This document shows, piece by piece, positions 1-64,000 of a stretch of DNA of 64,000 nucleotides (positions are counted from its first letter, which is position 1; each line of letters begins with the position of its first letter). Origin of the DNA: Nitrospirota bacterium. Its GTDB lineage: Bacteria; Nitrospirota; UBA9217. The stretch covers positions 1 to 64,000 of the forward strand of contig CAVVUN010000015.1 of assembly GCA_963751455.1 (NCBI GenBank), written 5' to 3'. Made by a program: the position numbers and the translations under genes. Below the pieces are notes generated by a model. That model was not told the DNA's origin, searched no databases, and was given only the letters and a program-made list of their open reading frames with translations.

Positions 1-2
1 TG

Positions 3-542
3 CGCGACGAGAGCCTGCAGGAGGGCGGAGATAAGATCGACGTACCGCCGAAGTTCTTCATCGGCGCATCCTGGACGCCCATGGGAGATCCTATGGATTT
101 CCGTCCCTACAACCTCAAGAAGAAAGTGGACGCAGGGGCCGACTTCATCCAGACCCAGGGGATCTACGACGTGGAGCTCTTCAAGTCGCAAATGGAAAAG
201 GCGCGCAATCTCGGCATCCATGAACGGACCGCCATCCTCGGCGGCATCATCGTACCCCGGAGCGCCATGATGCTCAAGTACATGGATGCGTCGGTCGCCG
301 GCGTCACCGTCCCGAAAGCGTTGATCGACCGCATGAACAAGGCGAAAGAGGCCGCTGGCGACGACAAGAAGAAGATGCGCGAGCTGCAGGAGGCAGAAGG
401 CCTGAAGATCACTGTTGAGCTTATTCACCAGATCCTCGAGATACCCGGCGTCAAGGGTGTGCATATCCAGGCCATCGAGTGGGAAAGCGCCATGGAGGGG
501 ATCGTCAAGGCGGCCGGTCTTTATCCGCGGCCGCAGTTCTAG
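3..542 (+). CDS. metF: Methylenetetrahydrofolate reductase, 5'-truncated by the window edge
   Basis: Frame is open from base 3. Motifs KKVDAGADFIQTQ, ILGGIIVP and GVKGVHI; lies next to the acs cluster. Confidence 0.85.
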   Translation, partial: RDESLQEGGDKIDVPPKFFIGASWTPMGDPMDFRPYNLKKKVDAGADFIQTQGIYDVELFKSQMEKARNLGIHERTAILGGIIVPRSAMMLKYMDASVAGVTVPKALIDRMNKAKEAAGDDKKKMRELQEAEGLKITVELIHQILEIPGVKGVHIQAIEWESAMEGIVKAAGLYPRPQF

Positions 543-632
543 GAAGTGCGGAGCGGTGAGTTCGGAACACCCTGCTCTGGCGAAAGCGCGAGTGAACAAA
601 TCCTATAATCCGAAGGCTGACAAATAGAAATC

Positions 633-1429
633 ATGCCGAAAATCACCATACTTGATATCGCGAAAAAAAAGGCCGAGGGCAGAAAGATCACGGTCCTCAC
701 GGCCTACGATTTTCCCACGGCCCAGATCGTGGACCAAGCCGGGATCGACATAGCGCTCGTCGGCGATTCCCTCGCCATGGTAGTGCAGGGCATCTCGAGC
801 ACCCTGCCCGTGACCATGGACGAGATGATCTACCACACGAAGATGGTCTCGCGTGAAGACCAGCCTCCGTGTCGTGGTGATATGCCGTTCCTTTCGTATC
901 AGGCTGACAGGGCTGAGGCGGTCCGGAACGCTGGCCGATTCCTGAAAGAAGCGGGAGCGGAAGCGGTCAAGCTCGAAGGCGGCGTAGCCGTGGCAGAGAC
1001 CATCAGGGCAATCGTCGCGGCGGGCATGCCGGTGATGGGACATATCGGGCTGACGCCCCAGTATGTTCATGCGTTCGAGCGGTCATAAAGTGCAGGGCAA
1101 GGACGAGGCGGCACGGGAAAAGATACTCGCTGACGCGCGGGCGGTACAGGAGGCCGGGGCCTTTGCGGTGGTGCTCGAAGCGATTCCCGCCTCACTTGCC
1201 AGGGAGATCGGAGAGATTCTGTCGATCCCTACGATCGGCATCGGCGCAGGACCTGACTGCGACGGGCAGGTGCTCGTGCTCCATGACCTTCTCGGACTTT
1301 CGACCGGTTCACTCCGAAATTCGTGAAACGGTACGCTGATCTAAAGGACGAGGCGCTTCGGCGATGAAGGAATATAAGCAGGAAGTCGAGACCGGGACTT
1401 TCCCATCGGAAGAACAGAGCTTCAAATAG
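633..1429 (+). CDS. panB: 3-methyl-2-oxobutanoate hydroxymethyltransferase, frameshifted in this sequence
   Basis: Motifs [28 protein letters not shown] and [16 protein letters not shown] are spread over ORFs 633..1088 and 1063..1326. The tail [13 protein letters not shown] ends at TAG 1427-1429. Confidence 0.9.
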
Positions 1430-1560
1430 CAAAGTTTGATGATCAGTCGTAAGTAACACTTCGATCTGCAGCACAATGTAAGCAGTTGTTTTTAATGATG
1501 AGATTTATAAGTTAATTAAATAATTACGAGTAAAAGGGTTGTTAAATCAATGATTTTTTC

Positions 1561-1590
1561 TTGACTCGTGAGTTCTGCGATGGCTATAAT
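1561..1590 (+). promoter_or_regulatory. Sigma70-type promoter upstream of thyX
   Basis: TTGACT-N18-TATAAT in an AT-rich spacer. Confidence 0.5.
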
Positions 1591-1655
1591 ACACTATTTT
1601 ATAATTTGATGTATACGCTCTTTTCGCGATGAGGCGAAAGCCGAGGGAGGGAACG

Positions 1656-2381
1656 ATGCCTGAAGCGGCATTGAAAGTTGTGCTCCTCCGGCACACGCCG
1701 GAACCGGAAGAGGTCGTGGCCATGGCCGCGAAGCTCTGCTACAGCCCGTCGGGTGTGGAGGAGCTGAGGGAGAAGATCGAGGCCAAGGACCAGGCGGCGT
1801 TTGTGGAAAAGCTGGCGTCCATCGGCCATCTTTCCCCCATCGAGCATGTGACCTTCACGTTCGGCGTTGAAGGGATATCGCGGGCTTGCTCTCATCAGCT
1901 CGTCCGGCACCGGCTGGCATCGTATTCTCAGCAAAGCCAGCGATACGTAAAGGCGGAGCAGTTCGATTACATTATGCCGCCGAGCATCAAGCAGGACCCG
2001 CGCTTGCCCGCGAGTTCGAACAGTGCATGGCCGAGGCCCAGGCGAATTATACCAGGGTGCTGAAGCGGCTCGAGGAACTTGGGTTACAAAGGGGAGTCAG
2101 GACAGCAGGATGCCCGGTATCTCCTGCCGAACGCGGCGGAGACCAAGATCGTCATGACCATGAATGCCCGGGAGCTTCTGCATTTTTTCCGGGTGCGCTG
2201 CTGCAACCGGGCGCAGTGGGAGATCCGGGAGATGGCGGAGCGGATGCTCGGCACTCGTCAAAGACAGTCGCGCCGACGATCTTCGCGCAAGTCCGGCCCC
2301 GGCTGTCTATATGCGGCCTGCCCCGAAGGCAAGATGACCTGCGGGAAGATCGAAGAAGTCCGGAAGAAATACGGAGTGTAA
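1656..2381 (+). CDS. thyX: FAD-dependent thymidylate synthase, frameshifted
   Basis: [39 protein letters not shown] and RAQWEIR occur across two or three frames. Confidence 0.92.
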
Positions 2382-2503
2382 AAAAATAAGGTTCAAATTT
2401 CAAGTAGCATCAGAGAGCACGGAGATTAAAGCCTTCAGGTCGTTAGTGATTGTTTTTTCATTTGTGTTTGGCCTCCGTAGCTGAGATTTGGTTTTGAGGT
2501 ACC

Positions 2504-3277
2504 ATGGGTTTTTCAATAGCAGTTGCAGGCAAGGGCGGCACGGGCAAGACCAGCCTCTGCGGCCTTACCATACGATATTTGACGGAAAAGAAGCGCGGTG
2601 CGGTGCTCGCCGTTGATGCGGACGCGAACGCGAACCTGAACGACGTGCTCGGCGTGAAGGTCCATGCCACGGTCGGGAAGCTTCGGGAGACGTCGCTCGA
2701 AGCGGTCAAGTCCACGGCCCCCCGGCCGGGCGGCATGAGCATGGAGCAGCTCTTCGACTACCAGATCCAGCAGGCGATCATCGAGGCGAAGGGCTTCGAC
2801 CTCCTCGTGATGGGCAGGCCCGAAGGGGCCGGCTGCTACTGCGCGGCGAACAACATCATCCGCAAGTACATGGACAAGCTGGCCGACAACTATCCCTACA
2901 CGGTGATGGACAACGAGGCCGGCCTGGAGCACCTGTCCCGCCGGACCACCCAGGACACGGACCTGCTGCTCATCATCAGCGACTCTTCGGTGCGCGGCGT
3001 CATGACCGCGGGCCGCATCGGCGAACTGGTAAAAGAGCTGAACCTGAACGTCAAGCGCGTCGGTCCTGATCGTGAACCGGGTGCAGGACGGTACGAGCCA
3101 GGACCCGTCGCTCCTCCATGCGATCGAACAGCAGGGTGTCGAGTTCGCGGGCTTTGTGCCTGCGGACGAGTTGATCTTTGAATATGATCTGAACGGCAAG
3201 CCCCTGGTCCAGCTCCCGCTGATTCAAAGGCGCTCACCGAGCATATTTCGCGTATTCTGGACAAACTGATACCGTAA
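2504..3277 (+). CDS. cooC: CooC/AcsF nickel-insertion ATPase for CODH/ACS maturation, frameshifted near the 3' end
   Basis: GKGGTGKT, VDAD, GCYC and DNEAGLEHLSR motifs. The C-terminus continues in ORF 3072..3269. Confidence 0.88.
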
Positions 3278-3283
3278 ATGTCC

Positions 3284-4167
3284 ATGAACACGAAAGACCG
3301 TCGCCATTATCGGTGCAGGCCGTGTCGGCAGTTCGGTAGGGTTCCTGCTGAAGCGGGCCGGATATCCGATAACCGGGGTCGCGGCCCGGACGGAGAGAAT
3401 CGGCGCGCAACAGCCGCGGCCTTCATCGGAGCCGGCCAGGCGACGACCGACGTTGTCCGGGCGGCAGCACATGCGGACATCGTTTTCATCACCACGCCGG
3501 ACGGCGTCATCCAGACAGTCTGCGATACGATCGCGGCGGCAGGATCTTCAGGCCGGGTGCGCTCGTCATCCATATGTCGGGCGCGCATTCGCTGGGTCTG
3601 CTCGATGCAGCAAGCGCCGGAGCATGTCCGCGCGGTTCTGCATCCGCTGCAGTCGCTCGCAAGCAGGGAGCAGGGTATCAGGACGCTCCCCGGTTCCTAT
3701 TTCCGGGTCGAAGCGGACCCGGAGGCGCTCGAAACGGCCCGGAGAATCGTGAAGGCCCTGGGCGGCATCGAACTGGGCTGCCGAAGTGGAGTCCGACAAG
3801 GAGTCGGCCGCGCTGTACCATGCGGGCGCCGTGGCGGTTTCGAACTATTTCGTCGCACTGGTCGATTACGGGCTCAAGTTTTACGAGGCGCTGGGAGCGG
3901 ACAAAAAAGAAGCGCTCAAGGCAGTGCTTCCCCTGATCCGGGGAACGCTTCAGAATATCGAGAGTGCTCGGCATTCCGGACGCGCTGACCGGCCCGATCA
4001 TGCGGGGCGATGCGCAGACGGTGCGCGACCATCTGAGGCCATGCAGCAGCGGGCGCCGGAGCTGGTCCTCTATAGAGAACTGGGCCGCCGGACCGTTGCG
4101 GTCGCCCGGAAAAAGGAAGCATGATCCGTGGAAGCGGCGGAAGAGTTGCTGAAGCTGCATTGAGTAG
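3284..4167 (+). CDS. Rossmann-fold/DUF2520 protein, probable PanG-type ketopantoate reductase; multiple frameshifts, ends approximate
   Basis: Reassembled motifs: IIGAGRVG, ADIVFITTPD, HMSGA, LHPLQS, YHAGAVAVSNY and ALTGPIMRGD. Confidence 0.75.
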
Positions 4168-4276
4168 CACGGACAAGACCGGTGCACTATCGCGGTCATC
4201 GCTGTTCGAGTCTTCGGTGACAACATGCGCTGTGACAATGATTCATACAAGATAGTACGAAAGGAGATCACAGAGG

Positions 4277-5066
4277 ATGATTATTATTGGAGAGAAGATC
4301 AGTGTCATGATGAAGAAGGTGCGGGAGGCGCTCCAGAAGCGCGACCCCAAGCCGATCCAGGAGCTTGCCGTGGCGCAGGCCAACGCGGGGGCTCACTATA
4401 TCGACGTATCGATCGGCCCTGCCGAGGATGACGGTCCGCAGCTCATGGACTGGGCAGTTAAGGTCGTGCACGAGGTGGTGCAGAAGCCGCTCTGTCTGGA
4501 CACGACCAACGTGAAGGCCATGGAAGCCGGCATCAAGGCGCACAACAACACCTGGGGCCTTCCGATCATCAACTCCACTTCCAACGAGCCGGAGCGGTTC
4601 CCGATGATGGAGCTTGCAGGCAAGTACGGAACGAAGATCGTCGCGCTTACGCTCGGGCAAGGGCGGCCTTCCGGCCGATGCCGAGGACCGCTGCGTCATC
4701 GCGTCGGAGATCATGGCGCGCGGCATGGAGTACGGCGTGTCGATGGAGAACATCTTCCTCGATCCGCTCATTCTGCAGATCGCGACCATGCAGGACCAGG
4801 GCAGGCAGGCGATCCGCGCGGTCAGGATGTTCAAGGACCTGAACGATCCGCCGATGAACACCGTGGTGGGACTTTCGAACATCTCGAACGGCGCGCCGAA
4901 GACACGTGCGGCCGATCATCAACCGGAACTCCTGGCCTTGCTCATGTATGAAGGGCTCACGTCGGCCATCATCGATCCGCTCGACAAGGACATGATGGAC
5001 ACGGTCAAGACCACCGAGATGATCATGGGCAAGACCATGTATGCGCATTCCTATCTGGATATGTAA
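4277..5066 (+). CDS. acsE: Methyltetrahydrofolate:corrinoid Fe-S protein methyltransferase, frameshifted
   Basis: Pterin-binding fold motifs MIIIGEKI, PLCLDT, IINST, IFLDPL, VGLSNIS and SAIIDPLD; located in the acs cluster. Confidence 0.9.
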
Positions 5067-5156
5067 CGACGTAAGCAGGATCGCGTGTCGACGAAACTGC
5101 AGTTTAAACAGTTGCGATTTACAACATACAATGTTTTCTATTGACTTGACAGTAAT

Positions 5157-5175
5157 TTGTTACTATGGGTAACAA
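5157..5175. promoter_or_regulatory. Perfect palindromic operator candidate TTGTTAC-N5-GTAACAA before acsD
   Basis: Inverted repeat seen directly between TTGAC(T/A) hexamers (5141-5151) and the GAGGAGG RBS. Confidence 0.5.
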
Positions 5176-5192
5176 TTTTGAGGAGGTTTCTC

Positions 5193-6138
5193 ATGGCACT
5201 GACAATTCCGAAAGAGTCTTACAGCGGTAAAATTTATCAACGTTCAGCTTGGATCCGGCGCAAAGGCAGTGACCATCGGCGGAGCGAGCGCACTTCCGTT
5301 TCTCGCATTTGAAGGTACGTTTCCGAACAAGCCTGCCGTGGCGCTTGAGATCATGGACATCGCAGCCGAGCGACTGGCCCGAGACCTTGAAAAAAGCAGT
5401 CGGCGGCGCATCCGCAAACCCCGTGCAGTGGGCAAAGTTCTGCCAGCAGAACGGCGCTGACGTGGTTGCGCTCAGGCTTATGGGCACACATCCCGACCAG
5501 CAGAACAAGAGCGCTGAAGAAGCGGCCAAGATCGCAGCCGAGGTTGCGGCGGCCATCGACATCCCGCTTCATCATTCTCGGCAGCGGCCACGTGGAAAAG
5601 GACGGCCAGGTGCTCCAGGCAGCGGCGGCGAGCAACGCGCGGCAAGAACTGTGCGATCGGTAAGGCCGTGGAAGAGAATTACAAGACCATTGCCGCCGCA
5701 GCGATGGCGAACGACCACAAATTGATCGCCATGAGCCAGCTCGATGTGAACCTGGCGAAGCAGCTCAACATCCTGCTTACCCAGATGGGCTTTGACAAGG
5801 AACGGATCATCATGGACCCGATGTCCTCGGCCCTGGGATACGGCCTTGAATATACCTACAGCGTGATGGAACGCATCCGGCTGGCCGCGCTTCTGCAGAA
5901 CGATCCCATGATGCAGACGCCCGTTGTGTGCGACATCGGCGCGAACGTCTGGAAGGTGAAGGAGACAATGGCTGCCGACGCGGAAGTTCCGGAATGGGGC
6001 GGTCTGGAGGACCGGGCCCTGGCATGGGAAGCGGTGACCGCCTCGGCCATGATCACGGCCGGCGCGGACATGCTGATCATGCGGCATCCCGGCGCGGCTG
6101 CAAAGGCCAAGGAAATGATTGCTGAATTGATGGGGTAG
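5193..6138 (+). CDS. acsD: Corrinoid Fe-S protein small subunit (delta), frameshifted
   Basis: MALTIPKESYSGKI, TIGGASALPFLAFEG, DVNLAKQLNILL, DP..SALGYGLEYTYSVMERIRLAAL and GADMLIMRHP. Confidence 0.92.
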
Positions 6139-6155
6139 CCTGCCAGGATTGCAGG

Positions 6156-6199
6156 AATTGAAAATTTTCAAAATGAAAAATAAATTTTAATTTTCAATT
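6156..6199. repeat. AT-rich inverted repeat between acsD and acsC
   Basis: AATTGAAAATT (6156-6166) pairs with AATTTTCAATT (6189-6199). Confidence 0.55.
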
Positions 6200-6219
6200 T
6201 TCGATAAAAGGAGCTCACT

Positions 6220-7563
6220 ATGGCACTCTCAGGTGTTGAAATATTCAAACATCTTCCGAAGACAAACTGCAAGAAGTGCGGGCATCCCACATGCCTCGCC
6301 TTTGCCATGAAGCTGGCCGCGAAGCAGGCAAGCCTCGATGCCTGCCCGGACGCGTCCGAGGACGCAAAGAAATTGCTGGGCGAGGCTGCTGCACCGCCGA
6401 TCCGCGGCATCGTTCTGGGCACCGGCGCCAAGGCCGTGAAGGTCGGCGAAGAGATCTGCATGTTCCGTCATGAAAAGAAATTCTTCAACCCGAACGTGTT
6501 CGCCGTCGCGATCAAGGCTTCCGAAGCCGGCGATGCGGCTGCAAAGAAAATCGAGACAGTTAAGAACTCCGAGATCGACCGCGTAGGCCAGAAGCTCCGT
6601 GTCGACGCCATTGCGGTAACCGACGAAGGCGGCGATGCTGCAAAATTTGCGTCTGTCGTAAAACAGGTCGTGGACGGAGCGCCCGGGCGTACCGATCATT
6701 CTCGTGAGCAAGGATCCCCGCGACGATCGAAGCGGGCATCGCGCATTGCGCCGCGCAAGAAGCCGCTCATCTACGCCGCCACGGCCGAGAACGCCGAAGC
6801 CATGGCAAAGATCGCCAAGGAGAAGAAAGCCTCCCTGGCCGTTGCAGCCGATGGCCTTGACGCGCTTTCCGCGCTTTCCGAGAAGGTCAAGGCGCTCGGC
6901 GTGGACGACCTGGTCCTCGATTCAGGGGCCCGCAAGGCAAAGGACATGATCGAGCATTTTACGATCATGCGCCGTGCGGCAATCAAAAAGAACGTCAAGT
7001 CCGTTGGTTATCCTATCATCACGTTTGCCGGCCGCGAAAACAGCCTGGCGGAGGCCATGGTGGCGGCCGTCGGCACAATGAAATACGCCTCCATCGTCGT
7101 CCTGAACAACGTCGAGAAATGGAAGATGCTTGCGCTTCTTTCGCTGAGGCAGAACATCTACACCGACCCGCAGGTGCCGATGCAGGTTGCGCAGAATGTC
7201 TACAAGGTCGGCGACGCAAAGGAAAATTCGCCGCTCATGATCACCACGAATTTCTCGCTCTCCTACTTCATCGTCCGGGGCGAGGTCGAGAACAGCAAGG
7301 TTCCCGCCTGGCTTGCGGTCATGGACAACGAAGGGCTTTCCGTACTGACAGCATGGGCTGCGGGCAAATTCACTGCAAGCAAGATCGCGCAGTTTGTCAC
7401 TGACAGCGGCGTGGAAAAGAGCATCGGCCACAAGGAGCTTATAATTCCCGGGTATGTCGCCATTCTTTCCGGAGCTCTGGAAGAGAAGCTGCCGGGCTGG
7501 AAGATCACGGTTGGGCCGCGCGAAGCGAACCAGCTTCCGAGCTTCCTGAAGGCGAGGGCATAA
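6220..7563 (+). CDS. acsC: Corrinoid Fe-S protein large subunit (gamma)
   Basis: LPKTNCKKCGHPTCLAFA Fe-S motif, LRQNIYTDPQ, TTNFSLSY and GLSVLTAWAAGKF. A short compensated frameshift lies near 6690-6755. Confidence 0.95.
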   Translation: MALSGVEIFKHLPKTNCKKCGHPTCLAFAMKLAAKQASLDACPDASEDAKKLLGEAAAPPIRGIVLGTGAKAVKVGEEICMFRHEKKFFNPNVFAVAIKASEAGDAAAKKIETVKNSEIDRVGQKLRVDAIAVTDEGGDAAKFASVVKQVVDGAPGRTDHSREQGSPRRSKRASRIAPRKKPLIYAATAENAEAMAKIAKEKKASLAVAADGLDALSALSEKVKALGVDDLVLDSGARKAKDMIEHFTIMRRAAIKKNVKSVGYPIITFAGRENSLAEAMVAAVGTMKYASIVVLNNVEKWKMLALLSLRQNIYTDPQVPMQVAQNVYKVGDAKENSPLMITTNFSLSYFIVRGEVENSKVPAWLAVMDNEGLSVLTAWAAGKFTASKIAQFVTDSGVEKSIGHKELIIPGYVAILSGALEEKLPGWKITVGPREANQLPSFLKARA

Positions 7564-7571
7564 AAAAGTAT

Positions 7572-7648
7572 AACCGCAGAGACGCAGAGAGCGCAGGGTA
7601 AAAAACTCAGCGCTTCATCTTCTACGGTCTTCCGCGGTTTCCGCGGTA
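7572..7648. repeat. 9-nt-periodic palindromic intergenic element between acsC and acsB
   Basis: ACCGCAGAG-ACGCAGAGA-GCGCAGGG ... CTTCCGCGG-TTTCCGCGGT. Confidence 0.55.
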
Positions 7649-7673
7649 AAACAACGTAACAAAGGAGTTACCC

Positions 7674-9877
7674 ATGTCAAAAGTTATTGCGACCGGAGCC
7701 ATTTTGGGCTCACACTACTATCGTCAAGCAGGCAGAAGCGCTCGTTGAGAAGGCCATCAGCGAAAAAGGCGCGGATTTCAAGTTCGAGTTTCCGGACACG
7801 GCTTATTTTCTTCCGCAGATGTTCACCATGACCGGGTTCGAGGTGACGGACGCTCGGGGACATGAAGACCGCCATCGAGAAGAACGTAAAACCGCTCGTT
7901 ACGGACCCGCCGGAAGATAAACTGTACAAGCCGTATCTCGGAGAGGCGCTGGACGCCGGGATGGTGACGCTCTTTGCACAGGAAATGATCATGGCCATCC
8001 GGTACATCTACGGCCAGGAGCCGGTAAAGGATGACTCGATCGATTTGACCTACAATGGGTTCATCTCCGATACGATCCTTCGAAACCTCGGCGTGCAGCT
8101 GGTGGACGGCTCCATGCCCGGATATGTCTGCATCATCGGCGCAGCGGACAGCGATGAGCAGGCCTTCGAGATTGCCCGGGATCTTCAGCAGAAGAACATT
8201 CTCACCCTCATGTGCGGCAACGTCAACGGCGACAGCATGACCAAGCAGCTCCTTCGCAAAGGCGTGCAGCTCGGCTGGGACACCCGTCTCGTACCGCTCG
8301 GACCGGAAGTGGAGCACGCCATTTACGCCCTGAACTGGGCGGCCCGCGCAGGCATCACCTTCGGCGGCATGAAGGGCGGGGACTACAAGAAAATCCTCAA
8401 GTACTCCAAGGATAAAGTGTTCGCATTCGCGCTGGTGCTGGGACCGCTCAATGACCGGATCTGGACCACGGGCGCAGGCGCCATCAACATGGGCTTCCCG
8501 GCAATCGCAAACACCGACATCCCGACCGTGCATCCGACCGGTGTTACGATCTATGAAGAGGTCGAGAAAGAACTCGATCCCAAGAAGCTGGTGCAGCGGT
8601 GCTTCGAAGTGCGCGGGCTCAAGATCACGGTTTCGAAGCCGCCGATCCCGGTGGCCTTCGGCCCGGCATTCGAGGGCGAACGGATCCGCAAGGAAGACAT
8701 GCATATCGAGTTCGGCGGTCAGCGCACGCCTGCCTTCGAGTGGCTCCGCACTGCCGATCTCAATGATGTGGAAGACGGCAAAGTGATCATTGTCGGCAAG
8801 GACGCAGAGGCCAGGTACCAGAAGGGCGGCATGATGCCCCTGGGCATCCTGATCGAGGTCGCAGGCCGCAAGATGCAGAAGGACTTCGAACCGGTGCTCG
8901 AGCGCAAGATACACCACTTCGTGAACGAAGCGCAGGGCATCTGGCATATGGGCCAGCGCGACCAGAACTGGCTCCGGGTAAGCATCAACGCTATCAAGGA
9001 AGGCTTCGTCCTGAAGCATTTCGGCGATATCCTGACCACCCAGCTCAAGCATAAGTTCAACAACATCGTGGACAAGGTGCAGGTGACCTTGTACGTTGAT
9101 GACGCGGATGTCAAGGCCAAGCATGCAGAAGCGCAAAAGGCGTACCTCGAGCGCGACGTTCGCCTCGCCTCCATGACGGACGAGTCCGTGGACATCTTCT
9201 ACTCCTGCATCCTCTGCCAGAGCTTCGCGCCGAACCACGTTTGCATCGTATCGCCGGAGCGTCTCGGCCTCTGCGGGGCGTATAACTGGCTCGATGCCAA
9301 GGCAGCCTATGAGATCGACCCGAACGGCGCGAACCAGCCTGTCCTGAAGGGCGAGACCAAAGACGCAGTGAAGGGGCGTTGGGGCGGAGTTGACGATTAC
9401 GTATACAAGAACTCGCATCAGGCGCTCGAATACTTCAATGCCTACAGCATCATGGACGCGCCCATGACCTCCTGCGGATGCTTCGAATGTATCGTTGCCA
9501 TCGTACCCGAGGCGAACGGCGTCATGGTCGTGAATCGCGGCTACACCGGCATGACTCCTATCGGCATGAAGTTCTCGACCCTGGCCGGAACCGTGGGCGG
9601 CGGCGCGCAGTCGCCGGGCTTCATGGGTATCGGCCGGTACTTCCTTACAAGCAATAAGTTCCTCTCCGCCGAAGGCGGGTTCAAGCGCATTGTCTGGATG
9701 ACCAAGAATCTCAAGGAGTCCTTTGCCGAGCAGTTCAAGAAGCGGGCAGAGGCAGAAGGCATGCCGGACCTTATCGACAAGATCGCGGATGAGACTGTGG
9801 CCGAAGATTCGGAGAAGCTGGTGGCGTTCCTCACGGAAAAGGGCCATCCCGCGCTCACCATGGACTCGATGTTCTAA
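7674..9877 (+). CDS. acsB: Acetyl-CoA synthase (bacterial AcsB), frameshifted near the 5' end
   Basis: FPDTAYFLP, FGPAFEGERIR, FYSCILCQSFAPNHVC, GLCGA and PMTSCGCFEC (A-cluster ligands). ATG at 7674 follows AAGGAG. Confidence 0.95.
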
Positions 9878-9896
9878 AAGAACCGGGAAACCGGAA

Positions 9897-9992
9897 GGAG
9901 TAAGGCGTAAGGGGTTAGGGGTTAAAACCCAAAAAAGGGCAAGGTTCAAGAGCGTGGGGCGTGAGGAGAAATCATCTCCTTACGCCTCATGA
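9897..9992. repeat. 7-nt-periodic palindromic element after acsB
   Basis: GTAAGGC-GTAAGGG-GTTAGGG ... GGGGCGTGAGGAG aaatcat CTCCTTACGCCTC. Confidence 0.55.
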
Positions 9993-10012
9993 CTCTCGTC
10001 TGCCTGTCTCCC

Positions 10013-10048
10013 TGGCTGCCGCAATATCAATGATGGCGGCCTTTTTTT
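10013..10048 (+). terminator. Probable intrinsic terminator after acsB
   Basis: GGCTGCC...GGCGGCC stem followed by a T7 run. Confidence 0.5.
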
Positions 10049-10148
10049 GTCAACACAGCGTTTTTGAATGAAACCGAAGATTCCACGGGCTGTTAGGTTA
10101 AAGGGAAATCTTCGGTTCTGTCGTAAAGGATTCTTTTTAGAGGAAGAT

Positions 10149-10619
10149 ATGGAAGAAAAACTTGAAGGCATACTTACCCGGTACCGCGAGAACGAAGGCA
10201 ATGTGATCTCGATTCTTCAGGATATCGAAAATGAATTCGGGTATCTGCGTGAAGACGTGATCTACCGGATCTCCGAGCGGCTCGATGTGCCTCCCGCCAA
10301 GTTCTACGGCGTAGCCACTTTTTATGCGCAATTTCATCTCAAGCCCAAGGGCAAGAACGTGATTACCGCTTGCTGCGGTACAGCATGTCATGTAAAGGGT
10401 TCCGAGCGTCTTATCAACAGTCTGCTCAGAGAGCTTGACATCCCGAAGGGCGAGGATACCTCCGAAGACCTGAAGTTTACTGTGGAGAAAGTCAATTGCG
10501 TCGGCGCATGCAGCATCGCCCCTGTGATTATCGTAAACAAGAAGGTGCACGGCAAGATGACGCCGGATAAGCTGATGAAAGAGATCAAGACACTCAAGGC
10601 CGGAGAAGCCGGAAAGTAA
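10149..10619 (+). CDS. NuoE/HydC-like 2Fe-2S subunit of an NAD-linked formate dehydrogenase complex
   Basis: VATFYAQF, CCGTACHVKG and CVGACSIAP. Confidence 0.9.
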   Translation: MEEKLEGILTRYRENEGNVISILQDIENEFGYLREDVIYRISERLDVPPAKFYGVATFYAQFHLKPKGKNVITACCGTACHVKGSERLINSLLRELDIPKGEDTSEDLKFTVEKVNCVGACSIAPVIIVNKKVHGKMTPDKLMKEIKTLKAGEAGK

Positions 10620-10624
10620 ATATA

Positions 10625-10685
10625 GAATTGCATATTGTAAATCGCAGATTAACAAGTTTGAACTTTGCATTTTGCAATTTGAAAT
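10625..10685. repeat. 7-nt-periodic palindromic element between the NuoE- and NuoF-like genes
   Basis: AATTGCA-TATTGTA-AATCGCA ... TTTGAAC-TTTGCAT-TTTGCAA-TTTGAAA. Confidence 0.6.
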
Positions 10686-10718
10686 GCCGGGCGACAGGCC
10701 CGGCTTATCGGAGCACTC

Positions 10719-12497
10719 ATGAATAAGGAAATCTCCATCAAGATCTGTATGGGTACGGGCGGTATCGCCGCGGGCGGCGTCGAGGTGAAGTCCGCGTTCG
10801 AACAATTTCTCGCGGCCAAGGGCATCCGGGCGACCGTCGAGAAGAACTGTTCGGTCCACAAGGTAGGGTGTCGCGGATTTTGCGCGCGGGACGTTCTTGT
10901 CGATATCATCGTTGACGGAAACAAGTCCACGTACCAGTACATAAAACCGGATATGGTAGAGCGCATGGTGCAAGAGCACCTTCTGGAGGGCAAGCCGGTC
11001 AATGAATGGCTGGTTAAGGACGACTACCACACGTTCCATGACAAGCAGGTAAAAGTCGTTTTGTCCGACTGCGGGGAAGTGGATCCCGAGGATATCGATT
11101 CCTATATCAGCCGCGGCGGATATGAGGCAACGAAGAAAGTCCTCACCACCATGGCGCCCCAGGAGATTATCGACCTGATCAAGGCTTCCGGGCTGCGCGG
11201 ACGCGGCGGAGCGGGTTTCCCGACCGGAGTGAAGTGGGACATGGCGATCAAGGCCCCGGGGCCCGTTAAATATCTTATCTGTAACGCAGATGAAGGAGAC
11301 CCGGGCGCCTTCATGGACCGGTCAGTGGTCGAAGGAAATCCTCATGCGGTGATTGAAGGCATGATCATCGGCGCCTTTGCAATCGGCGCTCCGTACGGTT
11401 ATGTCTACATCAGGGCCGAATATCCGCTTGCCGTGGAGCGGCTCCACCTCGCCATAAAGCAGGCGAAGGAGCGCAAGTTTCTCGGCAAGAACATTCTCGG
11501 CAAAGGCTTTGATTTCAATATCAAAGTAAAGCTCGGCGCAGGCGCATTCGTTTGCGGTGAAGAGACGGCGCTGATCGCCTCGATCGAAGGCAAGCGCGGT
11601 CAGCCCCGTGCCAAGCCCCCGTTCCCGGTGCAGAAAGGCCTCTGGGGCTATCCTACAATCATCAATAACGTCGAGACGCTTGCGAACATTCCGTACATCA
11701 TCCGCAAAGGCGCTGCCTGGTATGCGGGCATGGGCACGGAGAAGAGCAAGGGGACCAAGGTCTTCGCGCTCACCGGCAAGATACAAAACTCCGGCCTGAT
11801 CGAAGTGCCGATGGGAATTCCGCTGAAAGAGGTCATCTATGATATCGGTGGGGGCATCGAAGGCGGCAGGAAGCTGAAGGCCGTACAGACCGGCGGTCCC
11901 TCGGGCGGGTGCATTCCCTCGAGCATTGTCGATACGACGCTGGACTACGAGTCGCTCGGGAAGGTCGGATCGATCATGGGCTCGGGCGGGATGGTGGTTC
12001 TCGACGAGACCGACTGCATGGTGAACGTGGCCAAGTATTTTCTGCAATTCACACAGTCCGAATCCTGCGGCAAATGTGTGCCGTGCCGTATAGGGACCAA
12101 GCGACTTCTCGAGATTTTAACACGCATCACCGAAGGAAAGGGCAGGGAAGGCGACATCGACCTCCTTCAGACGCTGAGCAGTGACGTTAAAACATCGTCA
12201 CTCTGCGGCCTGGGCCAGTCTGCACCGAATCCGGTCCTGAGCACCATCAAATACTACCGCGACGAGTATGAGGCGCATATCTACGAACATCGCTGCCCGG
12301 CCGGCGTCTGCAAAGACCTGCTGACATACTCCATTCTTGAAGAAGTCTGCAAGGGCTGTACGGCGTGTACGCGCGTATGTCCGGCAGGCGCTATCATGGG
12401 CGAGAAAAAGAAACCGCATAAGATCGTTCAGGAAATGTGCATCAAGTGCGGGGCCTGCTACGAAACCTGTAAGTTTAAGTCGATTAAAAAAGGGTAA
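10719..12497 (+). CDS. NuoF/HydB-like FMN/NAD-binding flavoprotein with a C-terminal 2x[4Fe-4S] domain
   Basis: GLRGRGGAGFPTG, CNADEGDPGAFMDR, GAGAFVCGEETAL, GGPSGG, ESCGKCVPCR and two C-terminal CxxCxxCxxxC motifs. Confidence 0.93.
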   Translation: MNKEISIKICMGTGGIAAGGVEVKSAFEQFLAAKGIRATVEKNCSVHKVGCRGFCARDVLVDIIVDGNKSTYQYIKPDMVERMVQEHLLEGKPVNEWLVKDDYHTFHDKQVKVVLSDCGEVDPEDIDSYISRGGYEATKKVLTTMAPQEIIDLIKASGLRGRGGAGFPTGVKWDMAIKAPGPVKYLICNADEGDPGAFMDRSVVEGNPHAVIEGMIIGAFAIGAPYGYVYIRAEYPLAVERLHLAIKQAKERKFLGKNILGKGFDFNIKVKLGAGAFVCGEETALIASIEGKRGQPRAKPPFPVQKGLWGYPTIINNVETLANIPYIIRKGAAWYAGMGTEKSKGTKVFALTGKIQNSGLIEVPMGIPLKEVIYDIGGGIEGGRKLKAVQTGGPSGGCIPSSIVDTTLDYESLGKVGSIMGSGGMVVLDETDCMVNVAKYFLQFTQSESCGKCVPCRIGTKRLLEILTRITEGKGREGDIDLLQTLSSDVKTSSLCGLGQSAPNPVLSTIKYYRDEYEAHIYEHRCPAGVCKDLLTYSILEEVCKGCTACTRVCPAGAIMGEKKKPHKIVQEMCIKCGACYETCKFKSIKKG

Positions 12498-12500
12498 GCT

Positions 12501-15173
12501 ATGGTAAATCTGTCTATCAATGGCAAAAAAATTACGGTTCCGGACGGAGTGACGGTACTGGATGCAGCGCGGCGAAACGATATTTATATTCCGACGCTCT
12601 GCGATGATCCGCGGCTCGAGCCCTACGGCGGCTGCAGGCTCTGCCTGATCCAGGCAAAGGGCATGCCCCGGCCGGTTACGGCGTGCACCACGCCGGTGAC
12701 GGAGGGCATGGAGGTCGAGACCTCGAACGAGCTGATCGAGCGGCAGCGCAAGACCATCGTTGAGCTCCTGCTGTCCGATCATCCCAACGAGTGCATGGTC
12801 TGCGAGCGGGCGGGCGACTGCACGCTGCAGGAACTGGCCTATTTCTACGAGCTCCGTTCCAACCGCTTCTGGGGGCAGCGCCGCCAGTACGCGACGAAGG
12901 ATCTCAATCCGTTTATCGAGCGCGACATGGAGAAGTGCATCCTCTGCGGGAAATGTGCCCGCGTGTGCGAGGAGATCCAGGGTGTCGGCGCCATCGATAT
13001 CTCAAGCCGGGGGTTTACGGCAAAGGTTTCGACGGCCTTCGAGAAAGACCTCGATTGCGAGTTCTGCGGACAATGTGTCAGTGTTTGCCCGACCGGCGCG
13101 CTTGCCGGGAAGCAATGGATCGGCAAGGGCAGGCAGAAAAACGTCAAGCAGGTGGAAACGATCTGTCCCTATTGCGGCTGCGGGTGCAATCTTACGCTGC
13201 ATGTCAGCAGAAACGAAGTAATCCGCGTCACGTCCCGGCCGGAGACGATCAACGAAGGATGGCTTTGCGTCAAGGGAAGGTTCGGCTACAGCTTTATCAA
13301 CAGCCCCGACCGGCTGAAGACGCCGCTCATTAAAAAAGACGGCGCATTCGTCGAAGCTTCCTGGGATGAAGCATTCACGTATATTGCCGAAAAGCTAAGC
13401 GCCATCAAGCAGAAGCACGGCGCCGATGCCATCGGAGGCCTCTCCTCTGCCCGGTGCACCAACGAGGAAAACTACCTGTTCCAGAAATTCATGCGCGCAG
13501 GCATCGGTACGAACAACGTCGATCACTGCGCACGCTACTGACACAGCTCAACTGTGGCCGGTCTGGCCACTGTGTTCGGCTCCGGTGCGATGACGAACTC
13601 CGTCCAGGAGATCGAGAACAACGACGTAATGTTCGTTATAGGCTCCAACACCAAGGAGAACCACCCTATCGTCGCCCTCCGTATGATCAAGGCAAAGCGC
13701 AAGGGGGCGAAGCTTATCATCGCCGACCCGCGCCGTGTACCCCTGGTCCGCTTCGCCGACATCTGGATGCAGCATAAACCCGGGACTGATATTGCACTCC
13801 TGAACGGAATGATGCATGTTATACTTAAGGAAGGACTGGTCAAAAAGGATTTTATTTCGACATTGACCGAAGGGTTTGATGACGAGTTCACCAGAAACCT
13901 CGAAGAATACACACCGGAAGCAGCGTCGAAAATCACCGGGGTGCCGGCCGAGACCATCAAGAAGGCTGCCCGTATGTACGGAAGTTCCGAGCGAGCCGGC
14001 CTCTACTACACGATGGGCATAACGCAGCATTCCCACGGCACGGACAACGTGTTTTCCATTGCCAACCTCGCGCTCCTGACCGGCAACCTCGGCAAGGAAA
14101 GCGCCGGCGTCAATCCGCTTCGCGGTCAAAATAACGTTCAGGGATCCACGGATATGGGATGCATTCCAAATAATTATCCGGGATACCAGAGCGTTACCAT
14201 TCCGGCAATTCGAGAGAAATTTGAGGCGCTCTGGAAGACGAAACTATCCGATAAACAAGGGCTGACAGCTCCGGAAATGCTCGCGGATGCCGAGAAGGGC
14301 AGTTTCAAGGCTTTGTACATAATGGGTGAAAATCCGGTTGTCTCCGACCCCAACATGACGCATACTATCAAGGCGCTCAAGGCGCTGGACTTCCTGGTCG
14401 TCCAGGACATCTTTATGACAGAAACCGCCGAACTGGCGCACGTTGTACTGCCCGGGACATCTTTTGCAGAGAAAGTCGGCACGTTTACGAATACCGAGCG
14501 GCGTGTGCAGCGCGTGAGAAGAGCGGTCAAATCACCGGGCAGCGCGATGAAAGATTCGCTCATCATTATGGAACTTTCAAAGCGGCTTGGATACACCATG
14601 ACGTATCCGCGCACCGTGGAAATATTCCGCGAAATCGGCCAGGCATGGCCCGCGCTCGCCGGTATGAGCTATTCGAGGCTTGAGAATGCGGGTTTGCAGT
14701 GGCCTTGCCCGACCGCCGACCATCCAGGAACGCCATACCTTTTCAAAGGCGGGTTCCCGCGAGGCAAGGGAAGATTCACGCTTGTGAAGTACAGACCCTC
14801 TGCGGAAGAGACGGACAAGGACTACCCGTTTATTCTCACCACCGGACGGCAGCTGTTCCAGTACCACACCGGCAGTATGACCAGGCGGGTGAAGCCGATC
14901 GATACCGTGGCGCCGGAATCATACATTGAGATCAACCCGGAAGACGCACAGGTCCTTGCCATCGAACCAGGCTCCAAAGTAAAGGTGACATCGCGCAGGG
15001 GCACTATAACCGTTAAGGCAGTGGTCACCAAGCGGCCGGCAAAGGGTGTAGTATTCATCCCCTTCCATTATAAGGAAGCAGCGGCAAACATGCTTACAAG
15101 CAGCAGTACGCTCGATCCGGTAGCAAAAATCCCGTCATTCAAGGTTTCAGCAGTGCGCATCGAGAAGGCTTAA
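12501..15173 (+). CDS. fdhA: Selenocysteine-containing Mo/W formate dehydrogenase alpha subunit with N-terminal Fe-S domains (890 aa by read-through)
   Basis: ORFs 12501..13541 and 13554..15173 are in the same frame and separated only by TGA 13539-13541 in DHCARY-U-HSST, the catalytic Cys/Sec position. Also LRGQNNVQG and TNTERRVQ. Confidence 0.93.
13542..13574 (+). promoter_or_regulatory. Bacterial SECIS element
   Basis: Hairpin GTGGCC-GGTCT-GGCCAC (13554-13570) starts 12 nt after the UGA. The apical GGTCTG matches the E. coli fdhF SECIS; there is a lower CACA/TGTG stem. Confidence 0.85.
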
Positions 15174-15276
15174 GGGCATAGTCGGCTGGGAACGGAAAAT
15201 AATCTATCGCGTTTGAGAATTTATTTCCGCAATCCGGCGAAACAGCAGCGAATACTTCAACGAGGAGGAACAGACA

Positions 15277-15735
15277 ATGGCCGAAAAGTCGGAGCTCAGG
15301 AAACAGATACTCTTCAGCAGTTTGACCGATACTGAACTTGGTATAATCGCCGACAAGGTAGTAACCGAAAATTACCCAAAGGGAAAGACGATCTTTAGGG
15401 ACGGCGATTTTCCCAAGGGCATCTACCTCGTAAAGAACGGCAAAGTCGAGATTTCGAAGAACACGCCGGACGGGTGGAAGCAGACACTCGCAATACTGAC
15501 GCAGAATCATATATTCGGGGAGCTTTCCGTAATCGAGGACAAGCCGACTCACGGCGCCGATGCCACGGCTATCGAGCCCACCCAGGTGTACTATATTCCC
15601 ACTGAAGATTTCAGGACCCTCGAGAAGAGCAACACACTTATGATGTACAAAATCATGAAGACGATGGCAAACATAGCGAGCAGGAACGTGCACACCATGA
15701 ACGAGAAGCTGATGAAGCTGCTGATCAGTTATTAA
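15277..15735 (+). CDS. Stand-alone cyclic-nucleotide-binding (Crp/Fnr-type) domain protein without an HTH
   Basis: IFRDGD, IYLVKNGKVEI, IFGELS and ADATA; only 152 aa. Confidence 0.8.
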   Translation: MAEKSELRKQILFSSLTDTELGIIADKVVTENYPKGKTIFRDGDFPKGIYLVKNGKVEISKNTPDGWKQTLAILTQNHIFGELSVIEDKPTHGADATAIEPTQVYYIPTEDFRTLEKSNTLMMYKIMKTMANIASRNVHTMNEKLMKLLISY

Positions 15736-15757
15736 TACAATACTAAATATTTTTTTT

Positions 15758-15928
15758 CGCCGAAAAATCGGATAATCCAGATAAGGATTTATAGCAGTAC
15801 AATTTGTGATTTTTTCGATTTTGATTTATCCGAATTTTCTGCGTTTATCTGCGTCCAATTGCCGTTTCCTGAGATATTTTTTCCATAGAGGTCATATTTT
15901 TTCCGTGCACTCTGTGGGCTCTGTGGCA
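15758..15928. repeat. Composite 9-nt-periodic palindromic element; shares an end with the 62.5-62.7 kb element
   Basis: AAAATCGGATAATCCAGATAAGG ... TTTTCTGCGTTTATCTGCGTCCAATTGCCGTTTCCTG ... CTCTGTGGGCTCTGTGGC. Confidence 0.6.
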
Positions 15929-15961
15929 AAAAATTAAATCTTAATGAGGGGGAGGTTTTAC

Positions 15962-17725
15962 ATGGTACTCGATCCAACAAAGCATGCTGACTGGGAAATT
16001 GCTGAAGATTCAGAGACGCGGATGAAGCCCATCACCGAGATCGCGAAGAAGATGGGGCTGAAAGACGATGAGCTGCTGCTGCACGGCCACTACATCGCGA
16101 AGGTAGATTTCAAGAAAGTGCTTAAACGGTTTGAAGGAAAGCCGGACGGCAAGTACATCGACGTCACGGCCATTACCCCCACCCCGCTCGGAGAAGGCAA
16201 GTCTACATCAACGATCGGCCTGACCCAGGGTCTGGGCAAGCGCGGCAAGAACGTGATCGCAGCAATCAGGCAGCCATCAGGCGGCCCGACAATGAACATC
16301 AAGGGTTCCGCAGCAGGCGGCGGCCTTTCCCAGGTCATTCCGCTTACGCCATTCTCGCTCGGCCTAACCGGCGACATCAACGCCATCATGAACACGCATA
16401 ACCTGGCTATGGTCGCGCTCACCTCCCGTATGCAGCACGAGTTCAACTACACCGACGAGCAGCTCTCCAAAAGAAAATTAAAACGGCTCAACATCGATCC
16501 GCATAACGTCGAGATGAAGTGGATCATCGACTTCTGCGCGCAGTCTTTGCGCGAGATCGTGATCGGCATGGGCGGCAAGTCGAACGGCTTCATGATGAAG
16601 TCCGGCTTTGCTATTGCTGTGTCCTCGGAAGTAATGGCCATACTCGCAGTCGCGAAGGACCTCAGGGATATGCGTGAGCGTATGGGCAGGATCGTGGTTG
16701 CCTACAGCAAGGACGGCACGCCGGTAACCACCGCCGACCTCGGCGTGGACGGCGCCATGACGGCCTGGATGGTCGAGGCGATCAATCCGAACCTGCTCCA
16801 GACCATTGAAGGCCAGCCCGTGTTTGTGCATGCAGGTCCGTTTGCGAACATCGCAATCGGACAGTCCTCGATCATCGCTGACCGCGTGGGCCTCAAGCTC
16901 GGCGACTATGTCGTGACCGAGTCCGGCTTTGCCGCTGACATCGGGTTCGAAAAATTCTGGAACCTCAAGTGCCGCATGTCAGGACTCAAGCCGCATGCAG
17001 CCGTTGTCGTGGCGACGATCCGCGCGCTCAAGTGCCATGGCGGCGCTCCGATCCCGGTGCCGGGTAAGCCGATGCCCGCAGAGTACAAAGGTGAAAACGT
17101 GGCCTGGGTGGAAAAGGGCTGCGAGAATCTTGTTCACCACATCAAGACAGTCAAGAAGGCCGGCATAAACCCGGTGGTCTGCATCAACGCCTTCTATACG
17201 GACACGGACAACGAGATCAAGGCAGTACGCAGAATTGCGGAGGCAGCCGGCGCACGTGTCGCGCTTTCCCGTCATTGGGAAAAGGGCGGCGATGGGGCGC
17301 TCGAGTTCGCCGACGCCGTGATCGATGCCTGTAACGAGAAGAATGATTTCAAATTCCTTTACGAGCTGAGCACGCCGCTTCGCCAGCGCATCGACTTGAT
17401 CGCAAAAGAGGTCTACGGTGCGGATGGCGTGGATTATACGCCGGAAGCGGAAGCCAAGGCCAAGAAGATGGAAGCAGATCCCGATCTCGCCAAAATGGGT
17501 GTCTGCATGGTGAAAACCCATCTTTCGCTCACGGACAACCCCAACCTCAAGGGTGTTCCCAAAGGCTGGAGGCTTCGGATTCGCGACATTCTGACTTACA
17601 AGGGCGCAGGTTTTGTTGTACCCGTGGCCGGTACGATCACGCTCATGCCGGGAACGTCGTCTGATCCGGCATACCGCCGTGTGGATGTGGATGTTGAGAC
17701 CGGGAAGGTGAAGGGCGTGTTTTAA
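15962..17725 (+). CDS. fhs: Formate--tetrahydrofolate ligase
   Basis: [37 protein letters not shown] and TLMPG. ATG follows GGAGG. Confidence 0.97.
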
Positions 17726-17747
17726 CGACAGTATAAATTCAGAGATG

Positions 17748-17786
17748 AAAAAAGCCCATGGCAGTTGTATCGCCATGGGCTTTTTT
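17748..17786 (+). terminator. Intrinsic terminator after fhs
   Basis: AAAAAAGCCCATGGC ... GCCATGGGCTTTTTT. Confidence 0.85.
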
Positions 17787-17907
17787 GCGTTATGTGAACA
17801 TTACCTTGACCGCGTCATGATTATCACGTATCATCGTTAACATCCTGTAACAGCGTTCTCTGAATGGTTCCCATACATCATTACGTTAAAAACGAGAGGA
17901 GAAATGC

Positions 17908-19560
17908 ATGATTATCAATAAGTTGATTCTGGCTGTAGTTGCGGTATTTTCAGCAGCGGTTTTGTTGTCTGCCTGCGGAGGCGGAAGCAGCAATGGCTCT
18001 GGTGGCGCGGCCCAACCGGTCGTCAGTGCAGTTACACCGACACCGGACACAAAAGAGGTTTCCTATAATGCAGTAATTTCGGCTACATTCAGTTCGGCAA
18101 TGACAAGCTCGTCTATCACCGGCAGTTCATTCGTGCTCAGCACCGCTACCGCGACCTCAGTGTCGGGTACGGTTACCTATGACGCCCTGACGAAAAAGGC
18201 CGTCTTTGCTCCGTCCGCTGCTGAAAAGCTTGCAACTGCCACTACCTATACCGCCACGATAACGACCGGGGCGAAAGATAGCGCCGGTACGGCACTGGCA
18301 AGCAACTACTCTTGGTCTTTCAAGACAACGCACCTGGATGAATATCTTTTTGGAACCAAGGGCAAGGTGGCCACCAATGTCGGCGCCACTACGACGACTG
18401 ACGACATTGCATATGCTGTTGCCATTCAGGCGGATGGGAAAATCGTGGTCGCCGGTGACGCGACCGATTCTGTCGCAGGCGATACGCCGCGCTTTGCGCT
18501 TGCCAGATACACAACTGCGGGAGTTCTCGATACAACGTTTAACAGCACCGGAATCCAGCGGCAAGCCCACATTGGGTCGAGCACCTGGGACCAGATCAGA
18601 GCAATGGCAATTGACGCAACCGGTAAGATCGTGGTGGCGGGGTGGAGTGACGGGGACACCTTGGTTGCCCGGTATAACGCAAATGGCACTCCGGACAGCA
18701 CCTTTGGCACAGCCGGTACAGGCGTAGTGGTCGATGACCTTTCCGGCACAACCCATGATGACAGCGCATTTTCAACGGCCATTCAAACGGACGGAACCAT
18801 CATTGTAGCCGGATCCAGCGCATGTGGAGGGAGCTTCCATACTTGCCTGGCGCTGGCCCGTTATAACAGCACGACTGGAAGCAGAATCAGCGTTACTACG
18901 ACGGATATTGAAGCGACTGCCACCGGTATCCGTTCAATCGCGATTGACAGCACAGGCAGGATAGTTGCTGCCGCAGCAACCGGTGCCGACCAGGTCGGAA
19001 ACGTAGGCAAGCATATTGTTGTGGTCAGATACTCGAGCACTGGTGTTCTGGATACGTCTTTTAATGCAGCAAGTACACCGGGATATATTGTTACGAACTT
19101 GTCCACGTATGGTGATTCAGCACAAGCGATTGCGATTCAGCCGTTGGATAATAAGATCCTTGTCGCCGGCTGGGCTGGGCAGGATGCCGTTGTGCTTCGG
19201 TACAATGTAGATGGTTCGATCGACACGACCTTCGGCACTCAGGGCAGAGCAGTTACGGATATAGGCAGTGGCAACAATTACGCGCTGGCTCTTGCGCTCC
19301 AGTCCGATGGAAAGATCGTGGCTGCTGGCACCGCTCCCAATCCGCTGGACAGCGGCGACGATGTTTTTGCCTTGATGCGCTATACGGCAACCGGCACTCT
19401 TGATACGACCTTTGAGAATAACGGCGTTGCGCTGCTCAACTTTACAGCGCCGAACAACGTTGACGCGGCGCATGCGATCGCTGTTGATCCAACCAGCGGC
19501 AAGATCGTCATAGCGGGCGAGGCTGGCGGAGATTTCGGCGTCGCACGCTATGTAAAATAA
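17908..19560 (+). CDS. Surface lipoprotein with an Ig-like (SbsA/Big_5) domain and delta-60 (DUF5122) repeat beta-propeller
   Basis: Lipobox LLSAC; ISATFSSAM...YTATITTGAKD..G..LASNYSWSFKT; repeated AIQxDGKIVVAG / ARYxxxGxLDTTF units. Confidence 0.85.
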   Translation: MIINKLILAVVAVFSAAVLLSACGGGSSNGSGGAAQPVVSAVTPTPDTKEVSYNAVISATFSSAMTSSSITGSSFVLSTATATSVSGTVTYDALTKKAVFAPSAAEKLATATTYTATITTGAKDSAGTALASNYSWSFKTTHLDEYLFGTKGKVATNVGATTTTDDIAYAVAIQADGKIVVAGDATDSVAGDTPRFALARYTTAGVLDTTFNSTGIQRQAHIGSSTWDQIRAMAIDATGKIVVAGWSDGDTLVARYNANGTPDSTFGTAGTGVVVDDLSGTTHDDSAFSTAIQTDGTIIVAGSSACGGSFHTCLALARYNSTTGSRISVTTTDIEATATGIRSIAIDSTGRIVAAAATGADQVGNVGKHIVVVRYSSTGVLDTSFNAASTPGYIVTNLSTYGDSAQAIAIQPLDNKILVAGWAGQDAVVLRYNVDGSIDTTFGTQGRAVTDIGSGNNYALALALQSDGKIVAAGTAPNPLDSGDDVFALMRYTATGTLDTTFENNGVALLNFTAPNNVDAAHAIAVDPTSGKIVIAGEAGGDFGVARYVK

Positions 19561-19580
19561 TAACTAACGAGAATTCTTTC

Positions 19581-19617
19581 AGCAGCCCCGCGCATGTTCC
19601 GCGGGGCTGTTTTTTTT
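19581..19617 (+). terminator. Intrinsic terminator
   Basis: GCAGCCCCGCG ... CGCGGGGCTGT followed by a T run. Confidence 0.85.
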
Positions 19618-19624
19618 CGCCCTT

Positions 19625-19766
19625 CTGTGAAAAGGCTGTGATTACAGAGCGGATGATGAAGGGCGGTACCAGCGCGTAACGCTCGATGGGAGAAGTGTCG
19701 AGGTGAGAAACAACTAACGGCGAGAGTTTTTGGATTGCGCAAAAATCAGTGGGAATAGTTCACCTA
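19625..19766. repeat. ~140-bp direct repeat, copy 1
   Basis: Shares GTGATTACAGAGCGGATGATGAAGGGCGGT, TCGAGGTGA, TAACGGCGAGAG and AGTGGGAATAGTTCACCTA with 21143..21285. Confidence 0.9.
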
Positions 19767-20951
19767 CGAGTGTGAAATTTCTATGAGTTCTTTCAGACGC
19801 ACTCCGTTCACGGCTCGTATCTGCTTGCCGATAGAAAACTCTTCTTTGACTCGCGAAATCACGAGTCCCTTGATTACTGCATCATCCCCATAATAGCTCC
19901 GCAACGCATGAAATCCCTTCTGCGCGTCGGCCCCCGGAGCACCCGTCAATTTCGCTTCAAGCGCGATGAACCTTCCGCCCTTCTCTACGAGGAAGTCGAC
20001 CTCCTGACCGTCGTTCGTGCGCCAATAATAAAGAGGCGGATTCGTCAGTCCTTGCGCAAGAAGGGTCCGGTAGATCTGATTGAATGCATAGGTTTCCCAG
20101 AGCGCCCCCGCCAAATGGGACTTTTCGAGCTCCTGCCACGAGAACAGTCCCGTAAGGTGCGCGGCAAGCCCGGTATCGAGGAAGTATATCTTGGGTGACT
20201 TGACGAGACGTTTGCCGATGCTCCGATGATAAGGTTCGAGCAGGAAGACGATATGAGACGCCTCCAGCACGGAAACCCAAGCCTTGATCGTATTCGGAGC
20301 GACGCCGACATCGCGGGCGAGGTCCGAGAGCGAAAGCGTTTGAGCGGTTCTGGCCGCTATTGCCCGTAAGAAGCGGTTAAAATCGCGAAGATTGCCTACG
20401 CGCAGTATATTTCTCACATCCCGCTCCAGATAGGTTGCCACGTAGGACGGGTACCAGGTCATGGGATTGATGGAATCACCTGCGTAAAGCGCCGGGAATC
20501 CGCCCTTGGCGATATACTCCTCGACTGAAGGCATGCGCCGCGAATCCGCCAATTCCTGAGCAGACAGCGATTGAAGGCTGACAATGCCGCACCGGCCTGC
20601 AAGGCTTTCGGTGAGATTGTGCATCAAATTAAAGCTCTGGGAGCCGGTTATGAAATACTGTCCCTTCTTCTTTGTTTTATCCACGATCAGCTTGATGTGG
20701 CGAAACAGGCCCGGGGCATACTGTGCCTCGTCGATAATCGCGGGAGAGGGCAGTGAGTTAAGGAAGTCGGACGGAGAATTCTCGGCATCCGAAGCTTTGG
20801 CCGGATCGTCCAGGGTCACATAGGAATAGTCCCGGAAGAGATGGTTCAGGATGCTGGTCTTGCCGACCTGACGCGCGCCGGTAACGAATACGACAGGAAA
20901 CAGGCGTGAAAAATCCCGAATCACGGTTTCCGCATTTCTTGTTATCCACAT
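19764..20951 (-). CDS. AAA_14 + DUF4143 ATPase with a C-terminal PD-(D/E)xK-like motif
   Basis: GARQVGKT, IIDEAQ, ITGS, ESLAGR, GGFP, TYLERD, KSPKIYFLDTG, YYWRT and EVDFLV..IALEAK. Confidence 0.9.
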   Translation of the reverse strand: MWITRNAETVIRDFSRLFPVVFVTGARQVGKTSILNHLFRDYSYVTLDDPAKASDAENSPSDFLNSLPSPAIIDEAQYAPGLFRHIKLIVDKTKKKGQYFITGSQSFNLMHNLTESLAGRCGIVSLQSLSAQELADSRRMPSVEEYIAKGGFPALYAGDSINPMTWYPSYVATYLERDVRNILRVGNLRDFNRFLRAIAARTAQTLSLSDLARDVGVAPNTIKAWVSVLEASHIVFLLEPYHRSIGKRLVKSPKIYFLDTGLAAHLTGLFSWQELEKSHLAGALWETYAFNQIYRTLLAQGLTNPPLYYWRTNDGQEVDFLVEKGGRFIALEAKLTGAPGADAQKGFHALRSYYGDDAVIKGLVISRVKEEFSIGKQIRAVNGVRLKELIEISHS

Positions 20952-20957
20952 GCGGAT

Positions 20958-20986
20958 ATTATGCAATTGAATTGCAAAATTGTCAA
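20958..20986 (-). promoter_or_regulatory. Sigma70 promoter with an internal palindrome; probably gives a leaderless mRNA
   Basis: TTGACA-N17-CATAAT ends 6 nt before the ATG at 20951. The palindrome TGCAAT-N3-ATTGCA lies in the spacer. Confidence 0.7.
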
Positions 20987-21093
20987 GACCTTTGCACTAT
21001 CGGGAGCATAATCTGGGGATGCGAACAGGAAGCCGTGATTCGTTGACGTCGATAGCGATGCCCTTGTACCGCATCTTGTCAACAACAAAGATT

Positions 21094-21140
21094 CGACCCC
21101 ATTAGTTTCCCGACCCCATTAGTTTCTTCGACCCCATTAG
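21094..21140. repeat. Three tandem CGACCCCATTAG units (GGGGTC-type terminal motif)
   Basis: Copies at 21094, 21111 and 21129, preceded by TTGTCAAcaaCAAAGATT. Confidence 0.85.
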
Positions 21141-21142
21141 GT

Positions 21143-21285
21143 CTCTGAAAAAGCCGTGATTACAGAGCGGATGATGAAGGGCGGTGCCAGCGTCGTGATG
21201 TTCTGTGGATAAGTTTCGAGGTGAAAAGCAACTTAACGGCGAGAGCTTTTGGATAACGCAAAAATAAGTGGGAATAGTTCACCTA
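21143..21285. repeat. ~140-bp direct repeat, copy 2
   Basis: Aligns by eye with 19625..19766, with scattered substitutions and small indels. Confidence 0.9.
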
Positions 21286-21335
21286 CTACTGTGCAACGAG
21301 GTCACTTTCCAATTCTGTTTATTACCATTAGAAAC

Positions 21336-21390
21336 TTTGAACCCGCGGATCACGCCGCAAGGCGCGACGCTGAGGATCCGCAGGTTGAAA
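21336..21390. repeat. 55-bp imperfect palindrome with AAC...GTT ends
   Basis: TTTGAACCCGCGGATC ... GATCCGCAGGTTGAAA. Confidence 0.65.
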
Positions 21391-21525
21391 TCATCATGTT
21401 GAGTAATGCACGCTAGGTATCAACGTCACCAAAGCTTCTTCTTTCCGAAATTCACTGTCAAGCATCCGGCTTTTAGGTAGCCTTCACGAAGACTCTACAA
21501 TTAAGAGACAAAGCACGCTGAGAAC

Positions 21526-21644
21526 GAACGTCCCCAAAATTTGCAATCTCCCGCTGGCTGTAACTATGTTTCTCAACCGCTTGCCTGATAGCCTTCTTGC
21601 GTTTCGTCATGCTCTTCAACTTTATCTCGCTGAATGCTCTGTTT
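21526..21644 (-). pseudogene. 3' remnant of a RAYT/TnpA-Y1-like transposase C-terminal HTH, broken at a GGGGACGTTC motif
   Basis: Translates as KRKKAIRQAVEKHSYSQREIANF, then runs into GGGGACGTTC. Confidence 0.6.
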
Positions 21645-24600
21645 CTACTTATCGTTGTCTTGGACTTTTTTTCGACGTTGCTCGATCTTACGCCTTTTTC
21701 TAAAATCACGTATTATTTCCACCTTCTTGCTATTGCTATAATTTCGAGCATTTACAAATAAATCACCAATTAAGTTTTCGTACTGTTTGTCAGACTCTTT
21801 CGTTTTCGAGCGCAAATAATAATAAGTTAATAACTTGAATAGAGTCATATCCACTAGATGAGGATTCCGAACATTTTTTACAAAATTATGTATATGTCGA
21901 GCTGCATCCCGGCCTCTAATATCAGCGTATAAGAATGTAGAAATATATTTTTCAAAGTCAGATTTGTCTCTGGCCTTTTCATCCGCCTTAATTTTTTCTC
22001 TAAAGACCACGCTAAGCTTTGTCGTTCCAATAAGCATTTTTATCCATAATTCATGAATTAAAGGCAGCACATTTCTCTGTAGTTCAAGCTCCTCATCGAG
22101 TTTAAAGCCTTCCTTCTTTTCGTTTTCAGCAATGTATCGCTCAATAAAAGACTTCCATAAAATTGCGTACGCCATTGAGCAATGAAGCAGTGATGTATAG
22201 CTACGATATTTTAAATCTGGAATTGTCGTCTCTTCCGTATTTTTTAGAACCCGAGCAGCTAAAGTCCATAACAGTTCTTTTTTTTGCTTGTCACTGATTT
22301 TGGCTTCTTTTTTTTGTATCCCTTTTTCCACAGGTATCTTTGCCAAAGCATTGTCTTGAATTTCGTCAATTTGATCCTGACTTGGTTTCGGTTTATCAGT
22401 TAGTCGAAGTAGAAAATTCTCATCGGCTTTGACTAACATTGATTGTTGGTTCTCGAATATTTCGTCAAAGGTGTGCGGAAACTGCATTATACGATTTATT
22501 ACCTCTTTAAAGTCCTTTTCCATTCTTCCAATTACGGTCTCAAGTATATCTGAACAATCCCTCTTGATGCCCGTATAATAATCAATTTCGTCAGTAAACA
22601 TTAAATAATTTTCTTCACTCATTACAAAATCTTTAAAAGTTGGATCAAAATCCATTTTACGACTTATAAAATAATGCATGAAACAGCTGAATCTGAATCT
22701 AATAAATATACCTGCATCATCTATTTCTTCGATAAATACGCCTTTGTCGATAAAGTGATCAAGAACGTCTTTTGCTTGAATAAAATCAAATTTCTTGGCT
22801 TTCAAACTGTCATCGATAAAGTCGATTAAATCGCGCGATGACATCTGATAATTTTCTGAGTTGTTTTCCAGCATTCGAAAGGCTATTTCTGCTAATAATC
22901 TTTCCTTATTGCGAAAATCAAATCTGTCAGAATATATTTCTTTACGTGCGTGTTTTTCAAATAATTTTTCGATGAAATGCTCAAGCATAGTTGCATTATT
23001 TATGGGTTGATAATTTTCCTGTTGTTCCAATATCCAAAGGAACATGGATATCGCTAATGGTGTTCGTGGAAGATTGAGCATTAAAAAGGTATCCAAAAGT
23101 TTTTCGATTTTATCTTCGACGTCAGGAGAGGGATTTTCTGAAAACCAATTTTTTATCAACAGGCGCGTTTCAGAAGAGCCGAATGATTTGATGTGTAATT
23201 TACGCAGTCCAGCATAAAAAGGGAAATTGTAAAGTTCTATCGGCACAGCTCCTTCGGCTACTTGGAAAGAAGCGCCAATCATTGTCACATTTGGCGCTTC
23301 ATCTAAAAACTTCTGAAGAGCACCTAATTGATACGAATCATATTCATTAAAACTCAGGTTATCAACTAGCAAAAGCAGTTTATGCTTTGAGCACAAGTCT
23401 TTGATAAAGGAAATGCTTATACCAAGAAATCGCGAAATTAGTGTTTCAATTCGGCTTGATTTTATCTGACGAAAATCTATATGGATTGGGATTAATCTGT
23501 GCTGCTGTATGCTCTCTGAAAGATAAACAAGGATACGATCAAGTAAAATAGATTTTCCTGACTCTTTCACTCCAAACACTATTTGGCTTGCCGGATATAA
23601 GCATAACTCTTCGATTGATACGTTTTTTTCTTTTGTCTTTTTCTCACCTTCAAAATTTATTTTTTCAACGACTTTTGGCATGACAAAAAGGCTCTTTAAC
23701 TCTCTAGGCGCTTTTGTATTTGTGTTATAAGTCAATAAGTGCTCGTTCAATTCTCCAAAATGCGTATTCGTTATAGTAATTGCTAAATCGTTTTCATAAT
23801 TTCTCAACTTCAGCTCGCCCGATGAAGGAAGTTTAAATTTACTGATTCCAAAGTCATTTCCTAAATCATTATTAGCTACATATGAATTTTTTCTATGAGA
23901 ATATCGCCGGTTTGTAACTTCGATTTCTAGTGACCCAGGGTCGAAATCAACAATTGAGTATCCGTTACTGTAATCTATACTCTTCTCTTCCACTCTAAAA
24001 CTCCAACTGCTCGGTGCCACTGACACAAATAACCCCTTATAAATGTCAGACTTTAACCAAGAAGATCCCGAGTGAACATGACCGCTGAATATAAGTTGAA
24101 AAGTATTTTCAAGCAGAGGTTCAATACACCTTCTGTCGAAATCCGCAAGCCATTCGACTGGATGATGAAGAAGAGCTATGTTAATGGTGTTATCCTTGAA
24201 GAAATTTTTTGCGGCAGTAAGTTGGCGTTCTCCAATTATTAAGTTGTGACGATCCTTGCCATCTTCATAGCTTCGCCAAGCTGAATTTAAACAAGCAATG
24301 CCTGTTTTCATGGAGCTTAGTTCTATGTTAAAAAGCGAATGGTAATTTGTCAAAATACAATTGCTTACGCCATCGTAAAATGTTTTTCCAAAAGTTTTAA
24401 AGGGTAACATTCTTTTTATTCCTTCTAGGTTCCCACTATCTATATAGTCATTGACCGCGTCGATATTATTTAATATTTGATGTAACCCTGCTTCTGACAC
24501 CTTCGAGTCGCGATCTCTCCAAATATCATGGTTTCCAGGAATAAAGAATATACGATCGTTTTTTAGCGATAATGCTTTCATGAGAGGAGCTATTACAAGC

Positions 24601-24805
24601 GTATTGACAGTCTCGTAGCAACTGTCTTATCTTTAAAGGCACTTGCACCCTTATCGATAATATCTCCCGTAAGTAAGACAATATCGAATTTTTTCTCGAT
24701 ATGGTATTTTTTAACATCTTGCAGAAATGGATCAACAACGAATGCTGTCATTTCACCAAGGTATTCGGACGAAACATGTAAATCAGATAGATGTAAAATT
24801 CTCAT
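21645..24805 (-). CDS. Calcineurin-like metallophosphoesterase fused to a STAND/NACHT-type NTPase (~1050 aa, one frameshift near 24610); candidate defence protein
   Basis: ILHLSDLH and LTGDIID in ORF 24593..24805. PGNHD, LNSAW, LLHHP, GHVH, Walker A GVKESGKS, Walker B LLLVDN and TPL in ORF 21645..24581. Visibly AT-rich. Confidence 0.82.
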
Positions 24806-24875
24806 GTCATCTCCCTTTTGCTTTTTTACAGATAAGCGTTTGATTTATACAAGTAGTACCAATAAAGGAACCTCA

Positions 24876-25100
24876 TAGGGTCAGGTCTTGGATTATCTTT
24901 TTTCTTCAAATCCCTTTATTATCTTGCTTACCGTAGTATAATGAATATCGAGATGATCCGCAATCTCTTTAAGAGTGTATCCGTATTTGACATGAGCAGC
25001 ATGAACGTGTTTGTTTCTCCAGTTGATCTTCTCGTCTGCCGAAAATTGTTTGGATAAGCGTGGCCGATTCACATATCGCTGAACTGACTAGGGTCAGGTC
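24876..25100 (-). mobile_element. RAYT/TnpA-Y1 transposase 3' remnant bracketed by two direct TAGGGTCAGGTC motifs
   Basis: Minus-strand translation QRYVNRPRLSKQF...RNKHVHAAHVKYGYTLKEIADHLDIHYTTVSKIIKGFEEKR* (stop 24893-24895). Motifs at 24876-24890 and 25089-25100. Confidence 0.75.
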
Positions 25101-25187
25101 CATATTCATGGACTTTTGAAGATTTAATTCTATTTGAGCTTTCCTGATACTCCATCACTTCGTCGTGCGCCACGCTATTCCAGTGAC

Positions 25188-25375
25188 TCATGTATGTTTA
25201 AGAAAAAGATTTCGGACCTTATTGGCTCCGATCAATTCCTTCAGCAGCGTATAATTCTTTTTCTCGTACTTGATGCGGCCCGCCGGAATCGCGGGACTGA
25301 TCCTCAGTTTCTCGGCAAATGCCCGCACCGCCTGCGCTGAATAGCAGCGGGAAAGGCCGGCCCTGGTCCATCGCT
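25188..25375 (-). pseudogene. 3' end of a HigA/ImmA-IrrE-type (HTH + peptidase) gene, copy A
   Basis: KRWTRAGLSRCYSAQAVRAFAEKLRISPAIPAGRIKYEKKNYTLLKELIGANKVRNLFLKHT*. Truncated upstream at a GCAGGCTGTTGAAAA IS/MITE-like end. Confidence 0.65.
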
Positions 25376-25499
25376 TAGCAGGCTGTTGAAAACCCTCCGT
25401 TCACCCTTCGTCCTTGGAGCCCGAAAAGGGACGTTGTGACCGAAATGGACTACAGTTCTCCGATATCAGTTACAGAGCGTAAGCTGCGATGCAGATATC

Positions 25500-25820
25500 C
25501 TATGCAGTCTTCGCGAGAATAATCCTGCCGATTTGCTTTTTCGAAGAGCCCAGAGCAATGATTGACCTCACAATAAGGTCTAGAGACACGGAAGATTCTG
25601 CACGCTCGATCTTGGCAACTCGCGACTGGCTCGACTTGATTTTCTCAGCAACCTGCACCTGCGTAAGATGTTTTTTCTTCCGCAATTCCTGGAAATAATT
25701 CGAGAGGGCTAGTTTCATCTCGATGTACTCTTCCTCCTCACGGCTCAATTGAAGAAAATCAGAAACAGAGCCGACTTTCCAACCCTGCTTCTCAAGTCTT
25801 TTAATCTTATCTTTTTTCAT
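25500..25820 (-). CDS. XRE/HTH antitoxin
   Basis: GWKVGSVSDFLQL, LTQVQVAEKIKSSQSRVAKIE. RBS GAGGTG; downstream of the toxin gene. Confidence 0.85.
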   Translation of the reverse strand: MKKDKIKRLEKQGWKVGSVSDFLQLSREEEEYIEMKLALSNYFQELRKKKHLTQVQVAEKIKSSQSRVAKIERAESSVSLDLIVRSIIALGSSKKQIGRIILAKTA

Positions 25821-25831
25821 GATTATCACCT

Positions 25832-26161
25832 CTAACATTTATCATAAGCAGCAATTCGTTTTTTGCAGATATTGATTATATTCTTAGGCGTTTTCTGACT
25901 TTTCTTTTCAAAAACGTCCAATATTAAGATCGCATCGTCATCCAACCGGCAAATGATTCTCCATGTCTTGTCCTTATCGTTGATCCTGAGTTCATGACAA
26001 CGCGCGCAAATCGATGTCATGGGCCTGGAATGTGGTAGTGACAAGCGTTCGCCACTTTGCAGGCATCGCAAAAGATACCCTGCCTCGATCCGCGCGTCCG
26101 AAGATAGTGGCGGGGTTTTTACTTCACCATGCAACCAGACAAGTGGTTTTGGCTTCATCAT
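25832..26161 (-). CDS. RelE/ParE-superfamily (Gp49/DUF891-like) toxin
   Basis: KPLVWLHGEVKTPP, LPHSRPM, CHELRI, WRII and VFEKKSQKTP. Toxin-first (HigBA-like) order. Confidence 0.85.
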   Translation of the reverse strand: MMKPKPLVWLHGEVKTPPLSSDARIEAGYLLRCLQSGERLSLPHSRPMTSICARCHELRINDKDKTWRIICRLDDDAILILDVFEKKSQKTPKNIINICKKRIAAYDKC

Positions 26162-26169
26162 CTCTACTT

Positions 26170-26198
26170 ACTATATGTCATATCTGACATAATGTCAA
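26170..26198 (-). promoter_or_regulatory. TA promoter with a palindromic operator
   Basis: TTGACA-N17-TATAGT; palindrome TATGTCA-TATC-TGACATA (26174-26191) in the spacer. Confidence 0.75.
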
Positions 26199-26222
26199 AC
26201 ACATAATTACATAAGACGAACC

Positions 26223-26339
26223 CGTAAAAAGTCAAGATTTGCCACAGAGGACACAGAGAGTACAGAGATAAAACCTTAAAAAGTTAAAGATTTTCTCTGA
26301 GTCCTCCGTGACCTCTGTGGCTGAAAAAGAGTTTTTACG
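26223..26339. repeat. Nested palindromic MITE-like element
   Basis: Outer CGTAAAAAGTC/GAGTTTTTACG. Inner 9-nt-periodic GCCACAGAG-GACACAGAG-AGTACAGAG ... CTCTGAGTC-CTCCGTGAC-CTCTGTGGC. Confidence 0.7.
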
Positions 26340-26403
26340 AATCTATTACATAAAGACGGTTTGGTTTTAAGGTATTATCAAAGAGCACCTTAGAGAGCCA
26401 CCA

Positions 26404-26418
26404 TAGGGACAGGTCTTG
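26404..26418. repeat. TAGGGACAGGTCTTG motif (same family as 24876 and 25089)
   Basis: One mismatch to TAGGGTCAGGTCTTG; followed by cggcTTGACA. Confidence 0.7.
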
Positions 26419-26510
26419 CGGCTTGACAAATGCCTTCTTCCGCTCACTTCAATGGTTTAACGACGTGGTGTCCTCAATATCATTTAAGTCTCGGACAACG
26501 ACATCAATAT

Positions 26511-27539
26511 TTAGCCTGTCGTCATATGCTGCCTGAATTCCTTCCGCGCTTTTGCAGATTCCTTGCACTTTTTCACTTTGGTCAACTTAACGCCGAGCAG
26601 CGAAAGCACGGGCTGCAGGATAACTGAGGCTTCATCGCTTTCAACCATAACTTCTCGAGGGCAGATCTTATTTTTCTCAACCGCACTCAATAAATACTCC
26701 GGGAGCTGACTCTGGTAAGAATGCGGCGGAGCGATCTGGCTATCAAGTATAAATCCCGATCCGGTATCGATTATCATCAGAAATATCAAATAAAAGGGCC
26801 TTCCCGATTCTTTCACCGGCATGTTCTCCAGAGCATACGAGAATTCCCAGATCCCCGACTTTTTCGCGTTTGATGTCAATCGCATCACGCGACTTTCATC
26901 GATTGCACAACGCTCAATCGGATTGGGCTGAATCGGGTCGGGTTTGAGCCACTCGTCGGTCCATTGGTTCTTTTCGTCTCCGGGCTTCTTAACGCGAACA
27001 AGATAGTGGCCCGGGGTGCGGGATTTGAGAATATCCATGCTCTCTTTGCATCGCACGCAAACATTCATGGCCTGATCGAGGACAAGACAGAGAAAATCGG
27101 CGTCCCCCGCGCTGAGAAACCAAGGGAAGTATCCGGGAGTCAAATTGCGAAAACACGGATATGCTTTCGTCCCGTGAAACGTCAGGGCTAACGCGTTTAT
27201 GACGGACAGATCTTCCTGTTCCAGCACGCTTTTATCATTGAAGGTAACGCTGAGGCATTTCTGCGCCAGGAAGTCGTCGAATGCATCCGATGAGGAATTT
27301 CCTCTCAAAAGGCGCTGATAGCTGGAAAACCCCTCAGTCCCTTGATATACGATTATTCCCAATTGCTGCCCGAGATTTCCGATGATGCAGCAGTAGCCGA
27401 TCTCGCCTGTTGCAGGATTTTGTACGCCGAATACCTCTTCGTCTGTCATCCATTGCCAGCACGCGAGTTTTCGGAACTTGGTTGATAAATTATAGAGTGA
27501 TTTCCATTGTTCAATCGTCGGTTCTGTTGTTTGAGACAT
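26511..27539 (-). CDS. Conserved hypothetical protein (DUF7309/DUF6930-like)
   Basis: WQWMTDEEVFGVQNPATGEIGYCCIIG..G, PCFR..PGYFPW. RBS GAGGTGAG. Confidence 0.7.
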   Translation of the reverse strand: MSQTTEPTIEQWKSLYNLSTKFRKLACWQWMTDEEVFGVQNPATGEIGYCCIIGNLGQQLGIIVYQGTEGFSSYQRLLRGNSSSDAFDDFLAQKCLSVTFNDKSVLEQEDLSVINALALTFHGTKAYPCFRNLTPGYFPWFLSAGDADFLCLVLDQAMNVCVRCKESMDILKSRTPGHYLVRVKKPGDEKNQWTDEWLKPDPIQPNPIERCAIDESRVMRLTSNAKKSGIWEFSYALENMPVKESGRPFYLIFLMIIDTGSGFILDSQIAPPHSYQSQLPEYLLSAVEKNKICPREVMVESDEASVILQPVLSLLGVKLTKVKKCKESAKARKEFRQHMTTG

Positions 27540-27559
27540 CCGGCTCACCTCATCACCAT

Positions 27560-27709
27560 TTATGTATGGTTAAGAAAAAGATTTCGGACCTTATTGGCTC
27601 CGATCAATTCCTTCAGCAGCGCATAATTCTTTTTCTCGTACCTTATGCGTCCCTCCGGAATTGCGGGACTGATCCTCAGGTCCTCGGCAAATGCCCGCAC
27701 CGCCTGCGC
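27560..27709 (-). pseudogene. 3' end of a HigA/ImmA-IrrE-type gene, copy B
   Basis: 148-bp match to 25190..25337 with 9 substitutions by my count; ends ...VRNLFLNHT*. Confidence 0.7.
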
Positions 27710-27907
27710 GACCGAAATCGACGAGAGGCGACAAGTGAGGAGTCGTTACAGCTATCAATTACGGGACGTAATCTGTGGCAGCGATTATGGATTCCACTTT
27801 GCAGACTACAGGAAGAAAGATTGCCCAGTCGAGCAAAGTATAGTAGAATTCCTCTTCAAGATAAAGAGTAAAATTATCAAGCGGCAAGGATTTGAGATCA
27901 AATTTCC

Positions 27908-28606
27908 ATGCGAAAAGAAACGACAGATGGACAACTAAAACTCCTTTTTTGCCATACGGCAGATTCTCTCAAGCATTACCTTGAAGAGGGTCTCGGCAAG
28001 AGTGTCTGTCTCATCCTCACAAAAAATTCAACAAGCATGCTTTCGGCAGGAACGCGTGACGGGGTGATGCAGATTCGGTTGAGCCGGATATTTCTGAACG
28101 CAGGCAATGACGTGATCGAGGAAATTGTTTCTTTCCTGAAAAAGAAAAAAAGCAAGATGCTTCTTTTCCATAAATTCGTGCGAGAGAACGGAGAGCAGCT
28201 TCGCACAAAGCCGCCGAAGAATATCTCCCTTAAGAGCATGGGCAAGTTCCATGACCTTCGTGAATTATATGACGAGATCAACCGTAACTATTTTGGCGGC
28301 CTGGTCTCTGCCGCGATAACGTGGGGGTCGAGAAGTCCTCGCTACGCGGTCAGAAAAAGAACGCTCGGAAGTTACAGTGCAAGGCCGAACTTGATCAGGA
28401 TCAATCCCGTGCTCGACAGGAAATCAGTTCCCCATTATTATATCGCCTTCGTGGTGTATCACGAGATGCTTCATGCCGCCATAGGCATTTTAGAAAAGGG
28501 CGGAAGAAGAAGCGTCCACTCGAAAGAGTTCAAGAAGAGAGAAAGGCTTTTTAAAGATTACGAGAAGGCTGTGGTGTGGGAGCGGGGTGCAACGCAGAGA
28601 GCATAG
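27908..28606 (+). CDS. SprT-like zinc metallopeptidase-domain protein
   Basis: INRNYFGG, ITWG, LGSY, IRINPVLD, YHEMLH and HSKEF. Confidence 0.8.
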   Translation: MRKETTDGQLKLLFCHTADSLKHYLEEGLGKSVCLILTKNSTSMLSAGTRDGVMQIRLSRIFLNAGNDVIEEIVSFLKKKKSKMLLFHKFVRENGEQLRTKPPKNISLKSMGKFHDLRELYDEINRNYFGGLVSAAITWGSRSPRYAVRKRTLGSYSARPNLIRINPVLDRKSVPHYYIAFVVYHEMLHAAIGILEKGGRRSVHSKEFKKRERLFKDYEKAVVWERGATQRA

Positions 28607-28823
28607 CGCATGGCGCATGGCAACTACTCAGAACAGGACAACAGCGATAACAATGGCTGAGACATTTCCCCATCCCGCCAGTGTCGCGATTATATGAATA
28701 ATTATACCCGTTTAGATCGGTTACGATAGAATAATGGCTTAGAGATTCCTATTCGAAATGCTGTCACGTGCTGAGCTTTCCTTATCCTGCCTCACTTCCA
28801 ACCTTTAAAATATCACAATAATC

Positions 28824-28865
28824 ATGACGTAAATCATATCGGCTTCATTCATGGGGCGCTATACT
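28824..28865 (+). promoter_or_regulatory. Crp/Fnr-family (Dnr/HcpR-like) box plus -10 element
   Basis: ATGAC-GTAA-ATCAT (28824-28837) and TATACT (28860-28865). The box centre is ~41.5 nt upstream of the predicted +1. Confidence 0.6.
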
Positions 28866-28887
28866 TTATTCATAAAAGGAGGAAAAC

Positions 28888-30309
28888 ATGGACCTGAGCC
28901 CGAAAACCAAAGTCAATGACCTGCTCAACCGGTATCCGTTTCTTAAAGATTTTCTTATCAGCATTAACCCTGAATTCAAGATGCTTAACAACCCCTTGAT
29001 GCGAAAAACCGTGGGCAGGATCGCGTCTCTTAACAGGGCCGCGATGATCGCCGGCATGGACGTGAAGAAGCTGCTCGACGATATCGCCGGAGAAATCAAA
29101 AAAAGGACGAATGAGTCTGTTTCAATTACGTACGGCGATGAAGGCGAGGATGAGCAGGAGCTCAGGATCGAAAGGCTGAAAGAAATCATAAAGGAGCTTC
29201 ATGCGGGGAAGGACGCCGAAAGCCAAAAAAAGAAATTTGAGACGTTCATAAAGGACGTGGCGCCGTGGGAAATTGCGCAAATGGAGCAGCGGCTGATCGC
29301 GGAAGGAATGCCCGAAACAGAGATAAAAAACCTCTGCGAAGTGCATGTACAGGTCTTCAAGGATGCGCTGGAGCATAAAACGGTACCGGGCCTTCCCGCG
29401 GGCCACCCGGTGCATACCTTTATGCTCGAAAATCGTGCTGCAGAGGATATCCTGAAACAGGCAACTGCGATAAAAGACTTCGCCACGGGAAAAGCGGCAT
29501 TGCTCAATTTTCTCGACCGGCTGAGCGAGATCGAGAAGCATTATGTCCGTAAGGAGAACCAGCTTTTCCCCATTCTCGAAACAAAAGGCATTTCAGGACC
29601 CTCCAAGGTGATGTGGGCGCTCCATGATGATATCAGGCACTTTATTAAAGACGTGCGCAAGCGGGCAATGGACGACAAGATGGAGCAGGTTGCGATCGAT
29701 GCGCTCGTCAAGATGATCAATGATATGATCTACAAGGAAGAGCATATTCTTTTTCCCATGGCACTGGAAACAATGACCGAAGAAGAGTGGGCGAAGGTGA
29801 GAAAGGGCGAGGAAGAAATCGGGTACGCCTGGATTACGCCGGAACAGGATTGGAAGCCGGCAACACAATCGTTCCAGCAGGAACTTCTGGAGGAAAAAAT
29901 AGGAAGTTTGAACCTGAACACCGGGCAGCTTACCCCGGAACAGGTGAATCTCATGCTCATGCACCTTCCGGTCGATATTTCTTTCGTGAACGAACATGAT
30001 GAGGTCGTCTATTACTCGGCGACGCCCGACCGGATTTTTCCGAGGAGCCCCGGAGTCATCGGCCGTAAAGTACAGAATTGCCATCCCCCAAAGAGCCTGG
30101 GTACGGTGCAGAAGATTCTTGACGCCTTCAGGGACGGCACACGAAGTTATGCCGATTTCTGGATAGAGATGCAGGGAAAATTCATTCTTATTAAATATTT
30201 TGCGGTACGGGATGGCGCAGGCTTATACCGGGGTTGCCTCGAAGTAAGCCAGGATGTGACAAAAATCAGAAAATTGGAAGGTCAGAAAAGGCTGCTGGAC
30301 TGGAATTGA
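28888..30309 (+). CDS. DUF1858-DUF438-hemerythrin-PAS_10 protein
   Basis: LCEVH, GHPVHTFMLEN, HYVRKENQLFP, VMWALHD, MIYKEEHILFP and FPRSPGVIGRKVQNCHPPKS. Confidence 0.88.
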   Translation: MDLSPKTKVNDLLNRYPFLKDFLISINPEFKMLNNPLMRKTVGRIASLNRAAMIAGMDVKKLLDDIAGEIKKRTNESVSITYGDEGEDEQELRIERLKEIIKELHAGKDAESQKKKFETFIKDVAPWEIAQMEQRLIAEGMPETEIKNLCEVHVQVFKDALEHKTVPGLPAGHPVHTFMLENRAAEDILKQATAIKDFATGKAALLNFLDRLSEIEKHYVRKENQLFPILETKGISGPSKVMWALHDDIRHFIKDVRKRAMDDKMEQVAIDALVKMINDMIYKEEHILFPMALETMTEEEWAKVRKGEEEIGYAWITPEQDWKPATQSFQQELLEEKIGSLNLNTGQLTPEQVNLMLMHLPVDISFVNEHDEVVYYSATPDRIFPRSPGVIGRKVQNCHPPKSLGTVQKILDAFRDGTRSYADFWIEMQGKFILIKYFAVRDGAGLYRGCLEVSQDVTKIRKLEGQKRLLDWN

Positions 30310-30332
30310 ACCGGCCTCATACTTATGTTCAA

Positions 30333-30520
30333 TTGACAGGGACTATTCGGGCGTTATACTGATACTTATCTAATCACGAGGACCACGTAATTTGCGCGTC
30401 CGCCTCCCACCGAGGGGAACGGGCCGGTTTATGCCGCGACCATAGTCTGCGGCGCGACAGGTGTGCCCAAAGAGAAAAGAGGCGTAGTCCCTTTTCTCTT
30501 TCCCCTACACCTGTTTTTTT
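30333..30520 (+). ncRNA. Candidate small RNA (~150 nt) with its own promoter and terminator
   Basis: TTGACA(30333)-N16-TATACT(30355), two GC-rich hairpins, and a long terminator hairpin (30457-30514) followed by a T run. No ORF. Confidence 0.5.
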
Positions 30521-30565
30521 ATTTAACAGCACTTCGAATAAATCTTTTTCACTCGCCTGAGAGGA

Positions 30566-31168
30566 TCATTTGCGTTCACGCTGATCGCCGTTTCCGGGAC
30601 TTTGAATAAATCTTTCAACCTCAGGGTCAAGCCGGATATACACTACTACCCGCTCAGCTTTTTCCCGATACTGAACATAAAAAACATCTCTCGTTCCGAA
30701 CCGTACCGCGGAGTAGAGGGGCCTGAGCTCATAACCGATGATTTGGCCGGAAGAGTCCATTAACATGCTCAATTGTGACTGCTCATAATAAAAACTGCAT
30801 TTCAGGAATCGCTCCGCTTCCCTGAGCGCTTCTTCTCCTGAAGCGTTTCCTTTCACCGTATATTCGAACGCCGGGGCGTGAACGTCAAAGGTGATGTTGT
30901 CCCCTTCCTTATCGAGAATGACCATGTTTTCTATGTCGTCCGGATGCCGGCAGCCGTACAGTAAAAGCTTATAATTACCCGGCACATATTGGGGCTCTAC
31001 TGGCCGAATTATAAGATTACGAGCCGGGCTGCATGAAGCGATGCCGGTTGTCAGAATTATGGCAACGAATAGCGAGACCAATCGGGAGAAATCGGGGAAT
31101 CTGCGGCATATTTCGTTCCACTTTTTCGTAGGTTCGCCTCCTCCCACAAGCGTGATAGGGAATATCAT
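30566..31168 (-). CDS. Hypothetical lipoprotein (start uncertain)
   Basis: Hydrophobic stretch ending in IASC, followed by a plausible globular region (LLLYGC, ILDKEGD, IGYELRPLY). Confidence 0.6.
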   Translation of the reverse strand: MIFPITLVGGGEPTKKWNEICRRFPDFSRLVSLFVAIILTTGIASCSPARNLIIRPVEPQYVPGNYKLLLYGCRHPDDIENMVILDKEGDNITFDVHAPAFEYTVKGNASGEEALREAERFLKCSFYYEQSQLSMLMDSSGQIIGYELRPLYSAVRFGTRDVFYVQYREKAERVVVYIRLDPEVERFIQSPGNGDQRERK

Positions 31169-31267
31169 GGTTAAAAAGTTAAAGGGCATCGAATAGACCG
31201 ATGCCCCCAAAGCTGAGATTCTTAAGCCCTTTAATGCAAACAAAGGCATTGTTATGCATCATAAGCA

Positions 31268-31561
31268 TTAATGGCCGGTCAAAACCTTATCCCGTTCCTG
31301 GGCATATGCCTGCTTGCCTGCTTCCACCGCGCTGCTGATCGCTACTTTTGTATCGTCATATGCAAGCTTGCCCCTGTCGATGGTGGAAGCGATCTTGTCT
31401 TTCGTATCTTCTGCAAGATCCTTGATCTGCTTGCGCGTTTCGCTTCCTGACTTAGGCGCCAGCAGAAGCCCGATAGCCGCACCCACTAAGCCGCCCAGTA
31501 AAAATGGAACAAAAACCGAATTCTGTTTTGCTGCGACCTGCTCACCCAGTTGATCCTTCAT
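31268..31561 (-). CDS. YtxH-domain protein
   Basis: FLLGGLVGAAIGLLLAPKSGSETRKQI. Confidence 0.85.
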   Translation of the reverse strand: MKDQLGEQVAAKQNSVFVPFLLGGLVGAAIGLLLAPKSGSETRKQIKDLAEDTKDKIASTIDRGKLAYDDTKVAISSAVEAGKQAYAQERDKVLTGH

Positions 31562-31958
31562 GATGATCCTCCTTTTTATCCCGCATATTATTTAATATAG
31601 ATATAACACCTGTTTTTATTCCTGCTTTCAGTCCGGCAATATTCGCGCGAGCGGTTTCGCCGACATTTCCCCGCAACGATTCGTAAACGATTCTCACAAC
31701 TTTTTCCACGGATGCAAGAGAACCGGCGATTTTCTGTATTCCGGTAAAAGCTGCAACGCTTTGAGTTGTTTTTCCAATATCGTCCAGGATACCCGTCAGA
31801 GATGTCAGAATCGGGCCAAGGCGTTGTTCGGTCTGTTGAATGAACCGCCGAAGAGCAAAACTGACTCTGAAAAATTCCACGAAAAATACTATAGTGCACA
31901 CCGTGTAAATGATAAATGTTACGACACCAATGGTCAGAAGTATTTCAATAGTGGACAT
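31542..31958 (-). CDS. Membrane-anchored DUF948/YtxG-like protein
   Basis: N-terminal TM helix plus an amphipathic helical tail; coupled to the YtxH gene. Confidence 0.6.
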   Translation of the reverse strand: MSTIEILLTIGVVTFIIYTVCTIVFFVEFFRVSFALRRFIQQTEQRLGPILTSLTGILDDIGKTTQSVAAFTGIQKIAGSLASVEKVVRIVYESLRGNVGETARANIAGLKAGIKTGVISILNNMRDKKEDHHEGSTG

Positions 31959-32267
31959 GGTATCTCTCGCAGCAAATTATGGACGATTTTTCTCCAGGTT
32001 TTATTTCTGCGTGTTGCTCTTAGAGGCGGCGGTCTTGATAGAGATGTCCGGATGATGCAAACAACCCGGACAATGCAGCTGCATATTAAGTGCTAAAAAA
32101 AAGTAATTAATCTGTAAGCTATTTTAACTATAACAAAAAAAAGTGAGGATGTCATGAGCGGGGGAATTAATTTCGAACGTTCGTTTCAGATGGAAAGGAA
32201 AGTGCAACGCAGAGGAAAAGAGTGATTCATTTCTCAAGATTGTGGTGCGTTTTGGGAGCGGGCATTG

Positions 32268-33236
32268 TTACTGCCGGAATAGACTTCTATCCATATCGAT
32301 ATTTCTGCCTCCGACACTTTGCTGATTGTGTGCTCCGGTCAGCTTTGTGCCGTCATCAGATAAAGTGAGAACATAGGTTTCCGTTTTCCAGTATCCCACG
32401 ACGGATTTCATCTTCCATTTCATCTGGAGCTTTAGTGTTTTGTCCGTAATCTCGAAAATGTTAACGGCGGCATAGCTGTCTCCTGCCCGTTTGGGCGGGT
32501 TCAAAACAAGATCGCCGTTTGTATTCTTCAGAATCTCAAATGCATGGATGGTAATTTCTTCTCCTCTGATATTTTCTTTGAAATACCAGTTGCCAAGAAA
32601 GCTTGGTACTTTGGATTTCTTATCCTTTGCTTCCAGGGGCATTTTTATTATTCTGAGTTCTTTTTCGGGTTCAATATCAAGCGTCGGTTTTGCGGCAATA
32701 GATGCCGATTTTACCGCTTGATCATTCGGCGCGTTCTTTCCCGCTTGCAAGTCTTCGGCGTCAACTTCCAGAGCATAGATCTTGTTTTTAACGTCTCTGG
32801 CATTTTTCGCCTCCGGCGCCGCTATTAAATAGAATTTCAGATTCTGAATCGCCTCGGTATACATTCCTGCTTTTTCCTGAACCACTCCGAGATTATAGTA
32901 GGCAAGGGCGAACCACGGCGCCGCATTTGCGGCAGCTTCAAATTCGGCCATCGCTTTGCTGTATCCGGCTGCGTCTTCGGCCTTGCTGAAAAAAGCTGTT
33001 CCCCGGGCCATGCCCCGCTCCGCGGCTTCAGGCAGCGCTGGAGCAGATTTCATACCGAGAGCGAGTTTAATGATTTTTTCACGGAGCTCTGCATTGCCCG
33101 GATCGCTTTTTAGGTCATCGATACAGGTCTTGAACGAATCGGGGCCCGTTTTTTTGGCTGCTTCCGTTTCTTGAACGGACGCGATCAGGATGATAGAACA
33201 GATTATGAATGAAACCAGACGGATAGGGTGTTTCAT
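32268..33236 (-). CDS. Secreted TPR-repeat protein
   Basis: Signal peptide; APWFALAYYNLGVVQEKAG..EAIQNLKFYL. Confidence 0.75.
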   Translation of the reverse strand: MKHPIRLVSFIICSIILIASVQETEAAKKTGPDSFKTCIDDLKSDPGNAELREKIIKLALGMKSAPALPEAAERGMARGTAFFSKAEDAAGYSKAMAEFEAAANAAPWFALAYYNLGVVQEKAGMYTEAIQNLKFYLIAAPEAKNARDVKNKIYALEVDAEDLQAGKNAPNDQAVKSASIAAKPTLDIEPEKELRIIKMPLEAKDKKSKVPSFLGNWYFKENIRGEEITIHAFEILKNTNGDLVLNPPKRAGDSYAAVNIFEITDKTLKLQMKWKMKSVVGYWKTETYVLTLSDDGTKLTGAHNQQSVGGRNIDMDRSLFRQ

Positions 33237-33494
33237 TTGCTTCTCCTTGCCATGTTGCTACTTAAGGTTGTTCAACTTTATGTACTTTTCACCAAAATAT
33301 AAGTCCCTGAAAAATAAATTAAATCAAAAAGAACAGTATGTAAATAGTATCCCAAAGTATCAGGAGAGTCAAGATGTTTTTAGAAACGCGGCTGAATTGA
33401 AACGAGTGAGCGGCAAGATGTCTACATTCGACCTGTGTCTTATTTATGCTCTTTGGAGTTGTCTAAATTATCTCAGTGCGATATAGTGAAGATC

Positions 33495-33782
33495 ATGAAA
33501 ACTTGTCATAAGTGCAGGCATGAAGTTACATCAGGCAGAACAACCGGCCGTAGAGAGGAATGTGCATTTTGCAAAGCGGATCTTCATTGCTGTCTGAATT
33601 GCGCGTTGTATGACTTGCATGCATCGAAACAATGCCGGGAACCGGTAGCTGAACCGGTCAAGATAAAGGACAAGGCCAATTACTGCGATTATTTTGCATT
33701 CCCGGACCGGCCAGCCACGGGCTTTGAAGAAAAAGAGATTGAAAAAAAGCGCAAAGCGCTTGACGACCTTTTCAAAAGATAA
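33495..33782 (+). CDS. Small Cys-rich (zinc-finger-like) conserved protein
   Basis: CHKC, CAFC, CLNC, QCRE and NYCDYF. Confidence 0.7.
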   Translation: MKTCHKCRHEVTSGRTTGRREECAFCKADLHCCLNCALYDLHASKQCREPVAEPVKIKDKANYCDYFAFPDRPATGFEEKEIEKKRKALDDLFKR

Positions 33783-33875
33783 AAATACTACAATCGACAA
33801 AATCTGTGCCGCGGTGAACATAAACAATCAAAGCCAAGGACAGTTTGGATACGGTCGAGAAGACGCAGCCCATGA

Positions 33876-34559
33876 TTAAATGCCTCTGCGGTTCGGATCT
33901 CGCCTGTCCTGATGGACGTCGGTGATACGGTCCTCGTACCGGTGATTGATGATCGCACACACTTCTTCAGGCTCGTCAACGATGTGCAACAGGTCCAGAT
34001 CTTCGGCACTTATATTATTCATGGTAAGCACCGCTTTTTTCATCCAGTCTATCAAGCCTTGCCAGTATTCCCTGCCTACGAGCACGACCGGGAAGCCGCG
34101 GATCTTTTTCGTTTGAATGAGAGTGAGCGCCTCAAAAAGTTCATCCATCGTTCCGAAGCCGCCCGGGAAAATTACATATCCGATCGCGTATTTGACGAAC
34201 ATCAGTTTGCGTACGAAGAAGTAGCGGAACTCCACACGAATATCCTGAAAAATGTTCGGCGCCTGCTCCATGGGCAGTTCTATGTTCAACCCGATGGAAA
34301 TGCCGTTGGCATTTTGGGCACCCTTGTTCGCCGCTTCCATGATGCCGGGCCCGCCTCCTGAAATGACTGCAAAACCGTCCCTGGCAAGGTGCTCTGCCAC
34401 TTTCAAACATTTATTATAGTAGATTGATCCCGGCGCGAGGCGGGCGCTGCCGAATATGGTTACGGCAGGGCCGATCCCGTTTAAAGCCTCAAAGCCTTCC
34501 ACGAGTTCGGCCATGATCCGGAACACTCTCCAGGTATCCGATTTCGCTAAATCTTCCAT
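33876..34559 (-). CDS. LOG family (TIGR00730) nucleotide phosphoribohydrolase
   Basis: VTIFGSAR, SGGGPGIMEAANKGA, YFFVRK and PGGFGTMDELFE. Confidence 0.92.
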   Translation of the reverse strand: MEDLAKSDTWRVFRIMAELVEGFEALNGIGPAVTIFGSARLAPGSIYYNKCLKVAEHLARDGFAVISGGGPGIMEAANKGAQNANGISIGLNIELPMEQAPNIFQDIRVEFRYFFVRKLMFVKYAIGYVIFPGGFGTMDELFEALTLIQTKKIRGFPVVLVGREYWQGLIDWMKKAVLTMNNISAEDLDLLHIVDEPEEVCAIINHRYEDRITDVHQDRRDPNRRGI

Positions 34560-34602
34560 ACGTTCTTTTTCCTCCTATGCAGGCATGAAAAGCCGCCACC
34601 AA

Positions 34603-35691
34603 TCACAGTGCACTATTATTATTTGCAGCAAACTCCTCGCGATAGATTTGAATAAAGGCTGTCAGTAGCGTCACGATCAGCGGTCCGAACAGGATGCCCA
34701 GGAACCCGTATACCTGCAAGCCCCCCAGAATCCCGAAGAACAGAAAGAGTGTGGGCATATTTGTTTTTTTTCCGATCAGTATCGGCCTGATAAAATTATC
34801 CGGCAGGCTGACAAGGAGGATTCCCCAGATCGACAGCAGAATTCCCTGCAAAGTCGCTTTTGTGGCGAAGAGGTACAGTGCTCCAGGGATCCATATCAGC
34901 GCCGCGCCCCCGAAAGGAAGGAGCGACAGGACCACAGTTAAAAATCCCCACAAAACCGGTAAGGGGATCCCGAATAACGCGAAGCCGATCCCGGTCATTA
35001 CTCCCTGACCAAGCGCAATAAGGAACATGCCGTTAATCACGGCCGTAAACGTATCGTGGAGTTTTTTAGCAATGGAAATTTTCTGGTCCGATGAGAATGG
35101 TATAAGGTCCACGGCAGTCCTGTAATAGCGCTCGCCGTTCCGGAAAAAAAAGAAAAGCGCGGTAAGCATGATGAAAAGATTGAAGAGGAGGAGCAGCGTG
35201 TCCCGCAGAAGGGCCCCGACCTGCGAGGCCATCCCGGAAGAAAATTTACGAAGAGCGTTGATGACCATATCCCTTACATCGATATCGGCGAGAAGAGGCA
35301 GCGTCAGCAGCTTTCTCGATATAACTGTGGATATCCTGTTCCAGTACTCCATGATGGCGCCCGACGTGATTCCCTCCGCGGCCCATTGATATAGTTCCAC
35401 AGTCTGCGAAACGAGCACCGAGAGCAGTATGATGGCCGGCCCTATAACGAGGAGAAGGGTAAACAACGTCATGATGCTTGCAGCAAGACCTTCCCTTCCA
35501 TGCAGCAGGGCCAGTATCCTGCGGTAGACCGGATAAAACCAAAGCGTAATCACCCCGGCCCAGAGAATCGCAGCAGAAAAGGGGGCGAGCAGACGTATCA
35601 TCTGATACAGCAGGAACAGAAATACGCCGAAGAAGGCGATGGTGAAAATATGAGAGCGGGTCAAGAATTGAGACGTTTTTTTGCCATTCAT
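34603..35691 (-). CDS. AI-2E family transporter
   Basis: Multi-TM protein; DNFIRPILIG and GGLQVYGFLGILFGP. Confidence 0.88.
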   Translation of the reverse strand: MNGKKTSQFLTRSHIFTIAFFGVFLFLLYQMIRLLAPFSAAILWAGVITLWFYPVYRRILALLHGREGLAASIMTLFTLLLVIGPAIILLSVLVSQTVELYQWAAEGITSGAIMEYWNRISTVISRKLLTLPLLADIDVRDMVINALRKFSSGMASQVGALLRDTLLLLFNLFIMLTALFFFFRNGERYYRTAVDLIPFSSDQKISIAKKLHDTFTAVINGMFLIALGQGVMTGIGFALFGIPLPVLWGFLTVVLSLLPFGGAALIWIPGALYLFATKATLQGILLSIWGILLVSLPDNFIRPILIGKKTNMPTLFLFFGILGGLQVYGFLGILFGPLIVTLLTAFIQIYREEFAANNNSAL

Positions 35692-36707
35692 GGTGTCTCC
35701 CGGAGTTGTCTATTGCGAAACGAGGTCATTTGGGCAGCAATTTTCGCCGCTTCGACCAGGCTGGTCGGATCAGCGCAATTTTTTCCGGCGATGTCATAAG
35801 CAGTGCCGTGATCAACGGAGGTGCGTATGATGGGAAGGCCGACTGTCACATTGACGGCTTTTCCAAAGGCCAGCATCTTGAGAGGTGCAAGCCCCTGATC
35901 GTGGTACATGGCGACAACGATATCATAGTACCTGTTACGCGCCTTATAAAAAAGCGTATCGGCCGGAATGGGGTCGCTCGCGTCAATGCCTTCCGTCCGC
36001 GCCTGTAAAATGGCCGGCATGATTTCGTCCCACTCCTCGCTTCCGAAGAGCTTTCCTTCTCCGGCATGCGGGTTCAGTGCCGCAACACCGATCCGGGGCT
36101 GGTGTATTCCAAAGGCGGCCATCGCCGTGTGCGCCAGACGAAGTGTCTTCAAAACGGAAGCTTGCGTAATGTGCCCGGGGACATCCTTGAGCGCCAGGTG
36201 AATAGTTGCCAGAATAATTTTGAGACCGCCTCCTACGAACATCATGCCGTATTCCCCTGAATTGGTGAGTTCTGCGAGCAGTTCCGTATGACCGGCATAG
36301 CGATAACCCGCAGCGTTCATCATTTCCTTGTTGATCGGCGCCGTTACGATTGCGTCGGCCTGATGTGTCAGGGCGAGTTCGACTGCTTTCTTTATATAAA
36401 CGACCACTGCCTTGCCTGAGGAAACGTCCGGAGTTCCCCATTTATGGCTTTCAAGGTCCACCATCTTAAGATCCAGAACATCGATTGTGCCGGAAACGGG
36501 AACTGCTTCAGAGACCGAAGAGATGCCCCGTATCGTCACTGAAAGCCCAACTTCTTCCACCAGTTTTCTCATCACACCCGCGTCGCCGATCACTATGGGT
36601 CTGCAGAGCGATGGCAATTCTCCGCTGTCGATTGACTTGGCGATGATCTCCGGGCCGATGCCTGCCGGGTCACCCATGGTTATGACTATAAGAGGTTTTC
36701 CGTCCAT
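35688..36707 (-). CDS. pdxA: 4-hydroxythreonine-4-phosphate dehydrogenase
   Basis: TMGDPAGIGPE, TAPINK, GHTE, LNPHAGE, MYHDQG and RTSVDHGTA. Confidence 0.95.
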   Translation of the reverse strand: MDGKPLIVITMGDPAGIGPEIIAKSIDSGELPSLCRPIVIGDAGVMRKLVEEVGLSVTIRGISSVSEAVPVSGTIDVLDLKMVDLESHKWGTPDVSSGKAVVVYIKKAVELALTHQADAIVTAPINKEMMNAAGYRYAGHTELLAELTNSGEYGMMFVGGGLKIILATIHLALKDVPGHITQASVLKTLRLAHTAMAAFGIHQPRIGVAALNPHAGEGKLFGSEEWDEIMPAILQARTEGIDASDPIPADTLFYKARNRYYDIVVAMYHDQGLAPLKMLAFGKAVNVTVGLPIIRTSVDHGTAYDIAGKNCADPTSLVEAAKIAAQMTSFRNRQLRETP

Positions 36708-36735
36708 ACGTCTTCTTTCGAGAGCGTGATCTTGA

Positions 36736-37038
36736 TCATGAAGTCCCGTCTCCCTTTGTCCTTCTCCCTCCAGGGGACAGGGGGAGTGGTGAGGGTATTC
36801 GATGACGGTACATTTCCCCGGGAGGGACCTTCTTGGGTGCTTCCGAAGGATTGCTCATAACTTCAAAATCGATAACCCGCGACGAAAATTTCAGTGTGAT
36901 AACGTCTCCCTGCCTGACCTCTCTGCCGGGTTTAACCTCCCTGCCGTTTACAAGCACTCTGCCTTGGTCGCACATTTCCCGCGCGATTGACCGGCGTTTT
37001 ATAAGCCTCGCGGTTTTTAAAAACAGATCAATACGCAC
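36736..37038 (-). CDS. S4-domain RNA-binding protein (YabO/RqcP/Hsp15-like) with a repeat-derived C-terminal tail
   Basis: RIDLFLKTARLIKRRSIAREMCDQGRVLVNG..KPG.EV..GD; GTG start. Confidence 0.85.
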   Translation of the reverse strand: MRIDLFLKTARLIKRRSIAREMCDQGRVLVNGREVKPGREVRQGDVITLKFSSRVIDFEVMSNPSEAPKKVPPGEMYRHRIPSPLPLSPGGRRTKGDGTS

Positions 37039-37154
37039 GTAGTATTCTAGCGTAAAAAGCCGTGTTTTACAACGGCAAATCAGGATTGGCGAGTGTTTCG
37101 GACTTCGCGATGACGGTTTCGTGGTTCAGAAGAGGGTGAGAGAGCCTGGCGGGC

Positions 37155-38573
37155 TTACCTTATTACAGCGATCGCAGCCTCAATGCGCCTGATGGTTTTT
37201 TCCTTTCCCATCAGTTCGATCACTTCATAGATACCTGGGCTTACCGTTCCGCCTGTCAATGCGACCCGTACCGGCTGAGCGATTTTGCCGAGCTTTAATC
37301 CCTTCTCTGCGACGATCGCATTGAACACCTTCTCTATCTCATCGCGCGTAAAGGGATCCACAGCTTTCAGTTTTGTAAGAAGCTCTGAAAGCAGCGTGAC
37401 AACATCGGGCTGCAGGTGCTTGGCCTTTGCCTTTTCTTCTATCGTAATTTGATCGACGATGAAAGGAACGGATGCGGTCTTCATCTCAACGAGCGTGTGG
37501 CTCCGCTCGGTCAGTATCGTAACCAGCTTCCTGAGCCAGTCGAGATCCGGCTCTTTTCCTGCATCAACGATCTTGTCCTTCTTTAAAAGATCGAGGACCA
37601 GACCCGCCAGTCTTGCCGGGTCGGCCTGCTGGATATAATGGTGATTGAGCCACAGGAGCTTCTCGGGGTTAAAGACGGAAGGCGCTTTTCCCACATTTTC
37701 GAAGGAGAAATTTCCGATCAGTTCCTGTTGCGAGAAAATCTCCTGGTCGCCGTGAGACCAACCGAGTCGAGCGAGGTAGTTGACAAGCGCTTCAGGCAGA
37801 TAGCCAAGGTCTATGTACTCTGTAACGGCTGTGGCGCCATGGCGCTTTGAGAGCTTGGTTTTATCCGGCCCGAGGATCATGGGCAAGTGCGCGAACTCGG
37901 GAGCTTCATATCCGAGCGCGTGGTAAAGTTGGATCTGGCGCGGCGTGTTGTTTAAATGATCGTCACCGCGGATAACGTGCGAGATTTTCATCGTAACATC
38001 GTCTACGACGACCGCGAAATTATACGTTGGGAACCCATCGGAACGCTGTATGATGAGATCGTCAAGCTGCTGGTTCTCGAAGGTCACCGCTCCGCGAATA
38101 AGATCACGCACAATCGTTTGCCCTTCATCAGACGACAGAAAGCGGACCGCAGGGGTACGTCCGGGAACGGGTGCTGTAAGCGAACGACATTTGCGGTCAT
38201 ATTTGGGCGGGCGGCCATCGGCAAGCGCCTTCTTCCTGCGCGCCTCGAGTTCCTCGGGCGTGCAATAACAGTAATAGGCTTTGCCTGCCTTCAGAAGACG
38301 GTCGACATTCTCGCGATAGACATTCATGCGTTCAGTCTGGCGGTATGGTCCCTCATCCCAATCAAGGCCGATCCACTTCATGCCGTCCAATATGATTTTG
38401 ATCGACTCATCCGTGGAACGTGTCTGGTCGGTATCCTCGATCCGTAAAATGAACGTTCCTTTATGATGGCGCGCGTAAAGCCAGTTAAAGAGGGCTGTTC
38501 GGACACCTCCTATATGGAGTGCGCCTGTCGGGCTGGGTGCGAAGCGAACTCGAACATTTTTCATAGTACTCAT
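37155..38573 (-). CDS. gltX: Glutamate--tRNA ligase
   Basis: RFAPSPTG.LHIGG, RIEDTD, IRGDDH and KLSKR. Confidence 0.97.
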   Translation of the reverse strand: MSTMKNVRVRFAPSPTGALHIGGVRTALFNWLYARHHKGTFILRIEDTDQTRSTDESIKIILDGMKWIGLDWDEGPYRQTERMNVYRENVDRLLKAGKAYYCYCTPEELEARRKKALADGRPPKYDRKCRSLTAPVPGRTPAVRFLSSDEGQTIVRDLIRGAVTFENQQLDDLIIQRSDGFPTYNFAVVVDDVTMKISHVIRGDDHLNNTPRQIQLYHALGYEAPEFAHLPMILGPDKTKLSKRHGATAVTEYIDLGYLPEALVNYLARLGWSHGDQEIFSQQELIGNFSFENVGKAPSVFNPEKLLWLNHHYIQQADPARLAGLVLDLLKKDKIVDAGKEPDLDWLRKLVTILTERSHTLVEMKTASVPFIVDQITIEEKAKAKHLQPDVVTLLSELLTKLKAVDPFTRDEIEKVFNAIVAEKGLKLGKIAQPVRVALTGGTVSPGIYEVIELMGKEKTIRRIEAAIAVIR

Positions 38574-38768
38574 GTGCGTCGTAGACTCCTTATATCACTG
38601 ATTTACAGTGCGACGTATTATAGCAAATAATCTCATTAATCAAAAGTAAATTTAATAGAGAGTTATGCTGCAATAAAGGCGCTGGGCAAAATCAGCCACT
38701 TTCTTTAGTAGTTCCAAGAAGGTTCTAATGACACAAAAGCGCTTTTGACTGGAAGATCATCGCTTAAT

Positions 38769-38797
38769 TTGACAAAATAGTGTCTCTTCGTTATGCT
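38769..38797 (+). promoter_or_regulatory. Sigma70 promoter
   Basis: TTGACA-N17-TATGCT. Confidence 0.6.
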
Positions 38798-38878
38798 TTA
38801 AGCAGTATATAAATTTACAATTTAGTTTTCGAAAATGGCAGCGGGCGCTCACGCATAAATTTATTCTGGAGGTGCCAT

Positions 38879-39321
38879 ATGGATATCAAAGTGCTGTCCA
38901 CAGCTCCGGTTGTAGAGATCGATGGAGTAAAATATCATCATCACCCAAACGGGGGGGCATGGTAGCCGAAAATGCCTGCGTTGACGAGAGCGTTTATGTC
39001 GGGCCTTTTGCGAAAATCTGCGGTCAATGCAAGCTGAGCGGTGAAGCGTTTGTTTTCGGGAATGCCTGGGTTTTTGATAATGCGGAGATTTCGGGCAGGG
39101 CTGAGATATTCGGAAATGCGAGGGTCTTCGGAAACGCCAAGGTCCAGGGAGATGCGAAGGTATACGGGTTTGCCGGGGTTTACGGAGACGCCGTTATCAG
39201 CGGATATGCCGAGGTAGCCGACAAAGCGCAGGTTGGCGGGAGCGCCCGGATTCTCGGCAATACCAGGATAGACGGCGAAGTGAAGATAGCCGGCGATTTC
39301 ATTATCGATAAGGCTGCCTGA
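38879..39321 (+). CDS. Hexapeptide-repeat (left-handed beta-helix) protein, frameshifted in a G7 tract
   Basis: GGAGG-ATG 38879 gives MDIKVL...YHHHPNGG. One extra G in 38951-38957 joins this to MVAENACVDESVYVGP and VFGNA/IFGNA repeats. Confidence 0.75.
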
Positions 39322-39344
39322 GCGGTTCAGCTTTTTAGAGTAAT

Positions 39345-39379
39345 AAAAAAAGGGGACGGATTTACTCCGTCCCCTTTTT
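39345..39379. terminator. Bidirectional intrinsic terminator
   Basis: AAAAAAAGGGGACGGA ttt ac TCCGTCCCCTTTTT between convergent genes. Confidence 0.85.
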
Positions 39380-39400
39380 GCGTCATTGTATTTTTAAAAC

Positions 39401-39835
<435 letters not shown>

Positions 39836-39851
39836 TCACCGGGGTAAAAGC

Positions 39852-40538
39852 CTAATGGTGGTCCCCTCCTCCGAGGTGCGCCTCTTCAATCGATCCGGAG
39901 AGGTAGAGCATCGTGAGAAGCGTAAAGACTCCCGCTTGGACAAAAGCGACCAGAACGCCCAGTCCAAGGATCGGGACAGGAGCGATGTACGGCGCGAGCA
40001 ACGCGAGCACAAGGAGAAGTTTATGCTTAGCCACCATGTTGCCGAAGAGACGAAACGTGAGCGACATGACCCGGGCCAGATGACTGATGAGTTCAATGGG
40101 GAACATGAGGGGCGCAAGGAGCGGCATGGGTCCCATGAAATGCTTTATGTACCCGATGCCGTGTCGCTTGATGCCGATGTAGTGAGTTGCGGTGAACGAT
40201 ACCAGGGCAAGTGCAAGCGTGGTATTGATGTTTGCAGTCGGAGAATCAAAGCCCGGGAAAAGCCCCTGGAGGTTGCAGACGAGAATGAACAGAAACAGAG
40301 AGCCGATCAAGGTAAGGTAATGTTTGCCCTCGGGACCCATGATTTCCTCGACGAAGTTTTCGAGGCCGCCGACGATGACCTCAAAAAAGTTCTGGAAACC
40401 TGTAGGCGCGCTTTTCTTAAGCGTAAAACGCGCGACCAGAGAAAGGCCGATAAGGATGGCCATCGCGAGCCAGGAATAGGTGACATGCTCCGGTACGTTT
40501 GGTACATGTAAAAGCAGAGGTCCTTCTTTCATTCTCAT
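39852..40538 (-). CDS. atpB: ATP synthase F0 subunit a
   Basis: PTANIN, IELISHLARVMSLTFRLFGNM and VQAGVFTLL. Confidence 0.95.
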   Translation of the reverse strand: MRMKEGPLLLHVPNVPEHVTYSWLAMAILIGLSLVARFTLKKSAPTGFQNFFEVIVGGLENFVEEIMGPEGKHYLTLIGSLFLFILVCNLQGLFPGFDSPTANINTTLALALVSFTATHYIGIKRHGIGYIKHFMGPMPLLAPLMFPIELISHLARVMSLTFRLFGNMVAKHKLLLVLALLAPYIAPVPILGLGVLVAFVQAGVFTLLTMLYLSGSIEEAHLGGGDHH

Positions 40539-40730
40539 GCTCCTTATAGAACAGTGTTAACCCCAAAAAATTTACCGTAAGGCCTGTTTTTTGTCAAGAA
40601 AAAAGCCGAAGCCTGCCATAAAATTTACTAATGACGATATATGTGTTTCATAATGGATCGGACGGGTGCAGAAGGCTCTGTGCTGACTTCGGTATTGCGG
40701 GGGGTTGGCGTTTGCCGGAAAGGAGAAGAG

Positions 40731-41294
40731 CTATACCGTCATTATCTCCTTTTCCTTATGGACAAGCCCGTCATCTATTTTTTTGATATAAGCGTCAGTC
40801 AGTTTCTGAATCTCCTCTTGCAGCTTCTTGGTCTCGTCTTCAGAGACGTGCGCGGCTTTGTCCTTGCTCTTTTTCTTGATATCGTCATTGATGTCGCGCC
40901 GGATATTCCTGACTGCAACTCGACATTCTTCGGCAAGTTTTTTTGCATGTTTTACAAGTTGGTGTCTGCGCTCCTCATTCAATGCAGGGATGTTCAGTCG
41001 GATCAGTTTCCCGTCGTTTGTCGGTGTAATGCCGACATCGGACTTCAAAATCGCCTTTTCGATTTCCCCGAGCATCTTGGCTTCCCACGGCTGTATGGTT
41101 ATCTGACGAGGGTCAGGGATCGCCATATTGGCGACCTGATTGAGAGGTGTCGGAGTGCCGTAGAAGTCGACGGTTATGCCGTCGAGCATGGCCAGAGATG
41201 CCCTGCCCGTGCGTAATGACGCAAGCTCTTTTCTCAAAACGTCGAGCGCCTTGAGCATCTTGTCTTCGGCCTTCTTCTTCTGCTCATTAAGCAT
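40731..41294 (-). CDS. frr: Ribosome recycling factor
   Basis: [17 protein letters not shown] and [10 protein letters not shown]. Confidence 0.96.
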
Positions 41295-42015
41295 TGGTCC
41301 CCCCCGTTACGAGTGTTCCTACCGTTTCGCCAAGAACAATACGTTTTATATTGCCGGAAGCGTTCAGATTGAACACGATGATGGGAAGATTGTTGTCCAT
41401 GCACAACGAGATTGCTGTCGCATCCATGACCCGAAGGCTCTTCTGCAGAACCTCGATATAGGTCAGGTGGTTGAATTTGGTCGCTGCTTTATCTTTCATC
41501 GGGTCTGCGCTGTAGACCCCGTCAACCTTCGTGGCCTTCATGATCACCTCGGCCCCGATTTCCATGGCCCGGAGGGCAGCGGCGGTGTCCGTGGTAAAAT
41601 AGGGGTTTCCGGTGCCGGCGGCGAAGATTACGACGCGCCCTTTCTCGAGGTGCCGCACAGCGCGGCGTCTGATATATGTTTCGGCCAGCTCGCGCATTTC
41701 GATTGCCGATTGTACGCGCGTGACCACTCCTTTGTTCTCGAGGATGTTCTGGAGGGCGAGGGCATTCAGGACCGTAGCCAGCATGCCCATATAATCGGCG
41801 CTCGCCCGCTCCATACCCTTAGCGGCGGCAGAGAGGCCCCGGAAGATATTGCCTCCGCCGATGACGATCGCGACCTCAACACCCAGGTCGCAGATTTCCT
41901 TGACTTCCGATGTGATCGTATCGAGAACGGCATGGTCGATGCCGTATCCCTGCTCGCCCATGAGAGCTTCTCCGGAGAGCTTGAGCAGGATACGTTTATA
42001 TCGAGTTTGTGCCAT
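41287..42015 (-). CDS. pyrH: UMP kinase
   Basis: [17 protein letters not shown] and [11 protein letters not shown]. Confidence 0.97.
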
Positions 42016-42088
42016 GATTTCCCCAATTAGAGAAAACCGCTGTCGAATAAGGCCCAGCCGTTTTCGTCAAAAATCCGAGTGTTACACC

Positions 42089-42970
42089 TTATTTCAGCTG
42101 GGACGCCACTTCCTCGGCAAAATTTTCCTTCTTTTTTTCGATGCCTTCTCCGAGCTGGAAGCGTACAAAGCGCTTAATTATGACGCCCCCTGTCTTTTTG
42201 ACAAAGTCTTTTATCTTGACCTTGCCGTCGGGGTCTTTGATGTAAACTTGGTCCATGAGACAGGTGTCCGTGTAAAACTTTTCCATTTTTCCTTCTACTA
42301 TTTTCCCGATGACGGCCACCGGTTTTCCTGATTCTTTCGCCTGGCCCTCATAGACCGTGCGTTCGCGCGCGATAACGTCGGCGGGAACCGTCTCACGGTT
42401 TAGATACTGAGGATTGGCCGCAGCGATGTGCATGGCCACGTCCTTTCCGACCTGCTCGTCGCCACCTGAGTAGTCGACCATAACGCCGATACGGTTGCCG
42501 TGCAGATATATGGCGATCCTGCCGCTGGTTTCATACCGTTCGAAGCGGCGTATCGCTATGTTTTCGCCGATCTTCTGGATAAGTCCCTGTCGTCTGGCTT
42601 CAACGTTTTCGCCGTTGAGCGATAATTGTGACAGCGCAGCCACATCGGCAGGCTTATGAGCATTCACCATATCTGCCAGGCTTCTTGAAAACTTTTGAAA
42701 CTCTTCGTTTTTGGAAACGAAATCCGTCTCGCTGTTTACCTCGATCAATACACTTGTTTTGGAGTCTTTATCCAGGGCGGAGGCAATTATGCCTTCGGCA
42801 GCCACGCGCGATGCCTTCTTCGCCGCAGCGGAGAGCCCCTTCTTTCGCAGGATATCGACTGCCTGTTCGAAATTGCCCCCGGCTTCCTCGAGCGCCTTTT
42901 TTGCCTCCATCATGCCGACGCCGGTTTTTTCGCGTAAATCCTTAACTGCTGTTGCAGATATGGTCGCCAT
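42089..42970 (-). CDS. tsf: Elongation factor Ts
   Basis: VKDLREKTGVGMMEAKKAL, EVNSETDFV and AMHIAA. Confidence 0.96.
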   Translation of the reverse strand: MATISATAVKDLREKTGVGMMEAKKALEEAGGNFEQAVDILRKKGLSAAAKKASRVAAEGIIASALDKDSKTSVLIEVNSETDFVSKNEEFQKFSRSLADMVNAHKPADVAALSQLSLNGENVEARRQGLIQKIGENIAIRRFERYETSGRIAIYLHGNRIGVMVDYSGGDEQVGKDVAMHIAAANPQYLNRETVPADVIARERTVYEGQAKESGKPVAVIGKIVEGKMEKFYTDTCLMDQVYIKDPDGKVKIKDFVKKTGGVIIKRFVRFQLGEGIEKKKENFAEEVASQLK

Positions 42971-43021
42971 CGTAAAAAAAACTCCCTTCAACGGTTCATT
43001 ATATAATATATAAATTCGTTC

Positions 43022-43822
43022 TTATTCTTCCTCACCCGCGACATCGGTTTCTGCCTCGGCAACTTCAACGGCCGGCTGCTCCGGCGCTTCGGCTCCGGTT
43101 GCCTTGGCTGCCTCTATTGTTTCGCCTGTTTCCTTGGCTATCGCCTGTCTGCCTTCAATAACAGCATCGGCAATTTTGGAAGCCATGAGGCGGATCGCGC
43201 GTATTGCATCGTCATTGCCCGGAATCACATAGTCGATATTGTCGGGATCGCAGTTCGTGTCCACGACAGCCACGACCTTGATGCCCAACTTGTTCGCTTC
43301 ATGCACGGCGATAGCTTCTTTCCGGGGGTCGATGATAAACACTACGGACGGCGGCTCTGCCATCGTCTTGATGCCTGACAATGTTTTTTCAAGTTTGGTC
43401 CGCTCTTTTTCCAGCCCAGCGACCTCTTTTTTCGTCAATTTTTCATAGGTGCCGTCTTCCTTCATTTTCTCGATTTTTTTCAGGCGATCAATGCTTTTTT
43501 TGATGGTCGTATAGTTTGTCAGCATGCCTCCGAGCCATCGGCTCGAGACATAATACATGCCGCATCTTTTTGCTTCCTCGGTTATCGAATCCTGAGCCTG
43601 TTTCTTGGTGCCTACGAACAAGACATCTTTACCCTGGGAAGCCGACGTGCGGACAAAATCATAGGCTTCCTTAAACAACTTGAGCGTTTTCTGGAGATCA
43701 ATGATGTAGATCCCGTTCCGTTCGCCGAAGATATACTTTTTCATCTTCGGGTTCCAACGCTTGGCCTGGTGGCCGAAATGAACTCCTGCTTCCAGTAACT
43801 CCTTCATCGTAATTGCGGACAT
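43022..43822 (-). CDS. rpsB: 30S ribosomal protein S2
   Basis: [24 protein letters not shown] and [10 protein letters not shown]. Confidence 0.98.
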
Positions 43823-43825
43823 AAG

Positions 43826-43918
43826 TCCTCCTTTGGGTTTTTACCGCCGCGTCAATCTTTCCCCGCCAGATCCCGTCTGATACGGAACACCCCTGTCGAG
43901 AGTCCTGACGCGTGTGTA
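43826..43918 (-). promoter_or_regulatory. Probable S2 autoregulatory leader RNA
   Basis: Structured 5' UTR: CACACGCGTCA...GGGGTG...TGACGCG...AACCC, the rpsB-leader pattern. Confidence 0.55.
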
Positions 43919-44188
43919 ATTGTTGTCGCCGTAAAAAGGCGATCCTTAAAATAACATATGATTCTCTGTTTTTCAAGGAAAAATTTATCTTAATTTTGGT
44001 TTTTAAAAAGCCGGATATTTGCGCTTTTCGGTCATCAAAGGATCCTCGGACTGGAAACATACGGCTCCCCTTACTCAGACGGGGCAGCCTATCAGTTGAT
44101 TTCGCATTCCTAAAAAAGAGACCTTCATTTTCTCATCTCTGCAAAAAAACAATGTGTCATATTTAATAAAAATCAAAGACTTGCGTGA

Positions 44189-44204
44189 TGGCATTAAAGA
44201 TGCA
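44189..44204 (+). promoter_or_regulatory. Sigma54 -24/-12 promoter candidate
   Basis: TGGCAT-TAAAG-ATGCA with GG and GC at the canonical spacing. Confidence 0.55.
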
Positions 44205-44241
44205 ATCACTACTAAGCAGAAAGAGGAAAGGAGAAACAGCC

Positions 44242-44526
44242 ATGAAAAACTTATCGAGAAAAACAGCGTATATCGGTGCAGGCGCGGGACTGGTACTTTT
44301 CGCTGTCTTTGGACTTATGCCTGGAAGTCTTATAGGAGGCGCCATGGGCATAAATATAGCCGGATCTTTATTCGGTCTGCCGCTCGAGCCCGGTCTCATC
44401 TCCAGGGTCATCGTGTTAGTGTGCATGCTGATCGGTATTTTGGTTGCGGGGATTATGATTGTAACGGCCGCAACCACCGCCGGCTGGCTTATCGGCAAGC
44501 TGCTCAGAGTCAGGCACACATGCTAA
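44242..44526 (+). CDS. Small glycine-rich membrane protein
   Basis: AAGGAG RBS; hydrophobic Gly-rich helices; GLVLFAVFGLMPG. Confidence 0.75.
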   Translation: MKNLSRKTAYIGAGAGLVLFAVFGLMPGSLIGGAMGINIAGSLFGLPLEPGLISRVIVLVCMLIGILVAGIMIVTAATTAGWLIGKLLRVRHTC

Positions 44527-44616
44527 AGAAGGTGAAGAGGCTAAAACGGCCAACAGATAGCAAGAACAATAATCTCAGCATAGCTACTATAAAATAAGCT
44601 GCGAAAAGGAGATGCC

Positions 44617-44931
44617 ATGAAGAACGAGACGGTAAAAGCAGGAATGAAAATAGGGGCAACTATCGGAGGATTAGTGTTTCTCATACTGGGGATCGTACCG
44701 GGGTTCTATTTCGGGAGCTACGGAACCCTTATCCTGCTCCAGAAGCTTATGGGCGGCGCGGTTGAGCCGACATTGTTTGTTCGGGCAGCAGTAGTCATGG
44801 GAATTGCGGTCGGCATCGCATGTGCTGCCGCTGTAAGCATCGTAGTCGGCGGGCTGCTCGGCACAGTCATGGGCTACGTAATATCCGCCCCTGCGATACT
44901 TCGCGAAAAAAAGGCCGAGGTCAGAGCATGA
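44617..44931 (+). CDS. Small glycine-rich membrane protein, probable paralog of the preceding gene
   Basis: AAGGAG RBS; GLVFLILGIVPG; similar layout including (L/V)EP. Confidence 0.75.
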   Translation: MKNETVKAGMKIGATIGGLVFLILGIVPGFYFGSYGTLILLQKLMGGAVEPTLFVRAAVVMGIAVGIACAAAVSIVVGGLLGTVMGYVISAPAILREKKAEVRA

Positions 44932-44983
44932 TCCGAAACTGAAAACAGGATTTATAGACAATGGACCACGAAAACCATGAAAA

Positions 44984-45014
44984 GCAAAAAGCGGTGAGAA
45001 ATCACCGCTTTTTT
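44984..45014 (+). terminator. Intrinsic terminator
   Basis: AAAAAGCGGTGA gaaa TCACCGCTTTTTT. Confidence 0.85.
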
Positions 45015-45210
45015 GTTCTTTGTAAACCAGCCTTTGAGCCTGTACATTCATTGAACGTAATTCTTTAAAATTGAGTAAAGCAAGGCGTAAGTGTAAACTC
45101 ATTAAATGTGTATTTATTCAATAAAAATAAGAACCTGTTAAATAAAGATAATTTGCAGCAGAACTGTAGCAGTAACACAGCTCTTATTTTATATAGTATT
45201 ATAAAAATAC

Positions 45211-45239
45211 TTGACAAAGTTCATGAAATTGTTTATATT
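45211..45239 (+). promoter_or_regulatory. rplM promoter
   Basis: TTGACA-N17-TATATT. Confidence 0.7.
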
Positions 45240-45305
45240 CGCTATTCTTATTTACAGAGAACTGGACTTATTCTTTGACCAGAAAACAGCATAAGGCGGG
45301 TTTTT

Positions 45306-45737
45306 ATGAGAACGTATACGGCAAAAGAAGAAGATATTAAAAGGGGCTGGCATGTCGTTGATGCAAACGGGAAGACGCTCGGCAGGCTCGCGACAAGCGT
45401 CGCGTCCGTACTGAAAGGCAAGACCAAGCCGATCTACACCACGCACATAGATACGGGTGATTTTGTGATCGTTGTAAACGCCGACAAAGTTCATTTGACC
45501 GGAAGGAAACTCGATCAGAAAATGTACTACAGCCACTCCGGATATCCCGGGGGGCTCAAGTCGATAACGGCGGGCACGCTGCTGAAGTCAAAGCCCGAAG
45601 AGGTTGTGAAAAAGGCCGTGGAAGGCATGTTGCCGAAGACCCGGCTGGGGAAGCAGATGTTGAGCAAACTTAAGGTATATGCCGGAGAGCAGCACCCGCA
45701 TGCGGCGCAGCAGCCTGCAGAAATGAAGATTAAATAA
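45306..45737 (+). CDS. rplM: 50S ribosomal protein L13
   Basis: WHVVDA..LGRLA, DTGDFV and HSGYPGGLK. Confidence 0.97.
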
Positions 45738-45769
45738 ATGACACGGCAGGAAAACCAAGGAGGCTTTTG

Positions 45770-46171
45770 ATGTCAGCGGCTACAGTTTCCAGATATTATG
45801 CGACGGGCAAGAGGAAAAACTCCATAGCAAGAGTGTGGATGATGCCCGGCAGCGGCAAGATAACGATTAATGACAAGCCCATGGACCGATATTTCGGCAG
45901 GGACGTCCTCAAGATGATTATCCGCCAGCCCTTTGAAATAACGAGCACGCAGGACAAGTTCGATGTGGTCGTGAGCGTTCTTGGCGGAGGCAACTCGGGT
46001 CAGGCAGGCGCCATCAGGCACGGCATCTCGAAAGCGCTCCTTGCGGTTAATGAGGAATCGCGCGGCAAGCTTCGGAAAGAGGGGCTTTTGACGCGCGACC
46101 CGAGGGCTAAAGAGCGCAAAAAGTACGGCCAAAAGGGCGCACGGGCAAGGTTCCAATTCTCGAAGAGATAA
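45770..46171 (+). CDS. rpsI: 30S ribosomal protein S9
   Basis: [19 protein letters not shown] and [16 protein letters not shown]. Confidence 0.97.
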
Positions 46172-46222
46172 GGGATCATATACCTATTATCTGTGTTCGA
46201 TTCCATTGCAGATCCTGTTAAG

Positions 46223-46257
46223 AAAAGGGAAGGTAGAAGATGCCTTCCCTTTTTTTT
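46223..46257 (+). terminator. Intrinsic terminator after rpsI
   Basis: AAAAGGGAAGGTA ... TGCCTTCCCTTTTTTTT. Confidence 0.8.
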
Positions 46258-46286
46258 GCTTTATGCGTTTAAATCAATACTACGCC

Positions 46287-47339
46287 ATGTCTTTTACCAA
46301 ACTGAAGATAGCAATCGTCGGCTCCAGCGGTTATGCCGGGGGCGAGCTTTTTAGAATTCTGCTCCAGCATTCAAGAGCAGCGGTAACCGTCGTGACATCC
46401 GAGAAGTCGGCGGGCAAAACGATAGCGTCTGTTTTCCCGCAACTGGCTGGGCTAACCGATCTGATCTGTGAACCGCTGAAACCTGAAATCATCGCCAGCA
46501 AAGCCGATTTTATTTTTCTCGCGCTTCCGCATGTTGCGGCGCAGGAAGCGGCGTTCCAATTTTTGAAACTCGGGAAAAAGGTGGTTGATCTTTCAGCCGA
46601 TTACCGGCTGGCCGATCCGGCTCTTTACGAGACGTGGTACGAACACTCTCACCAGTACCCCGAGCTTCTCAAGACGGCTGTTTATGGTCTGCCGGAACTG
46701 CATCGAAAGAACATACAAAAAGCCGTGCTCGTTGCTAATCCCGGGTGCTACCCGACCAGCGCGATTCTCGGGTTTGCCCCGCTCCTCAAGAGCGGAGTGA
46801 TCCTGCCGAAGACGATAGTAATTGATTCGAAATCGGGAGTTTCAGGCGCGGGCCGCAGTCCTTCACTGGCCCACCATTATCCCGAAGTGAATGAAGGGTT
46901 GATGGCGTACAAAGTCGGGACCCATCGACATACACCTGAAATAGAGCAGGAACTTTCCGCGCTGGCGGGGGAACCAGTTACCGTTTCCTTTACGCCCCAT
47001 CTAGTGCCTATGAACCGGGGAATTCTAACGACAATGTATTCAGACCTGAAAGTAAATATGACGACGGAAAAGCTCCATTCGCTGTACGAATCGTTTTACC
47101 GGTCTGAACCTTTCATAAGGCTGCTTCCAGCCGGTCATTTCCCGAACGTCGGAAATGTCCGGGGCTCAAATTTTTGCGACATCGGCGTGTATGCAGACGG
47201 GCGTACCGGCCGAGCAGTTGTTGTTACGGCAATCGATAACCTCGTAAAAGGAGCCGCCGGCCAGGCGGTACAGAATTTCAACCTGATGATGGGATTCGAC
47301 GAAACCGAAGCGCTCAAATTCGCAGGCCTGTTCCCGTAA
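46287..47339 (+). CDS. argC: N-acetyl-gamma-glutamyl-phosphate reductase
   Basis: [34 protein letters not shown] and [13 protein letters not shown]. Confidence 0.96.
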
Positions 47340-47366
47340 TCAATTTATGCTCACAGGGGTAAAAGG

Positions 47367-48572
47367 ATGAGGATACTCGATATAAAAAATTTCTCAGTGA
47401 CCGGTTTCAAAGTCTGGGGCATCCACAGCGGCGTGAAGAAAACTGAGAAAAAAGATTTGGCAATCATTTATTCCGATCGTGAAGCCACAATTGCTGGCGT
47501 CTTTACCAGGAACCGGGTAAAGGCGGCGAGCGTAGTTCTCGATTCGGCACGCGTTAAATCGGGCAAGGGGCAGGTGATTGTAGCAAACAGCGGTTGTGCG
47601 AACGCCTGTACCGGCAAACGCGGCATGGCTGACGCCCGGACCACCGCGGAGGTTGCCGCGCGTGAACTGGGAGTTAAGGCAGATCTCGTATACGTGGCTT
47701 CGACCGGTGTTATTGGTGAGTTTCTTCCGATGTCCAAATTATCGACCGGGATCATAACGGCAGTAGGACTCCTGTCTCAGACCGGATGGGAACAGGCGGC
47801 AGAAGCCATTATGACCACTGATATATATCCCAAAATTTCAGTGGTGCAGGAGGAGCTCGGAGGCAAAACCGTAACGATAGCAGGAATTGCAAAAGGTTCA
47901 GGCATGATCCATCCGAATATGGCGACAATGCTCTGCTTTATTGTTACCGATGCCAATATTTCAGCTCCTATGCTGAAGAAGGCGCTCGCCGATTCCACTG
48001 AAAATTCTTTCAACACCATCACCGTTGACGGCGATACCAGCACGAACGACATGATTCTCTGCATGGCCAATGGGGCTGCCGGAAACAAAAGGCCCGCTCT
48101 GGACAGTAAAGATCACAAAAAATTCCAAACATGCCTGAATGCAGTAACGAAGTCGCTTGCGAAGCAAATTGTGCGCGACGGCGAGGGAGCTACCAAATTC
48201 ATAGAAATAGAAGTTCGAAACGCCAAGGATCAGAGCGAGGCAAAACGTGCCGCTCTGACCGTTGCGAAATCGAGCCTCGTTAAGACGGCGCTGTTCGGGG
48301 AAGATGCAAACTGGGGAAGAATTATGGCAGCGCTCGGCTATTCCGGAGTGGAGATGGACGAAGCAAAAACGGATATTTCTTTTGGTAAAGTAAAAGTGGT
48401 CGAAAAAGGCCTCGGTTTGGGCAAAACAGCCGAACGGGACGCGAATATTATACTTAAACAACGTGAAGTGCAGATTATTATCGATCTGCATAAAGGCAAG
48501 GCAAATTCCGCGGTTTGGACCTGTGATCTTTCATGTGAATATGTTAAGATCAATGCGGTCTACAGAAGCTGA
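47367..48572 (+). CDS. argJ: Ornithine acetyltransferase
   Basis: NSGCANACTG, IMTTD, KGSGMIHPNMATML, VDGDTSTND and DGEGATK. Confidence 0.96.
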   Translation: MRILDIKNFSVTGFKVWGIHSGVKKTEKKDLAIIYSDREATIAGVFTRNRVKAASVVLDSARVKSGKGQVIVANSGCANACTGKRGMADARTTAEVAARELGVKADLVYVASTGVIGEFLPMSKLSTGIITAVGLLSQTGWEQAAEAIMTTDIYPKISVVQEELGGKTVTIAGIAKGSGMIHPNMATMLCFIVTDANISAPMLKKALADSTENSFNTITVDGDTSTNDMILCMANGAAGNKRPALDSKDHKKFQTCLNAVTKSLAKQIVRDGEGATKFIEIEVRNAKDQSEAKRAALTVAKSSLVKTALFGEDANWGRIMAALGYSGVEMDEAKTDISFGKVKVVEKGLGLGKTAERDANIILKQREVQIIIDLHKGKANSAVWTCDLSCEYVKINAVYRS

Positions 48573-48817
48573 TGTTCGAGCTTACCGCTTCGAGTTATCA
48601 AACTTCTCCGGAACGGCTTGAAAAATTTCGTTATATTTCTCTTGACAATCATCCGAGGACTTGTTAATTTAAATGATTATACTCCTTTTTGCTTCAAAAC
48701 ACTTTTTTTGTCGGTTTTATGATTAAGAAAAGGTTTTTTAAACAATAAGCTACAATATCTTTGATATTACTCATTTTTAATATATTGGTAAGATGCAGCG
48801 GGAGGGGGGTGTAGCGG

Positions 48818-49018
48818 TTGCCGAGTATCAGACTACGTGATAACGAGCCATTTGAGGTAGCACTCCGGAGATTCAAAAAGAGCATAGAAAAAGAAGGTGT
48901 GCTTTCAGAAGTAAAGAAAAGAGAGCACTATGAAAAGCCGAGTGTAAAACGCAAAAAAAAGGCTTTAGCAGCCAGAAAGAAGGCTGCTAAAACAGCCCGC
49001 ATTTATAGGCAGGGTTAG
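48818..49018 (+). CDS. rpsU: 30S ribosomal protein S21
   Basis: ALRRFKK and [12 protein letters not shown]; TTG start. Confidence 0.95.
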
Positions 49019-49046
49019 AGCTTTTTGAGATTGGAGAAAGGGTCGG

Positions 49047-49490
49047 ATGGGATTACGGGACAGGATTGATACAGAGACAAAAGAAGCCCTGAAGTCCGGC
49101 GCTAAAGAGAAACTTTCTACTTTGCGAATGTTGAGTGCCGCGTTAAAAAATAAACAAATCGACAAGCGGCGGCCCTTGACGGAAGAAGAGGTAATCGAGA
49201 CCGTTCGTTCGCTCATCAAGCAACGAAAAGATTCGATCGAGCAGTTTGCCAAGGGAGGCCGCCAGGACCTTGTTGAAAAGGAAACTGCCGAGGTCGTTGT
49301 ATTGGAGGCTTATCTGCCGCAGCAGCTGACCCGTGAAGAGCTCGAAGCAATGGTTCGAACCGCAATAGATCAGACAGGCGCCCAGGGCGCAAGAGACATG
49401 GGCAAAGTGATGAAGGCGCTCATCCCGATGCTCGGCGGAAGGGCGGATGGAAAGCTGGTAAGCGAACTGGTGAAAAATGCTTTGGGGTAA
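49047..49490 (+). CDS. GatB/YqeY domain protein
   Basis: KQRKDSIEQF, YLPQQL, DMGKVM and GRADG. Confidence 0.92.
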   Translation: MGLRDRIDTETKEALKSGAKEKLSTLRMLSAALKNKQIDKRRPLTEEEVIETVRSLIKQRKDSIEQFAKGGRQDLVEKETAEVVVLEAYLPQQLTREELEAMVRTAIDQTGAQGARDMGKVMKALIPMLGGRADGKLVSELVKNALG

Positions 49491-49539
49491 TCTGCCTGTT
49501 TCAGGTGTTTGTTTTTATGTTTTTGACCCAGGGACTGAA

Positions 49540-49575
49540 CAGGGGGCCATCGGTTGAAGGCCCCCTGATTTTTTT
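49540..49575 (+). terminator. Intrinsic terminator after yqeY
   Basis: CAGGGGGCC ... GGCCCCCTG followed by a T run. Confidence 0.75.
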
Positions 49576-49588
49576 CGGAGATTAGTTT

Positions 49589-50557
49589 TTGGATCTTCAG
49601 GAATTCTACGAAACAGCGATACAAATCGGCATTGACGCGGACCCGCGCGGGAGGCCGGCGATTGAAGCCGAACTCCGGGAAATTCAAAAACAATTCGAAG
49701 AATTAAAACAGGCCGATAAAGAAACGTTCGACACCGAGAAGCTCAAAAATCCGTATGCCGATAGCCGGCTTCTGTACGGCGATCCGGGTCTCAAGGTGAA
49801 GAGCGTGCTCGTTGGCATCGATATCGAGACGCCGGAGCTTCTGCTGGCCGACCGATTAAGGCAAAAGAATACAGAAATTGATCTGGTGCTCGCTCATCAT
49901 CCCGAAGGCAGGGCGTATGCAAATTTTTATGAAGTGATGAAGATGCAGGCAGACATCCTTTACCGGTTCGGGGTCCCGATCAATATCGCCGAAAATCAGT
50001 TGAGCGGAAGAATGAAGGAAGTGGAGCGAAGCCTGCTTCCCGCGAATCATACGAGACCGGTTGATGCCGCACGACTTCTGGACATCCCCTTTCTGTGTGT
50101 TCACACCCCGGCCGACAACCTGGTTTCGAATCATCTGCAGACGCTTTTCGAGCGCGAGGCTCCGTCCCGGCTGAAAGATGTGCTCAAGCTTCTGAAAAAG
50201 ATACCGGAGTATCAGGAGGCCGTAAAGAATAACGCCGGACCGAGAATTATCGCAGGCTCCGAGGATCAGCGGCCCGGCAGAATATTCGTGGACATGACGG
50301 GCGGCACATCGGGTTCAAAGGACACGCTTCAAAAACTTTCGAATTCCGGCGTTGGAACGATTGTCGCTATGCACATGTCCGAAGACCACCGGAAGGAAGC
50401 AGAAAAGCACCATATTCACGTCGTAATCGCGGGACATATTTCGAGCGACACGCTGGGTATTAACCTGCTATTGGACTCGCTTGAACGACGTGCGGCTTTT
50501 ACGGTTCTTGAGTGCTCCGGATTTAAAAGGATCAAACGCCGGAACGAAGATGCATGA
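49589..50557 (+). CDS. NIF3-like dinuclear metal-centre protein
   Basis: NPYADSR, GIDI, AHHPEG, HTPADN, DMTGGT and AGHISSD; TTG start. Confidence 0.82.
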   Translation: MDLQEFYETAIQIGIDADPRGRPAIEAELREIQKQFEELKQADKETFDTEKLKNPYADSRLLYGDPGLKVKSVLVGIDIETPELLLADRLRQKNTEIDLVLAHHPEGRAYANFYEVMKMQADILYRFGVPINIAENQLSGRMKEVERSLLPANHTRPVDAARLLDIPFLCVHTPADNLVSNHLQTLFEREAPSRLKDVLKLLKKIPEYQEAVKNNAGPRIIAGSEDQRPGRIFVDMTGGTSGSKDTLQKLSNSGVGTIVAMHMSEDHRKEAEKHHIHVVIAGHISSDTLGINLLLDSLERRAAFTVLECSGFKRIKRRNEDA

Positions 50558-52935
50558 ATGAACATACGCTCAAGGTTCTCGAATTTGACAAGATAAGAAC
50601 CATTATCGCAGCCTTCGCAGCATCTGACAGGGGAAAAGCCGCAGCGGTCAAAATGCTTCCCTCCGGGGACAGACTGTCGGTCATAACAAGAATCAGGGAA
50701 ACCGAGGAGTTCACGAGGATTCTCCAAAGCGGCGAGCACCCTCCGCTGGACGGAATTCCGGATGTAGACCAAGCTTTAAAAAAACTGATGGTAACCGGCG
50801 GGACCCTGTTTCCGGACGAACTGCTCTCCGTTGCGGGTCTGGTGAGCGCCGGAAGACGGATTAAAAAATTTTTTTTACGGTTCGAAGGCAGGGGATCGGT
50901 CACCTGCTCTTACCCGCTTTTATGTAAACGCACGTCGGAGCTCGAGCCGCTCAAGCATATAGAAGAGGCTGTTTCCCGGACGATCGACGATAAGGGCGCC
51001 GTGAAGGATTCGGCCAGTCCCGACCTTCGTAAAATTCGGAAGCAGATCGCGAAGACCCGGGAGGATATCCTCGGCCGCATGGCCGGCATTCTTCAGGACG
51101 CCGGTTTTCAAAAGGTGATCCAGGAGCCGGTTGTTACGGTTCGCGACGACCGTTACGTGCTGCCGCTGAAGCCCAATTTCCGGCAGAGTCTCAGGGGCGT
51201 CGTGCATGGGCAGTCCGGGTCGCGGTCCACGCTCTTTGTCGAGCCGCTTGACGTTCTGGAGCAGAATAACCGCCTTGCGGAGCTGCGCATGGACGAGCGC
51301 GAGGAGGTTGAGCGGATTCTCCGCGAATTGACGTCGCTTCTCTCAAAAGATGCGGACAAAATAGAACAAACCGCCCGCATCCTGGAAGACGTCGATCTGA
51401 TTTATGCGCGGGCGCGATTCGGAATCGAGTATGGCGGTGTCATACCCATAATTAGGGACGGTCCTGGTCTTCAGCTCCGCGCGGCAAGGCACCCGTTGCT
51501 CGCGGCAAAGAGCAGGGCGGGAGGGAATTCCGGCGATGTGATGCCGAACGATATCGTGCTGGGCGGAGAACACCGGGCGCTTATCGTGAGCGGGCCGAAT
51601 GCCGGCGGCAAGACCGTTATTTTGAAAACTGCCGGCATTCTTTGCCTCATGACGCAGTCAGGTGTGCCTGTGACAGCCGGTGAAGGGACCGAGCTCCCGT
51701 GTTTTAGCTCGATAGTCGCGGATATCGGCGATGAACAGAGTCTGGAGCAGGACTTGAGCACATTCTCTGCCCACGTCAGCAGGGTCGCAGAAATTCTGAA
51801 GAATGCCGATAAAGAGTCCCTCGTATTGATTGATGAACTGGGATCCGGAACAGACCCTGCCGAAGGGGCGGGACTCGGTGCAGCAGTGCTCGAAACTCTG
51901 ATCCAGCGCGGATGCACTACTGTCGTGACAACTCACGATCGCGCCCTGAAGCTTTTCGGGTCTCAAACGGGGGGCGCGGTGAATGCCGCAATGGAATTCG
52001 ATCCGGCGACACTTAAACCGACGTACCGGTTGATTCCGGGCAGGCCCGGCAGAAGCTACGGATTGGACATGGCGGCACGGCTCGGTATACCGGATGACGT
52101 CATCCGAAACGCGCGCGCCAGGCTCTCGCAAGACGATGTGAAGCTGGAACAGCTGCTGAAACAGGTCGAAGAAGAGAGCCGGATGCTGTCTTCAGAACGG
52201 CAGGTTTTCGAACGGGCGCTTGCCGCCGCAAAAAAAGAGCAGGACGAGGCTCATGCGGCGCTTCGGGCCGCCCGGGAAGAGGCGCGGGAAGTAAAATTCA
52301 AGGCAAAGGCGGAAGCAACAGAGGTTCTTGCGCGGCTTCGTCGAAAACTTCGCGAACTTTCCCGCGCATCAACCCTTGAACGGACCGAAATACAGAAAGC
52401 GGGCGCTGAAGCAGAATCGATCGGGAGGATACTGGAACCGGAGGTTTCTGAAAAAGTTTTTTCGGCGGCTTTTCTTGCAGACATTCATCCCGGGGCTACG
52501 GTGCGGATTGCAAGGCTGAATAAGCCCGCGCTTGTTCTGGCCAGGCACCGCGATATGCTTGAACTGGAAGTAAGCGGCAAAAAATTGAAGGTTCCGATTG
52601 CAGAGGTAGGACCCTTAGAACTGTTACCAGATACGCACTCTCCGGGGATTACTCCAGGATGGAGCGCCGATTTTTCCGGGGATGAGATCGCAGTCGACCG
52701 GTTGAATATCATCGGTCTTCGTGTAAACGACGGGCTGGCCGAGGTTGAACGGTTTATCGATAGAGCTTCTGCCGGCCATGTATCAATCGTAACGATCATT
52801 CACGGACTGGGAACCGGGGCGCTCAAGGCTGCTGTAAACGACTTGCTGAAAAACCACCCGCTTGTCGCGTCAATGAGGTCCGGCACGCCTTCTGAGGGTG
52901 GCGCGGGGGTCACGGTGGCTGAGTTGAAAAAATGA
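50554..52935 (+). CDS. mutS2: Endonuclease MutS2
   Basis: VHGQSGS..TLFVEP, GPNAGGKT, DIGDEQS..Q.LSTFS, DELGSGTDP and C-terminal Smr IIHGLGTG. Confidence 0.95.
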   Translation: MNEHTLKVLEFDKIRTIIAAFAASDRGKAAAVKMLPSGDRLSVITRIRETEEFTRILQSGEHPPLDGIPDVDQALKKLMVTGGTLFPDELLSVAGLVSAGRRIKKFFLRFEGRGSVTCSYPLLCKRTSELEPLKHIEEAVSRTIDDKGAVKDSASPDLRKIRKQIAKTREDILGRMAGILQDAGFQKVIQEPVVTVRDDRYVLPLKPNFRQSLRGVVHGQSGSRSTLFVEPLDVLEQNNRLAELRMDEREEVERILRELTSLLSKDADKIEQTARILEDVDLIYARARFGIEYGGVIPIIRDGPGLQLRAARHPLLAAKSRAGGNSGDVMPNDIVLGGEHRALIVSGPNAGGKTVILKTAGILCLMTQSGVPVTAGEGTELPCFSSIVADIGDEQSLEQDLSTFSAHVSRVAEILKNADKESLVLIDELGSGTDPAEGAGLGAAVLETLIQRGCTTVVTTHDRALKLFGSQTGGAVNAAMEFDPATLKPTYRLIPGRPGRSYGLDMAARLGIPDDVIRNARARLSQDDVKLEQLLKQVEEESRMLSSERQVFERALAAAKKEQDEAHAALRAAREEAREVKFKAKAEATEVLARLRRKLRELSRASTLERTEIQKAGAEAESIGRILEPEVSEKVFSAAFLADIHPGATVRIARLNKPALVLARHRDMLELEVSGKKLKVPIAEVGPLELLPDTHSPGITPGWSADFSGDEIAVDRLNIIGLRVNDGLAEVERFIDRASAGHVSIVTIIHGLGTGALKAAVNDLLKNHPLVASMRSGTPSEGGAGVTVAELKK

Positions 52936-53029
52936 ATCACGCGGAGTCCCAGAGGAGTCTTCATGATCAAGCCGCATCCGGGATGCCCGATTGCCGGTTC
53001 AAGCTGCTGCTGAGAAGGAAACAATAGCC

Positions 53030-54808
53030 GTGTTCTCCGAAGATGTCATAAACCGGGTCAGGGATAGCGTGGATATCGTGGATCTCGTCTCCGGTTATGT
53101 GTCGCTGAAGAAGACCGGCAAGAACCATACCGGGCTTTGCCCTTTTCACGCCGAGAAAACACCCTCGTTCTCCGTGAACCCGGACAAACAGATTTTTCAC
53201 TGCTTCGGCTGCGGCGCGGGCGGCGATGCATTTAAATTTCTCGAGCTTCAGGAAGGATTGAACTTCCCGGAGGCCGTTCGAAACCTTGCAGGACGCGCCG
53301 GCATTCAGCTGCCGGCGCAGGGAAAATCAGAGGGCCAGAATAAAAGGGCCGAAGATGAGCGGAAAACCCTTCTCAGCATTGTTGCAGACGCTGCAGAGTA
53401 CTACGGGAAAGAGTTGCAAAGCGCGGCGGGAAGCGCGGCGCGGGCGTACCTCGTAAAACGGGGTGTCAGCGAACAGATCGTAAAAGAACTCTGCCTTGGT
53501 TACTCACGGCCGGAGTGGGACTGCCTGCTCGGGTATTTGAAGCAAAAAGGATACGGCCCCGGAGCGATTGAGCGGGCCGGCCTTATTGTGAAGCGCGCGG
53601 AAAGCGAGGGTCATTACGACCGCTTCCGGGGCAGACTGATGTTTCCGATCCGCGACATTGCAGGAAACACGATCGCTTTCGGCGGCAGGGTCATGGATGA
53701 TTCTCTGCCCAAGTATCTGAATTCTTCGGAAACACCCCTTTACAGCAAGAGCAACACGCTTTATTGTCTGGACATTGCAAAAGAGCACGGCCGCAAACAG
53801 GGATACTTTATCATCGTGGAAGGGTATCTCGACGCGATAGCGTGCCATCAGTACGGAGTACGGAATGCGGTCGCAACGCTCGGCACCGCGCTTACGGAAG
53901 GCCATTTGAGGCTGCTGCGGCGCTTCGCGGACAAGCTTGTGCTGATCTTTGACCCAGACCCGGCTGGTGTAAGGGCTTCCCTGAGGGGATTTGATCTTTT
54001 TATCTCGGGCGGCATGAAAGTGAACGTGGTTTCGCTGCCCGACGGACACGATCCTGACACGTTTTTACAGAAGAGCGGCCGGGAGGCATTTACGGCGCAA
54101 TTGCGCCAGTCCGTAAAATTTATGGATTTCGTCCTTGCGCAGGTAATTCAAGGCGGACGGGATTCTTCGATCGATGAAAAAGTCGAGAAGGCCCGCGAGA
54201 TGCTCGCCTTCATAACAAAACTGCCCAGCGGCATAGAGCGTGATCATTATTTGAAGAAAACAGCAGAGGCCCTCGACCTCGACGAGACTGTGCTGAGGCA
54301 GGAAATGCCGCGGACCACAAAAGGGCGCACCGAAGTGCCGGATCGAAACGGGTACCGGTTATCGACCCGGGAGCACGCTCCTAAGGCGGAGGAAATTCTG
54401 GTCCATCTTATGTTGAAGGACGAGGGAATTGCGCGCAGCCTGGAAGGGCAGATCGAGCCGCAGGACTTTACGGATCCGCTGTTCCGGCGCGCGGTGCAGC
54501 ATGTCTTCGCTGTTCTGGCAAAAACAGGCAGGCTCGACTCGGCAACCCTGCTTACCGCCGGAGACGAGGAGCTCAATAACCTGATCTCGCATTACTCGGT
54601 GCTGGACAGGGATTACGAGGATCCCCAAAAAAACTGTCGTGATTGCGTTGAGCTGATCAAGCAAGCGGACCCCGAGAAAAAAATGAAGCAAATCGTGAAA
54701 GCGCTTAAAGAAGCGGACAGCATGGGAAACACCGAGGAGTACAGACGCCTCCTCGAGATGCAGCAGCAGTTGTCAAGAAGACCGGGCCGCCGAATTCCAG
54801 GTCTCTAG
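53030..54808 (+). CDS. dnaG: DNA primase
   Basis: CPFHAEKTPSF, FHCFGC, PKYLNS, VEGYLD and DPD; GTG start. Confidence 0.96.
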   Translation: MFSEDVINRVRDSVDIVDLVSGYVSLKKTGKNHTGLCPFHAEKTPSFSVNPDKQIFHCFGCGAGGDAFKFLELQEGLNFPEAVRNLAGRAGIQLPAQGKSEGQNKRAEDERKTLLSIVADAAEYYGKELQSAAGSAARAYLVKRGVSEQIVKELCLGYSRPEWDCLLGYLKQKGYGPGAIERAGLIVKRAESEGHYDRFRGRLMFPIRDIAGNTIAFGGRVMDDSLPKYLNSSETPLYSKSNTLYCLDIAKEHGRKQGYFIIVEGYLDAIACHQYGVRNAVATLGTALTEGHLRLLRRFADKLVLIFDPDPAGVRASLRGFDLFISGGMKVNVVSLPDGHDPDTFLQKSGREAFTAQLRQSVKFMDFVLAQVIQGGRDSSIDEKVEKAREMLAFITKLPSGIERDHYLKKTAEALDLDETVLRQEMPRTTKGRTEVPDRNGYRLSTREHAPKAEEILVHLMLKDEGIARSLEGQIEPQDFTDPLFRRAVQHVFAVLAKTGRLDSATLLTAGDEELNNLISHYSVLDRDYEDPQKNCRDCVELIKQADPEKKMKQIVKALKEADSMGNTEEYRRLLEMQQQLSRRPGRRIPGL

Positions 54809-54877
54809 AATACAAACAGAACAATCTGGGCCATTTGCGCCAGTGAGATGCCAAGTATTATAAAGGAGCACCAGAGT

Positions 54878-56683
54878 ATGTCAAAGCGGGGCAAAGCAGG
54901 AGATCAGAAAAAACCGGCACCATCATCTAAAGAGCGGAACTTCGTTCCCTACGAGGAGACCCAGGAACCGATTCCGCACGACGACGTTTCCACAGAACAG
55001 CTCGACAGCATAATATCCCTGTTCGGTGACGGCGAAATGGACATCGATATCGCCGATTCCCGGCACGACGGCAAGACTCGCCAGCCGGCCGAGGATGAAC
55101 TGGAAGAAGGCGCCGAGACGGATGAGGCGTCGCTGGAGGAAGCCGCCGAGGAGGAAGCGTCCGAGGAGGAAGAGGTCGAGGTCGGCGTGGGAAAGACAGA
55201 TGATCCCGTACGTCTCTATCTCAAGGAGATGGGAACCGTGCCTCTTCTTTCAAAGGAAGGGGAGGTTGCAATCGCGAAAAGAATCGAAGAAGGCAAGCGC
55301 GATGCAGCCCAGATTCTCTACAATCTGCCGTTTTCACTGCAGGATGTTCGCGAACTGGGGGAGAAGCTCAGAAAGGGCAAGATCAGCATCAACGAGATCG
55401 TCCATGCAGGCGACGATGAATTCGATGATCTGCAGAGCCAGAACGAAGAGGAACTTCATGCAGAGGTGATCAAGCTTATCAATGAGATTGACCGACACAG
55501 CAGGGATCTCAACACTCTGATCAAACATGTAATGAGCAACCGGTGCAGTGAAGCGCGTAAGAAAAGCCTCCGCGACAAAATCCAGACCACGCGGCATGCC
55601 CTGTTTGACAAGCTTGAGAAGCTCAATATACACTGCCGGCAGATGGACCGGCTGGTCATGAAGATGCGGGAAATGGTCAGCGAACTGCTGCTGTCGGATC
55701 GTGAAATCCATGCCTTGGAGCGGAAATCGGGTCTTACCATTGCCGAGCTAAAAGATGTATTCAAGAAAATGAGGCAGGGCGACCGCGAACTTAAAAACGC
55801 GGCCCGCAGACTGGAGATGAAACAGGATGCCCTGATCGGTCTTGAAAAAACATACCGGAACGCAATCAAGCGTATTAAAAACGTTGAATCCACCTGCGGT
55901 GTTCACGCAGATGACCTCAAAAAGGCCCTCCGGGCCTATGAGCGCGCGGAGGAGCGGGCGAAGTACGCGAAGAGTGAGCTCGTTGAGGCAAACCTCCGCC
56001 TCGTCGTCTCCATCGCAAAGAAGTACACAAACCGCGGTTTGCAATTTCTCGATCTTATTCAGGAGGGAAACATCGGCCTCATGAAGGCCGTAGACAAATT
56101 TGAGTGGCAGCGGGGGTATAAGTTCAGCACCTACGCCACATGGTGGATCCGGCAGGCGATTACGCGCGCAATCGCAGACCAGGCGCGGACGATTCGCATT
56201 CCTGTGCATATGATAGAGACGATGAATAAGTTGATCCGGACTTCTCGCGGGCTTGTGCAGGACCTCGGCAGAGAACCGACAACCGAAGAGATTGCCACAT
56301 CCATGAAGTTGCCTGTCGAAAAAGTTCGCAAGATCATGAAAATCGCCAAAGAACCGATATCGCTTGAAACGCCGATCGGCGAGGAAGAGGATAGTCACCT
56401 TGGAGACTTTATCGAGGACAAAAAAGTGGCCTCTCCGCTTGAGTCGGCTATTCGCAAGAACCTGCATAACCAGGTGCGCAAGGTTCTGAACACGCTGACC
56501 GAACGCGAGGAAAAGGTTCTCCGTTGGAGGTTCGGTATCGGAGAACATACTGACCACACTCTCGAAGAAGTGGGTCAGGAGTTCGACGTAACCCGCGAGC
56601 GCATCCGTCAGATCGAGGCCAAGGCGCTCCGGAAGCTGCGGCACCCGAGCCGCAGTAAACAGCTCAAGAGCTTCATGGAATAG
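54878..56683 (+). CDS. rpoD: Primary sigma factor RpoD
   Basis: [40 protein letters not shown] and [13 protein letters not shown]. Confidence 0.97.
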
Positions 56684-56845
56684 CGCGTGGCCGCGTCGCG
56701 CTTCTTGACATTTGTGTAGTTATGTGCCAATATAGTAATTCGAGTTTGGTGCTTACTTCCCAATGAAAGCTCCAGGTTAAAAAGTATCATATTGATGTTG
56801 CGGCATGAGAACCGCGGATTTGCCGAAATTGTTTGCACGGTAAGG

Positions 56846-56921
56846 GGGCCCATAGCTCAGTTGGTAGAGCTACCGGCTCATAACCGGTTGGTCCCAGGTT
56901 CGAGTCCTGGTGGGCCCACCA
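56846..56921 (+). tRNA. tRNA with CAT anticodon, most likely tRNA-Ile2 (lysidine)
   Basis: 76-nt cloverleaf with GGGCCCA/TGGGCCC acceptor stem, CTCATAA loop, GTTCGAG and encoded CCA. Lacks initiator features; located after rpoD. Confidence 0.93.
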
Positions 56922-57026
56922 ACCATTGATGCTGTAAGCTGATTGGAAAGAAGGAAGATTGCAGATGACAGGACTATTCAGGCAAGAAAGCATCAACAAG
57001 GACTGCAGAAAAAGAACAGAGTACAT

Positions 57027-57052
57027 AAAACGCGCCGCGAGGCGCATTTTTT
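57027..57052 (+). terminator. Terminator after the tRNA
   Basis: GCGCC gcga GGCGC ATTTTTT. Confidence 0.6.
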
Positions 57053-57065
57053 ATTTGGAGGCTGA

Positions 57066-57791
57066 ATGGAACAACAGCTTGTTATGCTGGTTGAGCTTCA
57101 AGAAATAGACCGGACAATCAGAGTCCTTACCGAGAGGAAAAACGCCTTTCCCGGGACTTTAGCGTCCCTCGACCGACGCCGCACGGAGAATAAAGAAGGA
57201 CTGAACAAAAGTAAAGAAGCACTCCAGGCGGCGCAGAAGAATAAGCGGGACCGGGACAAAGACCTGGAGATCGGAGTCCAGAAGGTTGAAAAGCTCAAGG
57301 CGCGTACGCCCGATATCAAGACGAACAAAGAGTACCAGGCCCTTCTCAAGGAGATAGAAACTGTTGAGCAGGAAAACAAGGCCATCGAGGACGATATCCT
57401 CGGGTTGATGGAAAAGATCGATGCTGCCGTTGCGTCGATTACTGCGGCCGAGAGCACTGTCCAGGAAGAAGATGCCGCAATAACTGCGGAACAGAAAGGA
57501 CAGGAAGCCGTTATGGCCCAGATTGAGGAGGAATTGAAAGTTGCCGAGCAGCATCGCCGGGCCGCCGCCGCCCGCTGCGATCCCTCTATCCTCTCTCAGT
57601 ATCAGAAACTTATTGCGACAAAAGCGGGCATGGCCTTGGCGGAGGCCCGCGGGGAGTCATGTTCCGGATGCTACATGAGCATCCCTCCGCAGGTATTCGT
57701 CAATGTCAAGAAGAACGAGAGCATTATTAACTGCCCGCACTGCGGCCGTATTCTCTATTATAAAGAAACGATCGTTCAAAAAGATAGGTAA
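57066..57791 (+). CDS. Coiled-coil + C4 zinc-ribbon protein (DUF164/CT398-like)
   Basis: TNKEYQAL.KEIE; CSGC...CPHCGRILY. Confidence 0.88.
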   Translation: MEQQLVMLVELQEIDRTIRVLTERKNAFPGTLASLDRRRTENKEGLNKSKEALQAAQKNKRDRDKDLEIGVQKVEKLKARTPDIKTNKEYQALLKEIETVEQENKAIEDDILGLMEKIDAAVASITAAESTVQEEDAAITAEQKGQEAVMAQIEEELKVAEQHRRAAAARCDPSILSQYQKLIATKAGMALAEARGESCSGCYMSIPPQVFVNVKKNESIINCPHCGRILYYKETIVQKDR

Positions 57792-57861
57792 TGGACAACC
57801 AAAGGAAAGTGATTTGTGACGGACTCCATTAACAGCTGGGGCTTTTTTTTTGGGGATTAGC

Positions 57862-58260
57862 ATGGAACTTACCATCTACAGCGACGGCGCCTCAAGAAAC
57901 AACCCCGGCGAGGCCGGCGCAGGCATAGTTATCATGCGTGACGGCAAACCCGCCGAAAAAATCGGGCGATATCTGGGCGTAACCACGAACAATATTGCCG
58001 AGTATTCAGCGGCAATAATCGGACTGGAACAGGCCGTCAGACTCGGAGCTTCCAGGGTAAGTCTGCGTGCGGATTCCGAACTGCTGGTGAAACAGGTGAA
58101 CGGCGAATACAAGGTAAAGAATGAGGGCCTTAAGCCTCTTCACGCTAAGGTAAGGGAACTGATTGCAAAAATAGGCAACGTTGATGTACAATACATTCCG
58201 AGGGAAATGAACAAGGAAGCAGATGCGCTGGCAAACAAGGCAATAGATGAGAAGCTTTAG
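57862..58260 (+). CDS. rnhA: Ribonuclease HI
   Basis: DGASRNNPG, TNNIAEY, DSELLVKQ and REMNKEADALAN. Confidence 0.93.
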   Translation: MELTIYSDGASRNNPGEAGAGIVIMRDGKPAEKIGRYLGVTTNNIAEYSAAIIGLEQAVRLGASRVSLRADSELLVKQVNGEYKVKNEGLKPLHAKVRELIAKIGNVDVQYIPREMNKEADALANKAIDEKL

Positions 58261-58399
58261 TGCAAATATCAAATTGCAAATTGTAAAGTGCAAAAATGGA
58301 ATTGAAAACAATACTTAATTTCAATTTTGAAATTTACACCCTGCACTCGCGCTTACGCACTCGTAATCGCTGGGAGCAAGTCAATTTGCATTTTGCAAT
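58261..58399. repeat. 7-nt-periodic palindromic element between rnhA and rnpB
   Basis: TGCAAAT-ATCAAAT-TGCAAAT-TGTAAAG-TGCAAAA ... TTTCAAT-TTTGAAA-TTTACAC ... TTTGCAT-TTTGCAA. Confidence 0.65.
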
Positions 58400-58411
58400 A
58401 GTTTTTAGATA

Positions 58412-58781
58412 TCAGAGCGGGTGAGGTGATCGCTCCCCGGAAACGGGGAGAGGAAAGTCCGAGCTCCGCAGGGCAAGGCGGTTCCGAAACGGAACAGGGG
58501 GCGACCCCATGGATAGTGCCACAGAAAAGAAGACCGCCCCGAAAGGGGCAAGGGTGAAACGGTGGGGTAAGAGCCCACCAGGCTCCCGGGCGACCGGGAG
58601 TGCTTGGAAAACCCCGCCTGGAGCAAGACCACATAGGGAAGCGTCCCCCGAAAGGGGGTAAGGACGGCCCGTCCGAGACTTCCGGGTAGGTCGCTCGTGC
58701 TCTCGAGCAATCGGGGGCCCAGATAAATGATCATCACTCCGGGAGACCGGAGGACAGAACTCGGCTTACGACCCGCTCTGA
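58412..58781 (+). ncRNA. rnpB: RNase P RNA (type A)
   Basis: P1 TCAGAGCGGGT/ACCCGCTCTGA; GAGGAAAGTCC, AGTGCCACAGAAA, GGGTGAAACGG, GAGCAAG, AGATAAATGAT and ACAGAACTCGGCTTAC. Confidence 0.97.
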
Positions 58782-58958
58782 CTTTTTCTATTCGTTCCGG
58801 TCGTGCAGATTTCGCCCAAGGATTTGTTTCGTTATAAGATCCTTTCTGTATTAACTCTCCCAGCGCTGTTTAATCTCTCCTGTTATTAACGAGAACTATT
58901 TGGTATAATATTTTTGCATCATGATGGCACCGTCGAAGATCGCTTTCGGAGATATGCC

Positions 58959-59603
58959 ATGAGCACCAAAAAGGAATTCAGCAGCCGACCGTTTGAGAAG
59001 CTGCGGAAATCGATCGAGAACCGCATTGCAGACCCCGCTCCTCCGCTCCCAAAGAAAAAAGAGAGAATCAGCGACGAAGAATTATTCAACAGAGAGATGG
59101 ACGATGTCCAGGTGATCGAGGCGTTCCGCACCCTTACCGTCGAACGCAGTAGGACCAGGGCTGCGGCCCATCTTCCTGTCAGGCTGGACCCCGACCGGGA
59201 GACCTTGCTTGTTCTGGACCAAATAACATCAGGCGAGCTGCCGATGTACCTGCCGGATACTCAGGAATACGTGGAATGGACCAATCCATCTTATTATGAC
59301 GCGATAATCCCTAAACTTCATGAAGGACAATTCTCGATTCAGGCGTCACTCGATCTTCATGGCTGCACTGTTCCTGGAGCCGAAGCGGAACTCGACGATT
59401 TTCTCGAAGTTGCATTCAAAAGGGGGTTCGGCTGCGTCAAAATCATTCATGGCCGCGGCCTTCGCTCGCTAAGGGGTCCGCGTATCAAGGCTGCAGTAGC
59501 AAGGCGGCTTTCGGGCCGCTATCGCAAGGACATCATTGCCTACGTAACAGCCAGGCAGTGCGACGGCGGCCTCGGCGCCCTTTATGTCCTGCTCAAAAAA
59601 TAA
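58959..59603 (+). CDS. Stand-alone Smr-domain protein
   Basis: LDLHG, IIHGRGLRS and GGLGALYVLL. Confidence 0.9.
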   Translation: MSTKKEFSSRPFEKLRKSIENRIADPAPPLPKKKERISDEELFNREMDDVQVIEAFRTLTVERSRTRAAAHLPVRLDPDRETLLVLDQITSGELPMYLPDTQEYVEWTNPSYYDAIIPKLHEGQFSIQASLDLHGCTVPGAEAELDDFLEVAFKRGFGCVKIIHGRGLRSLRGPRIKAAVARRLSGRYRKDIIAYVTARQCDGGLGALYVLLKK

Positions 59604-59643
59604 TCCGCACTCCCAGTCTTAAAAAAACCCAACGATTAAGAAG

Positions 59644-60480
59644 ATGAAGACCGAAATTCTGCTTACACCTGTCCGTGTCCGCGCATTCCGAAAAAAAATT
59701 TATCTTCATTACCGCTCAAGGGGCAGGGACCTTCCCTGGAGAAACACAAACAATCCATACCATATTCTCATTTCCGAGATCATGCTGCAGCAGACGCAGG
59801 TCGAGCGAGTTCTCGCGAAGTATCACGAGTTTCTCCACGCCTTTCCGGATTTTGCTTCTCTGGCCCGTGCCCGGCTGCCTAAATTGCTAAAGCTCTGGTC
59901 CGGTATGGGTTACAACCGGCGGGCGATGGCCCTCCGATCGCTGGCTCGCACTGTTGTCAACGAACACTTTGGTGTGCTGCCTTCCGAACGCGAGAAGTTG
60001 ATAGCCTTGCCGGGGGTAGGAAACTACACCGCTTCCGCAGTCTTATCGTTTGCTTTCAATAAGCCTGCTGTTTTTATGGACACGAATATAAGGCGTGTTT
60101 ATATCCATGAATTTTTTCGTGGTCGAAAAAATGTACATGATGACGAAATCAGACCGCTGATAGAACGGACGATGAATGCACGGAACCCCGGGAAATGGTA
60201 TAACGCTTTGATGGATTACGGTTCAATGATTAGCCGGGACTATTGCAATCCAAACCGCAGAAGCGCCCATTACAGCCGTCAAACTCCTTTTGTGAATTCC
60301 GATCGGCAGGTGCGTGGAACCATCTTAAAGGTTCTGCTGAAGAAATTACGTCTGAGCCAGGCTGGAATCGCAAGGGAAACGGGCATGGATCCCGAGCGTA
60401 TAAAGAAGAATCTTGTACAGCTCGAGAAGGAAGGATTTATAAAGAAGGAGGGACGAAATTTTCGAATATCATCGTCGTAG
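59644..60480 (+). CDS. mutY: A/G-specific adenine glycosylase, short variant lacking the Fe-S cluster and NUDIX domain
   Basis: RDLPWR, PYHILISEIMLQQTQV, GMGYNRRA, LPGVGNYTA and DTNIRRV. Confidence 0.85.
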   Translation: MKTEILLTPVRVRAFRKKIYLHYRSRGRDLPWRNTNNPYHILISEIMLQQTQVERVLAKYHEFLHAFPDFASLARARLPKLLKLWSGMGYNRRAMALRSLARTVVNEHFGVLPSEREKLIALPGVGNYTASAVLSFAFNKPAVFMDTNIRRVYIHEFFRGRKNVHDDEIRPLIERTMNARNPGKWYNALMDYGSMISRDYCNPNRRSAHYSRQTPFVNSDRQVRGTILKVLLKKLRLSQAGIARETGMDPERIKKNLVQLEKEGFIKKEGRNFRISSS

Positions 60481-60557
60481 ACTTGACCGCAGGGAAGAAC
60501 TCAAATCTGATATAATGGAAATATCGGCCTGACAAAGACTTGAGCAAGGAGGAGGCA

Positions 60558-60833
60558 ATGGTTACCGCGCTTGTTCTGCTGACAGTTTCAAGGGATAAAG
60601 TTAATGCCATTGCCGAGGCCCTTGCCGAGATGGAAGGAATCACAGAGGTCTATTCCGTGGCCGGGAGATACGATCTGGTCGTGGTTATTCGTGCCACGGA
60701 CAACGAACAGCTTGCAAAACTGGTTACAGGCCATATGCTCAAGGTCGAGGGGATAATCACGTCAGAAACACTTGTGGCATTCCGTGTACATTCCCGGCAT
60801 GATCTCGAGACCCTGTTCTCTATCGGCATGTAA
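60558..60833 (+). CDS. Lrp/AsnC ligand-binding-domain protein
   Basis: EVYSVAGRYDLV and GIITSETL; GGAGG RBS. Confidence 0.88.
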   Translation: MVTALVLLTVSRDKVNAIAEALAEMEGITEVYSVAGRYDLVVVIRATDNEQLAKLVTGHMLKVEGIITSETLVAFRVHSRHDLETLFSIGM

Positions 60834-60983
60834 AGGCGCCTCATTTTCTCTTTTCCTGCTTGACAACCGCTGCTTCATTCTCCGAATTGTAAGAAATTAT
60901 CCTGTTGTGAATCCATCAAAAATAGTATACAATCTCCGCACTTTGTTGCAAAGCACTGCGACCTTACTTTTCAGGAGGAAGTA

Positions 60984-62342
60984 ATGAGACAGACAAAGAT
61001 AATTCTCTCTGACAAGGAAATCCCTACGAAGTGGTACAATATTATGGCAGACATGCCGAATCCGCCCAAGCCGCCGCTTCACCCGGCGACCAGGCAGCCT
61101 GTTGGGCCCGATGATCTCAAACCGATTTTTCCCATGGACCTTATCCTGCAGGAAGTGAGCCAGGAGCGCTGGATCGACATTCCGGAAGAGGTACTTGAAC
61201 TATATACCCTCTGGCGGCCGTCGCCTCTGTTCAGGGCGCATCGGCTCGAAAAAGCGCTTGGAACGCCGGCGAAGATCTATTACAAATACGAGGGCGTGAG
61301 TCCGGCAGGGAGCCACAAACCGAACACATCCATTCCCCAGGCATTCTATAACAAGAAAGCCGGCATTAAACGCATTGCGACCGAGACTGGCGCCGGCCAG
61401 TGGGGTTCATCCATGGCGCTTGCCTGTAAGCTCTTCGGCCTCGACGTGACGGTATACATGGTGAAAGTAAGCTTTGGCCAGAAGCCGTACCGCAGGATCA
61501 TGATGGAGACCTGGGGCGCTACGGTACATGCCAGTCCTTCCACGGTTACGAACGCGGGGAGGAAGATCCTTGAGGCAGATCCAAACAACACGGGCAGTCT
61601 CGGCATAGCGATCTCCGAGGCTGTTGAAGATGCTGCAAGTCATAACGATACAAATTATGCGCTGGGCTCGGTATTGAACCATGTATGTCTTCATCAGACC
61701 GTGATCGGTCAGGAAGCCAAAAAACAGATGGAGCTCGCGGGCGATTACCCGGATGTGGTAATCGGCTGCTGCGGCGGTGGAAGCAACTTCGCGGGAATTT
61801 CTTTCCCCTTCCTGCACGACAAGTTGTCCGGAAAGAAAAAAGATCTGCGGGCCATTGCGGTGGAGCCCACGTCCTGCCCCACGCTCACCAAAGGGGAGTT
61901 CCGATACGACTTCGGAGATGTTGCCGGGTTTACACCGCTCCTCGCGATGTATACTCTCGGCCACGAATTCATGCCGTCCGGCATCCATGCCGGAGGTCTT
62001 CGCTACCATGGCGACTCTCCGCTGGTTTCACAGCTCTACCACGATAAAATCATAGAAGCCAGGGCGTATCCACAAACCAAAGTATTTGAGGCTGCAGCCC
62101 TTTTTTCAAGTACAGAAGCAATTATTCCCGCGCCGGAAAGCAGTCATGCCGTGCGGGCAGCGATAGACGAGGCGGTTCGCGCGAAGGAGGAAGGCAAGCA
62201 AAAGACGATCCTCTTCAACCTGAGCGGCCACGGCTATCTCGACCTTCAGGCATACGCCGATTACAAAGAAGGCAAGCTGTTCGACCACGAGCACCCGGAA
62301 GAGGACATTAAAAAAGCGCTCGCCAAACTGCCGAACATATAA
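60984..62342 (+). CDS. trpB2: Tryptophan synthase beta chain 2 (TrpB2-type PLP enzyme)
   Basis: [47 protein letters not shown] and NLSGHG. Confidence 0.95.
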
Positions 62343-62357
62343 CAAACTCCTCAGGAG

Positions 62358-62387
62358 CGTGCTCCCTGTTGTGACGGGGAGCACGCC
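62358..62387 (+). terminator. Hairpin after trpB2
   Basis: GCGTGCTCCCTGT tgtg ACGGGGAGCACGC; no strong T run. Confidence 0.5.
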
Positions 62388-62530
62388 ATTGTACACCTCG
62401 TACTGCTGCCGCATGGGTTATCTCGCCTTTGCTTTTCTTGCTCTTCCCCGGGAGCCTATTCAACCGTGTTAACCCATCTTCCGCAGTTGCAAAACTAAAA
62501 TTTTGATAATTCAATAAGATAGGTCTCTTA

Positions 62531-62711
62531 AACCTAAAAAAAGCATTTGGGACGCAGAAAAATCGGATAAACGCAGATAAGGTCGGATAAAAAAACGTTC
62601 TTGTATCGTAAAAGCAGTCACCTCCTGCGGGTGAATTTTTTTCTCTAAAAATTCTTTTGTTTGATCTGCGGTTATCTGCGTTCATCTGCGTCCAACTGCC
62701 GTTTTCAGGTT
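62531..62711. mobile_element. MITE-like element with ~27-bp imperfect terminal inverted repeats and 9-nt-periodic arms
   Basis: AACCTAAAAAAAGCATTTGGGACGCAGA ... TCTGCGTCCAACTGCCGTTTTCAGGTT; internal ATCTGCGGT-TATCTGCGT-TCATCTGCG. Confidence 0.65.
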
Positions 62712-63056
62712 AAACGGTTAAATTCTGCACTATCAAGGAGTTACGGCAATTGCCATGACTCCTTTTTGATTGGGCTTCTTATTCGTTCTGGCGCCTCCTT
62801 CTCTTCTCTTTAAAACGCCCGATAATTCTCTCTAAAATCGTCCTGATTCTCGCTCTTTTTTGCAAAAAAAGTAAAACTTTAGGTAGAATAGATGTAGGTC
62901 GATCCGGAACAGGCCGTTTTTCCGGACAGTGGTTGGCAATTGAAGGGCCAAGCACCGGATTTTGTAAAGATAAGCGAGTACTTCTGCGTCGCTAGGCCTT
63001 AAATTACGGACAACCGGTAAGCATTCAAACTCCGCATTTATCAACGGAGGCATACA

Positions 63057-64000
63057 ATGAGACAGATTGAAAAAGCAGCTGTCTTGGGGGCAGGCGTGAT
63101 GGGAGCGACGATTGCCGCTCACCTTGCAAATGCCGGCATTCAGGTGCTCCTGATCGATATCATACCGAAGGAACCGAACAACGCTGAAAAAAAGGCGGGT
63201 CTCACCCTGGCCGATCGCGTGGTTCGGGACCGGATCGCAATGGCGGGACTGGAAGGGCTCAAGAAGATGAAGCCCGCGGCTTTCTTCCTCCCGGCCTATG
63301 CATCCTCGATAGAGGCAGGGAACTTCGATGATGACGCGAAAAAGCTTCGGGAGTGCGACTGGATAGTCGAGGCCGTCGTTGAAAAGATGGAGATCAAAAA
63401 GCGGGTGTTCGCAGAGAAAATCGCGCCGAACCTGAAAGAGGGCGCCATTGTCTCGACCAACACAAGCGGACTTTCGGTCAGCGAGATGGCTGAAAGCCTT
63501 CCGGAACATGTGCGGAAAAATTTCCTTGTCACCCACTTTTTTAACCCGCCGCGCTACATGCGACTTCTGGAGATCATCCCGACCCGCTACACGGATCCCG
63601 AAGTCGTCCGATTCATGGCTGGATTCATCCAGATACGCCTCGGGAAGGGAATCGTCTACGCCAAGGACACTCCGGATTTTATCGCGAACCGGATCGGCGT
63701 CTATTCCATTTGCAACAGCGATACGCCATATGATCGAAATGGACATGACCGTGGAAGAGGTGGATGCTGTTGCCGGGCCCGCTACTGCCCGCCCGAAAAG
63801 CGCTATCTTCCGCACCGCAGATCTGGTCGGAATCGACACCCTGCAGCATGTTGCGGGCAATGCGTATGAAACGCTCGTGAATGACGAGCAGCGGGAGGTC
63901 TTCCGTTTACCCGGTTTTATCGGGGAGATGGTGAAGAAGGGCCTTCTGGGAAACAAGAGCAACCAGGGATTCTTCAAAAAGGAAAAAGGCGAAAACGGAA
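63057..64000 (+). CDS. 3-hydroxyacyl-CoA dehydrogenase/enoyl-CoA hydratase (FadN-type), frameshifted near 63720, runs off the window
   Basis: VLGAGVMG, EAVVE, STNTSG, HFFNPPRYM and DTPDFIANRIG; continues as MTVEEVDAVAG..FRTADLVGID in another frame. Confidence 0.92.

Follow-up and report, generated by a model that had tools for sequence, protein, structure and literature searches.

The DNA analysed here (64,000 nt in all, hereafter the window) carries an island on 19620..27710 in which profile matches identify TA and candidate anti-phage genes, and the question that this locus raises is how such genes came to be assembled side by side. A sequence-only reading of the window had described cargo blocks set between leftover gene ends and copies of a short motif, and had proposed serial insertion either by recombination between gene tails or with a Y1 HUH transposase supplied in trans. 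By repeat comparison and profile search, the repeats, genes and motif copies were found where that reading had placed them; every cargo gene lies on the minus strand, as it had claimed, and the defence-system search that it had suggested matched the PADLOC candidates PDC-S01 and PDC-S60 in the island. Together with a Gp49/HTH pair, these two, PDC-S60 being broken, form the candidate defence/TA cargo (PADLOC, profile search). Rfam gave two matches only, at chance level and under gathering scores. No genome of the same genus was found among 40 relatives, and other window genes lay beside SprT at 0 of 66 loci (9 genome loci and 57 metagenome loci, the latter with a best full-length identity of 65%; 24 loci of at least 8 kb).

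TIRtron ends mark the junctions stacked in the island

The short motif of the island is the terminal inverted repeat (TIR) of TIRtrons (TIRYT, or TnpA-REP subclass 2.1; Y1 HUH). A weight matrix trained only on 23 ends that flank TIRYT genes elsewhere in the genome gave four window motifs scores of 20.0-30.6 bits, and at 19 bits or more it returned 71 matches in the genome and 0 in the reversed genome. The whole genome holds 84 TIR ends, whose cores match GGGGWSAS at 7 of 8 positions in the main family and at fewer in families B-D. TIRYT genes occur in the window as pieces only, one of which (24902-25081) matches HTH_23 above cut-off; the intact copies lie elsewhere in the genome. In these, H-x-H and Y---NP are visible, Y1_Tnp (Pfam) is above cut-off in all five intact proteins and NF047646 in one of two, and a C-terminal HTH (HTH_23, HTH_28 or Bac_DnaA_C) was detected in four of five at E<=0.01, some of these matches falling below the curated cut-off. 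A TIRYT gene is enclosed by an adjacent inward TIR pair in nine cases in the genome, and five full elements of family A1, each with both TIRs and at a separate locus, are 96-98% identical (19-36 differences per 925 nt in three pairwise comparisons). Inspected by eye, 10 elements had no flanking direct repeats, that is, no target duplication, and about ten TIR junctions showed no evident target consensus.

Within the window, the TIRs point away from the STAND gene (five +, two -, counting an uncertain site at 27763). There is no inward TIR pair around any cargo block in the window, so we rejected a composite transposon. Genome-wide, 16 of 61 TA-type genes lie within 5 kb of a TIR, a zone that makes up 7% of the genome (p=3e-6), compared with 4/61 near IS-size repeats. 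The features of the island are collected in Table 1; the sequence-only reading had lacked the MITE end at 25374-25410 and two further TIR types, one at 25428 (+) and one at 21534 (-).

Table 1. Features of the island, in window coordinates.
Feature	Position	Strand	Evidence or remark
Anchor X, continuing copy of 155-bp repeat	19624..19777	-	Continues into terminator region facing DUF5122 gene
Cargo: AAA_14 + DUF4143 ATPase, PADLOC candidate PDC-S01	19764..20966	-	98.3% copy at C3:54823-56144, same TIR at start
TIRtron end, family B, core 21099, outer edge three-fold	21075..21144	-	30.6 bits; three-fold motif 21094-21144
Displaced anchor X'	21142..21296	-	Stops at outer edge of TIR block
55-bp attC-like hairpin	21336..21390	-	19-copy family and DNA fold
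TIRtron end, other type, core 21534	21510..21540	-	Truncates TIRYT fragment
TIRYT gene piece, internal, without gene end	21543..21645	-	tblastx against intact copies
Cargo: metallophosphoesterase-STAND NTPase, PDC-S60	21645..24805	-	Frameshift near 24600
Right-hand TIR of TIRtron, core 24878	24868..24900	+	21.7 bits
TIRYT gene 3' end (C-terminal HTH)	24902..25081	-	Cut by next TIR's outer edge
TIRtron end, core 25091, facing higA tail A	25081..25110	+	25.4 bits
higA/IrrE-like tail A, displaced 3' end	25190..25376	-	Post-stop sequence resembles C3 copy
Truncated MITE end, between tail A and next TIR	25374..25427	+	Multi-copy matches
TIRtron end, family C	25428..25451	+	Same end flanks intact TIRYT at C9:160374
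Cargo: Gp49/RelE-like toxin + HTH_3 antitoxin	25500..26161	-	Profile matches
MITE	26212..26346	.	Up to 17 matches in genome
TIRtron end, core 26406, outer edge two-fold	26383..26431	+	20.0 bits; C8 homology stops here
Cargo: DUF7309/DUF6930 gene	26511..27548	-	97.7% unit copy at C8:236306-237630
higA/IrrE-like tail B, remnant after loss of most of higBA	27562..27709	-	C8 comparison
Sequence upstream of higB in C8 and C3	27709..27817	-	Joined to tail B by the deletion

Truncated and continuing anchor copies recur at TIRs

A recurrent layout was observed in which a truncated copy of an anchor (X') is followed by a TIR, cargo and a continuing copy (X). The TIR is directed toward the continuing copy, and most truncated copies break off 9-12 nt outward of its core. 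In the genome itself, this layout occurs at 4 TIRs (4 of the 33 local repeat pairs, against a permutation mean of 0.58; p=0.002), at a tolerance of 70 nt chosen after a 65-nt case had been seen; with 45 nt the count is 3/33. Three pairs there have the TIR pointing away. Across 60 regions of 14 family genomes, 9 of 115 TIRs showed the layout, pointing toward the partner copy (0.31-0.53 expected, p=0.0002), against one pointing away. A stricter count, leaving out pairs below 80% identity and one TIR-headed duplicate, gave 6 against 0.2-0.3 expected, and seven further regions added one case and none pointing away. Taking the genome and its relatives together, 13 TIRs point toward and 4 away (p=0.025). 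Other IS/MITE ends have the layout in 5 of 337 cases versus 13 of 199 for TIRs (Fisher p=0.002). Because relatives draw on a common accessory gene pool, the events are not fully independent. A first, cruder flank-repeat test with shifted controls did not reach significance (6/84 TIRs, 6/168 control sites), and the 76 TIRs sampled from other phyla included no clean layout (one match, itself a TIR-containing duplicate; controls 12/273).

In coding X'/X pairs, 40 of 57 differences are silent (9:0 in hsdM), with p about 1e-6 versus our own estimate of 0.38 for decay after duplication; since the differences are mainly silent, the coding copies are separate alleles. We also found a TIR-headed TA unit of 771 nt at different sites in two genera, its homology beginning 10 nt outside the core, and of the 74 segments that relatives' regions have in common, only 1 is headed by a TIR in both. 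Among 60 low-copy dispersed duplicates in the genome, two carry an inward TIR at the matching end of each copy, and both of these are window units. The claim that only 3' ends survive held inside the window and failed at other loci, where displaced 5' ends occur.

The units of the island differ in how they are bounded

The anchor copies at the DUF4143 unit are 85% identical and are the only two in the genome; the full-length anchor is absent from 63 family genomes, where matches of just 24-31 nt occur in 4/63, and on these counts we rejected a mobile repeat or an RNA. Being non-coding, the anchor lies outside the reach of the silent-site allele test. Family homologues of the window and C3 copies of the DUF4143 gene are just 40-45% identical. 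Differences between cargo copies bunch close to the TIR, with 11 of 18 and 9 of 24 lying in the 100 nt next to it on the inner side, and therefore an identity of 98% gives no date for the junction. TIR-proximal hypermutation as a general rule was rejected, as full elements have only 1-2 of their 19-36 differences in the first 100 nt.

The 148-nt repeat (25190-25337 and 27562-27709, 94% identical) comes from the 3' end of a gene for a HigA-type antitoxin that has a Peptidase_M78 (IrrE-like) domain, and the full-length donors that had been anticipated exist at C3:63299-64501 and C8:237481-238683. The C8 copy of the DUF7309/DUF6930 unit sits after an intact higA: window 26383-27709 corresponds to C8:236306-237630, and window 27709-27817 to C8:239602-239710. 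Tail B, previously taken for one of a pair of homologous leftovers, is on this comparison the leftover of an internal deletion in a unit that is intact at C8. Compared with C8, the window higA tails carry 4 silent and 6 replacement changes, a pattern that fits decay and not separate alleles.

Each cargo block had been thought to have its own homologous pair around it. This fails at the STAND gene, which lies between unrelated TIRYT pieces, with TIR junctions present and an anchor pair absent. The two pieces, described before as a pair of RAYT 3' ends, have 59 differences in 122 nt, and the second is internal. Nor is the gene intact, as had been assumed: a frameshift divides it into pieces at 24593-24805 and 21645-24581, which cover PDC-S60 positions 1-55 and 71-1022. 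Its GC content is 35%, and it has a weak DS8-like match under cut-off. Because 10 IS copies compared over 1521 columns contain 0 indels, the frameshift is unlikely to be assembly noise.

A one-ended junction combined with homologous recombination may have built the island

We propose, with a probability of roughly 0.55, that the island was built by one-ended TIRYT junctions combined with homologous recombination, much as in ISCR1 capture. The choice previously offered between tail recombination and a Y1 HUH enzyme in trans would in that case merge, since the evidence favours both within one event, the TIR defining one junction and homology the other. A TIRYT whose gene lies at another locus of the genome would link resident DNA to the outer edge of one TIR, nicking about 9-12 nt outside the core and staying attached to the 5' terminus of the element strand. 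That strand would pass through the cargo, beyond any second TIR, into an anchor common to the recipient. Entry might proceed through a circle (TIR-cargo-X') that recombines once in X, the route suggested for ISCR1, or through direct strand transfer that RecA completes in X; both routes would yield the order X', TIR, cargo, X. The mechanism would cover the DUF4143 unit with its 155-bp anchor, and the higA tails around the DUF7309 and RelE/HTH cargo may reflect the same mechanism followed by MITE insertion, a second TIR junction and deletion. Counting against the proposal are the lack of a clean layout at the 76 TIRs from other phyla, the failed partner prediction at G009:C4:113190 described below and the decay-like changes in the higA tails.

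More tentatively, TIRYTs in general may be an overlooked gene-capture system: the transposase, working in trans on solo TIRs, would supply one programmed junction and recombination the second, and accessory and defence genes would be stacked serially ahead of almost any shared sequence. If so, defence islands would have an ISCR-like building route run by a large, widespread transposase subclass without assigned function, which would account for gene gain by integrase-free defence hotspots and make the solo TIR a search motif for new TA and anti-phage candidates. In the genome's family, elements look active, the position of the cut is predicted and the product layout is open to direct testing.

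One-ended rolling-circle capture by ISCR1/IS91-type elements builds complex class 1 integrons (PMC3575428, PMC7707992); the model is that of Toleman et al. 2006 as relayed in PMC7707992. ISCR1 and the TIR-headed units have in common an HUH enzyme, one fixed and one variable end, the lack of target duplication and, on the proposed mechanism, recombination into an anchor that is then duplicated; the layout of the product (X', TIR, cargo, X) agrees. They differ in that ISCR1 has an IS91-like transposase, dissimilar ends (oriIS/terIS) and one fixed anchor (3'-CS), whereas here the enzyme is an IS200-fold Y1, the ends are inverted repeats, the anchors are many and the cargo unit has no transposase gene.

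Excerpts of three papers describe one group under three names: TIRtrons/TIRYT in Di Nocera et al. 2013 (PMC3733652), TnpA-REP subclass 2.1 in Quentin et al. 2018 (PMC6006769) and RAYT group 1 (PMC5581495). As given there, TIRYTs have a C-terminal HTH and flanking inverted repeats near GGGGWSAS. The excerpt of Quentin et al. reports subclass 2.1 in 14.9% of sampled strains, copies within one genome as poorly similar, and formal evidence for autonomous mobility as absent; that of Bertels et al. 2017 (PMC5581495) gives a duplication rate of 6.2% for RAYT group 1. None of these excerpts states a mechanism or cargo. The elements studied here agree with the TIRtrons described in their Y1 HUH domain with Y---NP, C-terminal HTH, GGGGWSAS-like ends and solo, dimeric and grouped TIRs, and depart from the descriptions in having five 96-98% copies, TIR-headed cargo duplicates, an outer edge at 9-12 nt and displaced anchors. 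The literature searched, which mostly left subscription papers outside its scope, yielded no description of TIR-anchored cargo capture. TIRtrons are a little-studied mobile element.

Alternative origins of the island

TIRtrons might only delete, tandem anchors and cargo having arisen first by ordinary or homology-facilitated illegitimate recombination and later TIRs having cut the neighbouring copy. We consider this rather unlikely, although TIR outer edges do truncate many partnerless sequences: the window TIRYT genes, a C1 integron integrase (profile 2-269 of 315) and the G009 anchor, where the inner-side partner copy that our proposal predicts for the outlier TIR G009:C4:113190 was absent over 19 kb. 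MITE-size repeats are likewise enriched near TA-type genes (22/61, p=0.006). Transposase-free displacement arrays are also on record, namely T6SS effector-immunity genes built by sequential homology-facilitated illegitimate recombination (PMC5361080) and, as cited in that paper, rhs arrays. These resemble the island in having one homologous anchor, one non-homologous junction and orphan gene ends, but their second junction is tied to no known site or enzyme, whereas the corresponding junction in the island coincides with a defined transposase end. Deletion alone would moreover place partners on both sides alike, contrary to the nine versus one seen in relatives; it leaves TIR-started cargo duplicates at separate loci unexplained and requires earlier tandem copies of ordinary genes.

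A decayed integron array, with IntI in trans setting cassettes at attC and TIRtrons arriving later, seems very improbable. The reported lack of an integrase stands for the island, where TIGR02249 (integron integrase) has no match in the window, and falls for the genome, with TIGR02249 matches on C1, C2, C3 and distant C15 and integrase matches above cut-off at C1:554479 and C2:447629. Integron parts, namely integrases in trans and the attC-like 55-bp palindrome, are present in the system. The palindrome is one of 19 related hairpins in the genome with a bulged stem and AAC/GTT outer boxes, a box pattern that we take to be attC-like; it has no Rfam match and adjoins a cassette-like 3' remnant that ends in stop codons. 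Seven of the 19 lie within 1 kb of a TIR, a zone of 2% of the genome. As in integrons and solo attC sites, TA/defence cargo is co-oriented, with one such hairpin in the island and intI elsewhere. However, the island has one site for four cargo blocks, none of which ends in it (0/4), and that sole site follows the short remnant; duplicated units stop at TIRs, not attC; and in relatives 0 of 4 attC-like matches lie within 1 kb of a TIR, with a model from this genome that may be insensitive. Unlike integrons, the island has its cargo bounded by TIRs and anchors. The island as an integron was rejected, the intI/attI array being absent at the locus and the cargo not closed by attC.

Pure tail-to-tail recombination between each block's own leftovers, with no role for the motif, is scarcely tenable: two real repeat pairs do bracket cargo, but the RAYT pieces are too dissimilar to recombine, tail B is a deletion remnant, and breakpoints fall at TIR outer edges far beyond chance, which largely refutes it. 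Finally, an assembly artefact or strain chimera, for which one could cite the genome's contamination estimate of 5.37% and contigs that duplicate others at 86-96%, is hardly credible given that copy divergence is patterned, IS copies are free of indels and the layout was found again in independent genomes.

Genomic setting of the island

The genome under study (G000; 5.72 Mb in 15 contigs, C1 to C15, the window being C15:1-64000) has no same-genus relative among the 40 relatives sampled. Types of terminal inverted repeat (TIR) identical to its own are present in named Nitrospirota contigs, which makes a Nitrospirota host probable. The island (window 19620..27710) is bordered by a DUF5122 gene and SprT, carries all of its cargo on the minus strand and ranges in GC from 35% (STAND) to 54% (DUF4143). 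Re-examination of the sequence confirmed the repeats, motifs and gene order described in the sequence-only reading. The STAND gene, which it had called intact, is frameshifted, and the two RAYT pieces that it had taken as a homologous pair are unrelated at the DNA level. Tail B of higA, previously read as one of a pair of homologous leftovers, is instead the remnant of a higBA operon (intact at C8) after deletion of most of it. That only 3' ends survive is correct within the window, but displaced 5' ends occur at other loci; likewise, the island lacks an integrase, but integron integrase matches are found elsewhere in the genome. The 55-bp palindrome at window 21336 belongs to a 19-copy attC-like family, whose boxes we take to follow the attC pattern.

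At the island border, window 17908-19560 encodes a Big_5 + DUF5122 beta-propeller protein with paralogues at C15:1548290, C3:177695 and C12:438745. A relative from another genus carries a TIRtron end and restriction-like genes within ~14 kb upstream of SprT (G011:C1 219-233 kb; L219 / L003), and no synteny was found between this region and the window near SprT.

The island motifs are TIRtron ends

The genome has 33 Y1_Tnp matches; the long proteins possess a C-terminal HTH, and their genes are flanked by inverted repeats. These elements are the TIRtrons, with TIRYT transposases, of Di Nocera et al. (PMC3733652), the transposases being named subclass 2.1 by Quentin et al. (PMC6006769) and RAYT group 1 by Bertels et al. 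(PMC5581495). A TIR weight matrix trained on 23 ends from elsewhere in the genome identified 71 sites at ≥19 bits, the four window motifs among them, compared to 0 in the reversed genome. Two other end types gave 21 pattern matches, of which 13 were retained after dropping 8 (5 judged chance and 3 uncertain, including window 27763), for a total of 84 TIRs in G000.

Five family-A1 elements occupy separate loci with differing flanks, and no target duplication was observed at these five. Sequence just outside the TIR was reiterated (≥8 bases) at 12/71 G000 ends versus 4/2130 control sites, and in other phyla at 10/95 ends versus 7/2910 controls; the triple motif in the window is a case of this outer-edge reiteration. 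Outside G000, 97 TIRs were surveyed from 79 of at least 127 GTDB loci. Of these, 38 lie in miniature inverted pairs and 7 sit next to a TIRYT gene, another 44 face other sequence, and the last 8 are found at the edges of contigs.

The miniature pairs in other phyla (L030-L108) are 35-140 nt long. An inward TIR pair ~5.2 kb apart at locus L052, with TIRYT absent near both ends, is a candidate composite element. Within the 5' end of a single TIRYT family, two different TIRs are joined at an identical base (C15:787221 and C15:1324718), suggesting a preferred target. Homology among window 27709-27817, which contains the TIR-like core at 27763, C8:239710, C3:64758 and C15:792223 begins at approximately one common base, suggesting another element end.

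Cargo copies stop at TIRs

Two cargo units of the island have duplicates elsewhere in the genome (see table). Both stop at a TIR in each copy, which holds for no others of the 60 low-copy duplicates dispersed in the genome, a set that leaves out contig C7 and TIRYT-rich and multi-copy matches; their far ends are not TIRs. The coding parts are nearly identical, and differences concentrate within 100 nt of the TIR on its inner side (11/18 in window 20990-21099 and 9/24 in 26406-26500), consistent with a mosaic history or gene conversion. Among 74 segments shared between relatives, one was a TIR-headed 771-nt toxin-antitoxin unit, presumably VapBC, which occupies different sites in two genera.

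Some TIRs separate truncated from continuing anchor copies

The outer edge of the TIR at window 21099 cuts one copy of a 155-bp repeat, while the other copy continues after the cargo. This layout, in which the TIR abuts a truncated anchor copy (X') and points across cargo at the continuing copy (X), recurs in G000 (see table).

Cargo duplicates and layout cases in G000
Feature	Location	Second copy	Details
Cargo duplicate	window 19786-21108	C3:54823-56144	98.3% identical
Cargo duplicate	window 26383-27709	C8:236306-237630	97.7% identical
Layout case, hsdM 5' end			208 bp, 95.7%, cut 9 nt from core
Layout case, perfect 76-bp repeat			brackets TIRtron + 2.2 kb
Layout case, methyltransferase 5' end			presumably rsmE

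An initial layout test against shifted controls gave no significant excess (6/84 TIRs versus 6/168 control sites). A second test set aside 22 of the 55 local repeat pairs because they overlapped TIRYT genes, contained TIRs or were multi-copy. Among the remaining 33 pairs, 4 had the predicted layout versus 0.58 expected (p=0.002; the tolerance was set once one case had been seen), and in 3 pairs the TIR pointed away. At C9:438619-439935, a 1.3-kb multi-copy element lies between 91-bp direct repeats (94.5%), possibly a long target duplication.

The same test was run on 60 regions from 14 long-contig genomes of the family, covering most of 111 pattern matches (TIR threshold 17 bits, null 0; 115 TIRs, 69 pairs). 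The predicted layout occurred at 9 distinct TIRs in 6 genomes, with offsets of 6-21 nt, versus 0.31-0.53 expected; one case pointed away. Other repeated elements showed the layout in 5/337 instances. By inspection, L231 and L258 have truncated 5' ends with toxin-antitoxin cargo, L270 has a truncated 3' end like the higA tail in the window, and at L220 three alleles of a single gene have been displaced one after another; the gene labels at these loci are our presumptive assignments. Two results count against the layout: the partner copy predicted on the inner side of an outlier TIR (G009:C4:113190) was not found over 19 kb, nor was any clean case at 76 TIRs in other phyla, mostly in short-contig assemblies.

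Since five coding anchor pairs differ at 40 silent versus 17 replacement codons, most pairs consist of alleles that had diverged while still functional genes and came together later. The window higA tails (25190-25376 and 27562-27709), however, differ from C8 by 4 silent and 6 replacement changes, which fits decay and counts against this allele reading. In one bacterial family, the link between TIRtron ends and displaced anchors has statistical support; its parts are known, and the link itself is apparently undescribed.

A proposed mechanism

In HUH chemistry, nicking leaves the enzyme bound to the 5' end, where it can be attacked by a 3'-OH. Were a 3'-OH within X to attack a nick made immediately outside a single TIR, the result would be the junction between X' and the TIR. 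If the attacking end lay downstream on the same strand, a circle would form that could integrate into a recipient X through a single crossover; if it lay in the recipient, recombination in X would finish the event. The circle with single-crossover entry matches what has been described for ISCR1 (PMC7707992, PMC3575428), and the recipient-end route would be a site-directed version of a homology-facilitated mechanism that has been suggested for T6SS arrays (PMC5361080, PMC8189183). The two routes would look alike in sequence. We consider this mechanism, a TIRYT-made junction at one end and recombination at the other, slightly better than an even bet (probability ~0.55). A link between subclass 2.1 and diversifying prochlorosin loci has been proposed and then qualified by the same authors (10.1101/2020.03.09.984088).

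Cargo types and integron traces

Of 277 ORFs called in 20 TIR regions, a Pfam scan covered 181 and found RES, PIN, Fic, MazF, HEPN/MNT, AbiE, Z1, HsdM, Wadjet JetA, ABC-3C and a cGAS-like protein, besides accessory genes of ordinary kinds. In the whole genome, five toxin-antitoxin-type families have 61 members, 16 of which are no more than 5 kb from a TIR. One TIR island encodes a single protein with SIR2_2, nSTAND1, histidine kinase and receiver domains (L016:4758-8078; C12, ~206.8-210.1 kb), and reverse transcriptase genes that we infer to be group II intron-like adjoin TIR clusters at L021:2201-3511 and L024:6988-8349.

Seven of the 19 attC-like sites in G000 are within 1 kb of a TIR (including C15:787327, C1:556201, C1:394263, C1:395140, C8:185596 and window 21336), six having a same-strand TIR 19-761 nt downstream. 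TIRtrons may favour integron arrays; this proximity was not seen among 4 attC-like matches in relatives. At C1:553957-555285 (L022:11958-13286), the C-terminus of an integron integrase is truncated by a reiterated TIRtron outer edge, and an attC-like site lies on the opposite side of this TIRtron. C7, C10 and parts of C2/C12 contain long stretches that match other contigs at 86-96%, which may represent a second strain or old duplications.

Follow-up and report, generated by a model that had tools for sequence, protein, structure and literature searches.

The motifs analysed here, which lie in a window of 64,000 nucleotides (the whole stretch of DNA that was studied), are terminal inverted repeats (TIRs) of TIRYT transposase elements, and two gene modules that are not part of these elements have near-identical second copies starting at a TIR end. 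Since these copies start there, the enzyme likely carries adjacent genes along, and we put at roughly 0.6 the probability, judged from comparisons of sequence, that the TIRYT transposase makes joints one end at a time and takes with it variable DNA from the inner side of the end, in an opportunistic process that is IS91-like in effect. The two duplicated non-element modules starting at TIRYT ends are new, while the family itself is already known. The TIR ends lie at the joints of a patchwork island of probable defence genes within the window (Table 1).

Table 1. Features of the island within the window (., strand not assigned).
Feature	Position	Strand	Remarks
Repeat D	19624..19777	.	85% direct copy of D'; just past the distal end of module A
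AAA_14 + DUF4143 gene (PADLOC PDC-S01)	19764..20966	-	Candidate defence gene; cargo of module A
Module A: TIR end + PDC-S01 gene	19786..21108	-	98.3% copy at G000:C3:54823-56144
Family-A TIRYT end (GGGGTCGAATCTTT...TTGACAA)	21076..21144	-	Faces into module A; two tandem 17-18-nt stutter copies of terminus
Repeat D'	21142..21296	.	Stops at the start of the stuttered TIR terminus
Degenerate family-C TIRYT end (GGTGACGTTGATACCTAGCGTGCATT)	21405..21440	-	Absent from the first-pass list
Family-C TIRYT end (GGGGACGTTCGTTCTCAGCGTGCTTT)	21509..21545	-	Terminus cuts remnant 2; faces away from STAND gene
Remnant 2: TIRYT C-terminal fragment	21533..21643	-	HMM positions ~234-266 of 285; starts within a few codons of the STAND stop codon
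Metallophosphoesterase-STAND (nSTAND4) gene (PADLOC PDC-S60)	21645..24805	-	One frameshift after ~codon 60 (~24620)
Natural 3' TIR of remnant 1 (GGAACCTCATAGGGTCAGGTCTTG; 24876 motif)	24867..24900	+	Terminus ~60 bp upstream of STAND start codon; faces away from STAND
Remnant 1: TIRYT C-terminal HTH fragment	24893..25081	-	HMM positions 223-283 of 285
5'-type family-A end (GAACTGACTAGGGTCAGGTCCATA...GGACTTTT)	25081..25115	+	Terminus joined into remnant 1
3' tail of HigA/ImmA-like gene	25176..25376	-	Full copies at C3:63299-64501 and C8:237481-238683
Family-B TIRYT end (GGGACGTTGTGACCGAAATGGAC)	25426..25452	+	Absent from the first-pass list
Gp49-like toxin + HTH_3 antitoxin gene pair	25500..26161	-	
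Family-A end (TAGGGACAGGTCTTGCGGCTTGACAA)	26383..26430	+	Terminal stutter; faces into module B
Module B: TIR end + DUF7309/DUF6930 gene (26511-27548, -) + second HigA/ImmA tail (27562-27709) + 109-bp tail	26383..27817	+	

All the motifs listed in a first-pass annotation of this DNA were found where it had placed them, and these five, together with two ends that it had missed (25426, plus strand, and 21430, minus strand), are TIRs of three TIRYT subfamilies. The 7-10-mers alone were not enriched in the genome (GGGGTCG, 507 vs. 463; GGGGACGTTC, 10 vs. 8.9). The longer AGGG(A/T)CAGGTC occurred 31 times in the genome vs. 5.7 expected from a Markov model, and three times in the window vs. 0.06 expected. 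A weight matrix derived from 21 TIRYT-gene ends located outside the window in the same genome gave scores of 18.8-27.7 bits to the window sites 21101, 24876, 25089 and 26404, and 73 genome sites exceeded 18 bits vs. 2 in one simulated genome. Because its 10-mer is not enriched, the GGGGACGTTC motif at 21535 was at first read as a chance occurrence, and most matches to a relaxed 13-mer version of it were due to chance; this reading was dropped once the motif was seen to be part of an end of ~30 bp with 88-94% matches in relatives. The same end type forms a perfect inverted pair around a 331-aa TIRYT in genome G168. TTGACA, reported earlier to follow two of the motifs, is present after the 21101 and 26404 ends, both without a listed matching -10 box in a promoter scan that gave 20 sites vs. 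15.6 in shuffles. Rfam yielded 0 matches over 19400-28000, only one of six window ends folded better than shuffles, and the GTAG/GTGG-footed hairpin REPs that flank REPtrons (REP-associated RAYTs, subclasses 2.2/2.4/2.5) were not found at the window ends, which are TIRs lacking such a foot.

The TIRYT or TIRtron family (Di Nocera et al. 2013, PMC3733652), equivalent to TnpA-Y1 subclass 2.1 (Quentin et al. 2018, PMC6006769) and RAYT Group 1 (Bertels et al. 2017, PMC5581495), is a known but little studied group of small tyrosine-transposase elements. The elements described here share with it a Y1/HUH core with Y---NP and a C-terminal HTH_23/HTH_28-like domain (PMC3733652, PMC6006769, PMC5581495), as well as TIRs near GGGG[AT][CG]A[CG], dispersed solo TIR copies and a lack of REP hairpins. 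Termini, cut sites, stutters and carried genes are absent from the published passages on the family. Here, the TIR reaches ~7-9 nt beyond the published core, its tips are the joints, non-element genes are duplicated from an end, and families B and C read GGGGACGT, which differs from the published consensus at the last two positions.

An HMM built from 13 full-length TIRYTs, for which the H.H and Y...NP motifs were required, matched remnant 1 with 42.0 bits and remnant 2 with 22.5 bits (best of 200 shuffles each, 5.5 and 4.2, respectively). Both fragments, which lack the portion with the HUH and Y---NP core, thus match the tail of the model, and their assignment to Y1/HUH transposases with a C-terminal HTH stands. 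Among five intact TIRYT proteins scanned in the genome, all exceeded the cut-off for PF01797 (Y1_Tnp) and two that for NF047646, while HTH_28/HTH_23/HTH_38 matches were obtained for three of them and for remnant 1. Inward-facing, symmetrical TIR pairs flank the intact genes of families A, B and C, and the window motifs match these pairs. One element encoding 289 aa is present in five copies that are 96-98% identical and occupy different sites, with TIRs of ~30 bp. Further, a whole TIRtron plus 2.1 kb past its 3' TIR lies between 76-bp direct repeats of 100% identity (C15:1294475). IS200 and a group II intron were found inserted within TIRYT genes, and IS copies at TIR tips.

Across the genome, 30 of 81 TIR ends had homology to other loci that broke off 3-45 nt beyond the core, compared to 65/1500 random sites and 57/905 island-shifted sites; the proportion was similar to that at classical IS ends (24/94). 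The joints lay mainly 6-10 nt outside the core in varied targets, and neither a short target-site duplication nor a fixed target was seen at TIRYT ends. In the window, the remnants had been described as starting or stopping exactly at the motifs; their breaks (25081 and ~21540) do fall at a TIR terminus, but ~6-10 nt outside the GGG core and not at the core. Tandem terminal stutters were present at 17/89 ends (38/5000 random sites), and the 30 internal breaks listed in TIRYT fragments comprised six at an outer TIR tip and eight that are frameshifts or MITE pairs. Joints at tips, broken TIRYT fragments and stutters support the prediction that the motifs mark cut and join sites. Cutting at A^G, which corresponds to C^T on the opposite strand, was permitted by 29/61 stutter joints vs. 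a 16% background. This signal derives mostly from a single site (TA^GGG), is raised by ends that are related or overlap, and is at odds with family C.

No transposase DNA was found inward of 56 of the 89 ends (orphan ends), and TIR tips were joined into the middle of unrelated genes, with an hsdM start, a HigA tail, an integrase and transposases among the genes cut; the ends face both directions and are not placed at gene borders. Orphan ends and tips inside unrelated genes show single-end events, whatever follows them. A long target duplication was discarded as a TIRYT signature, since inner direct repeats at TIR ends (9/81) were inseparable from those at IS ends (4/94, P=0.15) and several were pre-existing repeats or paralogue starts; D and D' are just 85% alike.

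With regard to the duplicated modules, the copy of module A in C3 starts at the same TIR end and has unrelated flanks. The stutter copies at this end, which make up a triple stutter in the window, are absent from the C3 copy, indicating that the tip changed at or after duplication. Module B has a copy at G000:C8:236306-239710 (97.7% across the first 1329 bp), relative to which the window lacks ~2 kb internally, and the C8 copy of the HigA/ImmA-like gene matches PADLOC PD-Lambda-2_B. Modules starting at a TIR accounted for 2 of 64 low-copy non-element duplications vs. 0.03 expected (P ~5e-4, or 3e-3 at island density), these being the only two gene-sized modules, both involving the window, in a single assembly with 5.37% contamination. 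Two of the ten DUF4143 genes in the genome adjoin an end, and they are the duplicated pair.

According to the mechanism we propose, the transposase would bind the GGG(T/A)C core, perhaps via its HTH, and nick single-stranded DNA a few bases beyond this core, showing little preference for sequence at the nick. The nicked tip would then be transferred to a target and the far side resolved at an arbitrary point, which would give rise to deletions and long direct duplications as well as to orphan ends and nested transposase fragments. Such a process would run in islands that tolerate insertions and hold many defence and toxin-antitoxin genes, and appears opportunistic rather than a vehicle specific to defence. 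A broader view, which is possible but less likely than not, is that TIRYTs are widespread but overlooked one-ended mobilisers, whose Y1 HUH enzyme uses a ~30-bp TIR, orphan ends included, to copy kilobases of neighbouring DNA; they might then be a main force in building and reshuffling the defence islands of end-rich lineages, a Y1/TIR counterpart of IS91/ISCR, and the STAND genes here and in SAR324 would be two of the products.

Alternatively, TIRYTs may move only themselves and pile up as wreckage in tolerant islands, with the cargo arriving by other routes and the module copies arising through host recombination or gene conversion, the 30-45-bp TIR homology serving as one crossover. Cargo homologues are indeed mostly without ends (STAND, 1-2/80; DUF7309, 0/13; PDC-S01, 3/17 vs. 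2/20 control loci), and other mobile elements (IS200, the group II intron, IS copies at tips) occupy the same places. In addition, the first 100 aligned columns at the end of each module, partly outer flank, held 16-17 differences vs. 0-6 per 100 in the interior, which also fits an exchange of ends by recombination. Relatives, represented by fragmented assemblies, showed no duplicated non-element modules in 53 end-centred loci (G115 and G147), and across all their loci shared inner stretches reached at most ~145 bp. However, recombination at the TIR explains one boundary and needs a second homology, none of which was seen at the far end of module A in C3; the orphan ends followed by unrelated DNA and the tips within unrelated genes also speak against it. 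We consider this explanation possible but less likely than one-ended joining.

A dedicated system resembling an integron, with TIRYT ends as cassette borders and an enzyme that gathers and reorders defence genes selectively, would agree with the PADLOC matches in this genome. These were found for 22/186 ORFs within 1.5 kb of an end vs. 3/86 beside classical IS (P=0.025), for 17 vs. 0 (P=0.002) when generic hits were dropped by hand according to our own judgement (five test and three control ORFs), and for 8/30 clusters at ends vs. 0/20 at classical IS (P=0.015). It would also agree with a locus of an unrelated SAR324 genome (L017), where the same pair of a STAND and an AAA-DUF4143-like gene is found among TIR-like ends. 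In relatives, however, the excess was not significant, either for ORFs (18/150 vs. 6/79, P=0.37) or for loci (15/52 vs. 4/20, P=0.56), against control regions hand-picked from end-bearing contigs, 2/20 of which held an end. Moreover, much of the cargo at ends is not related to defence, and the ends face both ways, cut genes and lie off gene borders. Such a system is quite improbable. Among 13 window proteins scanned, a subset of the ORFs of the region, no integrase was detected. Of the first-pass proposal that the motifs are cut and join sites mobilising defence cargo, travel of adjacent DNA with an end gains indirect support from the two non-element genes whose second copies start at a TIR terminus; defence specificity was seen in this genome and was not significant in relatives.

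IS91 encodes a Y2 enzyme, TIRYT a Y1 enzyme. In the published account, IS91/IS1294 (and ISCR), like TIRYTs, employ an HUH enzyme and produce no short target duplication; they co-mobilise adjacent DNA if a single end takes part, and the ends of IS91 are of two kinds (oriIS and terIS), with a tetranucleotide as target (PMC13181058). The TIRYTs here have symmetrical TIRs and no fixed target, and the one-ended co-mobilisation measured for IS91 would be a behaviour common to both. The related Y1 enzyme TnpA-REP of E. coli is described as binding a short repeat, cutting C^T at a distance (>400 nt from the binding site), performing strand transfer and amplifying its repeats in tandem (Ton-Hoang et al., PMC3333891). 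It differs in that here there is no GTAG-footed hairpin, the gene is multicopy and moves, and the repeats are TIRs.

No report of cargo movement by TIRYTs was found in our literature search. The genome contains intact enzymes from several of the subfamilies, and it provides termini that have been mapped, a candidate rule for cutting at C^T and natural products such as stutters, nested joints and carried genes. Should single ends carry their neighbours, the many orphan ends would be latent mobilisation sites, helping to explain the patchwork of defence islands, and the enzyme would be a compact tool for joining single-stranded DNA; otherwise, the termini of TIRYTs have at least been mapped for the first time as far as the literature searched shows.

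The first-pass bracketing of the phosphoesterase-STAND gene had suggested a composite element with this gene as its payload and with the two remnants and their ends as its borders, which is highly improbable and largely refuted by end orientation. TIRYT remnants do lie within ~100 bp of both sides of this low-GC, foreign gene (34-37% vs. 51% in the genome), but the nearest ends (21535 and 24876) both face outward and belong to subfamilies C and A, respectively, instead of forming a matched pair directed at the cargo. The two remnants derive from separate elements, no second STAND copy was found in the genome, and homologues rarely have such ends. Both window cargo genes match their PADLOC candidate-system profiles, PDC-S60 and PDC-S01, in full length, the frameshifted STAND gene covering positions 1-55 and 71-1022 of 1027 over two frames; a literature search for 'PDC-S60' returned no paper. 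A single-protein scan of genome contigs gave no STAND homologue, and a search of the phylum gave N-terminal matches only, in 3/300 other genomes. Alignment scans provided 80 homologue loci (22 + 58), many with short flanks, and among these TIRYT-type ends were clear at L017 and weak at L032, with TIRYT coding DNA at none. Under one-ended joining, the gene would most plausibly have arrived through read-through that continued beyond the 3' TIR of the element that left remnant 1, followed by joining into the TIRYT gene that left remnant 2, a route that we regard as possible but doubtful. The layout 3' TIR - cargo - TIRYT tail was found again at C12:233588-235566.

The first-pass annotation had read the GGG-type motifs, at which transposase remnants around the phosphoesterase-STAND gene start or stop, as active cut-and-join sites that mobilise defence cargo. 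All of its motifs were found where it had placed them, and the longer motif AGGG(A/T)CAGGTC was enriched in both the genome (5.72 Mb, 15 contigs; 31 vs. 5.7 expected) and the window (first 64 kb of C15; 3 vs. 0.06 expected); GGGGTCG alone and GGGGACGTTC alone showed no enrichment in the genome count. Thirty-five Y1_Tnp matches were detected in the genome, including approximately 10 full-length proteins (275–326 aa, N-terminus M(A/P)R(P/Q)), and each full-length gene was bracketed by inward-pointing inverted repeats; intact examples lie at C15:1294531-1295385 and C1:545597-546463. A weight matrix trained on 21 ends of genes for Y1/HUH transposases with a C-terminal HTH (TIRYT), all outside the window, scored 73 genome sites above 18 bits vs. 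2 in one simulated genome, and window sites 21101, 24876, 25089 and 26404 were among those 73. Both remnants were likewise recognized as TIRYT tails: an HMM built from 13 full-length TIRYTs gave them 42.0 and 22.5 bits, and their shuffled versions at most 5.5 and 4.2.

The ends, each one copy of the terminal inverted repeat (TIR), fall into families A, B and C. Family-B ends read GGGGACGTAGTGACCGAAATGGAC; a pair of them flanks a 323-aa gene on C9, and another was found at window position 25426. The motif at 21535 is a third type, family C (~30 bp, 88–94% identity to relatives), which has a degenerate copy at window 21430 and forms a perfect TIR pair around a 331-aa TIRYT in one relative (G168); its pattern was present in 9 of the 63 searched members of the host's taxonomic family and in none of the 237 other genomes searched. 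A possible fourth type, GGGGTCGGACCACGCTAAA, adjoins TIRYT fragments at C12:233516, C12:249591 and C2:~435030, with no intact gene linked to it here. Three mini-elements of ~77 bp, each composed of two facing family-A ends, lie at C12:204449-204525, 213391-213467 and 215163-215239.

Features of the window island in minus-strand order, read from 27.8 kb downward
Feature	Window position	Remarks
SprT-like gene	27908-28606	island boundary
HigA/ImmA-like 3′ tail
DUF7309 gene		with its end, module B (26383-27709); 97.7% copy at C8:236306-237630
End 26404	26404	faces right
Palindromic MITE-like element	26212-26346	at least 9 further copies in genome, many in family relatives
Toxin-antitoxin pair
Family-B end
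Second HigA/ImmA tail
End 25089	25089	tip joined into remnant 1
Remnant 1 with own 3′ TIR	24876 (TIR)	~60 bp from STAND gene
Phosphoesterase-STAND gene		matches PADLOC PDC-S60; frameshifted once at about codon 60; GC 34–37%
Remnant 2		begins a few codons from STAND stop
Two family-C ends
Repeat D′
Stuttered family-A end
AAA-DUF4143 gene		PDC-S01; with its end, module A (19786-21108); 98.3% copy at C3:54823-56144
Repeat D
Big_5/DUF5122 beta-propeller surface protein gene and terminator	17908-19560	island boundary

The element class has already been published as TIRYT/TIRtron (PMC3733652), corresponding to subclass 2.1 with the TIR consensus GGGG[AT][CG]A[CG] (PMC6006769) and to RAYT Group 1, whose duplication rate of 6.2% is the highest of all RAYTs (PMC5581495). 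Literature searches turned up no description of where TIRYTs cut or of genes that they carry; TIR termini or neighbours may be listed in Figure 9 of Di Nocera and in Quentin's additional files. What the window locus adds are the mapped tips and two end-anchored gene copies: the feature is real and its family known, and the new gene-carrying behaviour, backed by genome sequence, is put forward as unproven.

The copy of module A and that of module B each start at a TIR tip, outside which the flanks are unrelated. The two make up 2 of the 64 non-element, low-copy duplications measuring 300 bp or more, among which 0.03 would be expected to start at an end by chance (P about 5e-4, or 3e-3 at the density of the window island). 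The C8 copy of module B continues through a whole HigA/ImmA gene and shares its far boundary with window 27817; the window version is without ~2 kb of that copy. The triple stutter of module A is present only in the window copy. Against carrying by ends stand the small number of modules, two only and in a single assembly with 5.37% contamination, and a sequence divergence that was higher beside the module ends than in the interior. Likewise, no duplicated module was detected in 53 end-centred loci of two fragmented relatives, and the longest inner stretch shared at ends in relatives was ~145 bp. Separately, long duplications of 88–96% identity connect contigs C7/C1, C10/C15 and C2/C12 (repeated islands or strain mixture), and several other dispersed repeat families (5–41 copies, e.g., GGGACGCAGAAAAATCGGATAA) occur genome-wide.

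The TIR reaches 7–9 nt beyond the GGG core, typically ending in GAAC or GAAT, and outer-flank homology, where a homologue exists, mostly ends 6–10 nt beyond the core, at varied sequence. No short target duplication was observed at flank-homology joints outside the core. Homology stopped in this way at 30 of 81 ends vs. 65 of 1500 random sites; the counts were 57 of 905 when sites were displaced inside the same islands and 24 of 94 for the ends of classical IS. Internal breaks listed for TIRYT fragments numbered 30: 6 fell at the outer tip, both window remnants included, 8 were frameshifts or MITE pairs, and at least 3 were other elements inserted. Tandem partial copies of an end's own tip (stutters) were present at 17 of 89 ends vs. 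38 of 5000 random sites. When pooled with relatives, 29 of 61 stutter joints were compatible with an A^G cut (C^T on the outward-reading strand) over a background of 16%, a count dominated by one site, TA^GGG, containing some related rows or false calls and not fitting family C; this signal may hint at a cut-site rule.

Five copies of one TIRYT element were 96–98% identical, indicating that the family moved recently. At C1:553957-555317, the 3′ tip of a TIRYT element interrupts an integron integrase gene (TIGR02249 above cut-off), and a second copy of this region (C3:356678-358561) adjoins another TIRYT end. Insertions inside TIRYT genes include a reverse-transcriptase gene that is probably part of a group II intron, as well as an IS200 (C3:359909-361350; C1:505681-506258).

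We favour, with a probability of about 0.6, a reading in which the TIRYT enzyme works on one end at a time. The enzyme would bind the TIR core, single-stranded DNA would be nicked just outside it, and the tip would be joined to a target, with the far side resolved anywhere. Such action would yield orphan ends, which accounted for 56 of 89 ends, as well as stutters, nested fragments and end-plus-gene copies. By analogy, the binding, nicking and joining chemistry may follow that of E. coli TnpA-REP, which has strand-transfer activity and cleaves at C^T at distances of over 400 nt from where it binds (PMC3333891), and the outcome resembles the one-ended transposition of IS91 (PMC13181058). The main rival, that TIRYT elements accumulate passively and the host recombines at TIR homology, seems less likely. 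In favour of carrying, a whole TIRtron together with 2.1 kb of sequence past its 3′ TIR is flanked elsewhere in the genome by 76-bp identical direct repeats, and the arrangement of 3′ TIR, cargo and TIRYT tail seen at the STAND gene recurs at C12:233588-235566. Against it, inner direct repeats were found at 9 of 81 TIR ends, with no excess over IS ends (4 of 94).

A bracket of motifs around the STAND gene as a mobile unit is not supported, as the two nearest ends both face away from it. Under one-ended action, this gene could tentatively have arrived when transfer of the remnant-1 element ran on beyond that element's 3′ TIR, with subsequent joining into a second TIRYT gene, a route that fits the geometry. 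Frameshifts in the STAND gene (window ~24620) and in the DUF7309 gene copy at C8:236431-237461 reflect decay or sequencing error.

Among 80 STAND homologue loci collected, one in a SAR324 genome (locus L017, 705-6260) carries five TIR-like ends on both sides of the STAND family gene, all outward-facing, and, as in the window, a neighbouring AAA-DUF4143-like gene (assigned by sequence likeness); another locus has two weaker ends. The closest homologues (53–65%), several with little flanking sequence, showed no ends. None of 13 other genomes had ends beside its DUF7309 homologues, and PDC-S01 was accompanied by ends at 3 of 17 loci vs. 2 of 20 control loci; this rarity indicates that the cargo is not tied to ends.

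The proposed enrichment of defence genes near ends held in the source genome and was not significant in relatives. With the window excluded and 20 of the 39 IS loci lying at a distance from any end taken for comparison, PADLOC matches were found for 22 of 186 ORFs lying no more than 1.5 kb from an end vs. 3 of 86 beside classical IS (P = 0.025), or 17 vs. 0 after our removal of generic matches (P = 0.002), and PADLOC-positive clusters numbered 8 of 30 at ends vs. 0 of 20 at IS (P = 0.015). In relatives, 18 of 150 ORFs near ends and 6 of 79 at controls had matches, an excess without significance (P = 0.37). Matches beside ends include CBASS, AbiE, type I R-M, SoFic and PD-Lambda-2. At C6:269602-272060, CBASS cyclase and E2 genes adjoin family-A, family-C and family-B ends.
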